Of a stretch of 64,000 bases of DNA, positions 1 through 64,000 are shown one piece after another. How positions within the stretch are numbered: position 1 is the stretch's first letter; the number at the start of each line of letters is the position of its first letter. The translations under genes and the position numbers were made by a program. The stretch comes from an uncultured Acidobacteriota bacterium (lineage in GTDB: Bacteria; Acidobacteriota; Thermoanaerobaculia; UBA5066). The stretch spans positions 1,568,001 through 1,632,000 of the forward strand of contig CAVZYA010000002.1 in the NCBI GenBank assembly GCA_963779415.1, read 5' to 3'. The notes under the pieces were generated by a model. It was not told where the DNA came from, ran no database searches, and worked only from the letters and a program-made list of their open reading frames with translations.

Positions 1-200
1 TCACGTGGCGGCATCTCGGACACCACACCCGCCCGATCATCCTCTTCAACGGCTCCGGCTTCTGGGACCCTCTCCTCTCGGCGGTTTCGAGAATGGCCGA
101 GGAGTGCTTCATCCGCGACGCCGGGGAGCACTTCACGGTGGCGACGACCGCCGAGGACGCCGTGACCCGGGCGCTCGCCGAATGGGACGGCGGCGCGTAG
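1..200 (+). CDS. LOG family (TIGR00730-like) protein, 3' part
   Basis: Frame from position 3 reads TWRHLGHHTRPIILFNGSGFWDPLL..., the LOG-family C-terminal motif; TAG at 198-200; not in the ORF track. Confidence 0.75.
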   Translation, partial: TWRHLGHHTRPIILFNGSGFWDPLLSAVSRMAEECFIRDAGEHFTVATTAEDAVTRALAEWDGGA

Positions 201-2230
201 GCCGGGCGGCGGTTCCCGCGCCGTCGCGCTCTCCCGGCCGGAACCGTCTCCTTGCCGCCGCGGCGGCGGCGGTCTTTCTCGTCGTGGCGGGGACGGCCGA
301 GGAGCGAACGTTCGGAACCGTCTCCGACGAGCAGCAGATGCTCTATTCGGCCATCTCGCTCGCGACGTTCGGGGAGGTGGGGATCGGCCGCGGCCAGATC
401 TTCGGCGTGACGCGGCCGGCGGGGGACGCGGTCTCCCCCTACGGGATGGGGCTGGCGCTCCTCGAGGTTCCGTTTGCATTCGTGGCCCGGCCTTTCGAGA
501 CGGCGTTCGGGGAGCACGCCTCCCAGACGCTCTTCGTCTTCCTGCAGGTTCTCCTCGTGACGGCGGCGTCGGCGATGGCCGGGCTTCTCGCCCGCGGGCT
601 CGGCGCGGGGCGCTTCGGCGAAATGCTGGCCGTCTTCGCGACGGGGCTTTCGTCGCCTCTCTGGGCGTATCCGGCCTGCGGATTTTCGGAGCCCCTGCAG
701 GCGGCCTGCTTCGCCGGCGCGGCGGGGCTTTCGATTCTCGCCGGAGGGCGGGCCGGAAAGGGTGAGAAGCCTGCCTCGCTCCGCCTCGCCGCCGGGGCGG
801 GCTTCCTCGCCGGCTGGGCGCTTCTGACGAAGGGAGTGAACGCTCCCTTTGCGGCACTCCTCCTCGTGCCGCTTCTTTTCGACGCGGAGGGGCGCTTCGC
901 GTTGCGGCCGCGCCTTTCCCTCGCGGCCGCGGCCGCGGCGGGCGCGTTTCTTCCGTCCGTCGCCTGGCTCGCTTTCGAGATCGCCCGCTTCGGCCGCCCG
1001 TTCGCCTCCTACTCGACGCAGCGCTTCACGCACGATCTCGTCGACGGGCTCTGGCGGCTTCTCGTCGGGCCGAACAAGGGGCTTCTCTTCTACTTCCCGC
1101 TCCTCCCCCTCGCCGTCGCCGGCCTCGCCGTATGCGTGCGGCAGAGACGGACGCGCGCCGCCGGCCTTGCGCTTTCCGCGGTCGGCGCCGGGACATGGCT
1201 CCTCTACGCCGGCTGGTGGGCGTGGGACGGAAGCCACGGATGGGGACCGCGGTTTCTCGTCCCGCTTCTCCCTCTCCTCGCGGCGCCGGCCGGCCTCGCC
1301 GCGGAGAGGTCGAAGGGATTCCGCGTCGCCGCGCTCCTTCTTGGAGGTGCCGGAGTCCTCGTGAACCTCCTCGGCGTCCTCGTGGTGGAAGCGGCTTCGG
1401 GGCACTACATCGGATCGACCGGGGGAGTGGCGGTGAGCCGCGAGGAGTTCGAGAGCTTCCCGGCTTCCTTCCGCGAGGCGACGCGGCAGAAGGAGAGGGT
1501 CCTTCCGCGAAACCAGGTCGCCCGGTACGACGCCGCCTTCGCGCCGATCCCGCTTCACTTCTGGCTTCTTCGCCAGCGCCTCGCCGCCTCGGACCCGGCG
1601 GACCTCGCCCGGCGGCTGGAGTCGCCGCCGTGGCTCGCCTCGCATCCCGACGCCAGGCCGCACGTCCCGGCGTCGACGCTCCTCCTCACCACCTTCACGC
1701 CGCTCGCGAACTATCTCGTGGCTCCCTTTCGCTGGCCCCACCTCGGAATGGCGGTCGCGCGGCGGGACGACGAGCCGGCGGGGACCTTCAACAACGCCTG
1801 GCGGAACGGCATCGCGGATCAGGTCTTCCGCAACCTCGACATCGGCCGGGCCGAAAGGGCGGCTCCGCTCGCCCTGTTCCTGCACGAGCAGCTCCCCTCG
1901 GGGTTCTCGGCGGCCGTCTACGCGGAGACCCTCCGCGCGTCCCGTCGCCCCGACGAGGCGCGGATCTTCCTTCGCTCCATCCCGGAGCGCGCCCTTGCCG
2001 CGCCCGCGGTGAACCTCGTCCGGGCGCTCCTCGCGCGCGACGACGGGGACGAGGAGCAGGCACGCGCCTTTCTGAGGGCCGCGGCCGCGAGTTATCCGAC
2101 CCCGGCCGTCCAGCAGGCGCTCCACGCCCCCGTTTCCGATTGGCCCGCCTCGCTTCGACTCTTCCTGACCGACGTCCCCGACGCCGGGTCGGAGCCGCGT
2201 CGTGGCGGGTCCGGGCGTCCGGTAAGATGA
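182..2230 (+). CDS. Multi-pass membrane protein, GT-C/PMT-like glycosyltransferase
   Basis: Many TM segments; DEQQM, FSEP and WGPRFLVP motifs; ATG at 182 overlaps the upstream gene. Confidence 0.6.
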   Translation: MGRRRVGRAAVPAPSRSPGRNRLLAAAAAAVFLVVAGTAEERTFGTVSDEQQMLYSAISLATFGEVGIGRGQIFGVTRPAGDAVSPYGMGLALLEVPFAFVARPFETAFGEHASQTLFVFLQVLLVTAASAMAGLLARGLGAGRFGEMLAVFATGLSSPLWAYPACGFSEPLQAACFAGAAGLSILAGGRAGKGEKPASLRLAAGAGFLAGWALLTKGVNAPFAALLLVPLLFDAEGRFALRPRLSLAAAAAAGAFLPSVAWLAFEIARFGRPFASYSTQRFTHDLVDGLWRLLVGPNKGLLFYFPLLPLAVAGLAVCVRQRRTRAAGLALSAVGAGTWLLYAGWWAWDGSHGWGPRFLVPLLPLLAAPAGLAAERSKGFRVAALLLGGAGVLVNLLGVLVVEAASGHYIGSTGGVAVSREEFESFPASFREATRQKERVLPRNQVARYDAAFAPIPLHFWLLRQRLAASDPADLARRLESPPWLASHPDARPHVPASTLLLTTFTPLANYLVAPFRWPHLGMAVARRDDEPAGTFNNAWRNGIADQVFRNLDIGRAERAAPLALFLHEQLPSGFSAAVYAETLRASRRPDEARIFLRSIPERALAAPAVNLVRALLARDDGDEEQARAFLRAAAASYPTPAVQQALHAPVSDWPASLRLFLTDVPDAGSEPRRGGSGRPVR

Positions 2231-2234
2231 CGAG

Positions 2235-2735
2235 GTGTTGAGACGCGTTCTTCTCGAGGTGGCCGTCGCCTCGCTCCTCCTCGCCGCCTCCACGGGTCTG
2301 GCCAGCGGAAAGTCGGGCGGCCCGAGATGGCGGGGGATCCCGGAAGGCGAGGCCGAGGCGAAGAGGAGCGGCAAGCCGGCCCTCTATTTCTTCACCGCCG
2401 ACTGGTGCGGTCCCTGCCATACGATCGAAAAAGAGGTCTTCGCGGATCCGAAGGTGGCCGCGACCGTCGAAGAGCTCTACGTTCCCATCCTCTGCCGGGA
2501 CCGCTATCGGGAAGAGGGAGCGAATCCCCCGGGTTTCGACGAGCTTGCGCGGCTCTTCGGGCTCCGGGCCTTCCCGACGCTCGTCGTCGCGCGGCCGGGG
2601 ACGAAAAAGGGGCTCCGGCTGACCGGCTGGGCGGGAGCCGACGAAACGCGCGAATTCCTCGACGTGGCCGCGAGCCGTCTCAGGAAAGCCGAGGCCGGGG
2701 CCGCGAAGGCCGGAGCGGGAGGAGAAGAGCCATGA
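2235..2735 (+). CDS. Exported thioredoxin-family protein
   Basis: Signal peptide; FTADWCGPC; FPT cis-Pro motif. Confidence 0.85.
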   Translation: MLRRVLLEVAVASLLLAASTGLASGKSGGPRWRGIPEGEAEAKRSGKPALYFFTADWCGPCHTIEKEVFADPKVAATVEELYVPILCRDRYREEGANPPGFDELARLFGLRAFPTLVVARPGTKKGLRLTGWAGADETREFLDVAASRLRKAEAGAAKAGAGGEEP

Positions 2736-2962
2736 GCACGAAGATCCGGATCCGGAACAACGGCCCGCTCGTCGTGGAGGGAGAGGTGACTCTCCTGGAC
2801 GCGGCGGAGACGCCCTTCGGCCTCGGCGGGCGGATGACGGTCAGCCTCTGCCGCTGCGGGCACTCGGCGAACAAACCCTTCTGCGACGGCTCGCACCGGA
2901 CACAGGGGTTCGCGGACTCGTGCGCCGCGAGGGATCTCCCGCCTCCGGCGCCGAAGCCCTGA
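2732..2962 (+). CDS. CDGSH iron-sulfur domain protein
   Basis: MSTKIRIRNNGPL...LCRCGHSANKPFCDGSH; ATGA overlap with the upstream stop. Confidence 0.9.
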   Translation: MSTKIRIRNNGPLVVEGEVTLLDAAETPFGLGGRMTVSLCRCGHSANKPFCDGSHRTQGFADSCAARDLPPPAPKP

Positions 2963-2965
2963 CGG

Positions 2966-4042
2966 CTACTGCGCCCCGACGCGGAAATTGATCACGTCGC
3001 CGTCGGCGACGACGTAGTCCTTTCCCTCCAGCCGGAACGAACCGTGCGCCCGGCAGGCCGCGAGCGAGCCCGCCTCCATCAGCTTCTCGAACGGAACGAC
3101 CTCCGCGCGGATGAACGTCCGCTCGAAGTCGGTGTGGATGACGCCGGCGGCCTTGACCGCGTGCGTCCCGCGCGGGATCGACCAGGCCCGGCACTCGTCC
3201 TCGCCCGCCGTCAGGAACGAGACGAGACCGAGGAGGTCGTAGGCGGCGCGAAGCAGCCGGTCGAGCGCCCGGTCGGGAAGGCCCAGCCCTTTCAGGAACT
3301 CCACCTGGTCCTCGGGCGACATCGCCGCGATCTCCTGCTCGATCGTCGCCGAGACCGCGGAGAAGCCGACCCGCGGCTCGCCTTTCCACTTGTCGAACCT
3401 CGCCCGCGCGATCGCGCCGGGAAGGTCCCCGGCGTCCTTCTCGTCGGCGTTCAGGATGACGAGCATCGGCTTTGCGGTCAGAAGGCCGAAGCCGCGGACC
3501 AGCTTCACCTCGTCCGGCGTCGGCTCGAAGCGGCGGAGCGCCTCCCCCTTTTCCAGCGTCGCCTTGTAGCGGGTCAGAAGCTCCCTCTCGGCCTCCAGCT
3601 CGGGCGTCTTCTTCTTCTGGATGTCCTTCACGACGCGGTCGAGCCGGTTCGTGACGACAGAGAGGTCCGACAGGAGCATCTCGGTCTCCAGGAGCTCGAG
3701 GTCGCGCGCCGGGTCGATCGAGCCTTCGGGGTGCGGGACCGCGTCGGACCCGAAGCCCCGTACGACGACGGCGAGGCCGTCCATCTGGCGCAGCTCAGGG
3801 AGGTTGAGGCTCTGCGCGCCCCCCTTCACGACGCCGGGGACGTCGACGAAGCGGACCGTGGCCGGGGTCTGCTTCTTCGGCTTGAACATCGCCGTCAGCC
3901 GGTCGAGGCGCGGGTCGGGGACGTGGGCGATCCCGACGTGCGCCTCCCGTTTGTGCGGCGCGACGGCGGTGACGTGTCCGGTCAACAGGGAGAAGAGCGT
4001 CGTCTTCCCGGAGAGCTCGAGGCCGAAGATTCCGAATTCCAT
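2966..4042 (-). CDS. ychF: Obg-family ATPase YchF
   Basis: GxxxSGKTT, FVDVPG, AGVIHTDFERTFIRAEV, EGKDYVVADGD. Confidence 0.9.
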   Translation of the reverse strand: MEFGIFGLELSGKTTLFSLLTGHVTAVAPHKREAHVGIAHVPDPRLDRLTAMFKPKKQTPATVRFVDVPGVVKGGAQSLNLPELRQMDGLAVVVRGFGSDAVPHPEGSIDPARDLELLETEMLLSDLSVVTNRLDRVVKDIQKKKTPELEAERELLTRYKATLEKGEALRRFEPTPDEVKLVRGFGLLTAKPMLVILNADEKDAGDLPGAIARARFDKWKGEPRVGFSAVSATIEQEIAAMSPEDQVEFLKGLGLPDRALDRLLRAAYDLLGLVSFLTAGEDECRAWSIPRGTHAVKAAGVIHTDFERTFIRAEVVPFEKLMEAGSLAACRAHGSFRLEGKDYVVADGDVINFRVGAQ

Positions 4043-4075
4043 GGCCGGATTCTCCCCCGGAGCTACGATTCCCGC

Positions 4076-5227
4076 ATGCCTCGACCACCACGCGTCTCGT
4101 CACCGGTCTCGGAGATCAAGGGCTCCGTCTACACCAAGCTCCTCCACAGGCTCGCCGCGCACCGGGGCGAGATCTATCCCTTCCACGTCGGAGACACATG
4201 GCGCGAGCCGCCGAAAGGGTGCGCCATGGAGGATCTCCGCGCGGCCGACCACCCGCACCTCAACCGTTACACGCCGCCGCAGGGGCTGCCGGAACTCGTC
4301 GACGCGCTCGTCGAGCGGGTCCGCGCCCGGACCGGCGTCGCCATCGAGAGGAGCCAGCTCGTCGTCACCGGCGGTGCCACGGCGGGCCTCTCGAACGCCG
4401 TCGGGGCGGTGGCCGAGGCGGGAGACGAGGTGCTCCTCCTGTCGCCGCACTGGCCCCTCATCGACGGGATCTGCCGCAGTTTCGGCGCGCGTCCCGTCGA
4501 AGTGCCGTTCTTCGGCGTGGCCGAATCCCCGGAGTCGGTGGTCGAGGCCGTGGAGAGAGAGCTCGGACCGCGGACCGTGGCGCTCTACCTCAACACGCCG
4601 AACAACCCGTCCGGACGCGTCATCCCGCGGGAGTCGCTCGAGGCCCTGGTCGAGTTCGCCCGCCGGGAGAGCCTCTGGCTCCTCTTCGACGACGTCTACG
4701 AGGACTACCAGTACGAGGGAGAACACGCTTACGGCCTGTCGCTCGCGCCCGAGCGGGCCTTCACCGCCTGCTCTTTCTCGAAGGCGTTCGGCATGGCAGG
4801 CTACCGTTGCGGCTGGCTCGTGGGGCCGCCCGCCCCGATGGAGGGGGCGCTCAAGCTCCACACGCACAACGTCTACAGTGCGCCGACCGCCTCGCAGGTG
4901 GCGGCGCTTCGCGTCCTTTCGGGCGCCGGAGAGGCGTGGCTCTCGGAGAGCCGCGCGCTCTACGCCGAGACGGGGCGAAAGGCCGCGAAACGCCTCGGCG
5001 TGGCGCCTCCCGAAGGGTCGACCTTTCTCTTCCTCGACGTGGCCGAGGCTCTCGGGGACGGCGGTCTCGAGACGTTCCTCGAAGGGTGCGCCGACGACGG
5101 CCTCTTCCTGGCTCCCGGCCCGAGCTTCGGGCCCTATCCGACGCACGTCCGCGTCTGCTACACGGCCGCTCCACCGGAAGTCGTGATGCGCGGTATCGAG
5201 ATTCTCGCGCGGCGGCTCGGACGCTGA
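4076..5227 (+). CDS. PLP-dependent aminotransferase class I/II
   Basis: NTPNNPSG, DDVY, SFSKAFGMAGYRCG; ATG at 4076. Confidence 0.9.
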   Translation: MPRPPRVSSPVSEIKGSVYTKLLHRLAAHRGEIYPFHVGDTWREPPKGCAMEDLRAADHPHLNRYTPPQGLPELVDALVERVRARTGVAIERSQLVVTGGATAGLSNAVGAVAEAGDEVLLLSPHWPLIDGICRSFGARPVEVPFFGVAESPESVVEAVERELGPRTVALYLNTPNNPSGRVIPRESLEALVEFARRESLWLLFDDVYEDYQYEGEHAYGLSLAPERAFTACSFSKAFGMAGYRCGWLVGPPAPMEGALKLHTHNVYSAPTASQVAALRVLSGAGEAWLSESRALYAETGRKAAKRLGVAPPEGSTFLFLDVAEALGDGGLETFLEGCADDGLFLAPGPSFGPYPTHVRVCYTAAPPEVVMRGIEILARRLGR

Positions 5228-5300
5228 ACGGGCGGGCTTCGGCCAGGCCCCGGAGAGACCTTTCGTGACAAAACGTCGAGGCCCGGACGACTAGGAGAGC

Positions 5301-5888
5301 GTGGTCCCTTTGACAGAGGACGTTCCCGGGCGCGCCGCAGGATTCTCCGGCGAGGGGTCGGAGGAGGAGTGGAAGCGACTCTTCGGGGATCTGGCGGAGG
5401 GAGACGCCATCGCCATGGAAGCCCTCTACGACGCGGGGTCTCGCCCGGTCTTCGGCATCGCGCTTTGGCGAACGGGGTCGGTCGAGGACGCCAGGGACGT
5501 CGTGCAGGAGGTGTTTCTCCGCATCGTCAGCTCTCGCCGTCGCCTCGTGTCGGTCGATGAACCGAGGGCATGGCTCCTTTCGCTGGCCCACCACGTTTCG
5601 GTCGACTTCGTCCGCGGACGGAAACGCCGGGCGGCGCGGAGCCTGGACGACGTCCCCTTTCTCGTCGCGCCGGCGGGCGACGTCTCCCGCGAGGTCGAGG
5701 CTCGCCGCGCCTCGGCGCTCCTGACGAAGCTTCCCGACGAACAGCGCGAGGCGGTCTGGCTGAAGCACTTCGGGGAGTGCACGTTCGCGGCGATAGGACG
5801 GATCACCGGCGTGCCGACGTTCACGGCTGCAAGCCGCTACCGCCTCGGCGTGGAGAAGCTGCGCCGCCTGATGGAGGGGAGCCGATGA
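5301..5888 (+). CDS. ECF RNA polymerase sigma factor
   Basis: DARDVVQEVFLRI, AWL, LPDEQREAVWL and C-terminal HTH. Confidence 0.9.
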   Translation: MVPLTEDVPGRAAGFSGEGSEEEWKRLFGDLAEGDAIAMEALYDAGSRPVFGIALWRTGSVEDARDVVQEVFLRIVSSRRRLVSVDEPRAWLLSLAHHVSVDFVRGRKRRAARSLDDVPFLVAPAGDVSREVEARRASALLTKLPDEQREAVWLKHFGECTFAAIGRITGVPTFTAASRYRLGVEKLRRLMEGSR

Positions 5889-6310
5889 GTCACGGCCGGC
5901 CACCCGACGATTTCCCGTTCTCCGGCCTTGCGCCTCCGGACCCGCCCGCGGAGCTGCGGGGAAGGGTGCTCGCTCTGGCCCGGGAGGCCCTCGCGGAGCC
6001 GGCCGCGCCCGACGTCTGGACGCGTATCTGGGAAAGTCGGCCTCTTCGTATCGCCTGGGCCGTCGCCGCCGCTCTTCTCGTCCTGGCGAATGTCGGCGCC
6101 AGCGTCAGGCGCCCGTCCGGCGCGGCGGTCGTCTCCCGATCCGCCGCCAGGACCGGGACGGAAGCCGAGAAACAGGCGGCCCGGGAGCTCTCGGCCCTCG
6201 TCGCGCTTCCGCCCATCGATGAGACCGTCCAGCCGCTCGTCGGTCGCGCGGCGGCGGAGGCATCGTCTCCCGAGAGAAAGCCCGCGACTTCCGGAGGAGG
6301 AATGTCATGA
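5885..6310 (+). CDS. Probable single-TM anti-sigma factor
   Basis: ATGA overlap with the sigma gene; one TM segment; position typical of anti-sigma factors. Confidence 0.55.
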   Translation: MSHGRPPDDFPFSGLAPPDPPAELRGRVLALAREALAEPAAPDVWTRIWESRPLRIAWAVAAALLVLANVGASVRRPSGAAVVSRSAARTGTEAEKQAARELSALVALPPIDETVQPLVGRAAAEASSPERKPATSGGGMS

Positions 6311-7455
6311 GATCGCTGATCAAAGGTCGTCCTGCCGTCTTCGTTCTCTCGGCCGGAGGAGTCCTCGTGGGGCTCGCCGCCCTCCTCGTCATCCGGGTCG
6401 CGTCGGGGGCACGGCCCGACGAGCCGCGGAGGGAGGTTCTGGCGGCCCGCTCCGCCGGGGCCGAGGCGCCGCCACCGCGTGGGGAGGTGCCGCCGCCGCA
6501 TGCCATCGACATCGCGACGCTCTCGGTTCCCTGCTGGTCGTGCGAAGAAGCGCGCAACTCCTGGCCGCTCCGTTTCCGGACGGACCTCGACCTGCTCGCA
6601 CCTCTCGGAAACGGAACCGCCAACGCGGCCGTCTGGTTCAAGGACTTTGCGAAGCCGAACGGACGGCGCCTCGTCGAGGCCACCGCGGCGCTCGAGCGGC
6701 GGATCGAAGGCCCTCCGGGTTTCGGACAAGTCCTGCCTCCGGACGATCCGCTTCTCAAGGAGGCCGAGCCGTGGTGCGATCAGGCCACGATGCGCTTCTA
6801 CCCGGAGATCTTCGAAATGAAGGCCTGGGAGACGCAGGTTCCGAACCTCCTCGTTCCGATGAATTTCGCGCGATCGTGGGTTGCGCGCGGCGAGACGGAG
6901 AAAGACCCGGACAAGGCCATGGCCGATTTCCGGCGCACGATCCGGCTCGGGCGGCTCCTCCGGCAGGAGGACATCATCGTCGTCAGCGACCTCGTCGGCC
7001 TCGCGTGCATCCGGATCGGGGCGGAGGGGATCTATCGCAGGGCGGCGAAGCTCGGGGACCTTCGCCTCATGCTGGTCGCGGCGATCGTGGCGGGCGAGGC
7101 GGCGCCCCAGAGGCTCCTGACCTCCGAGCGCCTGACGCGGACCGACGTCTCGCCGTTCCTCCGGACGGATGGAGCCGGGAAGACGGTCCTCGACCTTCCC
7201 GACAAGAAGCTGGACGACCTCCTCGAGGCGGCCACGGCGAGTCCCGACGTCCGGCTGCGCGGCGAGGCGCTTCTCGAGATGAACGTCGTGCGGTTCCTCG
7301 GGACCCCCGGGCAGAAGGAGAAGGTCCTCGCCGTTCTCAACCGGGTGGCCGCCGGCGGAACGGGACCTCTCTCTCGCCTTGCAGTCTGGAGTCGCGACAC
7401 GGTACCGACGGAGGAGTCCCTGGCGGCGATCCGAACGCCGATACCGGGGCGCTGA
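6307..7455 (+). CDS. Membrane-anchored/exported hypothetical protein
   Basis: N-terminal TM; ATGA overlap; CWSC motif; high-GC codon usage. Confidence 0.65.
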   Translation: MRSLIKGRPAVFVLSAGGVLVGLAALLVIRVASGARPDEPRREVLAARSAGAEAPPPRGEVPPPHAIDIATLSVPCWSCEEARNSWPLRFRTDLDLLAPLGNGTANAAVWFKDFAKPNGRRLVEATAALERRIEGPPGFGQVLPPDDPLLKEAEPWCDQATMRFYPEIFEMKAWETQVPNLLVPMNFARSWVARGETEKDPDKAMADFRRTIRLGRLLRQEDIIVVSDLVGLACIRIGAEGIYRRAAKLGDLRLMLVAAIVAGEAAPQRLLTSERLTRTDVSPFLRTDGAGKTVLDLPDKKLDDLLEAATASPDVRLRGEALLEMNVVRFLGTPGQKEKVLAVLNRVAAGGTGPLSRLAVWSRDTVPTEESLAAIRTPIPGR

Positions 7456-7470
7456 AGTGCGGGGCGGCCG

Positions 7471-8472
7471 TCAGCGGCCGCGTTCGCTGTCGAGGGTCGT
7501 CATTCCGTGGGCGTGGTAGCGGTCTCCCGCCGCGGCCCCGTGCGGAATCGCGTCCTCGATCCGCGCGAGGTCGTCGGCGGAAAGGCGGACGTCCAGGGCT
7601 CCGAGCGCCTCGGCGAGACGGTCCCTCCGGCGCGCGCCGACAAGCGGGACGATCTCTTCTCCGCGCGACAGGACCCAGGCGATCGCGGCCTGCGCCACCG
7701 TGATCTTCCTCCCGTCCGCGAACTCGCGAAGCGCCTCGACGAGCGCGAGATTCCGCTCGAGGTTCGGACCCAGGAAGCGGGGGAGGAAGCTCCGGATGTC
7801 CGTCGTTCCGCGGGCACGGTCGCTCGACCAGGTGCCGGAAAGGAGCCCGCGCGAGAGGACGCCGTAGGCGGTCACGCCGATTCCCAGCTCGCGGCAGGCG
7901 GGGAGGACCTCGGCTTCGAGGCTGCGCGAGAAGAGCGAGTACTCGATCTGCAGGTCGGCGATCGGGTGGACGGAGTGCGCGCGGCGGATCGTCTCGGCGC
8001 CCGCCTCGGAGAGACCGACGTAGCGGACGTGTCCGGCCTTCACCAGCTCCGCGATCGCCCCGATGGTCTCCTCGATCGGCACGGCGGGGTCGACGCGCGA
8101 GGGGCGGTAGATATCGACGTACTCCGTCCCGAGGCGGCGGAGCGTGTAGGAGAGGAAGTTCTTCACGGCGGCGGGGCGCGCGTCCACGCCGGTCCAGCCG
8201 CCGAACGGGTCGCGCAACGCCCCGAATTTCACGGAGAGGACGATCTTTCCGCGGTCGCGCCCGCGGATCGCCTCGCCGAGGAGCAGCTCGTTGTGCCCCA
8301 TCCCGTAGAAGTCGCCGGTATCGAGAAGGGTCACGCCGGCGTCGAGCGCGGCATGGATCGTCGCGGTGCTCTCCTCGTTATCGGACGGGCCGTAGAGATC
8401 GGACATCCCCATGCAGCCGAGGCCGATCGCCGAGACGACGGGACCGTGAGCTCCGAGCTTTCGCGTGATCAC
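7471..8472 (-). CDS. Aldo/keto reductase
   Basis: GLGCMGMS, DTGDFYG, YVGLSE, QIEYSL. Confidence 0.93.
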   Translation of the reverse strand: MITRKLGAHGPVVSAIGLGCMGMSDLYGPSDNEESTATIHAALDAGVTLLDTGDFYGMGHNELLLGEAIRGRDRGKIVLSVKFGALRDPFGGWTGVDARPAAVKNFLSYTLRRLGTEYVDIYRPSRVDPAVPIEETIGAIAELVKAGHVRYVGLSEAGAETIRRAHSVHPIADLQIEYSLFSRSLEAEVLPACRELGIGVTAYGVLSRGLLSGTWSSDRARGTTDIRSFLPRFLGPNLERNLALVEALREFADGRKITVAQAAIAWVLSRGEEIVPLVGARRRDRLAEALGALDVRLSADDLARIEDAIPHGAAAGDRYHAHGMTTLDSERGR

Positions 8473-8511
8473 GGAGTTTCTCCGGGGCTCGTTCAGAAGG
8501 GCGATCGGTTC

Positions 8512-8673
8512 CTAGCTCTCTGACGGAGCGGGCGGGGCTGGCGGAGAGGGGGGAGTCACCTCTTCGGGTTTGGCGCCGGGCTTGTTCTGCCGGCGCAGCC
8601 GCTTCTCTTCCTGCTTCTTCTGCCTCGCGAGGTCCCGGAGGCGCTTTTCGTGCGAATAGTTCGGTCTTGCCAA
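8512..8673 (-). CDS. Small basic protein (53 aa)
   Basis: TTG start after GAAGAGG RBS; MARPNYSHEKRLRDLARQKKQEEKRLRR...; below the ORF-track cutoff. Confidence 0.65.
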   Translation of the reverse strand: MARPNYSHEKRLRDLARQKKQEEKRLRRQNKPGAKPEEVTPPSPPAPPAPSES

Positions 8674-8812
8674 GGTTTCATCCTCTTCGGGCCGCGAAGA
8701 ATGCCGGGAATCGTGCGGTGCGGCTTTCCGATTCTACACCGGGGCCGATGGACGTCGCGTGACGGAGAAGGGCGGGGCGTCACCGGGGGAGACCGCCTCG
8801 GCCCTCCCGGGC

Positions 8813-9862
8813 TCACCTCAGGCTCGCGATGTCGATGACGAACCGGTAGCGGACGTCGCTCCGGATCATCCGCTCGTACGCCTCGTTGATCTTCCGGATC
8901 GGGATCATCTCGACGTCCGCGACGATCTTCTTCGCGGCGCAGTAGTCGAGCATCTCCTGCGTCTCGGCGATGCCGCCGATCATCGAGCCCGCCAGCTTCT
9001 TGTTCCCGTAGATGAGCGACATGGCCGCGATGGTGGCCGGCGCCGGCGGGACGCCGACGAGGACCATCGCCCCTTCCGTCCGAAGAAGGCCGAGATAGGC
9101 GTTCAGGTCGTGGTCGACGGAGATCGTGTCGATGAGAAGGTCGAAACGCCCCGCCAGCTTCCTGAGAGCCTTCGGCTCGCTCGTCAGCTCGAAGGCATGG
9201 GCGCCGAGCCGCCGCGCATCGGCTTCCTTCGAGCGCGAGGTGGAGAGCATCGTCACCTCCGCCCCCATCGAGGCGGCCAGCTTCACCGCCATGTGCCCGA
9301 GTCCCCCGAGCCCGACAACGCCGACACGGTCGCCGGGCTTGCACTTCCACTGCCGGAGCGGGGAATACGTCGTGATGCCGGCGCAAAGGAGCGGCGCCGC
9401 CCCCGCGAGGTCAAGGCCCGGGGGGACCTTCAGCGTGAACCGTTCGGCGACGACGATCTCCGTGGAGTAGCCGCCGAAAGTCGGCGTCTTGCGGTCCATC
9501 TCGGTCCCGTTGTAGGTGAACGCGGCCCCTTTCAGGCAGAACTGCTCGAGGTTCCGATGGCAGGGATTGCACTCGAGGCACGAGTCGACGAAGCAGCCGA
9601 CGCCGGCGAGGTCGCCGACGGCGAACCTCGTCACGCGGGCACCGACCTTCGTCACGCGGCCCACGATCTCGTGGCCGGGCACCATCGGGAAAATGCCGGG
9701 GCTCCACTCGTCGCGGACCTGGTGGATGTCGGAATGACAGACGCCGCAGTAGAGGATCTCGATCCCCACGTCGTGGGCCCCCGGCTCACGGCGTGTGATC
9801 GGGTGGGGAACGAGCGGCGCCCCGGGGGCGGGAGCGGCATAAGCGGCGATTCGAGCGGTCAT
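8813..9862 (-). CDS. Zn-dependent NAD(P) alcohol dehydrogenase (YahK/AdhC-like)
   Basis: CGVCHSD, GHEIVG, GLGGLGH, DVRYRFVID. Confidence 0.93.
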   Translation of the reverse strand: MTARIAAYAAPAPGAPLVPHPITRREPGAHDVGIEILYCGVCHSDIHQVRDEWSPGIFPMVPGHEIVGRVTKVGARVTRFAVGDLAGVGCFVDSCLECNPCHRNLEQFCLKGAAFTYNGTEMDRKTPTFGGYSTEIVVAERFTLKVPPGLDLAGAAPLLCAGITTYSPLRQWKCKPGDRVGVVGLGGLGHMAVKLAASMGAEVTMLSTSRSKEADARRLGAHAFELTSEPKALRKLAGRFDLLIDTISVDHDLNAYLGLLRTEGAMVLVGVPPAPATIAAMSLIYGNKKLAGSMIGGIAETQEMLDYCAAKKIVADVEMIPIRKINEAYERMIRSDVRYRFVIDIASLR

Positions 9863-9899
9863 TACGGGTTTCTCCTCAACGTGACGGGACGCGTCGCCG

Positions 9900-10244
9900 T
9901 CACTTTTCGAGCTGCAGATGGAAGCGGTGGAAGAAGCGGTGGATGATGGGCGCGAAGATCACCCCGGCGATCACGATCAGGACGAGGCCGCTGTAGAGCG
10001 CATAGAAACCGGCGAAGAGCTTGCCGGCCGACGTCCGGGGATTGGCGATGGGGCCCATCCCCGACAGGATCATCGACGCGTTCAGGAAGGAGTCGACCCA
10101 GGGCAGATCGACGAGGACGTGATAGCCGACCATTCCCGCGAAGAGGGAAAAGGCAACGAGCCCCAGCCCGACGGAAACGCTCAGCGCCAGTCGCTTCAGG
10201 AAGACACGGGGATGGGCCAGCGGCTGGGAGCGGCGCTCGTACAC
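9900..10244 (-). CDS. Small two-TM ion-channel-like membrane protein
   Basis: DSFLNASMILSGMGP and GKLFAGFYALYSG, resembling a pore-domain family. Confidence 0.7.
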   Translation of the reverse strand: MYERRSQPLAHPRVFLKRLALSVSVGLGLVAFSLFAGMVGYHVLVDLPWVDSFLNASMILSGMGPIANPRTSAGKLFAGFYALYSGLVLIVIAGVIFAPIIHRFFHRFHLQLEK

Positions 10245-10308
10245 GAAAAGATCATGCCAGAAGCGAAGGCGCGCTCGTCCGCAGGGCTATGCGGAAAGCG
10301 CGCGGGCC

Positions 10309-10671
10309 CTATGCGGAGGCCGGGGCGCGGAGGCCCGTCGCGGTCCAGAGAGCGCCGGCGAGGTCGACCGCGCCGAACAGGGCGAGAGACGGAGGCGCGA
10401 AGCCGAAGAGCGCCAGCGCGGCGAACGCGAGGAAGACGAAGATCCTCGCGACCACCGTGGTGCGGTAGAACGGCACCAGTTCGAACCGCGCGGCGACGTA
10501 GTAATAGAGGCCGAGAACGGCGGCGAGAACGCCGACGACCCGTATCCAGCCCTCCGGTGAGTGGGGAATGCCGAACGGCGAAAGGACGACGTCCGGTGCC
10601 GCGATGAGGGTCGCGCCGAGGATCACGAGGTAGATCGAGAAGATACGGATGCTGGTTGTCGCACGGCTCAT
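10309..10671 (-). CDS. Small membrane protein
   Basis: Four TM segments; GGAGG RBS. Confidence 0.7.
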   Translation of the reverse strand: MSRATTSIRIFSIYLVILGATLIAAPDVVLSPFGIPHSPEGWIRVVGVLAAVLGLYYYVAARFELVPFYRTTVVARIFVFLAFAALALFGFAPPSLALFGAVDLAGALWTATGLRAPASA

Positions 10672-10674
10672 GGC

Positions 10675-11037
10675 TCAACCTCCTTGTGGCGAATCGTCCG
10701 AACGTCGCGGCGCCTCCGGGGGCAGCGGAGTCGAGGCGACCAGAAAGAAGAGCAGGACCAGGAGCGTCAGGAAGACGACGGTCAACGCGAGCCGCTTGCC
10801 GTGGAAGAGGCTCTCGATCCACTTCCGGATCTCGGCCGCGAGGACGTTCGCGGATCCGCCGTAGACCTCCATCTCGCGAAGATACCGCCTGGAATCCTCG
10901 GGTTCGTAACCGAGGGGATTGGCGGGAGCGATCGTCGCGGTGACGTAGATCAGGAGCGCGCTCCCGAAGCCCGCGACGAGAATGGCGGTGGCGATGAGCC
11001 TGCGGCGAGCGTGCAGCCGTACCGAAGTCAGCGTCAT
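10675..11037 (-). CDS. Two-TM hypothetical protein
   Basis: Two hydrophobic segments; tight packing with neighbours. Confidence 0.65.
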   Translation of the reverse strand: MTLTSVRLHARRRLIATAILVAGFGSALLIYVTATIAPANPLGYEPEDSRRYLREMEVYGGSANVLAAEIRKWIESLFHGKRLALTVVFLTLLVLLFFLVASTPLPPEAPRRSDDSPQGG

Positions 11038-11043
11038 GCGGCA

Positions 11044-11382
11044 TCACGCCATGAGCTGGCGAACGTGCCTGGAGATCAACCTCAGCTGCTTCGCGTCGGC
11101 GCCCCTGAGCACGGTGCCGGCGATGGGCGACAAGATGCGAATGGCTCCGGAAAGGCCGAAGCTGGCCATCTGCAGTGCGACGAAGTTGAATTTCCCGTCC
11201 TTCAGGGGTTTGAGCAGGTAGTAGTCCATTCCGGCTTCCGTGAGAGACAGAACGAGAGCCGTGAGGGCCTCCGCGTGTCGCGTGGGTTCCGGATCGTCGT
11301 CGATTGCCGAGAGCACCTTCAGGGTCTGCGTCCGGAGGGCCGGCGAGTGCGTGAAACGAAGGGACGGTTTCGAGGCAGGCAT
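11044..11382 (-). CDS. Hypothetical protein
   Basis: MPASKPSLRF...; coherent 112-aa ORF in a tandem run. Confidence 0.6.
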   Translation of the reverse strand: MPASKPSLRFTHSPALRTQTLKVLSAIDDDPEPTRHAEALTALVLSLTEAGMDYYLLKPLKDGKFNFVALQMASFGLSGAIRILSPIAGTVLRGADAKQLRLISRHVRQLMA

Positions 11383-11426
11383 GGGATGAGGCTCCCCGAT
11401 GCGAAGTCTACGCCGCGAAGACGGCC

Positions 11427-12425
11427 TCACGTTTCGCGGCGAAAGACGGGGCTGAAGACGGCGACGAGGAGTGCCGCGACCATGACCACGAAGAAGAAGA
11501 CCGTCCCGGTCGCTTCGTATCCGGAGAGCCCGAGATCGCCCATGAGATTGAGGGACGTATGCAGAAGCAGGGCGACGAGGATGGAACCCTTCGCTCGAAG
11601 ATAGAGCCAGGTGAAAAGAATCGAAACCGGAATGGCGTAGAAAACGCGCATGAGGACCGCGCCGAAACCGGTGAGGCCGAATCCCGCGTAGAGGTCGATC
11701 GGCAGGTGCCACAAGCCCCAGGCGACGCCGAGGAGGATCGAAGCGCCGACGGGAGTCCTCATCTTCAGGAGCTCGGGGAGCAGGAACCCGCGCCACCCGA
11801 TCTCCTCTCCGAGCGAACCTCCCAGAAGGAGGTTATGGGCAAAGCAGACAAGAACGGTCCACGTCGAAGCGAGAATTCCCCCCTGCAGAGCCGAAATCTC
11901 GAGTCCCTTGCTTCGGGCGCTGGCCACTACCCAGGCGACGAGAAAGAGAACCGGCATGAAGGTGACGGAGAGGAAAACCCATCTGGCCTCGGGCTTCGCC
12001 TGTAGGTTGCCGTTCGCCGGACCGAGGACTCGGCGGTTGAGGGGAGAGAAGAAGAGAAGGATCAGCGCTCCCACGGCCACCGCTGCAACCGACGGCATCA
12101 GCGGGAGCGACGTAATCCGGGAGGGAGCGGCCAGGGCGACGAGCACCCCAGGCACGACGAGCGGCATGAGAATGACGGGAATCGTCCACGGGCTGCTTCG
12201 GCGTTGCTCGGGCCCGAAGGTACTGGAGAGAATCAACCCCGAAAGCGACGGGCCGAAGACGCCGATCTGGGCGACGAGCCAGCGGAAGTCGTACGGGCCC
12301 TGGCCGCCGCGGGGAAGAACTCCCGAAAGGAGCCAGATCGGCCACGACAGGAGGCAGGTCAAGCCAAGGAAGATCCAGACGAATCTGCCGGAGGACTTCG
12401 GGTCGTCCACGGCCTCCGCCGACAT
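11427..12425 (-). CDS. CPBP (CAAX/Abi-family) intramembrane metalloprotease
   Basis: GEEIGWRGF, WGLWHLP, LLHTSLN motifs. Confidence 0.9.
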   Translation of the reverse strand: MSAEAVDDPKSSGRFVWIFLGLTCLLSWPIWLLSGVLPRGGQGPYDFRWLVAQIGVFGPSLSGLILSSTFGPEQRRSSPWTIPVILMPLVVPGVLVALAAPSRITSLPLMPSVAAVAVGALILLFFSPLNRRVLGPANGNLQAKPEARWVFLSVTFMPVLFLVAWVVASARSKGLEISALQGGILASTWTVLVCFAHNLLLGGSLGEEIGWRGFLLPELLKMRTPVGASILLGVAWGLWHLPIDLYAGFGLTGFGAVLMRVFYAIPVSILFTWLYLRAKGSILVALLLHTSLNLMGDLGLSGYEATGTVFFFVVMVAALLVAVFSPVFRRET

Positions 12426-12502
12426 GGAGACCTCCTGACCGGAGGAATCGCGGGCTCCTCACCATACCGCGTTCTCGGCGATGGGCGGACGCGTCCGCCG
12501 CC

Positions 12503-12931
12503 TCAGGCGGTTCGTGCCTGAGCCCTACCCCGATAGATTCGCGAGACGACCGCTCCGTAGAACGTGAACTCGAGGACTCCTCCCGCGAACCACTTCAGGA
12601 CGAGGCTGAAAGGAAGGGGGTAGAGAAGGTACTGGTTCACGTCGACGAGAAGCGCCACGAGCAGGCCGATGAAGAGGCCGTAACCGAGCCCCTCGCGAAG
12701 CGTTCCGGTTCGCGCGGTACGGACGTAGCCCCAGACGAAGAGGACGCAAACCAGTCCTGTCAGAAGAAGCGACCACCCCATGGCGCCGGGGAGGTCCGTG
12801 CGTCGAAGGTGCTGAACGGCCTCGTTGGCCCGCCGCAGGATGACGAGATGAAGAAGGCTGTTCCAGGCCAACGACAGGACGAAGAGGATGCTGACCGCGA
12901 GAGCGAATCGGGCGAGTTTGGGCACACGCAC
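12503..12931 (-). CDS. Four-TM hypothetical protein
   Basis: Hydrophobic profile; GAGG RBS. Confidence 0.65.
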   Translation of the reverse strand: MRVPKLARFALAVSILFVLSLAWNSLLHLVILRRANEAVQHLRRTDLPGAMGWSLLLTGLVCVLFVWGYVRTARTGTLREGLGYGLFIGLLVALLVDVNQYLLYPLPFSLVLKWFAGGVLEFTFYGAVVSRIYRGRAQARTA

Positions 12932-12932
12932 C

Positions 12933-13352
12933 TCACTTCTTCGGACAATCCCAGAGATCCAGTGCGATTCGCATCCGGTTCTGCGGGTCGTACTTCACGG
13001 GCACGACGCGTCCGGGTTGAATCGACGGCACGTCGAGGCGGGATACCAGAGCTTTCGTCTTCGCCTCGTACGGTTCGCCGTCGGCCGGGACGACGCGTAC
13101 GACGAACTCGACGACGGGGTCGTCGTTGATCGTCGTTCCCGTGTCGATGAGCCGGACGATCGTCCCGGTGGCAGATATGCCGGTCGCGAGGATCTCGCAG
13201 GACTCCTTCCGTCCGCTGTAGCTGTCGACGATCGATCGGCAGCCGAGAAGCGCCACAGCGAAGGCGGCGAGAACTGGTATCGCCGGCAGGAACGGCGCGA
13301 AGACCCCTTGGACCGTCGTCGTCGCCGGTCCGCGACGGAGCCTACTCGGCAT
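12933..13352 (-). CDS. Lipoprotein, DUF3592-like
   Basis: Lipobox LLGC; TGTTINDDP...VPVKYDP; start uncertain. Confidence 0.6.
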   Translation of the reverse strand: MPSRLRRGPATTTVQGVFAPFLPAIPVLAAFAVALLGCRSIVDSYSGRKESCEILATGISATGTIVRLIDTGTTINDDPVVEFVVRVVPADGEPYEAKTKALVSRLDVPSIQPGRVVPVKYDPQNRMRIALDLWDCPKK

Positions 13353-13842
13353 GACTCCACGGGAGCGTTCGGTTCGCATACCGCGCCTCTCCGGTGAAGA
13401 GGTGGTAGAGGTAGGAGCCGAGACAAAAGCGGCCGAGGATCAGGGCTCCCAGCGCGGCGAGAAGCAGGGCCTCCAGAGCCCACGCGAACGTGTGCCAGCC
13501 GGAGAAGAGAGTCAGCCCGATCGCGAGCATGAAAGTCCCCGCCATGGCCTGCGCGAACCGTCGTGGATTCGGCGCCGGGCCGAGGGGCGGCCGGCCCCGG
13601 GGTGTCGCCACGAGGCGGTTATAGAGGGCGTCGAAGGGATTCAGAGACGGGAACGCCGCGTTCCACCAGAGAAGCGCCCAGAGAGCGAGGAAGTAAGGCC
13701 ACGGCTGGAACAGCAGGCCAATCAGGACCAGACCCCCGATCGCCCGTGGCTGCCACATCAGGGCCGGATACTGGGTGGCACAGGCTTCCGACGAGGCCTC
13801 CCGGAAGCCCTGCTGCCGCACGAAGTTCACTTCTGCCGTCAT
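13342..13842 (-). CDS. DUF4395-like membrane protein
   Basis: PRRFAQAMAG and FCLGSYLY motifs. Confidence 0.7.
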   Translation of the reverse strand: MTAEVNFVRQQGFREASSEACATQYPALMWQPRAIGGLVLIGLLFQPWPYFLALWALLWWNAAFPSLNPFDALYNRLVATPRGRPPLGPAPNPRRFAQAMAGTFMLAIGLTLFSGWHTFAWALEALLLAALGALILGRFCLGSYLYHLFTGEARYANRTLPWSHAE

Positions 13843-13928
13843 CTGATCCCCCCTGTCCGTATTGGATCATGCAGGTCAAAGGCGATGGGTCTGTCCATAA
13901 TGCCCCTCGACTCCGGCCCGCCGTGACG

Positions 13929-14345
13929 TCAAGAGTCTGCTGATTGTCGAAGCACGGGCTTGATGTCGACCACGGGTGTTCCGTCGATTGCCTCGATCGG
14001 TCCGACTCGCAATCGACTCCCGGCGATCTCGCGAACCGTCACGCGATGTAATCCGAGTGGATTGGGTCTGTCGGGAGAGCGTGTCGCAAAGACCCCCTTC
14101 AGGGGCCGGCTCTCATCCCCGCGCGGATGCACCTTCAGGACGTCGCGATGGGCCTCGTGAAACCACGTGATCAGGATGAGTTCGTCGCCGGCCGAAATGC
14201 CCGCAAGCCCTGCTGCCGCCGTCGAGTTCACTTCGAGCCATGCGTCGGGCGCGCCTTCGTGCCCCTGGTGGGGCGCTACCCGGCAGCTGGTCAGCTCCGA
14301 GTGCAGGACTCCGATGGGCTTGATCGAATAGGTCGCTTCCGTCAT
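13929..14345 (-). CDS. tsaA: tRNA m6t6A37 methyltransferase TrmO/TsaA family
   Basis: IKPIG, GVFATRSPDRPNPLGL, DGTPVVDIKP; ATG at 14345. Confidence 0.88.
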   Translation of the reverse strand: MTEATYSIKPIGVLHSELTSCRVAPHQGHEGAPDAWLEVNSTAAAGLAGISAGDELILITWFHEAHRDVLKVHPRGDESRPLKGVFATRSPDRPNPLGLHRVTVREIAGSRLRVGPIEAIDGTPVVDIKPVLRQSADS

Positions 14346-14365
14346 CTCTGGTCCCTGTGTGAGAG

Positions 14366-14974
14366 TTATCGGTCTCTCTCCACCTTCGCGGGCTGACTCC
14401 CCGGGGGTACGATCCCGTTCATTCGAAGGTAGACGACGAGCTGGCCGTAATGATCCGACGCGTGCCAGACGGCGAGCGTCGTCAGCCCCAGGCGCGTGGA
14501 CGGGCCGCCGTACGGTCCGCTCACTGGTTCGAGCGCGTTGGCCGGCGTCATCATCCGGAGCACACTCTGGGCATAGTCGAACGACTGACGCAGGTACGTC
14601 ATGAGTTCGGCCTTGGTCGCGGCGGGGCTCGGCCCGCCGGTCGCGCACCCGGACGGGGGCTCCTTCTTTTCGATTTCGTTGAAAAAGGCGAAGTTTCCGC
14701 ACGCGACGTGTTTGACCTGCTCTCCGAAGGTCCGCGCCTCCTTGAACTCGCCGTTCGTCGGCTTGAACCCGTATTTCTCCGCAGGCATGGCGTCGGCCAG
14801 GCTGACGAACGATCGCTCGATCATCGAGAACGATTGCGCGACGGTGGCCGCCATCGAGTCGCCGCGCTCCTGCGAAAACCCGGCGGGAGCAAACAGGAGA
14901 GAAGCGATACTCACGAGCAGGGTAAAGAATCGCTGGCGAGCGTTCATGCCCTGATTGGAATGATTCGCGTTCAT
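14366..14974 (-). CDS. Exported DinB-family protein
   Basis: MPAEKYGFKP, RTFGEQVKH, HASDHYGQLVVYLRMNGIVPP; signal peptide. Confidence 0.85.
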   Translation of the reverse strand: MNANHSNQGMNARQRFFTLLVSIASLLFAPAGFSQERGDSMAATVAQSFSMIERSFVSLADAMPAEKYGFKPTNGEFKEARTFGEQVKHVACGNFAFFNEIEKKEPPSGCATGGPSPAATKAELMTYLRQSFDYAQSVLRMMTPANALEPVSGPYGGPSTRLGLTTLAVWHASDHYGQLVVYLRMNGIVPPGSQPAKVERDR

Positions 14975-15219
14975 TCTCCGGGCCTCCTCCCCGAATATGT
15001 ACACGTCTCTCGCGTGACCCGAGCGCGCCCCATCCAGACGCAGACTGCGCCCAGGAGCAGAAGGAGCAGACCGGCGCCGAGGAAGTAAAGGTGATGAACG
15101 GCGAAGACCTGCCGAGGCGCAAAGAGCCAGACGATGGCGGGGTAGAGCAGCGAGAAGAGCCCCGCGCCGATGAGAGCAGCTGCGGTAGAGTGATACGGGC
15201 CGAGCGTCGTTTCTGTCAT
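14971..15219 (-). CDS. Small two-TM protein
   Basis: GGAGG RBS; overlap with the next start. Confidence 0.55.
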   Translation of the reverse strand: MTETTLGPYHSTAAALIGAGLFSLLYPAIVWLFAPRQVFAVHHLYFLGAGLLLLLLGAVCVWMGRARVTRETCTYSGRRPGE

Positions 15220-15296
15220 TCTGACCTCCGGGCGCTGGATGACGATACCGCGTCCCGCGGCGACCGGCGCGTGTCCGCAGCAGAGCGTGGTCAGAC
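15219..15296 (-). repeat. Highly degenerate attC remnant
   Basis: Minus strand GTCTGAC-CACGCTCTGCTGCGGAC (R''/L''-like) begins at the upstream gene's stop; right half eroded. Confidence 0.4.
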
Positions 15297-15812
15297 GGCG
15301 ACCTCGTACTCACTCTGGACGAGACCGCTGGCATACTGACGGGTCGCAACGTGCCTCAGGAGGATATCGTGCGGCGTCGCGCCAAAGAGCGGGATGCCGC
15401 TGCCGATCAGCACGGGAACGCGCGTGATGGTGAGGCGCTGGATGAGCCCGGCCCGAAGAAAGCGTTGAATGGTGATCCCGCCATCCACGTAAAGATGCCG
15501 GATTCCCCGAGCGGAAAGCCGGGAAACGACTTCGGCCGGCGCCCCGGCCATCCGCTCCACGACGGCTCCGTCGGGGGCCGGCGGAAGCGTTCGGGTGCTG
15601 AGGACGAAGACGGGCTTTTCTCCATAGGGCCAGGATGGAAACTTCGCGACGACTTCGAATGTGTTCCGCCCGATGACAAGAGCGTCGACCGTGGCGAAGA
15701 ACTCGTCATAGCCATGAGGTTCGCCGCCGTCGGCCGGCAGAAAGTCGAAGCTCCCGTCCGCACGTGCAATGAAGCCGTCAAGACTCGTGCCGACGAAGAC
15801 GGATGCTTTCAT
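15291..15812 (-). CDS. Dihydrofolate reductase-like (RibD C-terminal) protein, cassette gene
   Basis: SLDGFIA, IGRNTF, LYVDGG, PVLIGSGIPLF. Confidence 0.9.
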   Translation of the reverse strand: MKASVFVGTSLDGFIARADGSFDFLPADGGEPHGYDEFFATVDALVIGRNTFEVVAKFPSWPYGEKPVFVLSTRTLPPAPDGAVVERMAGAPAEVVSRLSARGIRHLYVDGGITIQRFLRAGLIQRLTITRVPVLIGSGIPLFGATPHDILLRHVATRQYASGLVQSEYEVAV

Positions 15813-15832
15813 TACTCAGGCCTCCTGTTGCG

Positions 15833-15866
15833 GCCTGACGATATCAAGCTCCGCTGCTTGTTCGAC
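15833..15866 (-). repeat. Truncated attC remnant (34 bp)
   Basis: + strand GCCTGAC-GATATCAAGCT...GTTCGAC; shares ACGATATCAAGCT with the attC at 16414. Confidence 0.5.
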
Positions 15867-15873
15867 GGATGGC

Positions 15874-16392
15874 TCATTCCCGGGCCCGCCGGGTCCAATG
15901 CCAGAGCCCACGGGTGGCCTCCTTGGGCAGAGGTCGTCCGAGCTGACGCGCGATCAGCACCAGTTGGCCACGATGGTGAGCCTCGTGCGCCACGAAGTAG
16001 CCGAGAAAGTGCTCCAGGTCCGTCGGGAAGTTCTGCCAGGTACTTCGAGGAACGCTGCCCCCGCGTGAAGCACCGAGCTCGATGAGACGAACGATCCCTT
16101 CACTGCTGCGCGACAGGGCCCGCAGGAGCGCTGCGGGAGAGACTCGGCGCAGATCGACGAGCGGAGGCGGGATGATGCCGTGGCGTCCTCCCAGGGCCTT
16201 GATCCACCGACATCGACTGTTATGAAGGTGCGCCGCGACCATCCTCACGGTGCGGCGTGGGGCCCCGGGGACCGACATGGACCAGAGATCTGGCGGGAGT
16301 CGCTCGATCAAGTACGTCGTCACCCGATTGCTCGTTCGCCAGGCGCTGACGAGCCTCGACGGGTTCCCGGCTCTCCGTTCCATCCACGTCAC
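15874..16392 (-). CDS. DinB-family protein, cassette gene
   Basis: AHLHNSR and HEAHHRGQ motifs. Confidence 0.88.
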   Translation of the reverse strand: MTWMERRAGNPSRLVSAWRTSNRVTTYLIERLPPDLWSMSVPGAPRRTVRMVAAHLHNSRCRWIKALGGRHGIIPPPLVDLRRVSPAALLRALSRSSEGIVRLIELGASRGGSVPRSTWQNFPTDLEHFLGYFVAHEAHHRGQLVLIARQLGRPLPKEATRGLWHWTRRARE

Positions 16393-16413
16393 GGCCTCGA
16401 TGTCTCCCTATCC

Positions 16414-16473
16414 GTCGAACGATATCAAGCTCAGTGGTGACAGCAGCGAGTCCGCCGGAACGCGGGGTCAGAC
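16414..16473 (-). repeat. Degenerate attC
   Basis: Minus strand GTCTGAC...GGCGGACTCG...CTGAGCTTGATATC-GTTCGAC; both cores deviate from consensus. Confidence 0.65.
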
Positions 16474-16890
16474 GCCGCGCCGGGACCTGGCCCGTGCGAC
16501 GAGGCCAAGCAGGTGCGCGACGCCAATGCCGAGGGATAGTGCCGAGAAGGCCGCCTGACGAACGGGATACCCGGCGCCGCGCCACAACCGAATGAAGTCC
16601 GGAACGAGCACGAGGCCGCGAAGGATATAGACGCCCGCGATGAAGACCAGCACGGTGCGAACGAGGGGAAGGGGCGCCAGGACGCCGGCGCCAGAGAGGG
16701 CATAGGCGCCCCAGATGAAGAACATGACTGCGATTGCGGCCGTGATGAGGGCCGGAGCGAGGGAACCTTGGCGCGCCTGCAGTGCCAGGGAGGAGGCTCC
16801 GAAATAGAGGTATCCCGGTGCTCCGATGAAGATGATGACGACATGCAGGAGTGCTATGGCGAAGCTCCCGGTGGCGCCGCGGTGAGCCAA
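16468..16890 (-). CDS. Membrane protein, cassette gene
   Basis: Four TM segments; lies between attC sites; start uncertain. Confidence 0.65.
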   Translation of the reverse strand: MAHRGATGSFAIALLHVVIIFIGAPGYLYFGASSLALQARQGSLAPALITAAIAVMFFIWGAYALSGAGVLAPLPLVRTVLVFIAGVYILRGLVLVPDFIRLWRGAGYPVRQAAFSALSLGIGVAHLLGLVARARSRRGV

Positions 16891-16941
16891 GCGCGTGTCC
16901 GGGTCGGGATGAGAGGCTGTGACTTCAGGTTCCCTCGCGGT

Positions 16942-17011
16942 GTCTAACGCTCAAGCTAAGCCGATGTGACCGCCGGGGGCGGCCACGGTCGGCTTGAGCG
17001 CCTGGTTGGGC
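16942..17011 (-). repeat. attC site (70 bp)
   Basis: Minus strand GCCCAAC-CAGGCGCTCAAGCCGAC...TCGGCTTAGCTTGAGC-GTTAGAC. Confidence 0.9.
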
Positions 17012-17046
17012 AGTACCTCATGCCTTCTTCCAGAGTGACTCCCGGC

Positions 17047-17607
17047 TCACGTCCGGCCACGGCCCTGTGACTTCGGGGCGCTGGACCGGAGATTCTCCGC
17101 GACCGCGGCCTGGATCAAGGCCTTGAACGCCTCAGCATCGAGCACCTCTCCCTCCCTGATGTCGATGGCGCGACGCGTGTTTCCATCGAGGCTGGAGTTG
17201 AAGAGCCCCCGAGGGTCCTCCAAGGAGGCACCCCGGGCGAAGGTCAGCTTGACCACCTGTTTGTAGGCCTCTCCGGTGCAGACGATCCCAGCGTGGGACC
17301 ATACGGGCACCCCCAATGGGTTGGTGGGCTTGATCCATTTGCACTCCTCCACGATGTCCGGGTCCGCCTCGTGGATAAGGCGGCGAACCTCCGCCAGGGT
17401 CTCGGCGCGCCAGCCACCCAGAGACCGGATCCGCTCGTCGATGAGATGAGAGGCCGCCATCGCGGTCGCGCGCTCCGCTTCCGCACCGGGCTTGGCCTTC
17501 GCGCCTGCCTTCGGCGGAGACTTGGCCCCGGCGGCCGGCTTGCGTGGCTTGCTCGCGCGCGACGTGCCCTTGGCCTTCGGCTCACTTCTCTTTGGTTTTC
17601 GCGCCAC
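17047..17607 (-). CDS. DUF1801-domain protein, cassette gene
   Basis: ADPDIVEECKW, GVPVW, KLTFARGA, GNTRRAIDI. Confidence 0.85.
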   Translation of the reverse strand: MARKPKRSEPKAKGTSRASKPRKPAAGAKSPPKAGAKAKPGAEAERATAMAASHLIDERIRSLGGWRAETLAEVRRLIHEADPDIVEECKWIKPTNPLGVPVWSHAGIVCTGEAYKQVVKLTFARGASLEDPRGLFNSSLDGNTRRAIDIREGEVLDAEAFKALIQAAVAENLRSSAPKSQGRGRT

Positions 17608-17632
17608 GATTCATTCTTCAATTTGTTGTCAT

Positions 17633-17731
17633 GCCCAATGACGACCGGCGTTCAGCCGCTTGCACGAGCCCTTCTGCGCGTGCTCGCACAGAGCGGGGCG
17701 AGTGCCAGTCGGCTGCAACGGCACGTTAGAG
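17633..17731 (-). repeat. attC with damaged R' core
   Basis: Minus strand CTCTAAC...TGCAGCCGAC...GCGGCTGAACGCCGGTCGTC-ATTGGGC (GTT lost). Confidence 0.75.
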
Positions 17732-17762
17732 GGCCCCGCAGACGGAATGGCGAGAGGTGACC

Positions 17763-18410
17763 TCAGATCGACCGCTCCATGAGAATGGTGGCCTCCGCAC
17801 TCTCGATAGACGCGAAGACTGCCTGGCCATGGAACTGGAAAGTCTTGTAGGGTGCGGACAGAACGTCGTTGAAGCCCAGCTTCCGGAAGACATGCTGGGA
17901 CACACTGCCTGTCGCTTCGGTGACTGCGGTGCGGTAACCAAGGTGCTCACCATTAGCGAGGCAGCTTGAGATGAGCTGGTGGGCGATACCTCTGCCAGAA
18001 GCTGAGCGCGCGACACCTAGCATGAACAGGTGGAGGTGTGTGCCGGGGGCAATGTCCCGTGTGGCGCGGTACGAAGTGTCGAGGCTGTCGAGCAAGGCGC
18101 CGATCGGAGCGAAGGTGGGTGCAAGAAGGTGGAGACCGTCTGGCGTTGGCGTGCCGAAGTCATCGGTGAGCAGTGCACCGACGAGATCGCCCGTGAAGGT
18201 GTCGCGTGCGACCAGGGTGAGCCGCTCAGAAAGCGCCTTCGGGACGAAAGCCGGCAGGAAGCCCTGGATTTCGGCTATGGAAAGACCGAGTGCCACGGCG
18301 GGCGGGTCATAAAGGCTGAACACCTCAGCAAGCAGGCGAACCATGGAATCCGCTTCTGGCGCTTGGAGGAGCCCGTATTCGATATCACCGACAACACTGA
18401 GAGGAATCAT
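17763..18410 (-). CDS. GNAT N-acetyltransferase, cassette gene
   Basis: LGVARSASGRGIA, EATGSVSQHVFRKLGF; lower GC than the backbone. Confidence 0.85.
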   Translation of the reverse strand: MIPLSVVGDIEYGLLQAPEADSMVRLLAEVFSLYDPPAVALGLSIAEIQGFLPAFVPKALSERLTLVARDTFTGDLVGALLTDDFGTPTPDGLHLLAPTFAPIGALLDSLDTSYRATRDIAPGTHLHLFMLGVARSASGRGIAHQLISSCLANGEHLGYRTAVTEATGSVSQHVFRKLGFNDVLSAPYKTFQFHGQAVFASIESAEATILMERSI

Positions 18411-18424
18411 GTGTCTCCTGGGCC

Positions 18425-18490
18425 ACCTAACGCTTCGCCGATAACCTGCGGGGCGCGAAGCGATCCGTCAGGTTCATCGGCAGGTTAGGC
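18425..18490 (-). repeat. attC site (66 bp)
   Basis: Minus strand GCCTAAC-CTGCCGATGAACCTG...CAGGTTATCGGCGAAGC-GTTAGGT. Confidence 0.9.
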
Positions 18491-18627
18491 AGTGCGCCTC
18501 GCTGCCAGATATCGTGGTTCTGCGTGAAGTGGGTACTCGTCCATTCGACCTCGCAATAGCCCCTTCGGAGAAATCCGGAGGGGTCTTCGCATTCGGCCGC
18601 CGTTGACGCACAGTTTGGCAGATAGGG

Positions 18628-19305
18628 CTAGAGAGAGATCGACGGGTTGTGCGCATATTTCAGGCAGCCTCGGAACCTGCGCGCCCAGATTCGCTTGAGG
18701 AGCAGCTTCCGTACGAGCCATGGCATCCCTGCGAAATGAAACTTCTGCTCGTCGTCGGTGAGGGAGTGCACGAGCAGCATGAGTACCGACGGGCCGCCGA
18801 CGCGCTGCCCGTGCTTCGACGATCGCACCTCGAGCGCGAGGACCTCGTCGGCGCGCAGCAGCTTCGCCAGGGCCGTCCCGTCGAGCGCCGACTCCTCCGC
18901 GTCGAGGTGCGGGAACAGAACGTTTCGAACTTCGTCCGCTGTCCGATGCAGCGTCTCGTACGATCCGCCCTTGCGGAACTGCGCCGTGGCCGTCTCGAAC
19001 GCGCTCAAGCGGCCGAGGAGCTTCTCGTGATCGGCGCGCCAGCCCACGACGTCCGAGGCGTACGCGGGCAGCGAGGCGCGTGCGGCGACCTCCGTCAGCT
19101 TCGGGAAGATGATCTTCTCTTCACCGTCGTGGTGGGTGTGCAGGAAGCGCGTGAAGAGCGCACAGAACTCGGCGAAGTCGGCGCGATCGCCCTCGGGCAC
19201 GGGGGCGGCTGAGACGCGCACGATCGTTTCGAGGCTGCGCCGAAGAGCTGTGTGGATCCGGATCAGGCTCTGGGCCATCAGGTCAGACGGCGCCGACGCG
19301 TTCAT
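18628..19305 (-). CDS. Hemerythrin-domain protein, cassette gene
   Basis: IHTALRR, HTHHDGEE, DHEKL, PHLDAEE; start uncertain. Confidence 0.85.
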   Translation of the reverse strand: MNASAPSDLMAQSLIRIHTALRRSLETIVRVSAAPVPEGDRADFAEFCALFTRFLHTHHDGEEKIIFPKLTEVAARASLPAYASDVVGWRADHEKLLGRLSAFETATAQFRKGGSYETLHRTADEVRNVLFPHLDAEESALDGTALAKLLRADEVLALEVRSSKHGQRVGGPSVLMLLVHSLTDDEQKFHFAGMPWLVRKLLLKRIWARRFRGCLKYAHNPSISL

Positions 19306-19544
19306 GGGGTCACCATGGCCGACGGGCGGCCGAGCGGAAGACCTTCGCACGTCTCGAACGGGGTGCTTGACATGCCTCCACGCTACCACGAACGCGCCGA
19401 CGCAACTTCGAGATGACCACTCAATGTCGCGTGTATCTTCGCTGGGTGTTTCTGCCCAAAGAGCGAGCCGGCTTCGTCAGGTTCTTCGGCACATCGGGCT
19501 TCGACATGATTCAAGTCTGTCTAACGATAGGACCTTGCTCCGGT

Positions 19545-20384
19545 TTAGTTGACACCGCTGTGGATAGGGGCCTGGGCTTCGAAGATGGCCGGAGGAAGGT
19601 ACCCAAGCGACGAATGGAGCCGCTTCTGATTGTAGAAGCGGACGTAGTCGAGGAGGGCCGTCCTGAGTTCGGAGTCGGTCTGGAGCGTCATTCCGAAAAG
19701 GCACTCCGTCTTCAGCGAGTGAAAGAACGACTCCATGTGAGCGTTGTCGTTCATCTGCCGCGGGCGATTCATGCTCTGTAGAAAGCCCCGGCGGGACAGC
19801 GAGGCTCGAAGGTCGAGGGCGGCGTATTCGATTCCCCGGTCGCTGTGGAAGGTGACGCCGGGGGAGGGGCGCCGCCATCGGACGGCGTGAGAGAGGGCGC
19901 GCCGGGTGAGCGAAGCGTCCCGATTCCGGCCCAGGCTCCAGCCGAGGACCCTTCGGGAGTGCCGGTCCATGACGACGGCGAGGTACCACCAGCGGCCGGC
20001 GACCCGGACGTAGGTGACGTCCGCCACCCAGAGCTGGTTCGGGCTCGTTGTCGTGACGCCGTGGACCGTGTTCGGATGCACCCGATAGAACGCTTTCTGA
20101 CCCACCCGCGACCGGCGATAAAGACGGGCCGAGCGGCCCTGGAGTTGCGCCAGCCGCATCAGGCGGGCGACCCTTCGGCGGCCGACCGGGACCCCTTGCC
20201 GCCCGAGTTCCCGCGTCACCCGGGGGCTGCCGTAAAGCCCCCTGGCCTCCTGGAACACCGCGAGAACCCGTTCGGTCATCGCCGCATCAGACGCCGTTCG
20301 GCGGCTCGGTCGTCTGCTCCGCCAGGCATAGAACCCGCCCCGCGTGACGCCGAACCTCCTGCACATCAGGCTCACCGGGAACAA
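19545..20384 (-). CDS. IS3 transposase OrfB (DDE)
   Basis: WVADVTY, HSDRG, DNAHMESFFHSLKTE. Confidence 0.93.
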   Translation of the reverse strand: MFPVSLMCRRFGVTRGGFYAWRSRRPSRRTASDAAMTERVLAVFQEARGLYGSPRVTRELGRQGVPVGRRRVARLMRLAQLQGRSARLYRRSRVGQKAFYRVHPNTVHGVTTTSPNQLWVADVTYVRVAGRWWYLAVVMDRHSRRVLGWSLGRNRDASLTRRALSHAVRWRRPSPGVTFHSDRGIEYAALDLRASLSRRGFLQSMNRPRQMNDNAHMESFFHSLKTECLFGMTLQTDSELRTALLDYVRFYNQKRLHSSLGYLPPAIFEAQAPIHSGVN

Positions 20385-20728
20385 GCTCCGGTTCGCCTCG
20401 AGGAACGCGAAGACGTCCCCCGTAACTCGCGGGCGAACCGGATCGCTCTTTTTAGGAGTTCGTGCTCCATCTTCAGCCGCTTGTACTCGCGCTCAACCTC
20501 CCGTAGCCGTTGGAGCTCACCCACGGCTTTCACGTCCAGAGCCGGCAAGGCACCACGAAGCTCACCGTCCCGAGCCTGCTTGCGCCAGCGCGACAGCATG
20601 AACGGGTGAATGCACAGTGACTCCGTCACGTCCCGGACCAGAACGCCGGGCTGCTGACTCAGTTGAACAGCCCGCAGCTTGAACTCCTGGCTGTAGCTTC
20701 TGACTCTCCGGGGTCCTGCTTTTCCCAT
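20372..20728 (-). CDS. IS3 transposase OrfA (HTH)
   Basis: YSQEFKLRAV...LKMEHELLKRA; A-rich candidate slippery site near 20450. Confidence 0.9.
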   Translation of the reverse strand: MGKAGPRRVRSYSQEFKLRAVQLSQQPGVLVRDVTESLCIHPFMLSRWRKQARDGELRGALPALDVKAVGELQRLREVEREYKRLKMEHELLKRAIRFARELRGTSSRSSRRTGACSR

Positions 20729-20856
20729 CGTGACCTCTCTAGTTAGCTCAGAGTGTCAACGATACCGAAGCAACCTCCGAGTCCGCTGCAACGCGTGGTT
20801 AGACGGCATACGGTGGGGCGATGGCGGTGCGGGATGCAGAGCGACCGCCGCTAGAT

Positions 20857-21129
20857 CTAGGTTGACTGACGCACGGCAGCTGTCTCGTTGCGCTGAGCCG
20901 CCTTGGCGCCGGTATAGATGAACAGCGATACGCCGAGCAATATCGCCGGCAACAGAGTTCCTGCGGCGAGGAGCGGCAGGAAAGATGCGTCCGACGGAAG
21001 GCCCGCCTGGATAAGCAGCACGCGAAGAGCCCAGGCCACGAATGGACATGGGACAGCGAGAATGAACCAGAGACGAGCCCACCGAAAAAGCCGCGACGAT
21101 TTGGACGACGAGGCGTGTTCTCGAAACAT
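20857..21129 (-). CDS. Small two-TM protein, cassette gene
   Basis: ATG just after the GTTAGAC core; lies between two attC sites. Confidence 0.55.
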   Translation of the reverse strand: MFREHASSSKSSRLFRWARLWFILAVPCPFVAWALRVLLIQAGLPSDASFLPLLAAGTLLPAILLGVSLFIYTGAKAAQRNETAAVRQST

Positions 21130-21253
21130 GCCGTCTAACGATAGGCGTTCAGCGGCGAGCGAAGCGAGATGGAATGAGAAGGCCGGCCTCCCGTCGCAGT
21201 CTGAAAATCAGCTGCAGGTCAGACGGGCTCGAGGCCCAGAGAGGAGACCGGCC

Positions 21254-22406
21254 ATGAGGAAGCGTAGCACCGGAGCGGCGACGATGGACCCAACCCCGAA
21301 GAGGACGAGGAGGTACGAAGGGACGGAGACGGAGGGCAGGGTGTCCTCGAGCAACCTGACCGTGGGCGTGGACCTTGGGGATCGGGTGAGCCACGTGTGT
21401 GTGCTGGACTCCAAGGGAGAGATCGTCGAGGAGATGCGTGTGGCAACGACGAGGAGCGGGTTGAGGCGAGCGCTGGGCGGCGAGCGCCTCGGGAAGTGCC
21501 GGATCGCCATGGAGGTCGGGACGCACTCGCCGTGGGTGAGCCGACTGCTCGAAGAGATGGGGCACGAGGTGCTGGTGGCCAACCCGCGCAAGCTGCGGTT
21601 CATCTACCAGAGCCGCGGCAAGACGGACCGGGTGGACGCACGATCGCTGGCGCGGGTGGCGAGGATGGACCCGGCGCTGCTCTCGCCGGTGGAGCATCGG
21701 TGCGAGCCGTTCGCGCAGGACCTGGCCGTGCTGCGGACGAGGGACTTGCTGGTGCGGACCCGGGTGAAGCTGATCGGGCATGCGCGGGGAGCGGTGAAGG
21801 CCACGGGACACCGGTTGAAGGCGAGCTCGACGCGGAGCTTCACCGTCGAGGCCGGACCGATGCTTCCGGAGGAGCTGAAGGAGACGCTGGGGCCCGTCCT
21901 CTCTGCGATCGACGCCGTGTCGGAGCAGATCCGCGCCCTGAACCGGAAGGTTCGCGAGCTGGCGAAGAAGAAGCACCCGGAGACGGAGCTGCTGCGGCAG
22001 GTGCCGGGAGTGGGCTTCATCCTGTCGCTGGCGTTCGTCCTGACGCTGGAGCGAGCGGACAGGTTCGAGAAGAGCCGGATGGTGGGGCCGTACCTCGGGC
22101 TGGTGCCCGGACGCCGGCAGAGCGGCGACAGCGATCCGCAGCTGAGGATCACGAAGGAGGGCGACGACTTCGTGCGCCGCCTGCTGGTCCAGGCAGCCCA
22201 GTACATCCTGGGACCGTTCGGCCCCGACTGTGACCTTCGTCGGTTCGGCCTGGCGCTGGAGGCACGCGGCGGAAGGTACGCCAAGAAGCGAGCCATCGTC
22301 GCCGTGGCCCGGAAGCTGGCGGTCCTTCTGCATCGACTCTGGAGCTCGGGAGAGGTCTACGACCCGGCTCGCCAGGTGCGCCCGGCCCGACGCATCGGCG
22401 GCGTAG
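21254..22406 (+). CDS. IS110-family DEDD transposase/recombinase
   Basis: VGVDLG, MEVG, KTDRVDA, RQSG, AVARKLA; GAGGAG RBS; probable indel near 22370 with true stop TAG at 22404-22406. Confidence 0.88.
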
Positions 22407-22489
22407 AGAACGACGAGAGTTTCTTAGAAAGAAGAGAGAGACGGGAGCCCCGACAGTCGGGAACGGTGAGAAGGAACGCAATACATGGA

Positions 22490-22700
22490 ATCGAATCGAC
22501 GCCCTGTCTGGGCGACTGCGAAGCGGACTCGGGTCCGGAGGGCCATCCGGCTGCTCCAAGAAGACCGACAGCGAGATGGCAGCGCCCTTTCAGCTCGGAC
22601 ACCCTCATGCACCGAGCGCCGCAGCGCGGCGACGAGAGTGCGAATGGAAGCGAGGTGATCGATTCGACGTCCCCAGGGAGACCGAGCCCCCGCTTCTCAC
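22490..22700 (+). ncRNA. Putative bridge/seekRNA of the IS1111 element
   Basis: 3' non-coding end carries matches to the target (22522-22531, 22570-22575) and donor junction (22604-22608, 22644-22650); boundaries approximate. Confidence 0.7.
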
Positions 22701-22751
22701 TTGACACGACCGGGCCTTCTCATGGAAGTCCGCTGCAGCGCGGGGTTAGGC

Positions 22752-23248
22752 GGCAGCGCCAGAAGACGTGGGCGGCGAATAGCCCAGCAGGATGCTGCGC
22801 AAGAAGACGGCCGTCCCGAGGCGTTACCGGAACCGCGACAATGCTGCCCATTCCAAGGGCGGTAACGATGAAGATGGAGAAAGAACAGGAACACGCCCCA
22901 GGCGTCTTCTAGCGGAGGTGGGAAGACCCATCTGAAAGGACGATAAGAGTGGCGTAGAGGGACGACGGTGCCGCCCACAAAGAACGATGCCTCCGAACAG
23001 GAAGCTGTGCCTGATGCTCGACATGCGGAAGGCTCTGAGTTAGAGGCGTCCAGAGGAGTAGGCCAAAGCGGCGACCAGGAATGCTCCCGGATAGCGGAGA
23101 GCGAGAAGACTCGGACGCTCATGAAACCCTGCCGCGCGGAGCGTAACCAGGTTAGGGCGGGATGCCCCAGGACACCCCAAGTAAGGGCGAATGCTGCAAC
23201 GAGCGAATGCTGAAACACGGAGCTTTGTAGAAAGCGAGGTCGCGACAT
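22752..23248 (-). CDS. Cassette 2 hydrophobic hypothetical protein, possibly frameshifted
   Basis: ATG 10 nt after the attC core; hydrophobic stretches in two frames. Confidence 0.4.
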
Positions 23249-23257
23249 GAGGTCGCC

Positions 23258-23337
23258 GCCTAACGATATCGAGTTCAGCGGCGAAGAGGAAGGAGCGCAG
23301 CGACTGACGATGAGTCCGCTGCAATGAGGTGTTAGGC
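23258..23337 (-). repeat. attC site (80 bp)
   Basis: Minus strand GCCTAAC-ACCTCATTGCAGCGGAC...GCCGCTGAACTCGATATC-GTTAGGC. Confidence 0.92.
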
Positions 23338-23725
23338 GGCAGTGGTGGACGAACGAGCAGGGCCTGAATGGCCCGCCAGTGACGCCGGGCTCCGAACATT
23401 GCCCCCGGCCGAGGGAGATGGAGAGAAACGGAGAACGCGCGAGAGAGAGATGGTGCTTTGATTTGGCCGAGGATGACTCGCGAAGCCACGTGAGGTTCGA
23501 AACGGCCCACTGAGCCGCTGGCGATAGCAGATTGCGTGACACGGCAGGCGCGACTTCCTCCCTACAGATTGTGGCGAGGTTTCCTAACGAGTAACCGGAC
23601 GCCGTAAGCACCGCTGCGATACGCGCGTAGTCCGTGGGTTGCAACTCGGTGTCGAGCCAGAATTCCGACAGCGCCTGCCATACAGGCTGACGTCGCTCGA
23701 CATCAAGAAGGGCGTCACTCAGCAC
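23338..23725 (-). CDS. Cassette 1 gene, DUF7079-like, frameshifted near 23500
   Basis: RRQPVWQALSEFWLDTEL...EEVAPAVSRNL. Confidence 0.55.
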
Positions 23726-23732
23726 GTTCGCC

Positions 23733-23780
23733 GCCCAACTAGTAGTAGACGGACGTTGACAAGGGTGGATAGACGGAAGA
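23733..23780 (-). other. Putative attI site
   Basis: Minus strand CCGTCTACTACTA-GTTGGGC directly before cassette 1, with no attC palindrome. Confidence 0.7.
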
Positions 23781-23936
23781 AACGTCGGTGTAGCGGCCGG
23801 GGAGGAAGTGCGACGGCGAGGCGGGAAGCCCCTGATTAGACGGGCTTTCTCGCTGACAGGATTGCGCAGACTCTGGAGTGATAGGCCGAAAAAGATTCGG
23901 CTTAGTGCCGTCGGTGTTAGGCCGACGACAAGAGGG

Positions 23937-24902
23937 TCAGAGCGCATCGAGGGGGCTCCGGACACCGCGTCCTCCTGCCTGGTTCAGGACGTGAGTGTAG
24001 ATCATCGTGGTCGTCACATCCCGGTGTCCCAGCAGCTCCTGGATGGTCCGGATGTCGTAGCCCCCTTCCAGGAGATGCGTCGCGAAGGAGTGGCGGAAGG
24101 TGTGGCAGCTGACCGACTTCGGGATGCCGGCTTTCCCGGCCGCCTCCTTGACCGCTTTCTGGATGGTCGTCTCGTGAAGATGGTGGCGGCCGGTGCGTCC
24201 GGTGCGCGGATCGGTGCTGAGGCCGGGCGCCGGAAAGGCGTATTGCCAGGCCCACTGCCGGCTCGCGGCCGGGAACTTCCGCGTCAAAGCATCGGGGAGC
24301 CACGTCTCGCCGAGACCGCGCTTGAGATCGGCGTCGTGAAGAGACTTCACCTCGACCAGATGCTGGCGAAGCGTCTCGGAGAGGGAGGCCGGAAGCATCG
24401 TCCGTCGGTCCTTCTGCCCCTTGCCGTCGCGGACGAGGATCTGGTTGAGGGCGAAGTCGAGGTCCTTGACGCGGAGGCGAAGGGCCTCCATCAGCCGCAG
24501 GCCGCTGCCGTAGAGAAGGGTGGCGACGAGGCGCGGGGCGCCGTCGAGGCGGGAGAGGACGGCCTTGACCTCGGCGGGGGTGAGGACGACGGGAAGGCGC
24601 GCGGGGCGGCGGGCGCGGACGACGTCGCCGAGAGACTCGAGCGGCTTCCCGAGGACGTCGCGGTAAAGGAAGAGCAGGGCCGAGAGCGCCTGGTTCTGGG
24701 TGGAGGCGGCCACCTTCTTCTTCACCGCGAGGTCGGTGAGAAAGGCATTGATCTCGGCCTCGCCCATCTCGTCCGGATGGCGCTTGCCGTGGAAGAGGAC
24801 GTACCTTCGGACCCACGCGACGTAGGCCTCCTCGGTCCGCAGGCTGTAGTGTCGCGCGCGGAGGGCGGCGCGGAGGCGGTCGAGAAGGCGGGGCTTGTCC
24901 AT
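23937..24902 (-). CDS. intI: Integron integrase
   Basis: [19 protein letters not shown], IntI-specific insert [48 protein letters not shown]. Confidence 0.96.
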
Positions 24903-24913
24903 GGCGTTGCTTC

Positions 24914-25339
24914 TTACTTCCGTGCCGATCCTGCTCTTTCTTCCCCGCTCTTGCGCTTCGTGCGGCGGCGGGACTCCGGCCGCCGGCGTGGCCGGGCTCC
25001 CTTTGGCCGGGCATGTCTCGGCTCGTAGACGCCGAGCGTCCCCCCGCCGGGGAGGGTGACCCGGGTCAACAGCCCCCAGCCCAGGTTCTGAACGGGACTG
25101 CAAGGAACCCCGTGCCGGGCCATCGCGGAGACGAACGCTTTGGCGTCTTCGCAGATGAAATAGAACTCGTGGAGGTCGTTCTTCCGGGACGGATGAACCG
25201 CCACCTCCGCGGGCGGCAGGCCGAAGATGAGCCAGCTGTCGCCGACATCGACGTGCGGGAGCCGGAGGACGTCCCGAAGGAAGGCCCGGTCGGCCTCGGG
25301 CTTGCGGCTGTAGATGATCGAATGGGCGCCCGTGATCAT
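24914..25339 (-). CDS. VOC/glyoxalase-family protein
   Basis: [11 protein letters not shown]...[15 protein letters not shown]...GWG...LPGGG. Confidence 0.8.
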
Positions 25340-25347
25340 GTGAGCCT

Positions 25348-25827
25348 CTATTTTTCTTTCGCCTGCGCCGCCGCGCGGCGGGCCATCTCCTCGGGGGAGA
25401 CGTCCTCGATGTGGGTGGCGAAGCCCCACTGGTGGCCGAAGGGGTCCTTCAGGAAGCCCATCCGGTCGCCGTAGAACTTGTTCGTCACGGGCTGCATCTC
25501 GGTGGCGCCGGCCGCGAGGGCCCTCTTGAAGAAGGAGTCGACGTCCTCGACGTAGACGAGCATCGAGAAGGACGTCCCTCCGAGCGTGTCGGGGGAGAGC
25601 GCGTGCATGGCCGCGTTCTCGTCGGCCAGCATGACGCGGGCCTTGCCGACGGAGAACTCGGCATGCCCGACCTTCCCGTCGGGGCCGTCCATGCGGACCT
25701 CCACCTTGGCTCCGAAGGCGCGCTTGTAGAAGTCGAGGGCCTTCGCGGCGCCCCGGATGTAGAGGTAGGGGGTGGCCCCCTCGGCGCCGGCGGGGATGGG
25801 GGCGGGTTTGGTGGCGGCTGTGGTCAT
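25348..25827 (-). CDS. VOC-family (PhnB-like) protein
   Basis: [28 protein letters not shown]. Confidence 0.9.
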
Positions 25828-25898
25828 GGTCGTCTCCTTTCCATGGGGCTTTTCGTTGAGATCCGGTCTCGATTGTTCCTCTCGTTTCACCGGATTGC

Positions 25899-27448
25899 CT
25901 AGTCGTAAACGCCATCGGCGAACCAGTCGCCGCTCTTCGTGTCGCGGTAGATGCGGCAGAGGGGGCCGGCGGAAAGCTCGACGTCCCAGTAGTCGCGGGC
26001 GACCCCTTCGCCGGTCCACCACGCCTCCTCGAGGTGCCACGGGCCGGAGGCGACGCGGACGGCTCCCGCGATCTCGGGCGTCCCCTTTGCCGGCTCGGCC
26101 GCGAGCGTCTTGAGGGAGACGGGGCGCGGAGAGATGCCCGACGCGTTGTGCCGTTGCCGTTGCCGTGGCCGTTCCCCTCCACGATCACCTCCAGCGCCAG
26201 CGGCGGGCGGAGGACGCGGACGGCGAGGAGGCCGCGCCCTTCGCGCGGGGGCCTGCGTTCCACGGGCGCCGGCGGCGGGGCCCACGGCACGAGGGCGAAG
26301 CGCTCGGGGCGGTGGCCGTCGACGGTGCGGGGCGACCCGACGCGCCCCTCGCCGAGGAGGGAGAACAACCGGGCCATCGCGGTGGCCAGCTTGTCGGGGG
26401 AGATCTCGGCCGGGCCGAAGAGGGTGAGCTGGCCGGGGCGCGGGGCGTCGGGGTGGGCGGTGAAGGAGAAGCCCGAGACGGGGGCGCCGGGGGGCTTCGA
26501 TTCGAGGCTGAGGCGAAGAAGGGAGAGGAGCGTCTTCGTGTCGCGCGTCGGGGCGGGGAGGGAGAGGCTGCGCGCGTCGTGGCCGTCGGGGTCGAGGGAA
26601 AGCTCGACGTCCAGCTTCACGCAGCCGGCGGCGTGGTCGGCGAGGCGCCGGACGAGCCGCTCGAGGGCCGCGGCGGCGATGCCGAGGAAGGGCTCGAGGG
26701 TGACGAGGGGCCACTCCAGGCTCGTCCCCTCGGTGAAGCCGGGGGGCGGCCTTCGCGGGACGAAGGGGCGCGGGTCGAGGCCGCGCGCCACGTCGTGCAG
26801 GGCGCGCCCCGCCTCGCCGAGGCGGCCGGCGATCTCCGAGGCGGGGAGCTTCGCGAAGTCGCCCACGGTGGAGAGGCCCCACCGGAAAAGGGTGCCGGCG
26901 AGGCCCATCTCGGGGGCGAGGCGCGAAAGGGGAAGGGGCGCGAGGAAGGGGGCCTCGCCCCCCGCGGGGACGACGACGGGGGAGTCGGGGAGCCCGGCCG
27001 CCACCTGCGCCGCGAGCTTGCTCGACGCGATGCCGCAGCGGGCGGGGAGCCCTTCGCGCTTCGCCGCGGCGACGAGGGCGCGGCCGAGGTCTCTCTCCTC
27101 GGGGAAGTGGCGATGGAGCCCGTCCAGGTCGATGTAGACGACGCCCTCGCCACCGTCCTCGACGCGCGGTGAGATCCGCTCGGCGGCGTCGAGGAGGGCT
27201 TCGGCGGCGGCGCGCTCGGCGGCCTCGTCGCGGCCGCGGGCGACGAGCTTCGGAAGGATCGCCCGCGCCTGCGGAAGGGTCATGCCGGGGCGCAGCCCCG
27301 CCTTCCGCGCCGAGCGCGTGGCCGCCACGAGGCGCGCGGCGTGGCCGTTGCCCGCGAAGACGGCGGCGGCCGTCCCCGCGAGCTCGGGCTCACTTCGCAG
27401 CCGCGCGGCGAGCGGAAACATCGGAACGAGAAGACAGGCGAGACGCAT
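25899..27448 (-). CDS. imuB: Y-family polymerase-like ImuB, frameshift near 26150
   Basis: AGLRPGMTLPQARA, SPRVE, GIASSKLAA; ImuB-C GPWHLEEAWW...RDYWDVE...WFADGVYD in a second frame. Confidence 0.85.
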
Positions 27449-27650
27449 AAAGGTGAGCGATCAGGGAGGTTCTTCTACCGGCCAACGCTCGGCGCCAGGA
27501 GAGTCGGGTAAGCACTAGCGCCTCGCTCGGCTCAGCGAGCGCGGACGACTTAGAGCATCTCCCGCGCGTCCCCGGGCGCGCTCGCTTCGACGTGGCCGCA
27601 CGGAGAGTCCCGCCGGTCGTTGCAGGAGATCGCTTTCGTTATTTTTTTCT

Positions 27651-28391
27651 TTAAAGAAATACTTCCTTGCATTCGAAGAGGCATGGCTTCGAAGCTCCCC
27701 GGGCGCGGCCGCGGAGCTTTTCGAGAAAGAGGCGCGAGGAGAGGCCGAGGAGAAGGGGAAGCGCCGCGCGGCCGCCAGAGGAGCCCGAGACGGAGCGGCT
27801 CCAGCCGGCGCGCGTCCCGCCGGCCGCGACGACGGCCTCGGCCGCCGGGCCGGTGACGTGGAAGGGGGAGAGGACGAGAAGCGCCGCGCCGTGCGATTCG
27901 GCCGTCCGCGAAAGGCGGAGGAAGGCGAACTCGTGCCGCGCGCGCCTCCAGAGCGAGATCTTCGACGTGGCGAGGCCGAGGTCGAGGACGACGACCGGGA
28001 CGCCGGCGGAAAGGAGCGTCTCGGCCGCAAGGAGCGCCTCTTTCAGCGTCCGCGGCCGGACCCAGAGGAGGCGCGGAAGGTCGGTCCCGAAAGCCGCGGC
28101 CGCTTGAGGGTCGAAGTGGTCGCCGAGGTCGACGAAGGCCGCCGCCTCGCCCCCCTCCGTCGCTGCGGCGAGGACGGAGAGGGCCAGGGAAAAGCGCCCC
28201 GACGAGCGGCTCCCCGTCAGCTCCACCAGCGTCCCGCGCGGGAGGCCCCCGGCGAGGAGACGGTCGAGGGGAGGGACCGCGGTGGGGAGTGCCTCCCTCT
28301 GCCGCAGCATCGCGCCGCGCCGCGCGAGATCGGCGGCGCGCACCAGTTGGCGGGAGACGTCGTCGGGAAGGGGCAAAGAGGGCGGGCTCAT
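27651..28391 (-). CDS. imuA: RecA-like ImuA
   Basis: LDRLLAGGLPRGTLVELTGSRSSGR, DLPRLLWVRP, VVVLD; upstream of imuB. Confidence 0.8.
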   Translation of the reverse strand: MSPPSLPLPDDVSRQLVRAADLARRGAMLRQREALPTAVPPLDRLLAGGLPRGTLVELTGSRSSGRFSLALSVLAAATEGGEAAAFVDLGDHFDPQAAAAFGTDLPRLLWVRPRTLKEALLAAETLLSAGVPVVVLDLGLATSKISLWRRARHEFAFLRLSRTAESHGAALLVLSPFHVTGPAAEAVVAAGGTRAGWSRSVSGSSGGRAALPLLLGLSSRLFLEKLRGRARGASKPCLFECKEVFL

Positions 28392-28409
28392 GGCATTTCC
28401 GGGATGGAA

Positions 28410-28438
28410 AACGTAGGCGCAATAAAGACGTAAGTCAA
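28410..28438 (-). promoter_or_regulatory. Sigma70-like promoter of imuA
   Basis: TTGACT-17 nt-TACGTT, ending 18 nt before the ATG. Confidence 0.6.
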
Positions 28439-28532
28439 GGGTGTGCCGACTGAGCCGTGATTCATTTTTATCAATGACGCCCCCCCTCCTACGTGCTAGC
28501 TTGCCGCCGCCTTTCGAGGGGGCTTTGAAGAA

Positions 28533-29309
28533 ATGAATCATGTCGTCTGCATCGCATACGTCCCGGACACCGAAACGAAGATCAAGATCGGAGCGGACGG
28601 AAAGTCGATCGACGAGGCCGACGTCAAGTGGATCGTCTCGCCGTACGACGAGTACGCGCTGGAAGAGGCTCTGAAGACGAAGGAGGCGAAGGGGGGGACG
28701 GTCACGGTCGTGACGTACGGCCCGGCCCGCGCCGACGCGGGGCTGCGCGAGTGCCTGGCCCGCGGCGCCGACGAGGCGATCCGGATCGCGTCCGAGGGGA
28801 CGGGCGAGATCGACTCGCTGGGTGTCGCCCAGATCCTCGCGGGGGCCGTCAAGGCGCTGCCGCACGACATCGTCTGGATGGGGAACAAGGGGGTCGGCAC
28901 CGACGCCCAGCTCCTCGTCCCGATGGTGGCCGAGCTTCTGGACCTGCCGCACGTCTCCCCCGTGATGAAGCTGGAGTGGGGAGACGGCAAGATCACCGCG
29001 AAGCGCGAGATCGAGGGGGCGACCGAGGTCGTCGAGGCGCCGCTCCCCGTCGTTCTCGGCGCGCAGAAGGGGCTGAACGAGCCGCGCTACGCCTCGCTGA
29101 AGGGGATCATGGCGGCCAAGAAGAAGACGATCGCCGTCAAGCAGCCCGCGGACGTCGGGTACGTCCCGGCCGCGGGGGGCGCCGTGACCTGGACGAAGCT
29201 GGAGCTTCCCGCCGCGCGCGGCGCCGTGAAGCTGATCCCCGCCGACGATCCGAACAAAGCCGCGGAAGAACTCCTCAGGCTGCTGAGAGACGAAGCGAAG
29301 GTGCTGTGA
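28533..29309 (+). CDS. etfB: Electron transfer flavoprotein beta subunit
   Basis: VPDTE, PYDEYALEEA, NEPRYASLKGIMAAKKK. Confidence 0.95.
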   Translation: MNHVVCIAYVPDTETKIKIGADGKSIDEADVKWIVSPYDEYALEEALKTKEAKGGTVTVVTYGPARADAGLRECLARGADEAIRIASEGTGEIDSLGVAQILAGAVKALPHDIVWMGNKGVGTDAQLLVPMVAELLDLPHVSPVMKLEWGDGKITAKREIEGATEVVEAPLPVVLGAQKGLNEPRYASLKGIMAAKKKTIAVKQPADVGYVPAAGGAVTWTKLELPAARGAVKLIPADDPNKAAEELLRLLRDEAKVL

Positions 29310-30289
29310 TGAGTAACGTTCTCGTCTTCATCGAACAGCGCGACGGAAAGATCCGCAAGGCCTCTCTCGAGGCGCTGACCCTGGGGCGGACGCTCGCCGG
29401 CAAGACCGGCGGGACGGTGGCCGCCTGCGTGGCCGGCTCCGGCATCGGCACCCTCGCCCCCGAGCTGGCGGCCTACGGCGCCGCGAAGGTCTTCGTGGCC
29501 GACGCGCCCGAGCTTCAGCTCTTCTCCTGCGAGGGGTACACGGCCGCGCTCGACGCGGCGGTTTCGGCCTTCAGTCCCTCGATCCTCCTCGTCTCCGCCA
29601 CGACGATGGGGAAGGACCTCGCCCCGCGACTCGCCGCGCGGCGAAAGGTGGGGGTCCTCTCCGACGTGATGACGCTCGACGTGGAGGGGGGCCATCTCGT
29701 CGGGACGCGACCGGTCTACTCGGGCAAGGCGCGCGCGACGGTGACCCCGGCCGCGGGAGCGGCGCTTCAGATCGCGACGCCCCGTCCGAACGTCTTCCCG
29801 GCCTCGAAGGCTCCCTCGCCCGGCGCGGGCGAGGTCGTCGCGGTCTCCGCCGCCGGGGCGAAGATCCGGGCGAAGGTCGTGAAGGTGGAGGCCGCCGAGG
29901 CCGGCGAGCTGGACGTGGCCGAGGCCGACAAGATCGTCTCCGGGGGGCGCGGCATCAAGGGGCCGGAAAACTGGCCGGTCCTGCGCGCGCTCTGCCACGA
30001 GCTGGGCGCGGCGCTCGGCGCCTCTCGTGCCGCCGTGGACGCGGGGTGGATCGACCACTCGCACCAGGTCGGCCAGACCGGGAAGGTCGTCTCGCCGTCG
30101 CTCTACATCGCCTGCGGCATCTCGGGGGCCATCCAGCACCTCGCCGGGATGGGCTCCTCGAAGGTGATCGTCGCCATCAACAAGGACCCGGAAGCCCCCA
30201 TCTTCAAGGCGGCCACGTACGGCGTCGTCGCGGACCTCTTCCAGATCGTCCCGGCGATGACCGAGGCAGCCAAGAAGATGAAGGCGTAA
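29309..30289 (+). CDS. etfA: Electron transfer flavoprotein alpha subunit
   Basis: [30 protein letters not shown]. Confidence 0.95.
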
Positions 30290-30296
30290 TCCGTAA

Positions 30297-32378
30297 ATGA
30301 CGCTGACGCCGACTCAGGCCCTCTACTTCGGCGTTCCGGGGAACGTCCTCTTCGCGGTCGTCCTCGCCGCCACGGTCGTCTTTTTCCTCGTCACGGCCTC
30401 GCGGCGGGTGCAGCTGCTCCTGATCGGTGCCGGGGCGCCGGACGACCGCTTCGACCGTCCCTTCCGGCGGCTCTGGCACGTCGTCGAATATGGAATCCTC
30501 CAACGGAAGATGTGGCGAGACCCCTACGCGGGGCTCTACCACATCCTCATCTTCTCGGGCTTCGTCGTCCTCACGGTCCGAACGACGTCGCTCGTCCTCG
30601 AGGGGCTCAGCCCGTCGGCGGCGCTTCCGTTCCTCTCGACGGGCTTCTGGGAGGCGTACCTCCTCCTGAAAGACGTCGTCCTCGTGACGACGCTCGCCGG
30701 GGTCCTTCTCGCCTTAGGGCGGCGGCACCTCTTCCGAAAGGAACGTCTCGACCCGTCGTTCGACGCCGACCTGATTCTTCTTCTGATCGCCCTCCTGATG
30801 GTGACCGATCTGACGGCGGGCGCGGCGAGGGATGCCCTTTCGCCGGCGAATGTGCCGGGATGGGAACCCCTGACTTTCTTCCTTTCTAAGAATCTTTCGG
30901 GGTATTCCTCCTCTTTCCTTCAGGCCGTCTATTTCTCCTCCTGGTGGATCCATCTCCTGGCGATCTTCTTCTTCCTGAACTACCTCCCCTTCGCGAAGCA
31001 CTTCCACGTCATCACGGCCCTCCCGAACCTCTTTTTCGCGAAGCTCGACGCGCCGGGGAAGATGTCGACCGTCGACATCGAGAAGGCGGCGGAGGCCGGG
31101 GTCTTCGGCGTCTCGAAGATCGAGGACTTCAGCTGGAAGCAGAAGCTGGACATCTTCACCTGCACGGAGTGCGGGCGATGCCGCGAGAACTGCCCGACGC
31201 ACCTGACCGGAAAGCCGCTCACGCCGAAGGGCTTCACCGTGGATCTCCGCCACGCGCTCTACACGGACGCTCCGGCCCTCCTCGACGCGGCCACGGGCTT
31301 TGCGGGCGGGAAGAAGGCGAAGGATCTCGAGGAGCGGAAGGCCCTCATCGGCGGCTGGATCTCCGAAGAGACGATCTGGGCCTGCACGACCTGCCGCTAC
31401 TGCGAGCACGCCTGTCCAGTCGGGATCACGTACGTCGACAAGATCACGGACCTCCGGCGGCATCTCGTCCTCGAGCGGAGCGAGTTTCCGAAGGAGGCGC
31501 AGACCGCCTTCAACGGGATGGAGCGGCAGGGGAACCCGTGGAACCTCGCGGCAGCCGATCGTGGCGCCTGGGTGAAGGAGCTGCCGTTCCCCGTCCTGAC
31601 GATGGCCGAGGCGGGCGCCTCCGGCGTCGAAGTGCTCTTCTGGGTCGGCTGCGCGGGCTCGTACGAGGACCGCGGGAAGAAGGTCTCGCGCGCCCTCGCG
31701 ACGCTGCTCCACGAGGCGGGAGTGACCTTCGCGATCCTCGGATCCGAGGAGACCTGCACCGGCGACGCGGCGCGGCGGCTGGGGAACGAGTACCTCTTCC
31801 AGACGCTCGCGCAGCAGAACGTCGGGACGCTGAACGGCTACGGCGTGAAGAAGATCGTCACGAACTGCCCCCACTGCTTCAACACGCTCTCGCGCGAGTA
31901 CCCGGATTTCGGCGGCCGCTTCGAGGTGGTGCACGGCACCGAGCTGGTGGCGAAGCTGATCGAGGAGGGGCGCCTCGACTTTTCGACGCGGATCGAGAAG
32001 ACGATCTCCTTCCACGACCCCTGCTATCTCGGCCGGCACAACGACGTCTACGACGCGCCGCGCGCCGTCCTCTCGGCGATTCCCGGCCTCGCGCTGAAGG
32101 AGCTGCCGCGGAGCCGCGACGCGGCCGTCTGCTGCGGCGCCGGAGGCGGGCGGATGTGGCTGGACGAGAAGATCGGAACCCGGATCAACCAGATGCGCTT
32201 CGCGGAGATCGAGGCGTGCGGGACCGAGGCGGTCGGGGTCTCCTGCCCCTTCTGCATGGTGATGGTCGCGAACGCGAAAACGGAGCTTTCGGGGACGACG
32301 GAGCCGTTCGACATCCTCGAGCTTGCGGCGTCCGCCCTCCCGGCGCGAGGAGAGAAGGGGACTTCCGGCCCGACGTGA
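30297..32378 (+). CDS. Membrane Fe-S oxidoreductase, FadF/EMO-like (NarI-like TM, 2x4Fe-4S, CCG domains)
   Basis: CTECGRC...[33 protein letters not shown]. Confidence 0.9.
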
Positions 32379-32395
32379 TGTAATCTTTTGGGCTC

Positions 32396-32812
32396 ATGGC
32401 GGACGAGCCCAGGGCCCCCGGGGAACCGGCCGAACGGGGTCCGTTCGAGCCGACGGTCTATGTGCCTCCCCCGAAGGAGGAGACGGGGGCCCCCTTCCGT
32501 TCCGAGCCCTCACCCAAGGAGCCCTTCGTCACCGAAGGGATGAAGGCTCGCCGCCGGCACGAGGAGCGCCTCCGCCGGGAGGAGTTTCTCGCGCAGCTTC
32601 AGCGCGAGGAGAAGTTCGTCGAAGGCTGGGCCCGGTTCCGTAATCTCGTGCTGAGGGTCGGCCTCGTGCTCATCCTGGTTCTCGTCTACATGCGGATCCA
32701 GATGACCTACCCCGACAACCGGTGGCCGCTGGAGCTGGTCTGGGCCCTGATCGTCGTCGGGGTCTTCGGCGTCTTCGGGACGACGCTCTGGTACCTGAAC
32801 CGCGGCGATTGA
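32396..32812 (+). CDS. Two-TM hypothetical protein
   Basis: Typical codon usage; C-terminal TM segments. Confidence 0.6.
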   Translation: MADEPRAPGEPAERGPFEPTVYVPPPKEETGAPFRSEPSPKEPFVTEGMKARRRHEERLRREEFLAQLQREEKFVEGWARFRNLVLRVGLVLILVLVYMRIQMTYPDNRWPLELVWALIVVGVFGVFGTTLWYLNRGD

Positions 32813-32818
32813 CGGCCC

Positions 32819-34140
32819 TCAGAAGCGGAAGGTCAACCCCAGAAGGCCGCGGAACTGCCGTGACGTATCGTCCCGGATCTGCTCCGCCGTCATGAAGAGC
32901 GAAAAGGGGCGGGAGATGTTCACGACGCCCGAGAGCGCGTACCGCTTCGAGTGCGGGTGGCTCTGGACCACGAGGCCGTCGGCCGTCGTCATGCTGAGGG
33001 TCGAGAGCGACGTCGTGTAGTCGAGCGTCAGATAGACCTTCGGGCCGAGGTTCCGGCCGATCGAGGCGTAGAGCGAGTCGTAGGCGCCGCTCGACGGCTG
33101 GTTGTAGCGGTTGTCGCTCGCCGTCAGGTCGAGGCCCGACCCGAAGACGTTCATCGCGGAGATTCCGGCCTAACACCTCGGGTAGGTCCGCCGACCAGGC
33201 TGCTCTGTTCCTGCGAGTAGCCGCCCCAGATCCGGAGGTTGCGGAGCGGCTCGATCGTCACGCGGCCGCCGAGGGATCCGTAGAGGAACCCCTGGAGGGC
33301 CTGGGGGTCGACCGGCCTCCCGTTGAGGACGTCCTGCGCGATCGAGCGCGTGTCGATGGAGGTGCCGTGGTGATAGAGCCCCTGGAACTCGAGCCACGGC
33401 GTGGCCCGGTAGCGCGCGTTGACGAAGATGTAGGTCAGCTTCGCGCCCCCGCCGCTGCCGGCCGGTCCCGTCGTGTCGATCTCGGCGGCCTGATAGAGGA
33501 AGAAGTCCCTGCCGACGGGGATGAAGTTCAGCATGGTGATGACGACGCTCGGTCACGGTCTGGTCCCGGATCTGGACGTAGCCGATGACGTTCTTCCACC
33601 CGTTCTCGCCGTCGAGGGCGACGTAGCCGCCGTACTTCTTGACGCCGCTGACGTAGCCGACCTGATAGAGATCGGGCTCCATGCCGCCGAAGAGGCCGAG
33701 GCGAACGCGCCAGGGCCCCGTGGAGCCGAAGGGCTGCGCCTCGAGGTTGAAGCCGCCGACGGAGCCGAGACCGCCGATGTCGTTCAGCCACATCTGCCCG
33801 ACGCGGAGACCGACGCTCCCGCCGCTCACGTGCCCTCCGACCCAGGCGTTGAAGAGCTGAGGCGGTTGGGCTGTCCGTTGACGGAGGGGTACGCGGCGCC
33901 GCGCGCGTCGAGGCCGTACTCGAATCCGCCGTCGTCCGCCGGCTTCGACACGAGGGAGACGTAGGCCGAGGTCTCGCTGAACGTCGAGCTCGGGCCGCCG
34001 CCGGTCAGGGAGGTCTGCTGGTAGCTCCCGAAGAGGGTGACCTGCCCGTACCCGGACTGCGACTGGGCCCCGGAGCGCGACGCGGAGCCGGCCGCGGCCA
34101 GGAGGAGCGCGAGGAAGACGAGTCGGCGTCTCCCCGTCAT
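32819..34140 (-). CDS. Outer-membrane beta-barrel (porin), 3 frameshifts
   Basis: Signal peptide; amphipathic Y/G-rich strands; C-terminus LGLTFRF; ATGA overlap with the cytochrome stop. Confidence 0.7.
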
Positions 34141-37100
34141 CAGCCGCCGCGCCCCGTCGGGTGGCAGGAGTAGCAGGCCTGCGACTGGTAGACGTAGCCG
34201 GCCCGGCCCTGGTGCTGCTGGGCGGTTTGGGCCTGCCCATGACACGTCAGGCAGGTGAAGACGGCGTAGTTCGACGGATTCGTATGGCAGTTGGCACAGA
34301 CCCCGCCGGCGGAGCCGTGGTTCGTGGGGAACCAGGTGTGGTTGAAGACCGCCTGAAGCCACGAGGTGTCCGAGAACTTGTGACAGGTGTCGCAGGTCGT
34401 CGGGAAGGCGGCGGCAACGTGGTTCACCGGGGTGGTGGCGGTGTTGTAGTCCCTCAGATGGCAGGCGGAGCACGGGCTCGTGGGCACGCTGGTGAAGTTG
34501 TTGGCGCTGGGGGCGTACGGCGGGTTGTGGCACTGGCTGCAGGGCGCGGTCGCGTGCGCGCCGGCGAGCGCGAAGTACGTCGAATGGTTGAAGGCCGTCG
34601 CGAGCAGCCAGGTCGGCGTCCGTGTTCTTGTGGCAGCTGTCGCACGTCGTCGGCAGACCGGCGTGGTTCACGGGTGTCGCGGCGGTGGCGAAGTCCCGCA
34701 TGGTGGCAGCCGAAGCAGGTCGTCGGGACGGCGGAGTAGTTGTTGGCGGACGGGGCGTACGGCGGGTTGTGGCACGTCGGCGCACGCCGTCGTGGCGTGG
34801 ACGCCGACGAGCGGGAAGGTCGTGTGGCTGAACGTCGCCGGCGAGCCAGGTCGCATCGGAGAACTTGTGGCATGTGTCGCAGGTCGTCGGGAAGCGCGAC
34901 GCGATGTGGTTCACCGGCGTCTTGGCGTTGTTGTAGTCCTTCAGATGGCAGGCCGAGCACGGGCTCGTGGGCACGCTGGTGAAGTTGTTGGCGCTGGGTG
35001 CGTACGGCGGGTTGTGGCACTGGCGCAGGGCGCGGTCGCGTGCGCGCCGGCGAGCGGCGAAGTACGTCGCAATGGTTGAAGGCCGTCGCGAGCAGCCAGG
35101 TCGCGTCCGTGTTCTTGTGGCAGCTGTCGCACGTCGTCGGCAGACCGGCGTGGTTCACGGGCGTCGCGGCGGTGGTGAAGTCCCGCAGGTGGCAGCCGAA
35201 GCAGGTCGTCGGGACGGTCGGAGTAGTTGTTGGCGGACGGGGCGTACGGCGGGTTGTGGCACGTGGCGCAGGCCGTCGTGGCGTGGACCCCGACGAGCGG
35301 GAAGGTCGTGTGGCTGAACGTCGCCGGCGAGCCAGGTCGCATCGGAGAACTTGTGGCATGTGTCGCAGGTCGTCGGGAAGCGCGGCGGCCACGTGGTTCA
35401 CGGGCGTCGTGGCGGTGTTGTAGTCCTGCTGGTGGCAGGCCGAGCACGGGCTCGTGGGCACGGTGGCGAAGTTGTTCGCGCTGGGGGCATAGGGCGGGTT
35501 GTGGCACTGGGCGCACGGCGGCCGTAGCGTGCGCGCCCGCCAGCGCGAAGTACGTGTAGTGGTTGAAGGCCGTCGCGAGCGACCAGGTGGCGTCCGTGTT
35601 CTTGTGGCAGCTGTCGCACGTCGTCGGCAGACCGGCGTGGTTCACGGGGGTCGCGGCGGTGGCGAAGTCAGGCTGAGTGGCAGCCGAAACACGTCGTCGG
35701 GACGGTGGAGTAGTTGTTGGCGCTCGGGGCGTACGGCGGGTTGTGGCACGTGGCGCACGCCGTCGTGGCGTGGACCCCGACGAGCGGGAAGGTCGTGTGG
35801 CTGAACGTCGCGGCGAGCCAGGTTGCATCGGAGAACTTGTGACATGTGTCGCAGGTCGTCGGGAAGGCGGCGGTCACGTGGTTCACCGGCGTCGTGGCGG
35901 TGTTGTAGTCCTGCTGGTGGCAGGCGGAGCAGGGGCTGGTGGGCACGGTCGCGTAGTTGCCGCTCTTGTGGCAGTTGGCGCACGCGGTCGTCACGTGCGT
36001 TCCCGCCAGCGGGAAATACGTGGAATGGTTGAATGTCGACTGTGACCTGCCACGTCGCGTCGGCGAAGGCGTGGCAGGTCTCGCAGGTCGTCGCGAAGCC
36101 GGCATGGCTCACGGGCGTCGTGGCGCCCGTGGAAGTCGGTCATGATGGCAGGCGGAGCAGGGGCTGGTGGGGACGGTCGTGTAGTTGCCGTTCTTGTGGC
36201 AGTTGGCACACGCCGTCGTGACGTGCGTTCCGGCCAGCGGGAAGTACGCGGAGTGGTTGAAGGGCGACTTCACCTGCCAGGTCGCGTCGGCGAAGGCGTG
36301 GCAGGAGTCGCAGGTCGTCGGGAAGCCGGCGTGGTTCACGGGGGTCGTGGCCCCCTGGAAATCCGTCTGATGACAGGCCGAGCAGGGAGTCGTCGGGACG
36401 GTCGTGTAGTTGCCGCCCTTGTGGCAGTTGGCGCACGCCGTCGTCACGTGCGTTCCCGCGAGCGGGAAGTACGTGGTGTGGTTGAAGGGCGACTTCGCCT
36501 GCCAGGTCATGTCGGAAAAGGCGTGGCAGCTCTCGCATGTCGTCGGGAAGCCGGCGTGGCTCACGGGCGTCGTGGCGCTCTGGAAGTCGGTCAGGTGGCA
36601 GGCCGAACACGGGCTCTTGGGGACGGTCGTGTAGTTCCCCCCCTTGTGGCAGTTGGCACAGGGCGTCGTGAGGTGTGCTCCCGAGAGTGGGAAGACGGCG
36701 TGGGACGTGAACGTTCCCTGCTGCCATGTGGCGTCGGAGTACTTGTGGCAGGTCTCGCACGTCGTCGGGAAGCCGGCGGCCACGTGAGGCGGATTGGTGG
36801 AGTTCTGGAAGTCGGCCATGTGACAGGCCGAGCAGGGGTTCATCGGGACGGTCGTGTAGTTGCCGCTCTTGTGGCAGTTGGCGCACGCCGTCGTCACGTG
36901 CGTCCCCGCAAGCGTGAAGTACGCGGAGTGATTGAAGGTCGACTTCTGCTGCCACGTGGAATCGGTGAAGGCGTGGCAGGTGTCGCAGGCCGTCGGGAAG
37001 CCGGCATGGTTCACGGGAGCCGTGGCGCCCTGGAAATCGGTCAGGTGGCAGGTGTAGCAGTCGCGGGGAGTCCCCTTGTAGACACCCCCCTTGTGGCAGC

Positions 37101-39811
37101 TGGCGCAGGGCGTCGTCGCATGCACGCCGGCCAGCGCGAACGTAGAGTGAACGAAGGTCCCCTGCATCCAGGTGGCATCCGCGAACTTGTGGCAGGTCTC
37201 GCACGCCGTCGGGAAACCGGCGGCGACGTGGTTCACGGGAGTCGTGGCGGTCAGGTAGTCCTGCTGGTGGCAGGCGGCGCAGGGGCTTGTCGGAATGGTC
37301 GTGTAGTTGCCGTTCTTGTGGCAGTTGGCGCAAGGGGTCGTGGCGTGGGCGCCGGCGAGCGGAAAGACCGTCGCGTGATTGAAGGTCGCCATCATCCACG
37401 TGGCGTCGGAGGACTTTGTGGCAGGTGTCGCAGGTGGTCGGGAAACCGGCGGCGACGTGATCGGGATTCTTCGCTCCCTGGTAGTCCTTCGCGTGACATG
37501 AGTAGCAGTCGGTCGGGGCCCCCGAGAAGACGTTGTTCTTGTGGCACTGGTTGCAGCCGGAGCGTCGCGTGCGCGCCATTGAGCGCGAAGCCGGTCTGGG
37601 CTCCGTGGTTCCAGAGAACCGCCGTCCACGAGGTCGGCCGGTGGCACTGAGCGCAGTCGCTCCCGAGGGCCGTCCGGTAGAGGTCGTCCTGACGCCGGAT
37701 CCAGTGGCAGTCGTAGCAGGTGTTCGGGGTCCCCTTGTAGACGCCGTTCCAGTGGCACGAGGCGCAGGGGACGGCGAGATGCTGCCCTTCGAGCGGGAAT
37801 TCGATCGACTTGTGAAAGGCCCGAGTTCGCCGTCTTCCAGAGAGACATGTCGTGGCACGACGCGCAGTCGCTTCCCAGCTTGCCCCGATGCGGGTCGTCG
37901 TGGCAGCGCTGGCAGTCGGAGGTCGCGAGGCCGGTGAACTTCACGGCCGTCCCCGTGCCCGCCGGGAACGACCCCTCCACTTTCCTGTGGCAGAGGCGGC
38001 ACTCCGCCGTCGCGTGCTTGTCGACGAAGAACCCCTTCGTCGCCGGGTTCTGGTGCCGGTAGCTCTTCACCTCGAACGTGGCCGTCGTGTGACAGGTCTG
38101 GCAGGAGGTTCCCAGCTGGCCGAGGTGGACGTCCTTGTGGCAGCCGGCGCAGTCGGACGGGGAGCCCCTTCAGGCGGATGGCCGTGCCGCTGCCGGCCGG
38201 GAAGGTGCCGGTCTCCTTCCTGTGGCACTTCCCGCAGTCGAGCCCGACGTGCTTTCCGGTCAGGGGGTATTTCGTCGTCGAAGTGGTCGAAGCGGAAGGG
38301 ACGGCGAACTTCGCGACGTCGACCTTGTGGCAGCTGGCGCAGTTCGTGCCGACCTGCCCGAGATGCGGGTCCTTGTGGCAGGTCGCGCAGTCGAGGGGGA
38401 TCCCCTTGAACTTCCGGACCGGGACGGTCCGGCCGGCTCCGAGGGAGACGGAGCCCGCCGCGGCGTCGGCGCCGTGACACTTCTGGCAGGAGACCGTCGC
38501 GTGCTCGCCGCCGAAGAACTCGGGAAAGCGGGGGTGCCGGTAGGTCGTGACCGCGAAGGTAGCGGCGGTGTGGCACGTCTCGCACGTCGTTCCGAGCTGT
38601 CCCTTGTGAGCATCGACGTGGCAGGAGGAGCAGAGAGGACGCGCCCCGCGGAAGTCCACCGTCCGTCTCGCGGGAGAGAGCGCCGGCCTGCGGAGCCGCC
38701 CCCTTGTGACACGCGGCGCAGGCGAGCGGAGCGTGCTTGCCGGCCAGCGGGAACTTCGTCTTTGCGTGGTCGAAGGTCCCTCCCTTAAAGCCGGTCTCCT
38801 TGTGGCACGCACTGCAGTCCTGCGGCTTGAAGATCCCCGCGTGCGGGTCCTTGTGGCAGTCGGCACAACGTGCGTACTTCAGGTGGACCTTGGTCGCGGG
38901 CTGGACGTGACAGGAGGCGCAGGGGAAGCGCCGCGTGACGACCGACGAGGGCGTAGCCGGTCTTCGCATGGTCGAACTTCACGGGGGGGGTCGCCGCACC
39001 GGGCACACCCGCCGCAGCCCCGGCTCCCGCCGCGGCGGCAGCCGCTGCGCCCGATCCTCCGGCCATCCGGAAGGTCGCGGTCGTGTGGCAGGTGGAGCAG
39101 GCGCCGAGGGGCTTCGCGTGCGGGTCCTTGTGACAGTCGACGCAGGACGCGAACTTGATCCCCTTCCAGACGTTCGCCACGTGACACTTCTCGCAGGGGG
39201 TCGCGACGTGGGCGCCGGTCAGCGGATAGGACGTCTTCGAGTGGTCGAAGACCTTCCGGGTCTCCTTGAAGGCGACGGAGACGGGGTGGCAGGTCGCGCA
39301 GGAGGTGCCGAGCACCCCCTTGTGCGGATCGGCATGACACCCGGCGCAATCGGGCTTCGCCGTCAGGAATGACCGGGTCTTGTGGCACTTCGCGCAGTCG
39401 AGCCCCTTGTGCTTCCCGTCGAGGGGAAAGCCGGTTTCGCCCGCGTGATCGAACGTCGCCGTATTCAGCCGGCGGGTGTCGGTGTCGACCCCCGCGTGCT
39501 CGACATGGCAGGAGACGCAGTCCTTCGCCGCGTCGCGGTGGACTCCCTTCCGGGCGGCGATCCGCTCGGCGATCGGCTTGTGACATTCGAGGCACTTCGC
39601 CGTCGTCACGCGCTTGCCGGGCTCGTGGCACTTCTGGCAGTTCTCGAGGCCTTCCAGCCTGGCGTGTGCCACGGGAGAGGGGCCCGGGCGAGACGAGAGA
39701 GCCGAGCCCCTGCGCCGAGCCCGTCCGGGCGAAGCCGACGAGCGCGAGCAGGGCGAGAGCTGCCGCGGGCGCGAGAGGCGAGCGGCCGGGTCTTTTGCAG
39801 AGCTCGCTCAG
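34140..39811 (-). CDS. Giant multiheme cytochrome c (about 72 CxxCH, about 1880 aa), many frameshifts
   Basis: Signal peptide then SPGPLS..HARLEG..NCQKCH; continuous FxH-FPLxGxH-CxxCH modules across shifting frames; start codon unclear. Confidence 0.85.
34375..35865. repeat. Intragenic tandem repeat, about 486-bp unit x3
   Basis: GAACTTGTG(G/A)CA.GTGTCGCAGGTCGTCGGGAAG recurs at about 34374, 34861, 35347 and 35833. Confidence 0.85.
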
Positions 39812-39826
39812 TCAGGGCCTCTCTCT

Positions 39827-40681
39827 TCAGAAGTGCAGGGAGTAACCCATGTAGATGGCGAGGGCGACGTGGACGGCGGCGATGGCGAACATGACGTAGA
39901 CGAGGGGCTTGTGGAAGACGTGCCACAGATCGAATAGCTTCTTCGTCCGGCCGAGGTTGGCCATCCGACGGACGAGGAGCGAGCGCTCGGCGTCGAGGGC
40001 GGCGACCTCCTCGTCCATCGCGTGCGAGCCGCCTGCCAGAAGCGAGGCCTTCTCGGCGCGCCGCTTGAGGTCGTCGATCCGTTCGTGGATCTCGTCGAGG
40101 GAGAGCTCCGTTCCCGGATCGATCGGGGAATCCGGACGTAAAGGTAGCGGCCGACGAAGCCCGAAAGGACGACGAGGACCATCGACCAGTAGGCGACGGA
40201 AATGATCCCGTTGAACTTGAAGGAGGTGTGGAGGGTGATCAGCGCGGGACCGACGACGCCGCAGAAGATGTGGAAGTCGAGCCACCGCCTGGTCGAACCG
40301 CGACGGACGAGGGACGGGACTTTCTTCCGGATGACGTAGGGAAGGGTCAGGAGCATGAGCCCCGCGCCGGTGATTCCGAAGAGGAGCCCCGCCGTTCCGG
40401 AGGGGCGCAGGAGCCGGTGCGCTTTCTCCTGCGCCGCGGAGGGAGAGCGGCGTCGCATAGTAACGAAGGCCCCCGAGGCCGAAGAAGGCGAGTCCTCCGA
40501 GGAGCACGACGACGACAGTGACCAGGACGAGGACATGTCCGAAGGGGGATGGCGGGATCCGGCCTGTCGGCTTCGGGTCCGAAGCTGTCTTCGAAGATTC
40601 GTGCGCCTGGTCACCGGGCGACATCCGTGTGACGGGCGTCACGGAAGCCGACGTCCGGGACATCGCGGCCGTCGTTCTCAT
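39827..40681 (-). CDS. His-rich membrane protein (possible heme b, ferric-reductase-like), frameshifted
   Basis: WLDFHIFCG, TLHTSFK, WHVFHKPL, AAVHVA in TM helices. Confidence 0.7.
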   Translation of the reverse strand: MRTTAAMSRTSASVTPVTRMSPGDQAHESSKTASDPKPTGRIPPSPFGHVLVLVTVVVVLLGGLAFFGLGGLRYYATPLSLRGAGESAPAPAPLRNGGAPLRNHRRGAHAPDPSLRHPEESPVPRPSRFDQAVARLPHLLRRRRSRADHPPHLLQVQRDHFRRLLVDGPRRPFGLRRPLPLRPDSPIDPGTELSLDEIHERIDDLKRRAEKASLLAGGSHAMDEEVAALDAERSLLVRRMANLGRTKKLFDLWHVFHKPLVYVMFAIAAVHVALAIYMGYSLHF

Positions 40682-40801
40682 ACAACCCTACCGGATACAC
40701 CCTTCCAGGCTCGACAATTCCGAATCCCCCCCCTGGACTTCAGACTTGTTCGTTCCGGGGCTCCGCCCGGGTTTTTTAGAAGTGGCGGAGCGACTCGGAT
40801 C

Positions 40802-42051
40802 TCACGCTTCGATCGTGCAGTTGGTCCGGGCCCAGGCGACGCAGGGGTAGATGTAACCGCCGTCACGGTCCTGCTCGTCCAGTACGGGGGCGTCACAAGC
40901 GACGTCGCCTTCGACGACCCGGGTCCGGCACGACTGGCAGACGCCCGCCCGGCAGGAGAAGGGGATTTGGCGCCCCCCGCTTCGGCGGCCTCGAGGATCG
41001 TCCTCCCGGGGGGGATGCGGACGGTCCGGCCGGTGATGGCCAGCCGCAGGTCGACGGGCTCCGTGGCCCCGGCCGGAGCCGAGGCCGAGGCGACGGCGGC
41101 TTCGAACGCCTCCGCGCGCACTTGCCTGTCGGGGACGCCGAGGGAGGCGAGAAGCTCCTTCATCCCGTCGATCATCGGAAGGGGCCCGCAGATGCAGTAG
41201 ACGGCGGTGGAGGGAAGTCCGGTCAGGCGCCGGATCAGCTCTCCGTCGACGCGCCCGCGATGGAGGCCGGGACCTCCTTCACCTCTCGTCACGGCGACGA
41301 CGACGCGGGCTCCCGGATGGCGCCGGGTGAATGTCAGCAGCTCGTCCCGGAAAGGGACGTCGGCCTCGGTCCGTACCGAGAGGACGAGCGTGACCTTTCG
41401 CTCCGGCTCGGCAGAGGCGGCGTGGCGCAGCATGCTGATGAGCGGGGTGATCCCGACGCCGCCGGCGAGGAGGACGAGCGGTCGCGGGTCTCCGGCGGGA
41501 TAGACGAATGGGCCGGCGGGCTTGCGGACGCGGAGGAAGGAGCCTCGCCGGGCCTTCTCGTGGAGAGCGCCCGAGACCAGCCCCTGCCGCTTCACGGAGA
41601 TCTCCAGAAAGTCGCGGCTCTCCGGGGCCGAGCAGATGGAATAGCAGCGGACCAGCGGTTTTCCGTCCACGGGGAGCTGGACCGTCAGGAACTGTCCGGG
41701 CTTGAATTCGAAACCCTTCGGGCGCCGAAGCCGGAAAGTCCGGATGTCCTCGGTCTGATCGACGGTGCCGAGAACCTTCGCCTCGACCCAGCCCGGCTGC
41801 AGGGGAAGGGGAGGAGGGAAGGCCTTCTCGCACGCCCCGAACCAGAGAAGGTGGGCGACGAAGAGGGCGGCGAGGCCGCCGTACGTCGGGAAGATCCAGG
41901 GGAGAGCGGCGACGGCGAAGCCGGGAAGGGCCCAGAGCGAAAAGCGGTGTGGCCAGCTCCGGTGGCGGCGCAGCATCGCCAGCGCGACGTGGACCGTCGA
42001 GGCCGCGGCGAGAAGGGCCGAGGAAACCGGGACCGTCAGCACGAGAGGCAC
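40802..42051 (-). CDS. FAD/NAD-binding oxidoreductase with C-terminal 2Fe-2S and N-terminal TMs, frameshifted near the 3' end
   Basis: RCYSICS, AGGVGITP, CGP; SCRAGVCQSC and YPCVA in shifted frames. Confidence 0.85.
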
Positions 42052-42072
42052 GTCCGATCCCGTGGTGCGACG

Positions 42073-42366
42073 TTATTCGTCGTCGAAGATTCCGCGAGGC
42101 TTTCCGGGGTCGGCCTGCGCCTTCTCCAGCGCCTCGCGGAAGGTCTTCTCGAGGATCTCGGTCTTGTGCTTCTCCCGCTCGACCGTGGCCGCGAAGAGGT
42201 CCTCGGCGCGGGCCTTCCGTCGCTGGATCTCCTTCGCGGCGTCCTCGAGAGAGGAGAGCCGGTCCTTGTGCACGGCGGGCTCGTGCGCGAGGACGGCGCC
42301 CGTCTTCGCGTCGACCTTGAGCGTCGCGGCGCAATCGGGACATTGGATGAGAAGCGTCTCCGCCAT
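42073..42366 (-). CDS. Small hypothetical protein (CxxC plus coiled coil)
   Basis: CPDC; helical C-terminus. Confidence 0.7.
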   Translation of the reverse strand: MAETLLIQCPDCAATLKVDAKTGAVLAHEPAVHKDRLSSLEDAAKEIQRRKARAEDLFAATVEREKHKTEILEKTFREALEKAQADPGKPRGIFDDE

Positions 42367-42392
42367 CGCCGGGCCATTATGCTCCCGGCGTC

Positions 42393-42845
42393 ATGGCCGA
42401 TCCGGAGGAGTGGAAGGCGAAGCTGAGGGCGCTCGGGATCCGCCGCCCGCGCCTGCCGCGAGCGAGGCGGGAGCCCGACCGGCGGAAGCTCGAAACGGGC
42501 GCGGGGGGCGAGGAGCTTGCGGCGCGGCATCTCGCCGAGGGGGGCTGCTCGATTCTCGACCGGAACGTCCGTTACCCGGGGGGCGAGCTGGATCTCGTCG
42601 CGGAGGAGGGGAGCGACGTCGTCTTCGTGGAGGTCCGGACGCGGCGGACGGACTCCTGCGGCGGCGCGCTCGAGTCGGTGACGGCGAGAAAGCGCGGGCG
42701 CGTCGTCAGGGCCGCGGAGATCTGGCTGGCGCGTCATCCGCGGATGAAAGCGCGTCCCGTCCGGTTTGACGTCGTGGCCGTGGAGGGGAATCCTCCCGCC
42801 GTGACTTGGCTCCGTGGCGCCTTCGACGGCAAGGGGCGGGCGTGA
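42393..42845 (+). CDS. yraN: YraN (UPF0102) family protein
   Basis: [28 protein letters not shown]. Confidence 0.9.
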
Positions 42846-44920
42846 GCGTGCGGGGTGGGATGCTGGGGCGTTACCGCCTCGGGGCGCTCCTCGGGCGCGG
42901 CGGGATGGCCGAAGTCTACCGGGCCGAGGACACGCGGCTCGGCCGACCGGTGGCGGTGAAGGTGATCCTTTCCGACCACGCCGCCGATCCGGGCTTCGTG
43001 GAGAGGTTCCTTCGCGAAGCGCGGCTCGTGGCCTCGCTCGAGCATCCGAACATCCTCCCGGTCTACGACTTCGGCGAGGAGGAGGACGCCCCTATCTCGT
43101 GATGCCGCTCCTCGACGGCGGGACCCTTCGCGACCGGATCGAGGGCGGGCCGGTGCCCTCGCGAAGGCGTCGGTCTGGATCTCGCAGCTCGCGGGCGCTC
43201 TCGACGCGGCGCACGAGGCCGGCATCCTGCACCGCGACGTCAAGCCCGCGAACGTCCTCGTCGGAAGAGGGGAGCGCGTCTTTCTCGGGGACTTCGGCAT
43301 CGCGAAGATGCTGGAGACGATCACGGGCCTCACGGCGACCGGAATGGTGATGGGGACGCCGGTCTACATGGCTCCCGAGCAGGCGCAGGGGCGGCCGGCG
43401 ACGCCCGCGACGGACCGGACTCCCTCGCCGTCGTCGCGTACGAGATGCTCGCGGGAAGGCCGCCGTTCGAAGGGGAGAGCCCGCTCTCGCTGATGCACCA
43501 GCACGTGGCATCGCCCGCTCCGGCGCTCTCGACGAGGGGTCCGGGCCTTCCCCGCGGCCTCGACGCGGTCTTCGCGCGGGCCCTTTCGAAAGAGCCGGCC
43601 GAGAGGCACGCCACCTCCGAAGAGTTCGCGGCCGCCGTCGAGGCCTTCGCGCCGACGGGCGCGACCGGTCCCTTCGAGCCTGCGATTCCCTCCGCGACCG
43701 CGCCGACGATCCGTGCGCCGGGGCGCCTCCGCTCCGTGACGACGCCGCCGTCGAGCCTGACGAGCGACGAGACAATCGTCACGGGAAGGGGGACGAGAAA
43801 GAAGAAGCCGCGGCGTGGCCTTCTCGCGGGCCTGGGATTCGCGGCGGCGCTTTCGGGAGGATTTCTACTTCTGAGGGGGAAGGAAAACGCCCTCCCATCC
43901 GGGGCCGGTGCTGAACAGAAGGCCACCTCCGTCCATGCGGCAACGCCGGAAGATTCTTCGAGAGTGAGAGAGCCCCGGATCGCTGCCTCGCCTCCGCCGT
44001 CGAACGCTTCAGCGCTGCCCGCATCCGATTTACTTTCCGGGAAATCTCCGGTGGTTCCCCCTTCTTCCGACGCCGAAGAGAAGAAGATCGCCGAGCTGGA
44101 AGCGCGGCTGAAGAAGGCGGAAAAGGAGATCGCCGAGGAGTCCGGTGCCGCGAGGTCGATCGTCCCGGCGTCGCCACCGGCGCCGGCGAGCGTGCCGGTC
44201 GCCTCCGAGCCCCCGGCGGAGAACGTGCCGAAGAACGCCGGCCTGCGCGGACTCCGTCCCGCCTTCGAGCGGCTCGATCCGTCGAAGAAGCCGGACGCGC
44301 GGCTTTCGCAGGCGGACTTCGAGTTTGCGGTGGAAAGCGCGCGCCGCGCCTGAAGGGGGATCCCGACCTCCGGGCGGCGCGTTTTCTGGAGATCCTCGGC
44401 AGCGGCGGTCTCGGTCTTACGTCGCTCGTCGCGACGGCGCGGCCTCCCAGGCGGTGCTGGAGGCCTTCGCGTACTCGAAGCGGGTGACGCAGAAGGACAT
44501 CGGTCACCTCGCCTTCCTCGTCCGCAGGCGGGGCGGGGCGATCGTCGCGCCGACGGGGTGGGAGCTTTCGCTCGCCTACGGGGACGCACGGGGGAAGCCG
44601 AGGGGCTTCTCGCCGAGGCGCTCGCGGTACGGCCGAACGATCCGAGGGCGCTTCTCGGCCGGGCCTACCTCCGTCGGATCCAGGGGCGAATGTCCGAGTC
44701 GATTGCCGATCTCCGGCACGCAGTCCAGGCGAACCCGACGCCCGTGGTTCGGCAGGGAGTCCTCGAGGTCCTTCGGACGGAGTGCCGCAGCGGAGTGGCG
44801 GAGGCCTGCGCGGAGGCCGAAAGGATGGCCGCGGCCGCTCCCGAAAGCCCGCGCCGCCGCCTACCCGCCGCGAAAGGGACCGACCCTCCGCGGCTTGACA
44901 CCGCGCGGACCCTCCTCTAG
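42842..44920 (+). CDS. Ser/Thr protein kinase with TM and TPR-like C-terminus, several frameshifts
   Basis: [34 protein letters not shown]. Confidence 0.8.
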
Positions 44921-44923
44921 ATT
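44895..44923 (+). promoter_or_regulatory. Sigma70 promoter of tRNA-Gly
   Basis: TTGACA-17 nt-TAGATT followed by a GC-rich discriminator. Confidence 0.75.
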
Positions 44924-44951
44924 GCGCCTCCCGGGCGCCCCGGCGCCCTGC

Positions 44952-45026
<75 letters not shown>

Positions 45027-45038
45027 TATCGGATTCGG

Positions 45039-45071
45039 AGGCCCGGCCGACCGCCGGGCCTTCTGCTTTCT
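45039..45071 (+). terminator. Putative intrinsic terminator
   Basis: AGGCCCGGC...GCCGGGCCT hairpin followed by TCTGCTTTC. Confidence 0.6.
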
Positions 45072-45115
45072 CGAGTGAACGGGGCGAACGTCCCCGACGG
45101 CGGGGCGGCCGTTCG

Positions 45116-45694
45116 TCATGGCGTCGCGGTTTTCGTCTTTCCCGTCAGGACCGTCACCGGCGCACTCGCCAGGATCAATGGACGGCGGCGCTCGGAAACC
45201 CAGGCAGAGAAGAGGGACCTCCCGTCTCGTTCTGTGAGAAATAAGGCAGGCCCGTCATCGCCCGCCGTGAGCGAGATCGCTCTCTTCTCCTCCTTCTTCT
45301 GCTCGGGTACGGACATCACGAGTGACCCCGAACCGATCAGCGTCCGTTCCACTCCATTCGCGTCGTAGAAGCTGAGGCTGGCCCCGCTTTTCATCGTCCC
45401 GTCAAGTCCGAGAGACGCCCGTATCCTCCCTGAAGCGTCCCGAACCAGGAAGTTCTCGGCCTCCACGGTCTCTCTCTTCTCCGCGAGAGCCTTCCCTGTC
45501 TTCTCCGCAGCCTCCTCCGCAGCCTTTTCGGCTTTCGCCACGCGAGCCTCGAGGCGCGCCTTCATCCAGAGGGACGAGGCGATCCACGCGGCGAGGAAGA
45601 CGAGAAGGAGGGCGGCCAGCATGGAGAGCCATAGGGCCGTCTTCCGCTCGATCTCGGCAATCTTCCGTCTCAGTTCCATCACTTCGTCGCTCAT
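45116..45694 (-). CDS. Single-TM hypothetical protein
   Basis: MSDEVMELRR, TM, EAENFLVRDASGRIRA. Confidence 0.6.
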   Translation of the reverse strand: MSDEVMELRRKIAEIERKTALWLSMLAALLLVFLAAWIASSLWMKARLEARVAKAEKAAEEAAEKTGKALAEKRETVEAENFLVRDASGRIRASLGLDGTMKSGASLSFYDANGVERTLIGSGSLVMSVPEQKKEEKRAISLTAGDDGPALFLTERDGRSLFSAWVSERRRPLILASAPVTVLTGKTKTATP

Positions 45695-45820
45695 GTTCTT
45701 CCTCGCTTCCGGATTTCCACGGGGGAAGCATAGCCGGCCCGCCACCACTCCCTTCTCGTTTCCGGGGCCTATACTTTTCGTGCCGGCTTCGTTTCCGGCG
45801 ACTCCGAAAGAGGTGACCGT

Positions 45821-46270
45821 ATGAGAATCGCGCACCGGATGGCCCTTCCGGCCCTCCTCCTTCTTCCCGCTTCCCTCTTCGCGCAGAGCCCTCCGCCGGC
45901 CGCGGCGAAGGAAGCTCCGAAGCCGGCTGCGGCAGCCCCGGCGCCGGCCGCGGAGGGGCTCGAGGTGAAGCTCTGCCTCGCCATCGAGAACAAGGACCCG
46001 AAGGATCCGGCGACTTCCTTCAAGGTGGCGGACGGCACGAAGGTCTACGCCTGGACCCGAGTGACCGGCGAGCCCGGCGAGGTGACGATCGCCTTCGTGA
46101 AGGGGGACAAGGACGTCTGGACGTTCAAGCTCGCCGTCCCGAGTGTGCCGTACCGGACGAACGCCTACCGGACCTTCCACAAGGGGGACGCGGGCGACTG
46201 GAAAGCCGTCGTTCGCGATTCGTCGGGGAAGGAACTCGGCTCGGCCGCCTTCACGGTCGAGATCGAGTAG
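45821..46270 (+). CDS. Exported DUF2914-like protein
   Basis: Signal peptide; VYAWTRV, YRT, GDWKAVVRD. Confidence 0.7.
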   Translation: MRIAHRMALPALLLLPASLFAQSPPPAAAKEAPKPAAAAPAPAAEGLEVKLCLAIENKDPKDPATSFKVADGTKVYAWTRVTGEPGEVTIAFVKGDKDVWTFKLAVPSVPYRTNAYRTFHKGDAGDWKAVVRDSSGKELGSAAFTVEIE

Positions 46271-46294
46271 CTCCGCCCCGGTCCGCCCCGGGCG

Positions 46295-47674
46295 TCAGAC
46301 CAGATGGTGCTCGGGGCGGAGGAGGTCGAAGACCGTCTTCACGGGCGTGAACGTCTCGATCGGGACCTCCACGAAGATGGTGTGCCAGCGCGCCATGGCG
46401 CCGTTCCAGAGGCCGGGGCGCTCGAGCGCGACGAGGTTCCGGCCCGCGAAGCTCTTCCGCGAGAGGAGGACGGCGGACGGGTCGACGAAGTCGGCGAGCC
46501 GGTAAGGCGTTCCGCCCGGCGCGCGGAGCGCGCAGACGAGGTCGACCGGGTTGAAGTGGGTCGAGGCGTTCCAGATCCGCCTCGTCCCGGGCTCTTCGAG
46601 GTCGACCTGGGCCGATTCCACGATCTGGAGGGAAGCGCTCCCGTCCTCGCCTTCCACCCAGAACGGTCCGCCCCCCGGCTCCCCCTCGTTGCGGACGACG
46701 CCGCAGACCCGGACGGGGCGGCCGCAGTCGCCGAGCCGCTCGAGTGTCTCGAGGAGAAGCCCCGCGAGGAGCTTCTTCCAGGTGATCGTCGCTTCGGCGC
46801 GGGAGGAGGGCTGGACGTTGTCGATGTTCTTCACGAAGACGAGGTCGCCGTGCGAAGCCTCGAGGTTCGGGAGGAGCGCGCCGTGTCCGCCGGGGCGGAG
46901 GAGGAGCGACCCGTCCTCGAGGCGGAAGAGACCGCCTTTCTCGTCGAGCGCGATCGTGTCGGTCGAGGGGCTCTGCGACGAGAACGTCACCTCGAGCGTC
47001 AGCTCCTCCGCCAGCTCGATCGGCGGACGGATCTCCCGGAGCGCGGCTTTGAACCGGTCCCGGCACTCCGGGGCGACGGTGAAGTGGACGCGGCAAAAGG
47101 AGCTCGCGTCGCGGACGGTGGCCACCGCCTCGCGCAGATGCTCCTCGAAGGCCGTCCGGGCGCCACCGGGGTAGAGGTGAAACGGGACGAGCGCTTTCGG
47201 AAGATCGGCGAAGCCGAGCCCCCGCGGCGGCGGCGAGAGAAGCACGGAGAGGACCTCTTCGTAGGCGCCGGAAGCCGCGGCGGGCTGGAGGGAGAAGCCG
47301 CGAGCCTTGCAGGCGGCCGCGAGATCGTCCCGGAACGCGAGGCGGTTCAGCCCTTCGAGGAGCTTCTTCGTCCGCTCTCTCTCGAGGGTCGACTTTCCCT
47401 GAAGTCCCTCGAACATCCGGGAGGCGGCCCCGGAGGCCGGGACGAACTTGCTCAGGCGCCCGGCCGCGGCCGCCGCCTCCCAACGCGAGAGAAGCTCCGC
47501 CGTCCTTTCCGGGGGAATCCGCACGATGCCGTCTCCGGGGATCGCCGGCCGGAGGAGCCGCATTCTTCCGGGCGGGTTCGTGAGGAGCCCGATCTGCCGA
47601 AGGACGTCCTCTTCCGGGAGCCTCCGGGCTTCGAGCTGACGACGGTCGGCCTCCGTGAGCAGGCTTTCCGTCAC
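46295..47674 (-). CDS. DUF4301-family protein
   Basis: KFVPASGAASRMF, RPGGHGALL, NEGEPGGGPFW, LERPGLWNGAM. Confidence 0.9.
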   Translation of the reverse strand: MTESLLTEADRRQLEARRLPEEDVLRQIGLLTNPPGRMRLLRPAIPGDGIVRIPPERTAELLSRWEAAAAAGRLSKFVPASGAASRMFEGLQGKSTLERERTKKLLEGLNRLAFRDDLAAACKARGFSLQPAAASGAYEEVLSVLLSPPPRGLGFADLPKALVPFHLYPGGARTAFEEHLREAVATVRDASSFCRVHFTVAPECRDRFKAALREIRPPIELAEELTLEVTFSSQSPSTDTIALDEKGGLFRLEDGSLLLRPGGHGALLPNLEASHGDLVFVKNIDNVQPSSRAEATITWKKLLAGLLLETLERLGDCGRPVRVCGVVRNEGEPGGGPFWVEGEDGSASLQIVESAQVDLEEPGTRRIWNASTHFNPVDLVCALRAPGGTPYRLADFVDPSAVLLSRKSFAGRNLVALERPGLWNGAMARWHTIFVEVPIETFTPVKTVFDLLRPEHHLV

Positions 47675-47678
47675 GTTC

Positions 47679-48584
47679 CTAACTCTGTTTGACCGTCGCG
47701 ACGGCGGGGGACGGCGCCGACTCCTCCAGCATCCGGAGGAGATACCGGCCGTAGTCCCCCTTCTTCATCGGCTCGGCGAGGCGGCGGACGTCGCCGGCCG
47801 AGATGAAGCCCATGTGGAACGCGACTTCCTCGGGACAGGAGACCTTCAGTCCCTGTCGGGCCTCGATCGCGTGTATGTAGGTCGAGGCCATCAGAAGCGC
47901 CTCGGGCGTTCCCGTGTCGAGCCAGGCCATGCCGCGGCCGAGGATCTCGACGTGGAGCTCCGAGAGCGCGAGATAGGCGCGGTTGACGTCGGTGATCTCC
48001 AGCTCGCCTCTCTCCGAAGGCGCGAGCTTCGCCGCGATGTCGAGGACGCGGTTGTCGTAGAAGTAGAGGCCCGTCACGGCGAAGGGCGAGCGCGGCTTCT
48101 CCGGCTTCTCCTCGAGGCCGACGGCTCGACCGTCCTTTCCGAACTCGACGACACCGTAGCGCTCCGGGTCGTGGACGCGGTAGGCGAAGACCGTCGCGCC
48201 CGAGCGCCTCGCCGCCGCCGCCTGCAGGAGCTCCGGGAGGCCGTGCCCGTAAAAGATGTTGTCGCCGAGGGCCAGCGCGACGTGGTCCTTTCCAACGAAG
48301 TCGCGTCCGATCAGGAATGCCTGCGCGAGCCCTTCCGGGCGCGGCTGGACGGCGTACGAGAGGCGGATGCCGAAAGCCGAGCCGTTGCCGAGGAGCCGGA
48401 CGAACCCCGCTTCGTCCTCCGGCGTCGAAATGACGAGGATCTCGCGGATCCCCGAGTGCATCAGGGTGGAGAGCGGGTAATAGACCATCGGCTTGTCGTA
48501 GATGGGGCAGAGCTGCTTGCTGACGGCCCGGGTGAGCGGGTAGAGGCGCGTTCCGGAGCCTCCGGCGAGAATGATCCCCTTCAT
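47679..48584 (-). CDS. rfbA: Glucose-1-phosphate thymidylyltransferase
   Basis: [36 protein letters not shown]. Confidence 0.96.
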
Positions 48585-48622
48585 GTCGTCTCCCCGCGGA
48601 TCGTATACGGATTCCGGCGCCG

Positions 48623-50341
48623 TCAGGGGCGCCCCGGGCCGGGGAGGACGCTCTCGCGGATCCTCCGGACCGGGACGGGCCCGGCGTCGAGGACGGAGTC
48701 CATGAAGGACTTCAGCGAGAACGCCGCTCCGCGCGCGGACCTCGCCTCGTCGTAGAGCGCCGAAAGTTCGCGAAAGCCGAGCCAGTAGGTCGTGATCTGG
48801 GGCGAGGTCGAGATCGCGCGCGTCCACATGTTCGCGGCGAAGCGCTCGTCCTGGAGGGCCTCCTTACGGACAAAGAGGAGGACCTCCTCGCGCGTCATCC
48901 CCTTCGTGTGGACCCGGATGTCGACGATCGTCCGGGCGATGTTCTCCATCTGCTTCTTCAGGTGGGCGAGGCGCGGAAGCGGCCCGCCCCAGCCGAGGTC
49001 GAGAAGGAGCCGCTCGCAGAAGGTGCCCCACCCTTCCACGAAGACGCCGTCAGGGAAGAGGGCGCGGATCTTCCGGGGACTCCGCGCGGCCCGCTTCGCC
49101 TGGAGGTAATGCCCGGGGAGGATCTCGTGGGGCGTGATCATGACGTTGAAGTTGTGGTTGAAGTCGCGGAAAAAGGCGTCGCGCTCGGCGGGCGTCGCGC
49201 CGTCCGGAGGCGTCGGAAGGAAGAAGAGCGTCTTCGATTCGGGAGCGTAGGGGCCGGCCGGGTAGACGCCTCCCACGGCCTGCCCGGAAAGATAGGCGGG
49301 AGAGCGGTCGATCCGGAGCGTGAGGGGGTCGGGAAGGGTGACGACCGGGTTCTTCCTGAGAAAGGCGTCGACTTCCGCGACGAGAGACCGGTAGTCCTCG
49401 ATGAACGCCTCGACGCTCGCGGCCCGGTCCTCGGCGATTCGCGAGAAGAGACGCCCGAGAAGCACGGCGTCGTTCCCGGGGGCGGGTTCGTCGGGGAAGA
49501 TCGCGCTCCAGACCGTCCGCCCGTATGCGGCGGCTTCCTTCTTCTTCGCGACGAGCGCGGCTTCGGCCTCGGCGAGAAGCGCCTCGGGGGGCGTCGTGAC
49601 ACCCGTACCGGTTCGCAGGCTCTCGGCGTAAAGGCTCCCGAGGCGGGGCGAGCCCGTGGCGCTCTTTCCCTTCGCATCGAGGAAGGCCGCGAGGCGGTCG
49701 AGGGCCGTCGCGGCGGCGGTGCCGGTCGTCGCGGCCTCTCGCAGGACTTCGGGGCCGAGGGGATCGGCCGATCGAACGAACCCCCCACGGTAGAAGGCGG
49801 CGGTGGCCCGGGCCTGCCCGGCGGCGAGAGCGCAGATCTCGGGGGCGAGGGCCGTCCGGGGAGCCGGCGCGAGCGCCGCCTCGGCGTCCGCGGCGAGAGC
49901 CGGAATTCCCTTCGCCCGTCCCCGCGCGCGGCGGTGGCGCTCGGCGAACGGGAGGTCGTCTCGGAGGAGGAGATGGACGTGGGCGCCGGCGAGGATCCCG
50001 GTCCAGAAGAGAGGGTCGCGCTCGGGTCGGCGGAGTGTTCCCCACTCGAAGACGACGCGCTCGGCGGCGACGAGGAGAAGCGCGGCGTCGAGGCGGTCGT
50101 CCCGCGGAAGATCGGGCGCGGCGAGGGAGGCGCGGAGAAGCGCCGCCGTTCTCCGGTTCCGCTCCAGCCACTCGGCCCGCCGGGCCGAAGGGAGCGATTC
50201 GAGCGCCTCGTCGAAATCGTGGAGCCCCGCTTCCGTGGCGCGGGAGGGAAAGGTCCGGAAGGTCGCCGCGAGGTAGGCGTCGGCGACGGGAGGAATCAGC
50301 CCGGCCGCGGCGGCCGCCGCGAGGAAGAAAACGGCAAGCAT
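48623..50341 (-). CDS. DUF885-family protein
   Basis: [26 protein letters not shown]. Confidence 0.88.
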
Positions 50342-50454
50342 GACGGGATCGTAAGCCTGCCGGACAGAACCCCGACGGTCCGGATTGCGTATTCTCCGGC
50401 GGGAGGGTTCGCGCCTGTGAGAGGAGGCTCCGCGAAGGGGAGGGTCCGGGTCCG

Positions 50455-52893
50455 ATGAGGCGCTGGGGCCTTCCGCTCGCCGGACTCTTCGGGCTCGTCG
50501 TCTACGCCGCCCTCCTGCCGCTCTTCCGGACGGTCCAGCCGGAGGGGCTCGCCATCACGCGAGCCGACGCCCGGCGCATCGCGGACGTCGAGGCGCGCGC
50601 CCTGAATGTCGACGTCGGCAGCGCCTTCGCCGTCACGACGTGGGAGAACTCCGACATCCTCGAGAAGGAGTTCCGGGGAGACGCGGCGCGGCGGCGCGCG
50701 GCGGAGCACGATCCGGTCGTCGGCCCGCGGCTCGCCGGCTTCAAGGTCACCTATTACCGGCCGGGACTCGAGAAGAACCCGCCCTGGGCGGAAGTCGTCG
50801 TCGGGGTCGACGGAAAGGTCCTCTGGGCGCTGCGCCGGTTCCGGGCGGAAGAGACCGGTTCGTCGCCGTCGGTTGAATCGCTGAGGCCGAAGGCCGACGG
50901 GTTCGTCCGGTCGCGCTCCTTCCCGGGCGCGCCGTCGCCCGTCTTCGAGGATGTCCGCCCGACCGTCCTCCGCGGCCGGACGGATCACGTCTTCCGGTAC
51001 CGGGTGAAGCCCGGCATCCCGACCGGCGACGTCGTCTTCTACCTCGGCGTTGAATACGCAGGAGACGACCTCGCCGGCTGGATCCTCCTCGAGGAGTATG
51101 CGGACGGACGGGGCTACCGGAGCGAATCGGGCGGAAACGTCGTGATCGCGTTCGTCCGCTTCGGCCTCCTTTTCGCCCTCCTGATCGGACTCGTCGTCGT
51201 CTTCCTCCGGAAGTACCACGCGGGCGAGGCCGGCGTCGAGACGGCCAGCGTCGTCTTCGCCGTCATGCTCGGCCTCTGCCTCGCGGCGGACGTCCTGACG
51301 GCGACCCTGTTCGGCTACGGGACGGGGCTCGGGAGCCTCGACGGGCGCTCGACGACCGTCGCGGCGGCGGGCTTCCGGTTTCTCTTCTTCGACCTTCCGC
51401 TCTCCCTTCTCGTGTTCGTGGCCTGGTCGGTCGGGGAGAGCGTCGCGCGCGAGCGGTGGGGGGCGCGGCTCGCCTCGTTCGACGCCATTCTGAAACGGGA
51501 CGTGCTCAACGCGACGGTCGGGAGCTCCGTCCTCGCGGGGGCCGCGGCGGCGCCGGCGATCGCGGCGGCGACGCTCCTCGCGGGCCTGCCGCTCCTCCTT
51601 TCGGGAAAGGCGCACCCGGCGCTCGGGGACGGGACGGTCCTGACCCTCGGATCGGCGGGGGGCTCGCTCACGGGAGTCGTCCTCTCGGCAGCGGATGCTC
51701 TGGCCGGATCCTCCGTCGTCCTCCTCTGCATCCTCGGCTCGTTCTGGCGGAAGGGGCGGATCGCCGCCGGCGCGATCCTCGCCGTGCTGGCCGGCGCCTT
51801 CACGATCGGCCTCCCGGCTCCGATCGGCCCGACGGCGGCCGAGATCGCCGCGGGGGCCGGGGGCGCCGTGGCGGTCATCGCCATCTTCCTCGCGTCGGAC
51901 CTCCTGGCGGCGGGCGTGGCGATCTTCGGCGCCGTCCTGATCTCCGGGTTCGCGCCGCTCCTTCCCGGGCTCTCCGGGCCCGCGCGGGTCGGGCCCGTCC
52001 TCGCGCTCCTCCTCCCGTTCGCCATTCTCGTCGCCGTGGGGGTGGCCGGCCTCGCGACGCGCCGCCGCGTTGAGTACGCCTACGACGATCTGGCGCCGCA
52101 CGTGAAGCGAATCATGGAGCGGGAGCGGATCAAGGCCGAGATCGATGCCGCAAACCGGATCCAGGCGGCGCTCCTCCCGAAGGACGATCCGGATCTTTCC
52201 GGCGCGACGATCGCCTCGCATTACCGGGCGGCGACGGAGATCGGCGGGGATTACTTCGATTTCCTCCCGCTTCCGGACGGCTCGCTGGGCCTCGTCTGCG
52301 GAGACGTCTCGGGGCACGGCCTGACGAGCGGGATCGTCATGGCCATGGCGAAGTCGGCCCTCCTCGTCCAGGTGGGCTACGACGCCTCCCCCCGTCGGGT
52401 CCTCGAGGTGCTGAACGACACGGTGATGAAGACGGCGCCGAAGCGGATTCTCATGACGTTCTTCTTCGGCGTCCTCGACCTCGCCGAGCAGCGCCTCGTC
52501 TACTCCTCGGCCGGCCACCTCGACCCGTACGTCTTTCGCGCGGGGACGGGGAGTATCGAGTCCCTCTCGGCGTGGGGCTTCCCGCTCGGGGTTAAGCGCC
52601 GGACCCCCTTCGTGGAGCACGAAGCCCGTTTCGAGCCGGGCGACCGGCTCGTCCTCTACAGCGACGGGCTCATCGAGGCTCTCGACGACGACGGGGAGCC
52701 TTTCGGCTTCGCGCGCTTCGAGGCGCTCCTGGCGAAGAACGGTGGCCGCTCCTCGGGCGAGATCCGGCGGGTCCTCCTCGACGCCGTCGCGACGTTCACC
52801 CGCAACCGGCCTCCCGAGGACGACCAGACCCTCGTCGTCGTCTCTTTCGAGGAGGCCGAAGAGGTTTCCGGACGCCTTCGCCGCGCGGTCTGA
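50455..52893 (+). CDS. Membrane-bound SpoIIE/PP2C phosphatase
   Basis: IGGDYFD, DVSGHG, YSDGLIEA, DDQT; many TM segments. Confidence 0.9.
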   Translation: MRRWGLPLAGLFGLVVYAALLPLFRTVQPEGLAITRADARRIADVEARALNVDVGSAFAVTTWENSDILEKEFRGDAARRRAAEHDPVVGPRLAGFKVTYYRPGLEKNPPWAEVVVGVDGKVLWALRRFRAEETGSSPSVESLRPKADGFVRSRSFPGAPSPVFEDVRPTVLRGRTDHVFRYRVKPGIPTGDVVFYLGVEYAGDDLAGWILLEEYADGRGYRSESGGNVVIAFVRFGLLFALLIGLVVVFLRKYHAGEAGVETASVVFAVMLGLCLAADVLTATLFGYGTGLGSLDGRSTTVAAAGFRFLFFDLPLSLLVFVAWSVGESVARERWGARLASFDAILKRDVLNATVGSSVLAGAAAAPAIAAATLLAGLPLLLSGKAHPALGDGTVLTLGSAGGSLTGVVLSAADALAGSSVVLLCILGSFWRKGRIAAGAILAVLAGAFTIGLPAPIGPTAAEIAAGAGGAVAVIAIFLASDLLAAGVAIFGAVLISGFAPLLPGLSGPARVGPVLALLLPFAILVAVGVAGLATRRRVEYAYDDLAPHVKRIMERERIKAEIDAANRIQAALLPKDDPDLSGATIASHYRAATEIGGDYFDFLPLPDGSLGLVCGDVSGHGLTSGIVMAMAKSALLVQVGYDASPRRVLEVLNDTVMKTAPKRILMTFFFGVLDLAEQRLVYSSAGHLDPYVFRAGTGSIESLSAWGFPLGVKRRTPFVEHEARFEPGDRLVLYSDGLIEALDDDGEPFGFARFEALLAKNGGRSSGEIRRVLLDAVATFTRNRPPEDDQTLVVVSFEEAEEVSGRLRRAV

Positions 52894-52923
52894 GAGGGAT
52901 CGGCGATGTAAAATGACCGTTCC

Positions 52924-53787
52924 ATGACGAAAGGAGTCCATCACGTGAAGACACTCGCGAGGGGAACGCTGGTTCTCCTGTTTGCGGCGGCCACGGCCCG
53001 GGCGCAGTTCGAGGGCGAGGCCGACATGAAGATCACGGTGACCGGTGGCGCCAAGGGAATGTCGACGACGGGCGCCGGAAAGACCTACATCTCGAAGATC
53101 GGGTGGCGGAGCGAGATCGAGATGTCGAACCCCCAGATGGCTGCGATGAACGGCGGCAAGCCGTTCCGGATGGTCAGCCTCGGCAAGCTCGCGGATCCCG
53201 ACCTCATGTACACGGTGAACGACTCGACGAAGACCTACGCCGTGATCAACGCCAAGGAGATGCGCGAGATGGCGGCGAAGATCGACAAGAAGGAGAAGAA
53301 GTTCGCCGTCGAGAAGCTCGGCAGGGACCACGTGGCGGGCCTCGCCTGCGAGAAGGTCCACGTGGCCGAGGAGGGCGGCGGGATGGTGATCGACGCCTGC
53401 ATGTCGAAGGAGTTCGCGAGCGGTGAGTGGATGAAGGCGATGAACCGCGGCGGCCGCGGCGCGGGAGACTGGATGAAAGCCGTCCGCGACGCCGGCGTCG
53501 ACGGATACCCGGTCCGGATGACGATGACGTCGAAGGAAATGACGGGAGCGACGACGTCGATGGAGATCACGAAGGTCGAGCGGAAGAGCATTCCCGCCTC
53601 GATGTTCGAGGTCCCGCGCGGCTACAAGGAGACGAGCGTCATGGGCGCGATGGCCCAGTCTCCCGAGCAGGCCAAGCAGATGGAGGACGCCCAGAAGCAG
53701 CTCCAGAAGGCGATGGAGAACATGACTCCCGAGCAGCGCAAGATGCTCGAGGAGATGATGAAGAAGCAGGCGCCTCCGAAGCAGTAG
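52924..53787 (+). CDS. Exported DUF4412-like protein
   Basis: Signal peptide; VAGLACEK, PASMFEVPRGYK. Confidence 0.75.
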   Translation: MTKGVHHVKTLARGTLVLLFAAATARAQFEGEADMKITVTGGAKGMSTTGAGKTYISKIGWRSEIEMSNPQMAAMNGGKPFRMVSLGKLADPDLMYTVNDSTKTYAVINAKEMREMAAKIDKKEKKFAVEKLGRDHVAGLACEKVHVAEEGGGMVIDACMSKEFASGEWMKAMNRGGRGAGDWMKAVRDAGVDGYPVRMTMTSKEMTGATTSMEITKVERKSIPASMFEVPRGYKETSVMGAMAQSPEQAKQMEDAQKQLQKAMENMTPEQRKMLEEMMKKQAPPKQ

Positions 53788-53799
53788 GGAGTCTTCGCG

Positions 53800-54216
53800 T
53801 CAGGCCGAGGAGTTTTTTCCGTTCCCGCCCAGACGCGTCTGGAGGTCGTCGACGAAGGAGAGTACGGTGCTCCGGTCGGCGGTCGCGGGGACCTTCACGG
53901 TGACGGCCTCGTCCCCCTTCCGGATCGTGATCTCGACGTCGCGGTCCCGTCCGTGCGTGATCCAGCCGTTGATCACTTCGATCAGCTTCGGGAGGACGTT
54001 CGGGAGGATCGCGACGAGGAGCGAGCCGGCGATGACGGCCTCGGGGGAGCGGGTGCCGGCGGGGGCCGGCCCGCCGGACACGAACTCGACGGACTCGACG
54101 TGGAGACCGGCGATCTCGCGCCGGAGGCTCCGCGTCCGCTCCTCGAGCTCGCGCGAGTCCGATCCCGGGCCCGGATCGATCCTGACCTTCAGACTCAGCG
54201 GCTCCGAAACCGACAT
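53800..54216 (-). CDS. EACC1-like (effector-associated constant component) protein
   Basis: TRSLRREI...GPAPAGTRS...GSLLVA...W...ITI; resemblance recalled, not searched. Confidence 0.55.
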   Translation of the reverse strand: MSVSEPLSLKVRIDPGPGSDSRELEERTRSLRREIAGLHVESVEFVSGGPAPAGTRSPEAVIAGSLLVAILPNVLPKLIEVINGWITHGRDRDVEITIRKGDEAVTVKVPATADRSTVLSFVDDLQTRLGGNGKNSSA

Positions 54217-54275
54217 GGAACGACCCTCCCTGCGATCGCCGGCGATTCTAGCGCCGGGACGCGGGCCTCTCCCGC

Positions 54276-56141
54276 TCAGGCGGCGGCTTCCCGGTCCTTG
54301 AGCTGCAGGGCGTAGAGACGGGCGTAGAGGCCCCCCTTCGCGAGGAGCTCCTCGTGCGTCCCCGACTCCCGCACTTCGCCGTGGCCGAGGACGAGGATGT
54401 CGTCGGCGCGGACGATGGTCGAGAGGCGGTGCGCCACGACGATGGAGGTGCGGCCCGCGAGGAGGCGCGCCACGGCCTGCTCGATCAGCGCCTCCGTCTC
54501 CGGGTCGACGCTGGAGGTCGCCTCGTCGAGGATCAGGAGGCGGGGGTCGCGGGCGAGGGCGCGCGCGAACGAGACGAGCTGCTTCTCGCCGACGGAGAGG
54601 CCGCCGCCCCGCTCGGTCAGGCGCGCGTCGAGCCCTTCGGGGAGCCGGTCGAGGAGGCGCCCCAGGCCCACCTCGCGGCAGGCCGCCTCGATGGCCGCGC
54701 GCGGGATGGCGGGGTCGAAGAAGGAGACGTTCTCGGCGATCGTCCCGGTGAAGAGGAAGGTGTCCTGCTGGACGATGCCGAAACGCTCGCGGAAGCGGAC
54801 CGGGTCGAAGCGGCGGACGTCGACGCCGTCCACGTGAACGCTCCCCGCCGTCACGTCGTAAAAGCGGAGGAGGAGGTTCAGGATCGTCGACTTTCCGGCG
54901 CCGGTCGCCCCGACGAGCGCGACCGTCTGCCCCGGCGGGACGCGGAACGAGACCCCCTTGAGGATCTCCTGCCCCGGCTTGTACGAGAAGCGGACGCCGT
55001 CGAAGACGACGTCGCCGGCGAAAGGAGAAGGGACGGGGACGGGATCGGAAGGCGCGGTGATCGAGGGCTTCGTGTCGAGGAGCTGGAAGATCCGTTCGGA
55101 GGAGGCCATGGCCGCCTGCAGGATGTTGTACTTCTCTGACAGGTCCATCAGCGGCCGGTAGAAGCGTTTCGAGTACTGGAGGAAGGCCACGACCGCACCG
55201 ATCGTCATCGAGCCCCGGACGACCTCGCCGCCGCCGTACCAGAGGATGGCCGCCATCCCGACGGCCGAGAGGAAGTCGACCGCGGGGTAGAAGACGGAGT
55301 AGTAGAAGATCGATTCGATGTTGGCGGCGCGGTGCGCATCGTTCACCGCGTCGAAGTCGCGGCGGGCCACCGGCTCCCGCCGGAAGAGCTGGACGACCCC
55401 GATGCCGGAGAGGTGCTCCTGGAGAAAGGCGTTGACGCGGGCGATCTTGACGCGGACGTCGCGGTAGGTGTCGCGCGCCCCCTTCCGGAACCAGTTCGTC
55501 ACGAGGAGCATCGGGACGAGGACGGCGAAGGTCACCGCGGCGAGCGGCGGGTTCATGGCGACGAGGACGCCGACGATCCCGACGAGGACGAGGACGTCGC
55601 CCATGAGCGCCACGAAGCCCGAGGTGAAGAGCTCGTTCAGGGCTTCGACGTCGGTCGTCAGCCGCGTCATGAGCCGGCCGACGGGAGTCCGGTCGAAGAG
55701 GGCGACGTCCGCCCGCTGCAGGTGGCCGAAGATCGCCTTCCGAAGGTCGTACATCACCCCTTGCCCCATCCGCGAGGTCCACGTCACCATCACGAACGCG
55801 ACGCCGAAGAGAAGGATCGTCGTCAGGAGGTAGAGGCCGGCGATCCACTCCATCCCGTGCGGCCCGGTGACGTCGACGCCCGCGAGGGCGAAGAACCAGG
55901 CCACGCCCCGCGCCGCCGGGTCGGCGCCCGTCTTCTCCTTCGTGAAGAGAAGGTCGATCGCGGCGGCCGTCAACAGCGGCCCGGCGAGCTGAAGGACCGA
56001 CTCGGCGAGGAGGCCGGCGACCGAGCCCGCGACGTACCGCCGGTACGGGATGGCGAGCGTCAGAAGCCGGCGGAAGAGACGCGGCTCGAAGGCCTTTCCG
56101 AAGGCCTCTTCCTCGTGCGGGCTCGCGACGAGGTCGGCCAT
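54276..56141 (-). CDS. ABC exporter, fused TMD-NBD
   Basis: GATGAGKST, LSVGEKQ, LILDEAT, AHRLST. Confidence 0.93.
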   Translation of the reverse strand: MADLVASPHEEEAFGKAFEPRLFRRLLTLAIPYRRYVAGSVAGLLAESVLQLAGPLLTAAAIDLLFTKEKTGADPAARGVAWFFALAGVDVTGPHGMEWIAGLYLLTTILLFGVAFVMVTWTSRMGQGVMYDLRKAIFGHLQRADVALFDRTPVGRLMTRLTTDVEALNELFTSGFVALMGDVLVLVGIVGVLVAMNPPLAAVTFAVLVPMLLVTNWFRKGARDTYRDVRVKIARVNAFLQEHLSGIGVVQLFRREPVARRDFDAVNDAHRAANIESIFYYSVFYPAVDFLSAVGMAAILWYGGGEVVRGSMTIGAVVAFLQYSKRFYRPLMDLSEKYNILQAAMASSERIFQLLDTKPSITAPSDPVPVPSPFAGDVVFDGVRFSYKPGQEILKGVSFRVPPGQTVALVGATGAGKSTILNLLLRFYDVTAGSVHVDGVDVRRFDPVRFRERFGIVQQDTFLFTGTIAENVSFFDPAIPRAAIEAACREVGLGRLLDRLPEGLDARLTERGGGLSVGEKQLVSFARALARDPRLLILDEATSSVDPETEALIEQAVARLLAGRTSIVVAHRLSTIVRADDILVLGHGEVRESGTHEELLAKGGLYARLYALQLKDREAAA

Positions 56142-57871
56142 CAGGCGGCCTCGACTTCCTCGGCGAGCCGCTGGCGTTCGGCCAGCTCGGCGTAGACGCC
56201 GCCCTGTGCGAGCAGCTCGTCGTGCGTCCCCGTCTCCGCGACCCGGCCGTTCTCGAGTACGACGATGAGGTCGGCGTTCCGGAGCGTGGAGAGGCGGTGC
56301 GAGACGAGAAAGACGGTCCGGCCGGCCGCGGCGTCCTTCAGCCCGGAGAGAATTCGCGCCTCGGTCTCGGTGTCGACCGAGGAGAACGCGTCGTCGAGGA
56401 TCAGGATGGGGGCTTCGGTGAGGAGGGCCCGGGCCAGCGCCAGGCGCTGCTTCTGCCCTCCGGAGAGGGTGATTCCCCGCTCACCGACGATCGTATCGAG
56501 CCCCTTCGGGAACTGCTCCACGTCCCCCTCCAGGCCCGCCGCCTTCACGACCCGCTCGATCTCCGCCCTCGGGGCGTCGGGGCGGCCGAATGCCACGTTC
56601 CCGGCGAGGGTGTCCGAGAAGAGGAAAGTCTCCTGCGGGACGACGGCGGCGCTCCGGCGAAGGACGGGAAGGGGAACTTCCGTCACGTCGCGTCCGCCGA
56701 CGAAGATCGTCCCCGGCTGCGGCTCGTCGAGCCGGAGAAGGAGGGAGAGAATCGTCGATTTTCCGGCTCCCGTCCGCCCGACGAGGGCGACCGTCCGGGC
56801 CGGCGGGACCCGGAACGAAATGCCCGAGAGGATCGGCCGGCCGCCGCCGTAGGAGAAAGCCAGCTCCCGGAACTCGATCTCTCCGGCGAGAACACCGCCC
56901 GGGTCGCGCTCGTCGGGAAGTGGAGAGGCCTCCCAGAGGTCGAGCATACGGTTCCACGATGCGGCCCCCCGCTGCCAGAGATTGACCACCCATCCGAGCG
57001 CCATGGCCGGCCAGATCATCTCCATCAGGTAGAGGTTGAACTCGACGTACCGGGCGACCGTCAGCTTTCCGGCGAGGATCTGCCGGCCGCCCGCCCAGAG
57101 CGTCAGGGCGAAGCCGGACTCGACGATGAGCCGGAGCATCGGCATGTAGAGGGCGTTCAACCGGGCGAGGCCGAGGTTCCGGCGGCGAAGCTCGCGGTTC
57201 TTCGGATCGAAGCGAGCCTCTTCCTCGGCCTCGCGGGCGAAGGCGCGGACGAGCCGGGCGCCGGAGAAGTTCTCCTGCGCCTCGGCCGAGACCTCGCTGA
57301 AGAACTCCTGGATCTTCGTGAATCGGCGGTGCGTGGCCTGCCCGACGACCTTCGTGACGATGGCCACGACGGGAAGGACCGAGAGAGCGACGAGCGAGAG
57401 GTAGGGCGAGACGAGGAACATCAGGACGCACGCCGCGCTCCCGACGAGGATCGTGTTTCCTCCCTGCATTATCCCCGGGCCGATCATCATCCGGACGGCC
57501 GCCAGGTCGTTCACCGCCCGGGACATCAGGTCCCCGACGCGGTTCTTCCGGTACCAGACCGGGGGCAGACGCAGAAGATGCGCGAGGAGGTCGCCGCGCA
57601 TCTCGTACTCGACCTCCCGCGAAGCCCCGATCAGGAGCCGCCGCGTCACGAAGAGGCAGATCGCGTCGCCGACGGCGAGGAGGACGATGATCCCCGCAGC
57701 CCGGCCGACCCGCCCGGTCGAGACACCCGAGGAGAGTTCGGCGATCGCCTGTCCGACGAGCCGAGGCATCGCGAGGAAGAGCGCCGTGGAGCCCGCCATA
57801 GCCAGGAAACCCCAGACGTACGGGCCTGGGCGACGACGGAAATAGCTTAGAAAGCGGGTGAAATCCCTCAA
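56141..57871 (-). CDS. ABC exporter, fused TMD-NBD (degenerate-site partner)
   Basis: [24 protein letters not shown]; likely heterodimer with the adjacent gene. Confidence 0.93.
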
Positions 57872-57937
57872 GTGATTCTCGGGGGTGCGGGCGCTGCTCC
57901 AGGCCCGCGCCGCGTGTCGGTATTCTACCGGACGTCG

Positions 57938-60331
57938 ATGACTCCCAACTCTTCTCTTCCCGGCCTTCCGTCCCTCCCGGCGATGCCGCAGCGCGGCGAG
58001 ATCGACCCGATCTGCGGCATGACGGTCGATCCGGCGCGCGCCGCGGCCGTCCGCGAGGAAGACGGGAAGAAGATCTACTTCTGCTCGGTCAAGTGCGCGG
58101 AGAAGTGGGAGCGCCGCCGGAGCGACGCGCCCGAGCCGGTCGCTGCGGCAGGGACCGACTGGGTCTGCCCGATGGACCCTGAAGTCCGCGAGAAGAAGCC
58201 CGGCCCCTGCCCGGTCTGCGGCATGGCGCTGGAGCCGGAAGACGTCGCGGCCGCGGGAAGCCAGGACGACTCCGAGCTGAGGGACATGTCGCGGCGCTTC
58301 TGGATCAGCCTCGTGCTGACAGCTCCGCTGATGTTCTTCGAAATGGTCGCGATGTGGTCGCCTCGGCTGGCCGAGACCCTCTCGCCGCGCCTGTCGCTGG
58401 CGATCCAGTTCTTTCTCGCGACGCCCGTGGTGCTCTGGGGCGGCGCCCCGTTCTTCGAGAGAGCGTGGACTTCGCTGAAGACGCGCCGCCTGAACATGTT
58501 CACCTTGATCGGCCTCGGGACGGGGACCGCATACATCTATAGCGTCGCGGTGACGGCCGCGGGAGTCTTCTCTTTCTTTCCAAGAGAATCTTCAGGCCCT
58601 CACGCAAGCCACAATGTCTACTTTGAAGCGGCGGCCGGGATCACGACGCTCGTCCTCCTCGGGCAGGTGCTGGAGCTGCGCGCGCGGCGGAAGACTTCGG
58701 ATGCGATCCGCGCCCTGATGGATCTATCGCCGAAGACGGCGCGGCTCGTCGTCGGGAACGCCGAGCGGGACGTGCCGGTCGCCGACGTGATGAAGGGCGC
58801 CGTCCTCCGCGTCCGCCCGGGGGAGAAGGTGCCGGTGGACGGCGTCGTCCTCGAGGGGGCGAGCGGGGTGGACGAGTCGATGGTCACCGGGGAGCCGATC
58901 CCGGTCGCGAAGAGCGCCGGGAGCCGGGTGACGGGCGGGACCCTGAACGGCCCGGGCTCGTTCCTGATGCGGGCCGAGCGCGTCGGGAGCCAGACCGTTC
59001 TTTCGCAGATCGTGAAGCTCGTCGGCGAGGCGCAGCGGAGCCGCGCTCCTGTCCAGCGGCTCGCGGACTCGGTCGCGGCGCTCTTCGTCCCGGCCGTCGT
59101 CGCCGTCGCGCTCGTCGCGTTCCTCGCCTGGCTCGCCGTCGGTCCCGAGCCGCGGTTTCAGAACGCCCTCGTCGCCGCCGTCGCCGTCCTCATCATCGCC
59201 TGCCCTTGCGCCCTCGGCCTCGCGACGCCGATTTCGATCATGGTCGCGACGGGACGCGGGGCGCTCTCCGGCGTCCTCGTGAAGAACGCCGAGGCGCTGG
59301 AGCGGCTCGCGGCGGTCGACACGCTCGTTCTGGACAAGACGGGAACGCTGACGGAGGGGAAACCTAAGGTGACCAGAATTCGCGCCTTCGGCGCCATCAC
59401 GGAAAACGAGATTCTGATACTCGCTGCTGCGGTCGAGCGCCTGAGCGAGCATCCGCTGGCTTCCGCCATTGTTGCGGCGGCCAGGGAACGGAATCTGGCG
59501 ATTCCGCGCGCCGAGGATTTCGTTTCTGTTCCCGGGCAGGGTGTCAGGGCCGTCGTCGAAAGTCATGTCGTGGCGGTTGGAACGAAGTCTTTCTTAGAAG
59601 GTGGAGGGAACGAACAGCGCCCGACTAGAGTTTCGGCCGCGGGTGTACACGGGTCATTCGAAGAAATTTCCCGGTCGTTCTCTTCGGACGTTACAGAGGT
59701 GGGATCGGTGGGCGCCGGAGAGACTCCTCTGTTTGTCTCCCTCAATGGAAAGCTCTCGGGGGCCCTCTTCCTCTCGGACCCCCTGAAGCCCTCCGCCGCG
59801 CCGGCGGTCGCCGCGCTGCACGCGGCCGGTCTTCGACTCGTCATGTTGACCGGCGACCGGCGGGAGGCGGCCGAGGCGGTGGCGCGCGCCGTCGGAATCG
59901 ACGAGGTGCGGGCGGAGGTGCTTCCCGCAGGGAAGAAGGAGGCGGTCGAAGCTCTCCGGGGCGAAGGACACGTCGTGGCGATGGCGGGCGACGGCGTGAA
60001 CGACGCCCCGGCGCTCGCGGCGGCCGACGTCGGGATCGCGATGGGGACGGGGACCGATGTCGCGATGGAGAGCGCGGGAATCACGCTCCTTTCGGGCGAC
60101 CTCGCGGGGATCGTCCGGGCGCGAAGGCTCTCCCAGGCGACCCTCCGGAACATCCGCCAGAACCTCCTCTTCGCCTTCGCCTACAACTCGGTCGGCGTCC
60201 CGATCGCGGCGGGCGTGCTCTACCCGTTTTTCGGCATCCTCCTGTCGCCCGTCATCGCCAGCGCGGCGATGACCTTCAGCTCCGTCTCCGTCATCTCGAA
60301 CGCGCTTCGCCTCCGGCGACTGAAGCTCTGA
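57938..60331 (+). CDS. copA: Cu(I)-type P1B ATPase with YHS and heavy-metal-binding N-terminus
   Basis: [35 protein letters not shown]. Confidence 0.92.
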
Positions 60332-60437
60332 TCGGCTTGGGGCAGCGGCGCTTCCGGCGTGCCGTGCCACCGGTCGCGGCCGCACTCCCCGAAAGGCGGC
60401 GTATCCTCTGCGCGGCTTTCACCCTTCGAAGGACGAC

Positions 60438-60941
60438 ATGAGATTCAGGTCTTCCCGTTTTCTTTTCGGCCTGCCCCTTTTCGACGTCGTCATTCCCGGA
60501 CCGGTCCAGCCGGGCTCCGCTCCCGAGCGGCCCGTCGCGCGGGGATGGGTCGCGGTCGGCCCCGTCGCGATCGGCCTCGTCTCTTTCGGCGGACTTTCCG
60601 TCGGTGGTCTGGCCCTGGGTGGTCTCGCTCTCGGTCTGTTTCCCCTCGGCGGCGTCGCCGTGGGCGCGATCGCCATGGGAGGTGCCGCCATCGGGTACTG
60701 GGCGGTCGGGGGTGCGGCGATCGCCGCCCACGCGGCTCTCGGGGGGTTGGCCGCGGCGGCTACATACGCTCAAGGGGGCGCGGCCTTCGCGGAGCACGCA
60801 AACGACGCCGCTGCACGGGAGTTCTTCTCGTCCGGCTTCATCCTGCCGGCGCTTCGCCACCTGGCCGGGCATTCAAGCTGGTTCCTGCTCCTCCTAATCT
60901 TTTTGCTCCCCTTCTTCGCCAAGAGACGTTCGGACGCCTGA
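60438..60941 (+). CDS. Gly/Ala-rich membrane protein
   Basis: ARGWVAVG..AIG followed by repeated GGxAxG. Confidence 0.65.
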   Translation: MRFRSSRFLFGLPLFDVVIPGPVQPGSAPERPVARGWVAVGPVAIGLVSFGGLSVGGLALGGLALGLFPLGGVAVGAIAMGGAAIGYWAVGGAAIAAHAALGGLAAAATYAQGGAAFAEHANDAAAREFFSSGFILPALRHLAGHSSWFLLLLIFLLPFFAKRRSDA

Positions 60942-61147
60942 CCCTGCGTTCGCGCCGAACGGCGTGGCGTCTCATTTCTCTCTACGTTGCATCCCGCTTT
61001 GGGCTCGACATCGAGGCCCTTCGTATGGAGTAACGCCTGGCACGGCTACTGCGGCGGTTGATTGAGGCGCATCATTGGCGGGGAGGGGACCCTGAGGGGG
61101 AAAATGCTCGGGAAAGGCGGGCGCTCCGGCGCCTGACGGTGAGCAGC

Positions 61148-61705
61148 ATGACATCGACGGTTCTCGTCGTCCTCGTCCTCGCGGTGGCCGCCCTCGCCCT
61201 CCTCGGCGGGTGGCTGGTGCCGACGTGGCGGCGGTGGCGCGGGGCGCGTGTCATCAACTGCCCGGAGACGAACGATCCCCAGACGGTGCGTATCGACGCG
61301 AAGCACGCCGCGCTGACTTCGGTCGGGGCCCTTCCGGAGCTTCGCCTCGAGTCGTGCACGCGTTGGCCCGAGCGTCAGGACTGCGGGCAGGACTGCCTCA
61401 AGCAGATCGAGAACTCTCCTTACGGCTGCCTCGTGAAGTCGATGGTCGTGGAGTGGTACGTCGGCAAGAACTGCGTCTTCTGCGGGAAGGCGATCGTCGT
61501 CGCGGGAGTCGCGGAACACGCTCCGGCGCTCGTCGCGCCGGACGGCACGACCGTCCTCTGGAAGGACCTCCGGCCCGAGAGCCTCCCGGAGATCTTCCGG
61601 ACGCACAAGGCCGCCTGCTGGAACTGCCATGTCGCGGAGAGCGTCGTCCGGAAGCACCCGGAGGTCGTGACCGTCCGTCCCGAGCGCGACCAGCTCATCC
61701 ACTAA
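61148..61705 (+). CDS. Membrane-anchored Cys-rich protein
   Basis: N-terminal TM; CPET, CTRWP..CGQDC, CVFC, CWNCH. Confidence 0.7.
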   Translation: MTSTVLVVLVLAVAALALLGGWLVPTWRRWRGARVINCPETNDPQTVRIDAKHAALTSVGALPELRLESCTRWPERQDCGQDCLKQIENSPYGCLVKSMVVEWYVGKNCVFCGKAIVVAGVAEHAPALVAPDGTTVLWKDLRPESLPEIFRTHKAACWNCHVAESVVRKHPEVVTVRPERDQLIH

Positions 61706-61711
61706 AGGACC

Positions 61712-62266
61712 GTGCAGCGCGCCCTCGCGCTTCTTCTTGCGGCGGCTCTCGGGGTCGCGGGCTGCTCGTCGGGGAACCGGGCCGAAAAGCAGGCTTTTTT
61801 CGCGGCGGGGCGGGAGGTGAAGCTGAAGCAGTCACCCCCGACGAACGAGGAGCTCCGGAAGGACGTGGACCTCTTCCTCGAGAACGACCTTCTCCTGACC
61901 TTCGACAAGGCGAAGGTGCGGGAACGGAAGGAGGCTTCGACGCTCCGGATCGTCTTCGTCGGGGGGATGGCCGCGGTCGTGGTCGGCGCGACGGCGGGAA
62001 GCCTGAAGGGGAACGGCGGCGCGCAGGCGGCGGTCATCGGCACGGGCGCTGCGGCGATGGCACTCGCCGCCGTCCGGTACTTCGGCCCGGTGAAGGACCT
62101 CCACGAGTGCCAGGAATTCCTCTCCCTGAAAGGCGCGCAGCTCAAGGGGTGGGAGGCGCGGAAATTGAACGATTCCGCCGAGCCGGTTCCCGCGAACGCG
62201 TGGAGGGAATACGTCGATCTCGTGACCGAGATCCAGCTTCACCCGACCTGCCTCGCCGTTCGCTGA
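61712..62266 (+). CDS. Lipoprotein
   Basis: Lipobox VAGC; AAGGA RBS. Confidence 0.65.
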   Translation: MQRALALLLAAALGVAGCSSGNRAEKQAFFAAGREVKLKQSPPTNEELRKDVDLFLENDLLLTFDKAKVRERKEASTLRIVFVGGMAAVVVGATAGSLKGNGGAQAAVIGTGAAAMALAAVRYFGPVKDLHECQEFLSLKGAQLKGWEARKLNDSAEPVPANAWREYVDLVTEIQLHPTCLAVR

Positions 62267-62288
62267 AGACGATCGCGCCGGCGGCCTG

Positions 62289-62684
62289 TCAGAGGACGAG
62301 GAAGGTGTCGCTTCTCCGGAGGGCGAGGTCGAAGGTGGCGGTCCGGTGGCACCCGGCTCTCCGGTTCCGAAGTCCGATCAGGTAGTCGGCGAAGCCGCCT
62401 TTTCCCCTCGAGAACTCCTCCACCGCCTCGCGAACGAGATCCCGGTCCTCGACGGTGAACTCGACCGTCTGGAGAATCTGCCCGAGCGTCGACACGAACG
62501 TCTTCCGGTCGAACCCGTAGCTGAAGGCCAGGACCCACGACAGCTCGCAGAGAACGACGACACTGATGTAGGCCGTCTCGCCGGTGCGCTCCAGCCGCCT
62601 GAGAAGCCGCCGCGCCGCGCGAAACTGGGTCTCGTCGTCTCTCGTCAGGTACCGGACGAGAACGTTTGTGTCGAGCCCCGTCAC
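62289..62684 (-). CDS. vapC: PIN-domain toxin VapC
   Basis: LDTNVLVR, E, FADYLI, TFD. Confidence 0.9.
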   Translation of the reverse strand: MTGLDTNVLVRYLTRDDETQFRAARRLLRRLERTGETAYISVVVLCELSWVLAFSYGFDRKTFVSTLGQILQTVEFTVEDRDLVREAVEEFSRGKGGFADYLIGLRNRRAGCHRTATFDLALRRSDTFLVL

Positions 62685-62935
62685 TTGATCCGGGTCGTCC
62701 CCGTGCGGCCCCTTGCGATCGCGGCATCCATGTCTCGCTCGCTCACACGCCGCTGCCCTTTCCTCCGGAGGATTCCGGCGAGCGCGCCGACGTGGATCTT
62801 CCGCGCCTCGACCCGGAAAGTCCCGTCAGCCTCCTTCAGGAAGTCGAGAAGGTCGCCGGCCTCGACCGCGAGAGCCTCCCGGACCTCCTTCGGAATCGTC
62901 AGCTGTCCCTTCGACGTCAGCGTCGCCGTCGGCAT
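62681..62935 (-). CDS. AbrB/MazE-type antitoxin
   Basis: MPTATLTSKGQLTIPKEVREAL; GTGA overlap with vapC. Confidence 0.9.
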   Translation of the reverse strand: MPTATLTSKGQLTIPKEVREALAVEAGDLLDFLKEADGTFRVEARKIHVGALAGILRRKGQRRVSERDMDAAIARGRTGTTRIK

Positions 62936-63308
62936 TGGCCTTCTCCTTACCCCGCTCCTTACTCTACCACGGCGCCGTCCCGAAAGCCTCCTTCCCGGAC
63001 GAACCACAGCCGCGGGAACTCTGTCGCTCACGCGGCGCCGCGTGTTTCCGGCGTCGCGTCGGCGTCCCTGCCCTTCCTGAATTTCGATTTTGCAGACCTC
63101 TCGGCGGGGCCTCCGGAGCCTCCCGGCCGTCCACGACGTCACTATCTCAATCAGTCCCAGCAGCCCGTGAGCTCAGCTGCGGGAAGGTGCCGGCACGCGG
63201 AGAAAGCTCTGGGAGGTCTGGTAGCCGTGCCCGCAATTTCGCCGTGGTCGAAGGAGGAGACGGAAACGTGAATGGCAAGCGGGGCGGGCGGCTCCCGAAG
63301 AAGATCCC

Positions 63309-64000
63309 TCACCGCAACGACTCCATGATCGCCTCCAGCGCCTCTCGCGACGGGCGGAGGCGCTCCATCGGCAGGTCGTGGAGCGGCTCGTCGACGAGAC
63401 CGAGGAGGTCGGGGAGGGAGGGCTTCTTCGGGTCGACGTAGAGGATTCCGGTCAGGATCTCGCCCGTCCCGTGGCTCTCGTGGATCGCCGCGAGCGCCGC
63501 GTCCCGGTCGGTCGGGTCGTAGTCGCGCCCGACGCCGCGGAACCGGAGCGTCGAGCCGTCGGGAAAGGCCACGTCCTTCGAACCGCCCTCCGGAATCTCC
63601 GCCAGCGTCTGCTCGAAGAACGGCACGAAGCCGATCTCGTGGACCGGCGTCTCGTGCTCCTTCGACCACTTGTAGCTCTTCGTCGACCCCTCGTGGTCGT
63701 TGAAGGTGACGCAGGGGGAGATGACGTCGATGACGGAGGTTCCGCGGTGGGCGATCGCGGCCTCGAGGATCGTCTGGAGCTGCTTCATGTCGCCGGAGAA
63801 CGAACGCGCCACGAAGCCCCCCCCCAGCTCGATGGCGAGCGAGCAGCAGTCGATCGGGACGTACTCGTTCCGGGCCCCGTTCTTCTGCTTCGCGCCGACG
63901 TCCGCCGTGGCGGAGAACTGTCCCTTGGTGAGTCCGTAGACGCCGTTGTCCTCGACGATGTAGACGAGCGGGATGTTCCGCCGGACGAGGTGGACGAACT
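63309..64000 (-). CDS. 2-oxoacid:ferredoxin oxidoreductase beta subunit, 3' part
   Basis: EDNGVYGLTKGQFSATAD, FVARSFSGD, DVISPCVTFN. Confidence 0.9.
   Translation of the reverse strand, partial: FVHLVRRNIPLVYIVEDNGVYGLTKGQFSATADVGAKQKNGARNEYVPIDCCSLAIELGGGFVARSFSGDMKQLQTILEAAIAHRGTSVIDVISPCVTFNDHEGSTKSYKWSKEHETPVHEIGFVPFFEQTLAEIPEGGSKDVAFPDGSTLRFRGVGRDYDPTDRDAALAAIHESHGTGEILTGILYVDPKKPSLPDLLGLVDEPLHDLPMERLRPSREALEAIMESLR

Follow-up and report, generated by a model that had tools for sequence, protein, structure and literature searches.

The closest described systems are the attC-targeting IS1111 elements ISKpn4, ISPst6 and ISPa25, whose seekRNAs have been shown experimentally (Siddiquee et al. 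2024, PMC11187229). Since these seekRNAs were already shown in 2024, the IS1111-type element found in the window, i.e. the whole 64,000-nucleotide stretch of DNA analysed here, belongs to a known kind, from a distant lineage, and the RNA-guided principle for attC-targeting IS1111 elements is already present in that account. As described there, the three elements share with the present one a DEDD transposase, sub-terminal repeats, a long non-coding region downstream of tnp and a target inside attC; in all of them the RNA match to the top strand lies 5′ of the match to the bottom strand and the two overlap at the insertion point, the IS1111 seekRNA guide order being T on the 5′ side of B (PMC11187229). 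At 78 nt, the predicted target arm (22510-87) has nearly the length of their 82-86-nt peak seekRNA, and the whole scaffold of about 150-190 nt is similarly near their 148-151-nt long form (bioRxiv 10.1101/2024.04.26.591405). However, ISKpn4, ISPst6 and ISPa25 are described as targeting ‘one end’ of attC (PMC11187229), whereas the element here sits in the apical loop, and its transposase is distant, no plasmid-borne relative exceeding 33% identity, these three elements being compared by description only. Likewise, the IS1111-attC group (ISPa21, ISPst6; Tetu & Holmes 2008 via PMC3001079) is reported to insert into attC sites of cassette arrays in an orientation antisense to the cassettes, as seen here, where tnp is on the plus strand, opposite to the adjacent cassette ORF (20857-21129) and to intI, both encoded on the minus strand; that group inserts near the 5′ end of attC (PMC3001079), while the present insertion is at the apex.

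The bridge RNA of IS621, from the IS110 group, provides the second comparison. In the published descriptions it carries four guides, for the left and right target and the left and right donor, with a core dinucleotide common to the guides (PMC11208160; PMC11208158), and a corresponding set is proposed here, its left donor guide being weakly supported, with left guides in the sense of the top strand and right guides complementary to it in both systems. Both systems also show irregular pairing of the right donor guide, nine RNA bases pairing discontiguously with seven DNA bases in IS621 (PMC11208160; PMC11208158). Unlike in IS621, the RNA lies in the right rather than the left end with a reversed guide order, AG replaces CT as the core, long sub-terminal repeats are present, the target arm appears to be nested in the donor loop rather than being one of two tandem loops, and the left-end guide does not cover the core. 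In addition, the AU following the left-target guide fits the left end here, whereas the handshake guides of IS621 adjoin the right guides.

By sequence reading, the element is 1560 bp long and splits one attC site. Its left flank ends ...GCGAAGCG and is followed by AG, ATGGA and ATGAGAAGGCC, and its right end runs from GGCCTTCTCAT through GGA and AG into TCCGCTGCAGCGCGGG-GTTAGGC (Table 1). The sub-terminal repeats of 11 bp and the short terminal extensions agree with the IS1111 group, for which repeats of 7-17 bp are the criterion; the repeats were kept in 65 of the 80 metagenome loci (those holding both arms), and the termini are conserved among relatives. The AG core suggested by the first-pass annotation was recovered at both junctions in 61 of the 63 relatives whose two junctions are readable. 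A metagenome contig of run X5 tracks the left flank to 21168 and then joins it directly to TCCGCTGCAACGCG..GTTAGGC, and so represents the same type of site in its unoccupied state. The corresponding circle junction (right end-AG-left end) is a prediction by analogy, and none was seen in the assembled contigs of the metagenome runs. This is the only full copy of the element in the host genome, which also carries the relic of a related element directly adjoining the same right flank. A search of sequencing runs for the stretch listed no RNA run, and the best DNA run shared 0.27 of sampled words with it; two ‘skip’ joints with short sides of 25-30 nt (21269 to 21554; 21271 to 21510) were observed in metagenome contigs and set aside.

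Table 1. Coordinates of the element, its target site and the predicted RNA features in the window
Feature	Position	Strand	Remarks
IS1111-type insertion sequence	21167..22726	+	One of the two AG core copies counted inside; unoccupied site in run X5 contig
Left half of split attC	21133..21166	+	Begins with core site GTCTAAC, ends ...GCGAAGCG at the insertion point
AG core dinucleotide	Left copy 21167..21168, right copy 22727-22728	+	AG at both junctions in 61/63 relatives
Left terminal extension and left sub-terminal inverted repeat	21169..21184	+	ATGGA 21169-73; ATGAGAAGGCC 21174-84
DEDD transposase gene	21254..22406	+	Frame from ATG 21254 intact to about 22377
Predicted bridge/seekRNA, about 190 nt	22484..22675	+	Long-range stem 22491-99/22661-69; CGCC 22500-03/GGTG 22654-57
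Target-binding arm	22510..22587	+	Outer stem GGGCG-A-CUGC (22510-19)/GCAG-CGCCC (22579-87)
Right-target guide (T)	22522..22530	+	AGCGGACU, complementary to core AG + TCCGCT of the top strand
Left-target guide (B)	22570..22577	+	AGCG + core AG, top-strand sense, then AU
Left-end (donor) guide region	22600..22608	+	Family register ACCCU 22601-05; CTCAT 22604-08; weakly supported
Inner donor arm	22609..22641	+	GCAC (22609-12)/GUGC (22638-41) around a variable hairpin
Right-end (donor) guide AUGGAAG	22644..22650	+	AT + GGA + core AG of the right end
TTGACA	22701..22706	+	Family-conserved, ~20 nt inside the right end (relatives’ alignment)
Right sub-terminal inverted repeat and terminal extension	22713..22726	+	GGCCTTCTCAT 22713-23; GGA 22724-26
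Right half of split attC	22727..22753	+	AG, TCCGCTGCAGCGCGGG, core site GTTAGGC (22745-51)
Integron integrase gene intI	23937..25103	-	PF00589 + PF13495; TIGR02249, 468 bits, cut-off 265

When the two attC halves were rejoined, they folded into a 59-nt imperfect hairpin flanked by the core sites GTCTAAC and GTTAGGC. In this fold the core AG occupies the 3′ edge of the apical loop, at distances of 34 and 16 nt from the two core sites. This predicted hairpin, located 1.2 kb from an integron integrase gene, bears out the earlier proposal that the target is attC. The attC motif recurs in the host genome and around relatives of the element; similar attC-like sites were found at ~20778-20808, at ~23312-23342 and elsewhere in the genome, and those carrying the motif comprise one exact 12-nt target and three with 11/12 matches. 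No further exact occurrence of the 14-nt rejoined target was found in the host genome, and allowing 1-2 mismatches yielded 79 matches, fewer than for the reversed control pattern (186). A simple regular-expression scan of the genome for attC sites returned 0 matches; its pattern was too strict, so this result is no evidence of absence.

The assignment to IS110/IS1111-type elements was upheld by the domains of the transposase (PF01548, 75 bits, the N-terminal RuvC-like DEDD domain; PF02371, 63 bits, C-terminal) and by a match to NF033542 ‘IS110 family RNA-guided transposase’ (213 bits versus a cut-off of 140), together with the sub-terminal inverted repeats and the 3′ non-coding region. The protein reads GLVPGRRQSG, fitting the motif GL-P----S(t)G described for IS1111 (PMC11187229), and D40, E87, D125, D128 and S290-G291 are invariant among 12 aligned transposases, the catalytic residues among them being putative, by analogy. 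A tblastn search against 72,556 plasmid records gave a best match of only 33% identity, and a scan of the genome collection with the single transposase protein yielded only 3 distant loci, which were set aside. Compared with the G021 relative and metagenome contigs, 2 nt are missing at about 22377-80, the contigs of all four runs (4/4) having an extra G after 22377 and an extra T after 22380. Consequently, in this copy the reading frame no longer meets the relatives’ stop (TAG 22404-06), which the first-pass annotation assumed to end the gene; it stays open as far as 22912, crossing the RNA region and leaving the element without a stop inside it. The frameshift lies past the last conserved residues (...GEVYDP), where the normal tail is short and variable, and the catalytic parts are thus intact. 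With the 2-nt loss and as the sole full copy, this copy may no longer move by itself; because its frame is broken near the 3′ end, it is a poor choice as the ortholog for engineering that it had been thought to offer.

Between the relatives’ stop position (22406) and the right end (22726) lie 320 nt, a long non-coding region downstream of tnp, and the four segments pointed out in the first-pass annotation were read directly there: AGCGGACTCG at 22522-31, AGCGAG at 22570-75, CTCAT at 22604-08 and ATGGAAG at 22644-50. In 20000 dinucleotide shuffles of this region, the two longer segments were rare (0.27% of shuffles for the 10-mer, 2.5% for the 7-mer) and the two shorter ones more frequent (37% for the 6-mer, 15% for the 5-mer), and no shuffle had all four together (0/20000). 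As the 6-mer and the 5-mer are common in shuffles and each occurs twice in the real region, they carry no weight alone; AGCGAG gained weight from the family comparison and CTCAT gained none. A promoter scan of the linear element detected 0 promoter-like sites and no complete sigma-70-type promoter. The family-conserved TTGACA may, judging from its sequence and position, be the -35 box of a promoter that would be completed at the circle junction. One terminator-like site was found by the same scan on the opposite strand, a count not above shuffles.

The RNA scaffold was derived from comparison of relatives. Alignment A2 took 46 of 50 extracted sequences, with L022, L045, L057 and L061 left out for an insertion disrupting the 5′ anchor. 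RNAalifold on this 46-sequence MAFFT alignment recovered only invariant or well-aligned stems, and the inner stems were assessed by eye and script because the variable hairpins were misaligned. The long-range closing stem had a mean of -23.95 kcal/mol for own 5′ and 3′ strands versus -16.48 for foreign pairings. In the outer stem of the target arm, 195 of 215 cells were paired across the alignment, and column pair 6/91 was C-G in 26, U-A in 18 and U-G in 2 sequences; an inner stem of GGUC (22532-35) with GACC (22563-66) closes a variable hairpin. The inner donor-arm pairs were invariant in 46/46 sequences, so no covariation was shown there, and the hairpin within that arm differs among relatives. 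The first-pass annotation had expected the four segments to lie in two internal loops, and this held for the target guides, T and B occupying a true internal loop between two stems of which the outer one covaries; the donor guides were found instead in a multi-branch loop that is closed by CGCC/GGYG and the covarying long stem and that also holds the target arm. The modelled topology therefore appears nested, with the target arm inside the donor loop, and not built as two loops in tandem. The single sequence was less informative: the minimum-free-energy fold of 22407-22740 was without the family structure and no more stable than shuffles (z = -0.2), and an Rfam scan of 20500-23500 with E up to 10 matched no family, with only chance-level mir-661 and HgcE.

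Guides were compared with flanks in 42 non-redundant metagenome loci comprising 30 target classes; L033 and L038 (ambiguous right arm), L046 and L071 (right junction AA or TG, not AG) and the 15 of 80 loci without one arm were left out before counting. A T-guide match to the core and to 5 nt or more of the locus’s own right flank was present in 30/42 loci versus 8 of 1584 pairings with foreign flanks, and a B-guide match to the core and to 4 nt or more of the own left flank in 28/42 loci versus 29 of 1420 foreign pairings. In the remaining 12/42 loci the T guide matched fewer than 5 nt contiguous with the core, and in several loci with a weaker T match the base opposite the core A was not U. 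The right-end guide tracked the right extension, GGC going with TGGCAG (L048, L049, L063) and AGA with TAGAAG (L078). For the left-end guide, own ends gave 150/200 matches (75%) versus 1507/2380 (63%) for foreign ends. Thus the first-pass expectation that guides covary with flanks and ends in homologs was borne out for T, B and the right-end guide, covariation being weak for the left-end guide.

In this copy, T (22522-29) and B (22570-75) cover opposite target strands, both including the AG core, with T 5′ of B. The 10-nt right guide proposed for the rejoined target stood, by position and covariation, for 22522-29, and C22530 adds one base of pairing into the left flank; its last base, G22531, was retained in only 3/11 close relatives and is dropped. 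A 22574, G 22575 and T 22577 are invariant in 46/46 aligned sequences, and the AU that follows the B guide reproduces the two bases with which the element’s left end begins. CTCAT, formerly named as the left-end guide, sits in the correct loop, but the family register for this guide, whose covariation is weak overall, lies 3 nt upstream (ACCCT, 22601-05), and ACCCT matches this copy’s left end at only 3/5 positions. Two other candidates were rejected: GAAGCGAG at 22647-54 equals the left flank plus core, and as the nearest relatives L007 and L008 have GAAGCATG instead, it was treated as coincidence; and among handshake-like matches to post-recombination junctions, sought after the donor or T guide, only the AU after the B guide was conserved. 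The third base after the B guide showed no covariation with the left end of the element.

It is hardly credible that the four segments are all chance matches in a G+C-rich 320-nt stretch. Although the shuffle frequencies of the 6-mer and the 5-mer fit such an origin, those of the 10-mer and the 7-mer and the absence of all four together from any shuffle speak against it, as do the same positions of the guides in the conserved scaffold of 46 aligned relatives and their covariation with flanks. Chance is contradicted for three of the four segments, and CTCAT alone is a chance-level match. Nor are the segments at all likely to be DNA-level features, either end-related binding sites of the transposase or bits of target captured in a past recombination. 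ATGGAAG and the CCCAT-like segment do resemble the termini, as binding sites would; however, across 30 target classes the guides vary together with the flanks, and compensatory substitutions preserve the pairing of the scaffold stems, which is the signature of an RNA, and one guide in top-strand sense and another in bottom-strand sense, overlapping at the core, are arranged as in the published RNA mechanism (PMC11208160; PMC11187229). Their position and covariation in about 45 metagenomic relatives support the T, B and right-end guides as real.

That the copy itself is a dead or non-autonomous remnant, with guides still readable and transposition lost together with the proper end of the transposase gene, is possible, though on balance doubtful. 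The 2 nt missing relative to G021 and to the contigs of all four runs, the displaced stop with an open frame exiting the element, its standing as the only full copy in the genome, and the fit of its left extension ATGGA to its own left-end guide at only 3/5 positions all point that way. On the other hand, the frameshift follows the last conserved residues and spares the catalytic parts, the tail being short and variable, the RNA scaffold and three guides are intact, and a 2-nt gap in a G+C-rich assembled stretch may be an assembly error.

Very probably, then, this is an attC-inserted IS1111-group element whose insertion was RNA-guided at an AG core and whose 3′ non-coding region encodes a bridge/seekRNA. 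According to this RNA-guided reading, the element would have entered the apical loop of a chromosomal-integron attC by recombination at the core, with the RNA encoded at about 22484-22675. The internal loop of the target arm would present the two target guides, and the surrounding multi-branch donor loop would present AUGGAAG (22644-50) for the right end and core and might also offer a weaker left-end guide near 22601-05. Bound to the RNA, the DEDD transposase would then recombine the excised circle (right end-AG-left end) with the attC target. Production of the RNA, its binding by the transposase and circle formation are presumed from published work on IS621, ISEc11, ISKpn4 and ISPst6; what was observed directly is the anatomy, covariation throughout the family between guides and the flanks and ends, and the relatives’ repeated insertion at the same attC position, and the finding leaves the known mechanism unchanged. 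Each of these insertions splits its attC, with fusion of two cassettes as the probable outcome, and RNA-guided IS1111 elements colonise in this way attC sites in environmental integrons on chromosomes, a setting remote from that of clinical class 1 integrons.

Tentatively, we regard the relatives as a large uncultured IS1111 lineage in which the target guides have been re-aimed many times while the AG core, the ends and a nested RNA scaffold were kept, and in which the RNA may be set against the attC hairpin. The target classes of the 42 loci include at least three positions in attC (next to a core site, the apical loop and the other arm), and others bear no resemblance to attC. Where the insertion is at the attC apex, the right-target guide is a copy of the attC’s own 5′ stem arm (CAGCGG), and the RNA could thus compete with or invade the folded attC hairpin used by the integrase. 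Such a series, in which a single scaffold carries guides re-aimed in nature, helps to learn which guide positions tolerate mismatches and to choose intact orthologs, namely the seven-copy G021 relative and not this copy. G021, a genome of another genus, carries seven identical 1567-bp copies with an intact 384-aa transposase, and 7/7 are inserted in different attC sites at the same position, nGCG|AG|TCCGCTGCA; copies at unrelated sequences, which would have spoken against the first-pass reading, were thus not seen in G021. The 13 closest metagenome loci have the same motif or a variant of it, and relatives at 54-58% identity, with right flanks TGGTTAGGC and ACGTTAGGC, sit 2 nt from a core site.

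Direct reading of 20900-23000 bore out the boundaries proposed for the IS1111-type element, and its flank class was determined as ...CAGCGGCGAGCGnAGCG/AG/TCCGCTGCA (slashes mark the junctions). Rejoining the flanks by script yielded a 59-nt imperfect hairpin bounded by the inverse core sites GTCTAAC and GTTAGGC, with the AG core at the 3′ edge of the apical loop of this attC fold. As the + strand folds more stably than the − strand (-29.8 versus -17.2 kcal/mol), and as both the cassette ORF and intI are encoded on the − strand, we infer a − strand cassette array, with the element inserted in antisense orientation.

Features of the IS1111-type element and its integron surroundings
Feature	Position	Strand	Sequence or match
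ORF adjoining the attC array	19545-20384	-	rve/HTH_21
ORF adjoining the attC array, overlapping the former	20372-20728	-	
attC-like site	20778-20808		...GAGTCCGCTGCAA..GTTAG(A/G)C
Cassette ORF beside the split attC	20857-21129	-	
End of left flank and AG core	21167-68		...GCGAAGCG, then AG
Left terminal extension and left 11-bp repeat	directly after AG 21167-68		ATGGA (5 nt), then ATGAGAAGGCC
Transposase ORF	start 21254		PF01548 + PF02371
Right repeat, complementary to the left one	22713-23		GGCCTTCTCAT
Right junction	directly after the 22713-23 repeat		GGA, then AG (22727-28), then TCCGCTGCAGCGCGGG-GTTAGGC
attC-like site	23312-23342		...GAGTCCGCTGCAA..GTTAG(A/G)C
Integron integrase intI	23937-25103	-	TIGR02249, 468 bits (cut-off 265)

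Many relatives of the transposase, with 55-94% identity and typically 345-388 aa, were found in the protein collection, and a metagenome scan gave 575 confirmed relatives, from which 80 loci were kept; 65 of the 80 have both repeat arms on the contig. AG is present at both junctions in 61 of 63 relatives, two with an ambiguous right arm being set aside. The flanks of 42 non-redundant loci comprise 30 classes, among which two lie 2 nt from an attC core site (/AG/TGGTTAGGC and /AG/ACGTTAGGC) and one on the other attC arm (CCTAACGGCCTCGAGCTA/AG/CTGCCCGG); there are also classes that do not resemble attC. G021, a genome of the same family and another genus, carries seven copies that show no difference over 1567 bp and encode an intact transposase of 384 aa, and all seven are inserted in different attC sites at nGCG/AG/TCCGCTGCA, with AGCG as the left flank in five copies and one mismatch in two. 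An unoccupied site of this type is present in one contig of the metagenome run X5. G021 also holds a degenerate relative (C1:2357571-2358642, −; 40-45% identity, 1-3 in-frame TGA) sharing a 30-kb region with four of the seven intact copies. On the metagenome contig of locus L012, the first element is followed immediately by a second, distant IS110-type frame (2805-3647), which is 23% identical to the query.

The host genome has one full copy only, plus an ∼250-nt relic with 74% identity, derived from the 3′ portion of a related element, which adjoins the same right flank as the window copy, AGTCCGCTGCAGCGCG..GTTAGAG. This relic (L002:1380-1700; contig C1, about 751.1-751.4 kb) comprises the last 250 nt or so only, with the target and right-end guides intact and the 5′ strand of the closing stem missing; upstream, homology stops within an A+T-richer stretch at two tandem copies of the 16-nt repeat GTGACCCCACTATTGC, possibly the terminus of a different mobile element. 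Apart from the split site itself, the host genome contained no exact copy of the 14-nt rejoined target, and near matches there were not commoner than with a reversed control pattern. BLAST of the rejoined site against the same genome returned about ten attC-like sites having GCGTTCAGCGGCGAGCGnAGCGAGTCCGC in common; the 12-nt target is complete in one of them (C1:808636) and matched at 11/12 positions in three.

The first-pass annotation had proposed four segments of the non-coding end as guides. In 20000 dinucleotide shuffles of this 320-nt region, the 10-mer AGCGGACTCG occurred in 0.27%, the 7-mer ATGGAAG in 2.5%, the 6-mer AGCGAG in 37%, the 5-mer CTCAT in 15%, and all four jointly in none, so the window sequence by itself supports two of the four, and evidence from elsewhere is required for the remaining two. 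Over their last 245 nt, the non-coding regions could be aligned into one scaffold, in which the segment 3′ of a conserved CTGCG varies with the right flank (CTAACCACT with TGGTTAG, CTAACGTCT with ACGTTAG, CGGGCAGCT with CTGCCCG and GCAGCGGACT with TCCGCTGC), and the segment 5′ of a conserved GCAG varies with the left flank (CTGAGCAG, CAGACAG, TACGAAG and GGTCAG each fitting their own). Among the 42 non-redundant loci, 30 have a first guide matching the core and ≥5 nt of their own right flank, versus 8 of 1584 pairings with flanks of loci having other guides, and 28 have a second guide matching the core and ≥4 nt of their own left flank, versus 29 of 1420 pairings with foreign flanks; since the relatives are kin, these counts overstate the number of independent events. 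The contiguous match of the first guide is shorter in 12 of the 42 loci, in several of which the guide fits the flank with a non-U base opposite the core A. In the window, the target guides are AGCGGACT at 22522-29 and AGCGAG at 22570-75; of the two extra bases of the 10-mer, C22530 was kept in 11/11 close relatives and G22531 in 3/11. AU comes directly after the second guide in almost every aligned sequence and is identical to the first two bases of the left end, and the third base 3′ of this guide showed no covariation with the left end in the family alignment. The guide order equals that of the published IS1111 seekRNAs, whose top-strand match is on the 5′ side according to section 9 of PMC11187229.

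An internal loop between an outer stem, GGGCG-A-CUGC with GCAG-CGCCC, and an inner stem, GGYC with GRCC, holds the target guides. Pairing of the outer stem was observed in 195/215 cells, and it covaries, one pair being C-G in 26, U-A in 18 and U-G in 2. The donor guides are on either side of an invariant GCAC/GUGC stem, and the closing stem, CGCC with GGYG, has changes in both strands at three loci (L039 CGUC/GACG, L054 CACC/GGUG, L040 UGCC/GGCA). Outside it, a long stem differs in sequence among subgroups and keeps its pairing (mean duplex energy -23.95 kcal/mol for own versus -16.48 kcal/mol for foreign strands), and in 26 of 51 loci no more than a tenth of the foreign strands pair equally well. 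By this arrangement the target arm appears nested in the donor loop; of the two internal loops envisaged initially, the one around the target guides stands, and the donor guides lie in a multi-branch loop. The predicted RNA would span about 22484-22675 in the window; folding the window sequence by itself did not reproduce the nested family structure. A small hairpin, GGTCGCC-ACG-TCGACC, is conserved just before a conserved TTGAC, about 25-45 nt inside the right end, in most relatives outside the window's subgroup, and is missing from that subgroup.

ATGGAAG (22644-50), read from the outset as right end plus core, varies with the right extension in relatives, becoming TGGCAG in three with the extension GGC and TAGAAG in one with AGA. 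The left-end guide is less distinct; the 5-6 nt starting four bases past a conserved GGAC tend to complement the left extension: ATGAG with CTCAT (L060, L082, L084), ATGGG with CCCAT (L085), ATTGGG with CCCAAT (L074), ATGAA with TTCA (L048, L049), ATTGTG with CACA (L032), ATTGGC with GCCAA (L025) and CTGGG with CCCAG (L065). ATTAGT, ATAGG and three ATTGGG loci are misses, and matches over the family totalled 150/200 for own versus 1507/2380 for foreign ends. In the family register the window has ACCCT (22601-05) against ATGGA, with 3/5 matches, and the proposed CTCAT (22604-08) sits 3 nt past it. Its partner ATGAG is the invariant repeat start, which puts CTCAT beyond covariation testing, and its putative role as left-end guide is unproven. 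An irregular right donor guide is described for IS621 too (PMC11208160).

The transposase matches NCBIfam NF033542, 'IS110 family RNA-guided transposase' (213 bits, cut-off 140). The element copy in the window is 80% identical to the G021 copies. Two nucleotides are absent from it at about 22377, and the same two extra bases are present in contigs of four out of four sequencing runs; the loss shifts the stop and roughly the final 9 codons out of frame, with the frame open on to 22912, and the break lies 3′ of the last conserved residues. The gap could be an assembly error.

For the attC-targeting ISKpn4 and ISPst6, seekRNAs were purified with their transposases in 2024, in work that reports an analysis of ISPa25 as well (PMC11187229), and 93% of IS1111 elements have a predicted bridge RNA (PMC11208160); the RNA-guide principle for attC-targeting IS1111 is therefore already known. 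The present lineage is distant from the plasmid-borne relatives (≤33% identity to any) and inserts at the attC apex, whereas ISKpn4, ISPst6 and ISPa25 are described at one end (PMC11187229). Its predicted nested topology may also set it apart from the published RNAs.

Around the element, the attC-like site at 23.3 kb carries GACTGACGATGAG/TCCGCTGCAATGAGGTGTTAGG, which is similar to the flanks of three relatives (L013, L015, L017) having the matching left guide CCGAG. Since intI has the attC sites at 20.8-23.3 kb to its 3′ side and shares its strand with the visible cassette ORF, the integrase appears to point into its own array, unlike that of class 1 integrons, which points away. The two overlapping ORFs adjoining the array (19545-20728) resemble an IS3-family element in their arrangement.

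What the first reader, a model, noticed from the sequence alone, without database searches (positions are those of the whole stretch)
32819..42051. Candidate NAD(P)H-to-exterior electron conduit built on a ~72-heme cytochrome
Seen: four co-oriented genes encoding a TM-anchored FAD/NAD/2Fe-2S reductase, a membrane protein with His residues in several TM helices, an exported cytochrome with about 72 CxxCH motifs (manual count across frameshifts, a few broken by indels) and a beta-barrel ending in Phe. Established: porin-cytochrome conduits (MtrAB, Pcc) use cytochromes of roughly ten hemes fed from the quinone pool. Inference: this one may link cytoplasmic NAD(P)H through a heme-b membrane subunit to one very long wire, bypassing quinones. 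I know of no characterised system of this form, though related clusters may be annotated in other genomes.
Basis: partly seen in the sequence, partly recalled or inferred. Interest (0 to 1): 0.82.

Follow-up and report, generated by a model that had tools for sequence, protein, structure and literature searches.

The report
Fused-wire, reductase-fed PCC3-type conduit
This real four-gene cluster is a new form of a predicted but untested "PCC3" electron conduit: its two heme wires are fused into one 72-heme chain, and it carries a cytoplasmic NAD(P)H reductase, which suggests it drains electrons from inside the cell to the outside.

Summary
70 intact CxxCH motifs plus 2 broken by indels make 72, and two relatives carry the gene as one unbroken 72-heme ORF. 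The 28 frameshifts are probably a local assembly defect (about 0.8); one in-frame stop in the barrel is unexplained.

The order reductase, membrane protein, cytochrome, barrel is conserved. In a 201-genome class sample, all 22 genomes with the membrane protein also have the reductase anchor and the barrel.

The membrane protein carries its 2×WX3HX13H and SGXXG signature, the barrel models at 22 strands, and the cytochrome is a 24-heme periplasmic-type chain fused to a second, variable chain (separate genes in other loci).

New here: the fusion, and an FNR–2Fe-2S reductase where sister clusters have an unrelated TrxB-like flavoprotein. One relative has an FNR–cytochrome b561 fusion. This points to NAD(P)H input, as in NOX or Fre–MsrQ.

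Against: three genus-mates lost the membrane gene, two while keeping the reductase. Heme binding, direction and quinone bypass are untested.

The parts
40802..42051 (-). Membrane-anchored FNR-type (FAD/NAD(P)H) reductase with C-terminal [2Fe-2S] domain (Hcr/PaaE domain order) and an N-terminal 2-3 helix anchor; one frameshift at about 40968
   Evidence: Pfam on the window ORF and on the intact orthologue; NCBIfam best hits are Hcr and PaaE, below cut-off; 55% identity to an intact orthologue; anchor His and Trp invariant in 56 of 56 distinct anchors
39827..40681 (-). PCC3/PCC4-type inner-membrane protein: 5 predicted TM helices, two WX3HX13H motifs, SGXXG; predicted di-heme cytochrome b; two frameshifts (about 40432 and 40116)
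   Evidence: Four His kept; motifs in 100 of 100 homologues; helical model pLDDT 85.8; 39 of 100 members weakly match Ferric_reduct, best E 1e-4; start taken from the aligned ATG of G007
37830..39811 (-). Cytochrome, N-terminal part: signal peptide (read by eye; probable CTG start at 39811) and 24 Lys/Arg-rich hemes, equivalent to the periplasmic PCC3 cytochrome
   Evidence: 24 motifs above the junction; 24 hemes before the junction in 8 of 10 full-length orthologues; composition; start codon comparison
34140..37829 (-). Cytochrome, C-terminal part: 48 hemes made of a conserved junction module (hemes 25-27), Thr/Ser/Asn-rich tandem three-heme repeats and a conserved terminal cap; a separate gene with its own signal peptide in unfused relatives
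32819..34140 (-). Outer-membrane beta-barrel, about 22 strands, C-terminal Phe; start codon overlaps the cytochrome stop; three frameshifts and one in-frame TAG (33170-33172)
   Evidence: Orthologue model pLDDT 90, 22 long strands by my count of the DSSP elements; best fold matches are 22-stranded TonB-receptor barrels at Z 17.9, MtrB at Z 14.2; 77% identity to G003; TAG

Best explanation
A fused-wire variant of the PCC3 porin-cytochrome conduit with its own NAD(P)H input. SHOWN (sequence and comparison): one conserved four-gene unit; a single cytochrome gene of 35-77 hemes formed by fusion of a 24-heme chain and a second, variable chain; a barrel; a membrane protein with four invariant His. 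INFERRED: NAD(P)H reduces FAD, then the [2Fe-2S] cluster, on the cytoplasmic face. Electrons cross the inner membrane through two stacked b hemes, as in a split NOX/ferric reductase or Fre-MsrQ. They enter the cytochrome at its conserved first three hemes and run along the 24-heme part across the periplasm. They pass the outer membrane where the conserved junction module (hemes 25-27) sits in the barrel, and leave along the variable repeats to Fe(III), humics or other cells. Such a route pumps no protons and would spend membrane potential, so it is more likely a redox overflow or reducing tool than a main respiratory chain. The frameshifts in this copy are assembly errors.
For: Synteny: all four genes in order on one contig in 12 genome loci. 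In 201 class genomes the barrel is in 30, the close membrane-protein orthologue in 22 and the reductase anchor in 23; all 22 have both partners. In metagenome loci the reductase is upstream in 44 of 44 with at least 700 nt upstream. Three genomes outside the class have the same reductase with two separate cytochromes. Non-homologous partners: 8 of 8 sister clusters and 11 of 12 distant paralogues sit with a TrxB-like flavoprotein carrying 4Fe-4S clusters. That flavoprotein is fused to the membrane protein in L022. G003 has FNR fused to an FdnI-type cytochrome b561 upstream of the wire. FNR-partnered membrane proteins form one branch, support 96/91, so the partner was swapped for another NAD(P)H enzyme. 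Fusion: 43 fused and 6 unfused of 49 junction hits. Conservation peaks at hemes 1-3 (0.62), 25-27 (0.63) and the last three (0.54), against 0.36-0.53 elsewhere in 16 proteins. Precedent: Fre-MsrQ (PMC5676040; PMC12525009). Error signature: 21 of 22 cytochrome breaks are +1 insertions and no heme motif is lost; contigs of relatives differ by single-base indels at several of the same sites; the unrelated upstream kinase gene is broken too.
Against: Same-genus G002 and G004 keep reductase, cytochrome and barrel but lack the membrane gene, and G003 has only its 3' remnant, so the pairing is not strict. 8 of 30 barrel genomes lack both the reductase anchor and the close membrane orthologue; 4 of these have the orphan fused flavoprotein-membrane gene elsewhere and 4 do not. 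G024 and G136 have a b561 alone upstream, of a type that reduces quinone in formate dehydrogenases (role recalled). The invariant His in the reductase anchor could mark a quinone site. The genome has two NuoF-like loci and menaquinone genes, so a quinol supply exists. The FNR pairing is one evolutionary event, and kin are not independent. The locus has about 3 frameshifts per kb against a background of 0.14-0.21, plus one in-frame stop. Folded hemes must pass a barrel of 22 strands, narrower than MtrB's 26 (MtrB figure recalled).
Confidence: 0.5

Rival explanations
1. Classical quinol-linked PCC3 conduit. The di-heme membrane protein exchanges electrons with menaquinone, as He 2017 proposed, and the reductase feeds the quinone pool or plays an accessory role, so quinones are not bypassed.
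For: He 2017 model; published four-gene PCC3 descriptions list no reductase; the membrane gene can be lost while the reductase stays; FdnI-type b561 alone upstream in two genomes; invariant anchor His; menaquinone genes present.
Against: A quinol-fed wire needs no dedicated cytoplasmic flavoprotein, yet one accompanies the membrane protein in 22 of 22, 44 of 44, 8 of 8 and 11 of 12 cases, and is fused to a cytochrome b in two forms. For MsrQ, recent data favour Fre over the quinone pool.
Confidence: 0.25
2. Periplasm-confined wire or capacitor. NAD(P)H or quinol charges a long periplasmic cytochrome whose tip only docks at the barrel. It stores electrons or reduces soluble acceptors that enter through the pore; nothing protrudes.
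For: The fused chain has one signal peptide and no lipobox (read by eye); heme number varies from 35 to 77 in steps of mostly three; capacitor roles have been proposed for such proteins; some related clusters pair the 23-heme chain with other outer-membrane genes.
Against: The C-terminal part has the low-charge Thr/Ser/Asn make-up described for PCC3 'extracellular' cytochromes. The most conserved internal module lies exactly 24 hemes in, about 24 nm if MtrA's roughly 1 nm per heme applies, which is near a periplasm's width.
Confidence: 0.13
3. Inward conduit. Electrons from Fe(II), reduced humics or electrodes flow in, to quinone or on to NAD(P)+.
For: PCC3 was found in iron oxidizers and is expressed in Sideroxydans CL21; the genome has two heme-copper oxidases.
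Against: Inward transfer to NAD(P)+ through a plain di-heme protein runs against both the redox gradient and the membrane potential (inference from standard bioenergetics), which leaves the reductase unexplained.
Confidence: 0.08
4. About this copy only: the operon is really decaying in this organism, so the breaks are real. The family elsewhere is unaffected.
For: 28 frameshifts in 9.2 kb, about 15 times background; one CAG-to-TAG change in the barrel; the flanking ETF and CCG-domain genes are clean; the module is eroding in genus-mates, and G002's cytochrome shows 16 frame changes.
Against: No loss among 216 heme-motif residues and no stop in 5.7 kb; the insertion bias matches the genome-wide one, 34 insertions to 13 deletions; only 8 of 21 extra bases repeat a neighbour; 21 of 158 control genes are also broken; the error-rich patch runs on into an unrelated kinase gene on the other strand.
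Confidence: 0.2

Closest known systems
PCC3 porin-cytochrome c cluster (He et al. 2017, PMC5566968; Hoover et al. 2023, PMC9900912)
   Same: Porin, giant repeat-rich cytochromes at about 25 aa per heme, and a ~300-aa five-helix membrane protein with 2×WX3HX13H and SGXXG. PCC3 periplasmic cytochromes have 21, 24 or 27 hemes; the Leptothrix example has 24 hemes and a 22-strand porin. Untested experimentally.
   Different: The two cytochromes are one polypeptide here; an FNR-2Fe-2S reductase leads the cluster; the host is Acidobacteriota, not Proteobacteria; sequence homology to the published proteins was not tested.
PCC4 and the 'other multiheme cytochrome' clusters of He 2017 (Supplementary Table 6)
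   Same: HX13H membrane protein, multiheme cytochrome and 'another redox protein'; one Leptothrix cluster also has a porin.
   Different: Cytochromes of 4-18 hemes; the redox protein is unnamed in the text I could read, and no NAD(P)H feed is proposed there.
NOX/FRE ferric reductases and E. coli Fre-MsrQ-MsrP (PMC5676040, PMC12525009)
   Same: An FNR-family flavoenzyme delivers NAD(P)H electrons to a membrane heme-b protein that passes them to an acceptor on the far side.
   Different: Here an extra [2Fe-2S] domain and a membrane anchor; the acceptor is a giant c-type wire with a barrel; homology to the FRD family is only weak.
MtrAB / OmbB-OmaB porin-cytochrome complexes
   Same: Barrel plus multiheme cytochrome across the outer membrane; MtrB is among the fold matches at Z 14.2.
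   Different: No sequence match to solved chains; smaller barrel, far longer cytochrome, and its own inner-membrane module.
Acidobacteriota conduits in print: peat EET1/EET2 (bioRxiv 10.64898/2026.05.27.727921) and the Thermoanaerobaculum-type cluster (Flieder 2021, PMC8528874)
   Same: Same phylum; porin with multiheme cytochromes.
   Different: Modelled cytochromes of 8-13 hemes, or NHL-repeat/PPIase clusters; neither text describes this gene set in the parts I read.

Membership tests
PCC3 | ~300-aa inner-membrane protein with five TM helices, two WX3HX13H motifs and SGXXG | tested here: met
   100 of 100 homologues have both motifs; the window keeps the four His; helical model
PCC3 | Outer-membrane beta-barrel porin in the cluster | tested here: met
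   About 22 strands, pLDDT 90 for the orthologue; within the 22-42 range seen in He 2017
PCC3 | Periplasmic cytochrome of 21-27 hemes | tested here: met
   Met as a domain: 24-heme N-terminal part; a separate 24-heme gene in L152 and L199-L201
PCC3 | A second, separately encoded 'extracellular' cytochrome | tested here: not met
   Fused in frame to the first in this lineage (43 of 49 junction hits); hence a variant, not a plain member
PCC3 | 22-39 aa per heme, repeat-rich, Thr/Ser-rich outer cytochrome | tested here: met
   24.6-25.5 aa per heme in two intact orthologues; T+S+N rises to 0.3 in the C-terminal part
PCC3 | Sequence homology to the published PCC3 proteins (Sideroxydans, Leptothrix) | not testable with these tools
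Ferric reductase domain (NOX/FRE/MsrQ, PF01794) | Two HX12-14H heme pairs on TM3 and TM5 | tested here: met
Ferric reductase domain (NOX/FRE/MsrQ, PF01794) | Profile or fold match to the family | tested here: inconclusive
   39 of 100 members match weakly, best E 1e-4; fold searches gave no clear match, with b561-type chains at Z 6.2-6.7 among unrelated rows
Ferric reductase domain (NOX/FRE/MsrQ, PF01794) | Binds b hemes and is reduced by an FNR partner | not testable with these tools
   Needs biochemistry
MtrAB/MtoAB | Decaheme DmsE-family cytochrome | tested here: not met
   TIGR03508 scores 40 bits against a cut-off of 192 for the intact 54-heme orthologue

The most novel reading that the evidence does not exclude
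A single polypeptide of up to about 77 hemes forms one covalent wire from an inner-membrane cytochrome b, through a 22-strand barrel, to tens of nanometres outside the cell. It is fed straight from NAD(P)H with no quinone: a NOX-like electron drain across the whole envelope. Its cytoplasmic enzyme has been recruited at least twice from unrelated flavoprotein families, and its outer length is tuned by three-heme repeats.
Probability: 0.3. Interest if true: 0.85.

Novelty: new variant of a known kind. Interest (0 to 1): 0.6.

Why it matters
PCC3 conduits are widespread and have never been tested, and their electron source and direction are open. This variant makes both questions testable. First, the swap of one NAD(P)H flavoprotein for an unrelated one, and the fusions to cytochrome b, point to a pyridine-nucleotide input. 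That would make extracellular electron transfer a redox valve, not a respiratory step. Second, the natural fusion of the 'periplasmic' and 'extracellular' cytochromes means the outer one cannot simply be a separately secreted protein. It singles out a three-heme module as the likely barrel-crossing segment. Intact, compact four-gene copies with 48-54 hemes exist for expression.

Tried and rejected
Complex prediction of the membrane protein with the reductase gave 'no answer'; it is not used as evidence either way.

No RNA holder was listed. The three DNA runs hold only 6-9% of the words and are relatives' contigs, so they neither polish this genome nor name a habitat.

Fold and profile searches for the membrane protein found no clear solved relative. 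The barrel has no sequence relative in the PDB, and its Foldseek hits are generic barrels. The ESM Atlas gave nothing usable for the anchor and only unnamed clusters for the membrane protein.

The single scan of named genomes used a wrong-frame query and gave one spurious hit. The class is therefore inferred only from source names of homologues (Thermoanaerobaculia, Holophagales and Acidobacteria bacteria).

No conserved regulatory motif was found in the spacer between reductase and membrane gene in 13 loci. Rough pN/pS values were saturated and uninformative. The CTG start looked like a lesion, but G007 also appears to use CTG. A link to the convergent ETF/CCG genes was rejected because they were seen next to the barrel only in G003 among the three genus-mates checked.

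Literature searches showed no paper describing this fused cluster or an NAD(P)H feed for PCC3. The library lacks most subscription papers. He 2017 Supplementary Figure 4 (PCC4 redox domains), the body of its Table 4, the Garber 2024 data sheets and the bioRxiv supplements were not seen and could bear on novelty.
Full report
OBSERVATION. The window lies in a 4.36-Mb, three-contig genome of 68% GC. Homologues carry source names such as 'Thermoanaerobaculia bacterium' and 'Holophagales bacterium'; this is the only taxonomic evidence I have. On the minus strand, 70 intact CxxCH motifs lie between 34175 and 39639 in three frames. A frameshift-aware alignment to the unbroken 72-heme ORF of same-genus G003 is 71% identical and keeps 72 of 72 C,C,H triplets, with no stop and 22 frameshifts. 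G111 also has a single 1869-aa, 72-heme ORF. Upstream are an FNR-type reductase with a [2Fe-2S] domain behind one frameshift, and a membrane protein with two frameshifts. Downstream is a barrel with three frameshifts, whose start overlaps the cytochrome stop.

ARE THE BREAKS REAL? The four genes hold 28 frameshifts in 9.2 kb. The background is 0.21 isolated single-base indels per kb in 224 kb aligned to G003 (34 insertions, 13 deletions), and 21 of 158 control genes are broken. The locus is thus about 15-fold enriched. It also has one in-frame TAG in the barrel where G003 has CAG. Both facts count against a simple error story. For error: 21 of 22 cytochrome breaks are insertions, and only 8 of 21 extra bases repeat a neighbour. 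No heme-motif residue is lost. Contigs of relatives differ by single bases at several of the same places (33188, 35058, 35071, 35221-2, 37412, table cut to the best 12 rows). The unrelated kinase gene at 42860 onward, on the other strand, changes frame three times in 760 nt, while the other window genes with a homologue show no clear breaks. This looks like a poorly covered patch of about 12 kb. Eight of 22 other genome loci also show frame changes in the cytochrome. I put assembly error at about 0.8.

CONSERVATION. All four genes lie in order on one contig in 12 genome loci, with 35-77 hemes (in L036 the anchor falls off the contig end). In an even sample of 201 class genomes, the barrel is in 30, the close membrane-protein orthologue in 22 (21 at E<1e-70 plus the own broken copy) and the reductase anchor in 23. 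All 22 have both partners, and anchor and membrane gene are neighbours on one contig in 21. In a phylum sample 9 of 401 genomes match the anchor. Three of the four outside the class have reductase, membrane protein, two separate cytochromes (24 plus 21-27 hemes) and barrel; the fourth has no other part in the stretch fetched.

EXCEPTIONS. Eight of the 30 barrel genomes lack both the anchor and the close membrane orthologue. In the own genus, G002 and G004 keep reductase, cytochrome and barrel without the membrane gene, and G003 keeps only its 3' end. G003 has an FNR fused to an FdnI-type cytochrome b561 upstream instead; G024 and G136 have that b561 alone. A match in a ~750-aa ORF lies elsewhere in G003, G004, G006, G111, G136 and G190. 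In G003 and G111 I checked that it fuses a 4Fe-4S/TrxB-like flavoprotein to the membrane domain. In the 11 sampled genomes of genus g4 it is in 3 of 4 with the barrel and 0 of 7 without. This is suggestive of replacement in trans, but kin are not independent.

THE MEMBRANE PROTEIN. He et al. 2017 (PMC5566968; I read sections 15, 16 and 18, passages of 17, and the text of supplements Image1 and Table6) define the PCC3/PCC4 inner-membrane protein by five helices, SGXXG and two WX3HX13H motifs, and propose two b hemes that exchange with quinone. All 100 aligned homologues have these motifs. The model has the expected helices plus a cytoplasmic helical domain. By the positive-inside rule one His pair faces each side (inference). 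Fold searches were inconclusive.

THE WIRE IS A FUSION. In six metagenome loci the cytochrome is two genes, the second with its own signal peptide; 43 of 49 strict junction hits are fused. The part before the junction has 24 hemes in 8 of 10 full-length proteins (21 and 6 in the others). The rest has 17-48, a multiple of three in 7 of 10. The window has 24 plus 48. PCC3 periplasmic cytochromes have 21, 24 or 27 hemes (Hoover 2023, PMC9900912, passages). The first part is Lys/Arg-rich and the second Thr/Ser/Asn-rich. Among 16 proteins, identity outside Cys/His peaks at hemes 1-3, 25-27 and the last three; I read these as the contacts to the membrane protein, the barrel and the acceptor (inference). 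At about 1 nm per heme (MtrA, ~100 A for ten hemes) a straight chain would be about 24 nm to the junction and 70 nm in all. The barrel orthologue models at pLDDT 90 with 22 strands. Some barrel homologues carry AMIN or SPOR domains, which bind peptidoglycan (recalled); this fits an outer-membrane protein.

THE REDUCTASE. Eight of eight sister clusters fetched from the class (membrane protein 32-41% identical) have two cytochromes and a membrane-anchored 4Fe-4S/TrxB-like flavoprotein in place of the FNR; seven show a candidate barrel ORF. Eleven of 12 distant paralogues sit right behind a TrxB-like gene with two 4Fe-4S motifs. On a tree of 52 membrane proteins (7 of 59 left out for lacking both motifs in one ORF) the 31 FNR-partnered ones form one branch at 96/91. 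The root is a midpoint, so the direction is not proven, and the partner of one row (L025) was not verified. The simplest reading is one swap of an NAD(P)H flavoprotein for an unrelated one, plus a second FNR-cytochrome b pairing by fusion. A quinol-fed protein would not need such a partner. The precedent is Fre feeding MsrQ (PMC5676040 and PMC12525009, passages). I cannot tell NADH from NADPH. Outward transfer through such a protein is driven by, and spends, the membrane potential (inference). The organism has two NuoF-like loci, two heme-copper oxidases, cytochrome c maturation genes and futalosine-pathway menaquinone genes, so the conduit is probably a side outlet.

KNOWN VERSUS NEW. The core architecture and giant heme counts are in print: PCC3 up to 85 hemes, 112 in an Acidobacteriota genome (PMC11495043, passages) and 116 in peat genomes (bioRxiv 10.64898/2026.05.27.727921, abstract and sections 8, 9, 12). 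PCC3 function has not been tested (bioRxiv 10.1101/2025.02.27.639646, passages). He 2017 mentions unnamed redox proteins beside related membrane proteins. The clusters of Flieder 2021 are a different gene set (PMC8528874, section 18 and table rows). Garber 2024 (PMC11475568, parts 1-2 of 3) does not describe it in the main text. Searches found no description of the fused form or of an NAD(P)H feed. Earlier notes of this scan already propose an NAD(P)H module for PCC3, mostly with an Fe-S flavoprotein; these are unchecked AI notes. No look-alike of this stretch was on record. What this locus adds is the fusion with its fixed junction, and the non-homologous reductase as a separate line of evidence.

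VERDICT. Real, conserved, and a new variant of PCC3. NAD(P)H-fed outward conduit 0.5, quinol-linked 0.25, periplasm-confined 0.13, inward 0.08. Separately, the chance that this copy is truly decayed is 0.2. Interest 0.6.

Noticed in passing
L031:11430-13040 (G003): Natural fusion of an FNR domain to an FdnI-type cytochrome b561 upstream of a 72-heme wire; b561 with a partial FNR piece also in L188 and L126.
   Followed up: partly
L022:6194-8425, L023, L065: Orphan gene fusing a membrane anchor, 4Fe-4S, a TrxB/YpdA-like flavoprotein and the HX13H membrane domain, with no multiheme cytochrome in the 20-kb stretches examined; found mostly in genomes whose wire cluster has lost its membrane gene.
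   Followed up: partly
window 41830-42051 (-): The reductase membrane anchor matches no family; His17 and Trp67 (G012 numbering) are invariant in 56 of 56 anchors, a possible cofactor or quinone site.
   Followed up: partly
P0258, P0254, P0244: Barrel homologues with N-terminal AMIN (one to three copies) or SPOR domains.
   Followed up: partly
L094, L095, L097, L096, L127, L142: The same reductase and membrane protein with only a 23-heme or 10-heme cytochrome, followed by other genes (4-heme and 11-heme cytochromes, different outer-membrane candidates): further conduit variants.
   Followed up: no
L166-L176: A common three-gene unit: TrxB-like flavoprotein with two 4Fe-4S motifs, HX13H membrane protein, decaheme cytochrome with an FHA-like head (by eye); no barrel was detected in these loci.
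   Followed up: partly
window 28533-32378 (+): Intact ETF beta/alpha and a 4Fe-4S/CCG-domain (FadF-like) gene converge on the barrel; the same neighbours are in G003.
   Followed up: partly
window 42860-44920 (+): Ser/Thr kinase with a C-terminal TPR part, broken by several frameshifts; it extends the error-rich patch beyond the operon.
   Followed up: yes
window 39809-39811 (-) and L002 near 1370: Probable CTG start codon of the cytochrome in two same-genus genomes.
   Followed up: partly
L030, L032 upstream; L027, L044 upstream: ccmB/ccmA-like genes precede the wire in genus g4; a chromate transporter precedes the cluster in two genomes of genus g39.
   Followed up: no
G000 genome-wide: 17 further clusters of 4-15 CxxCH motifs.
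   Followed up: no
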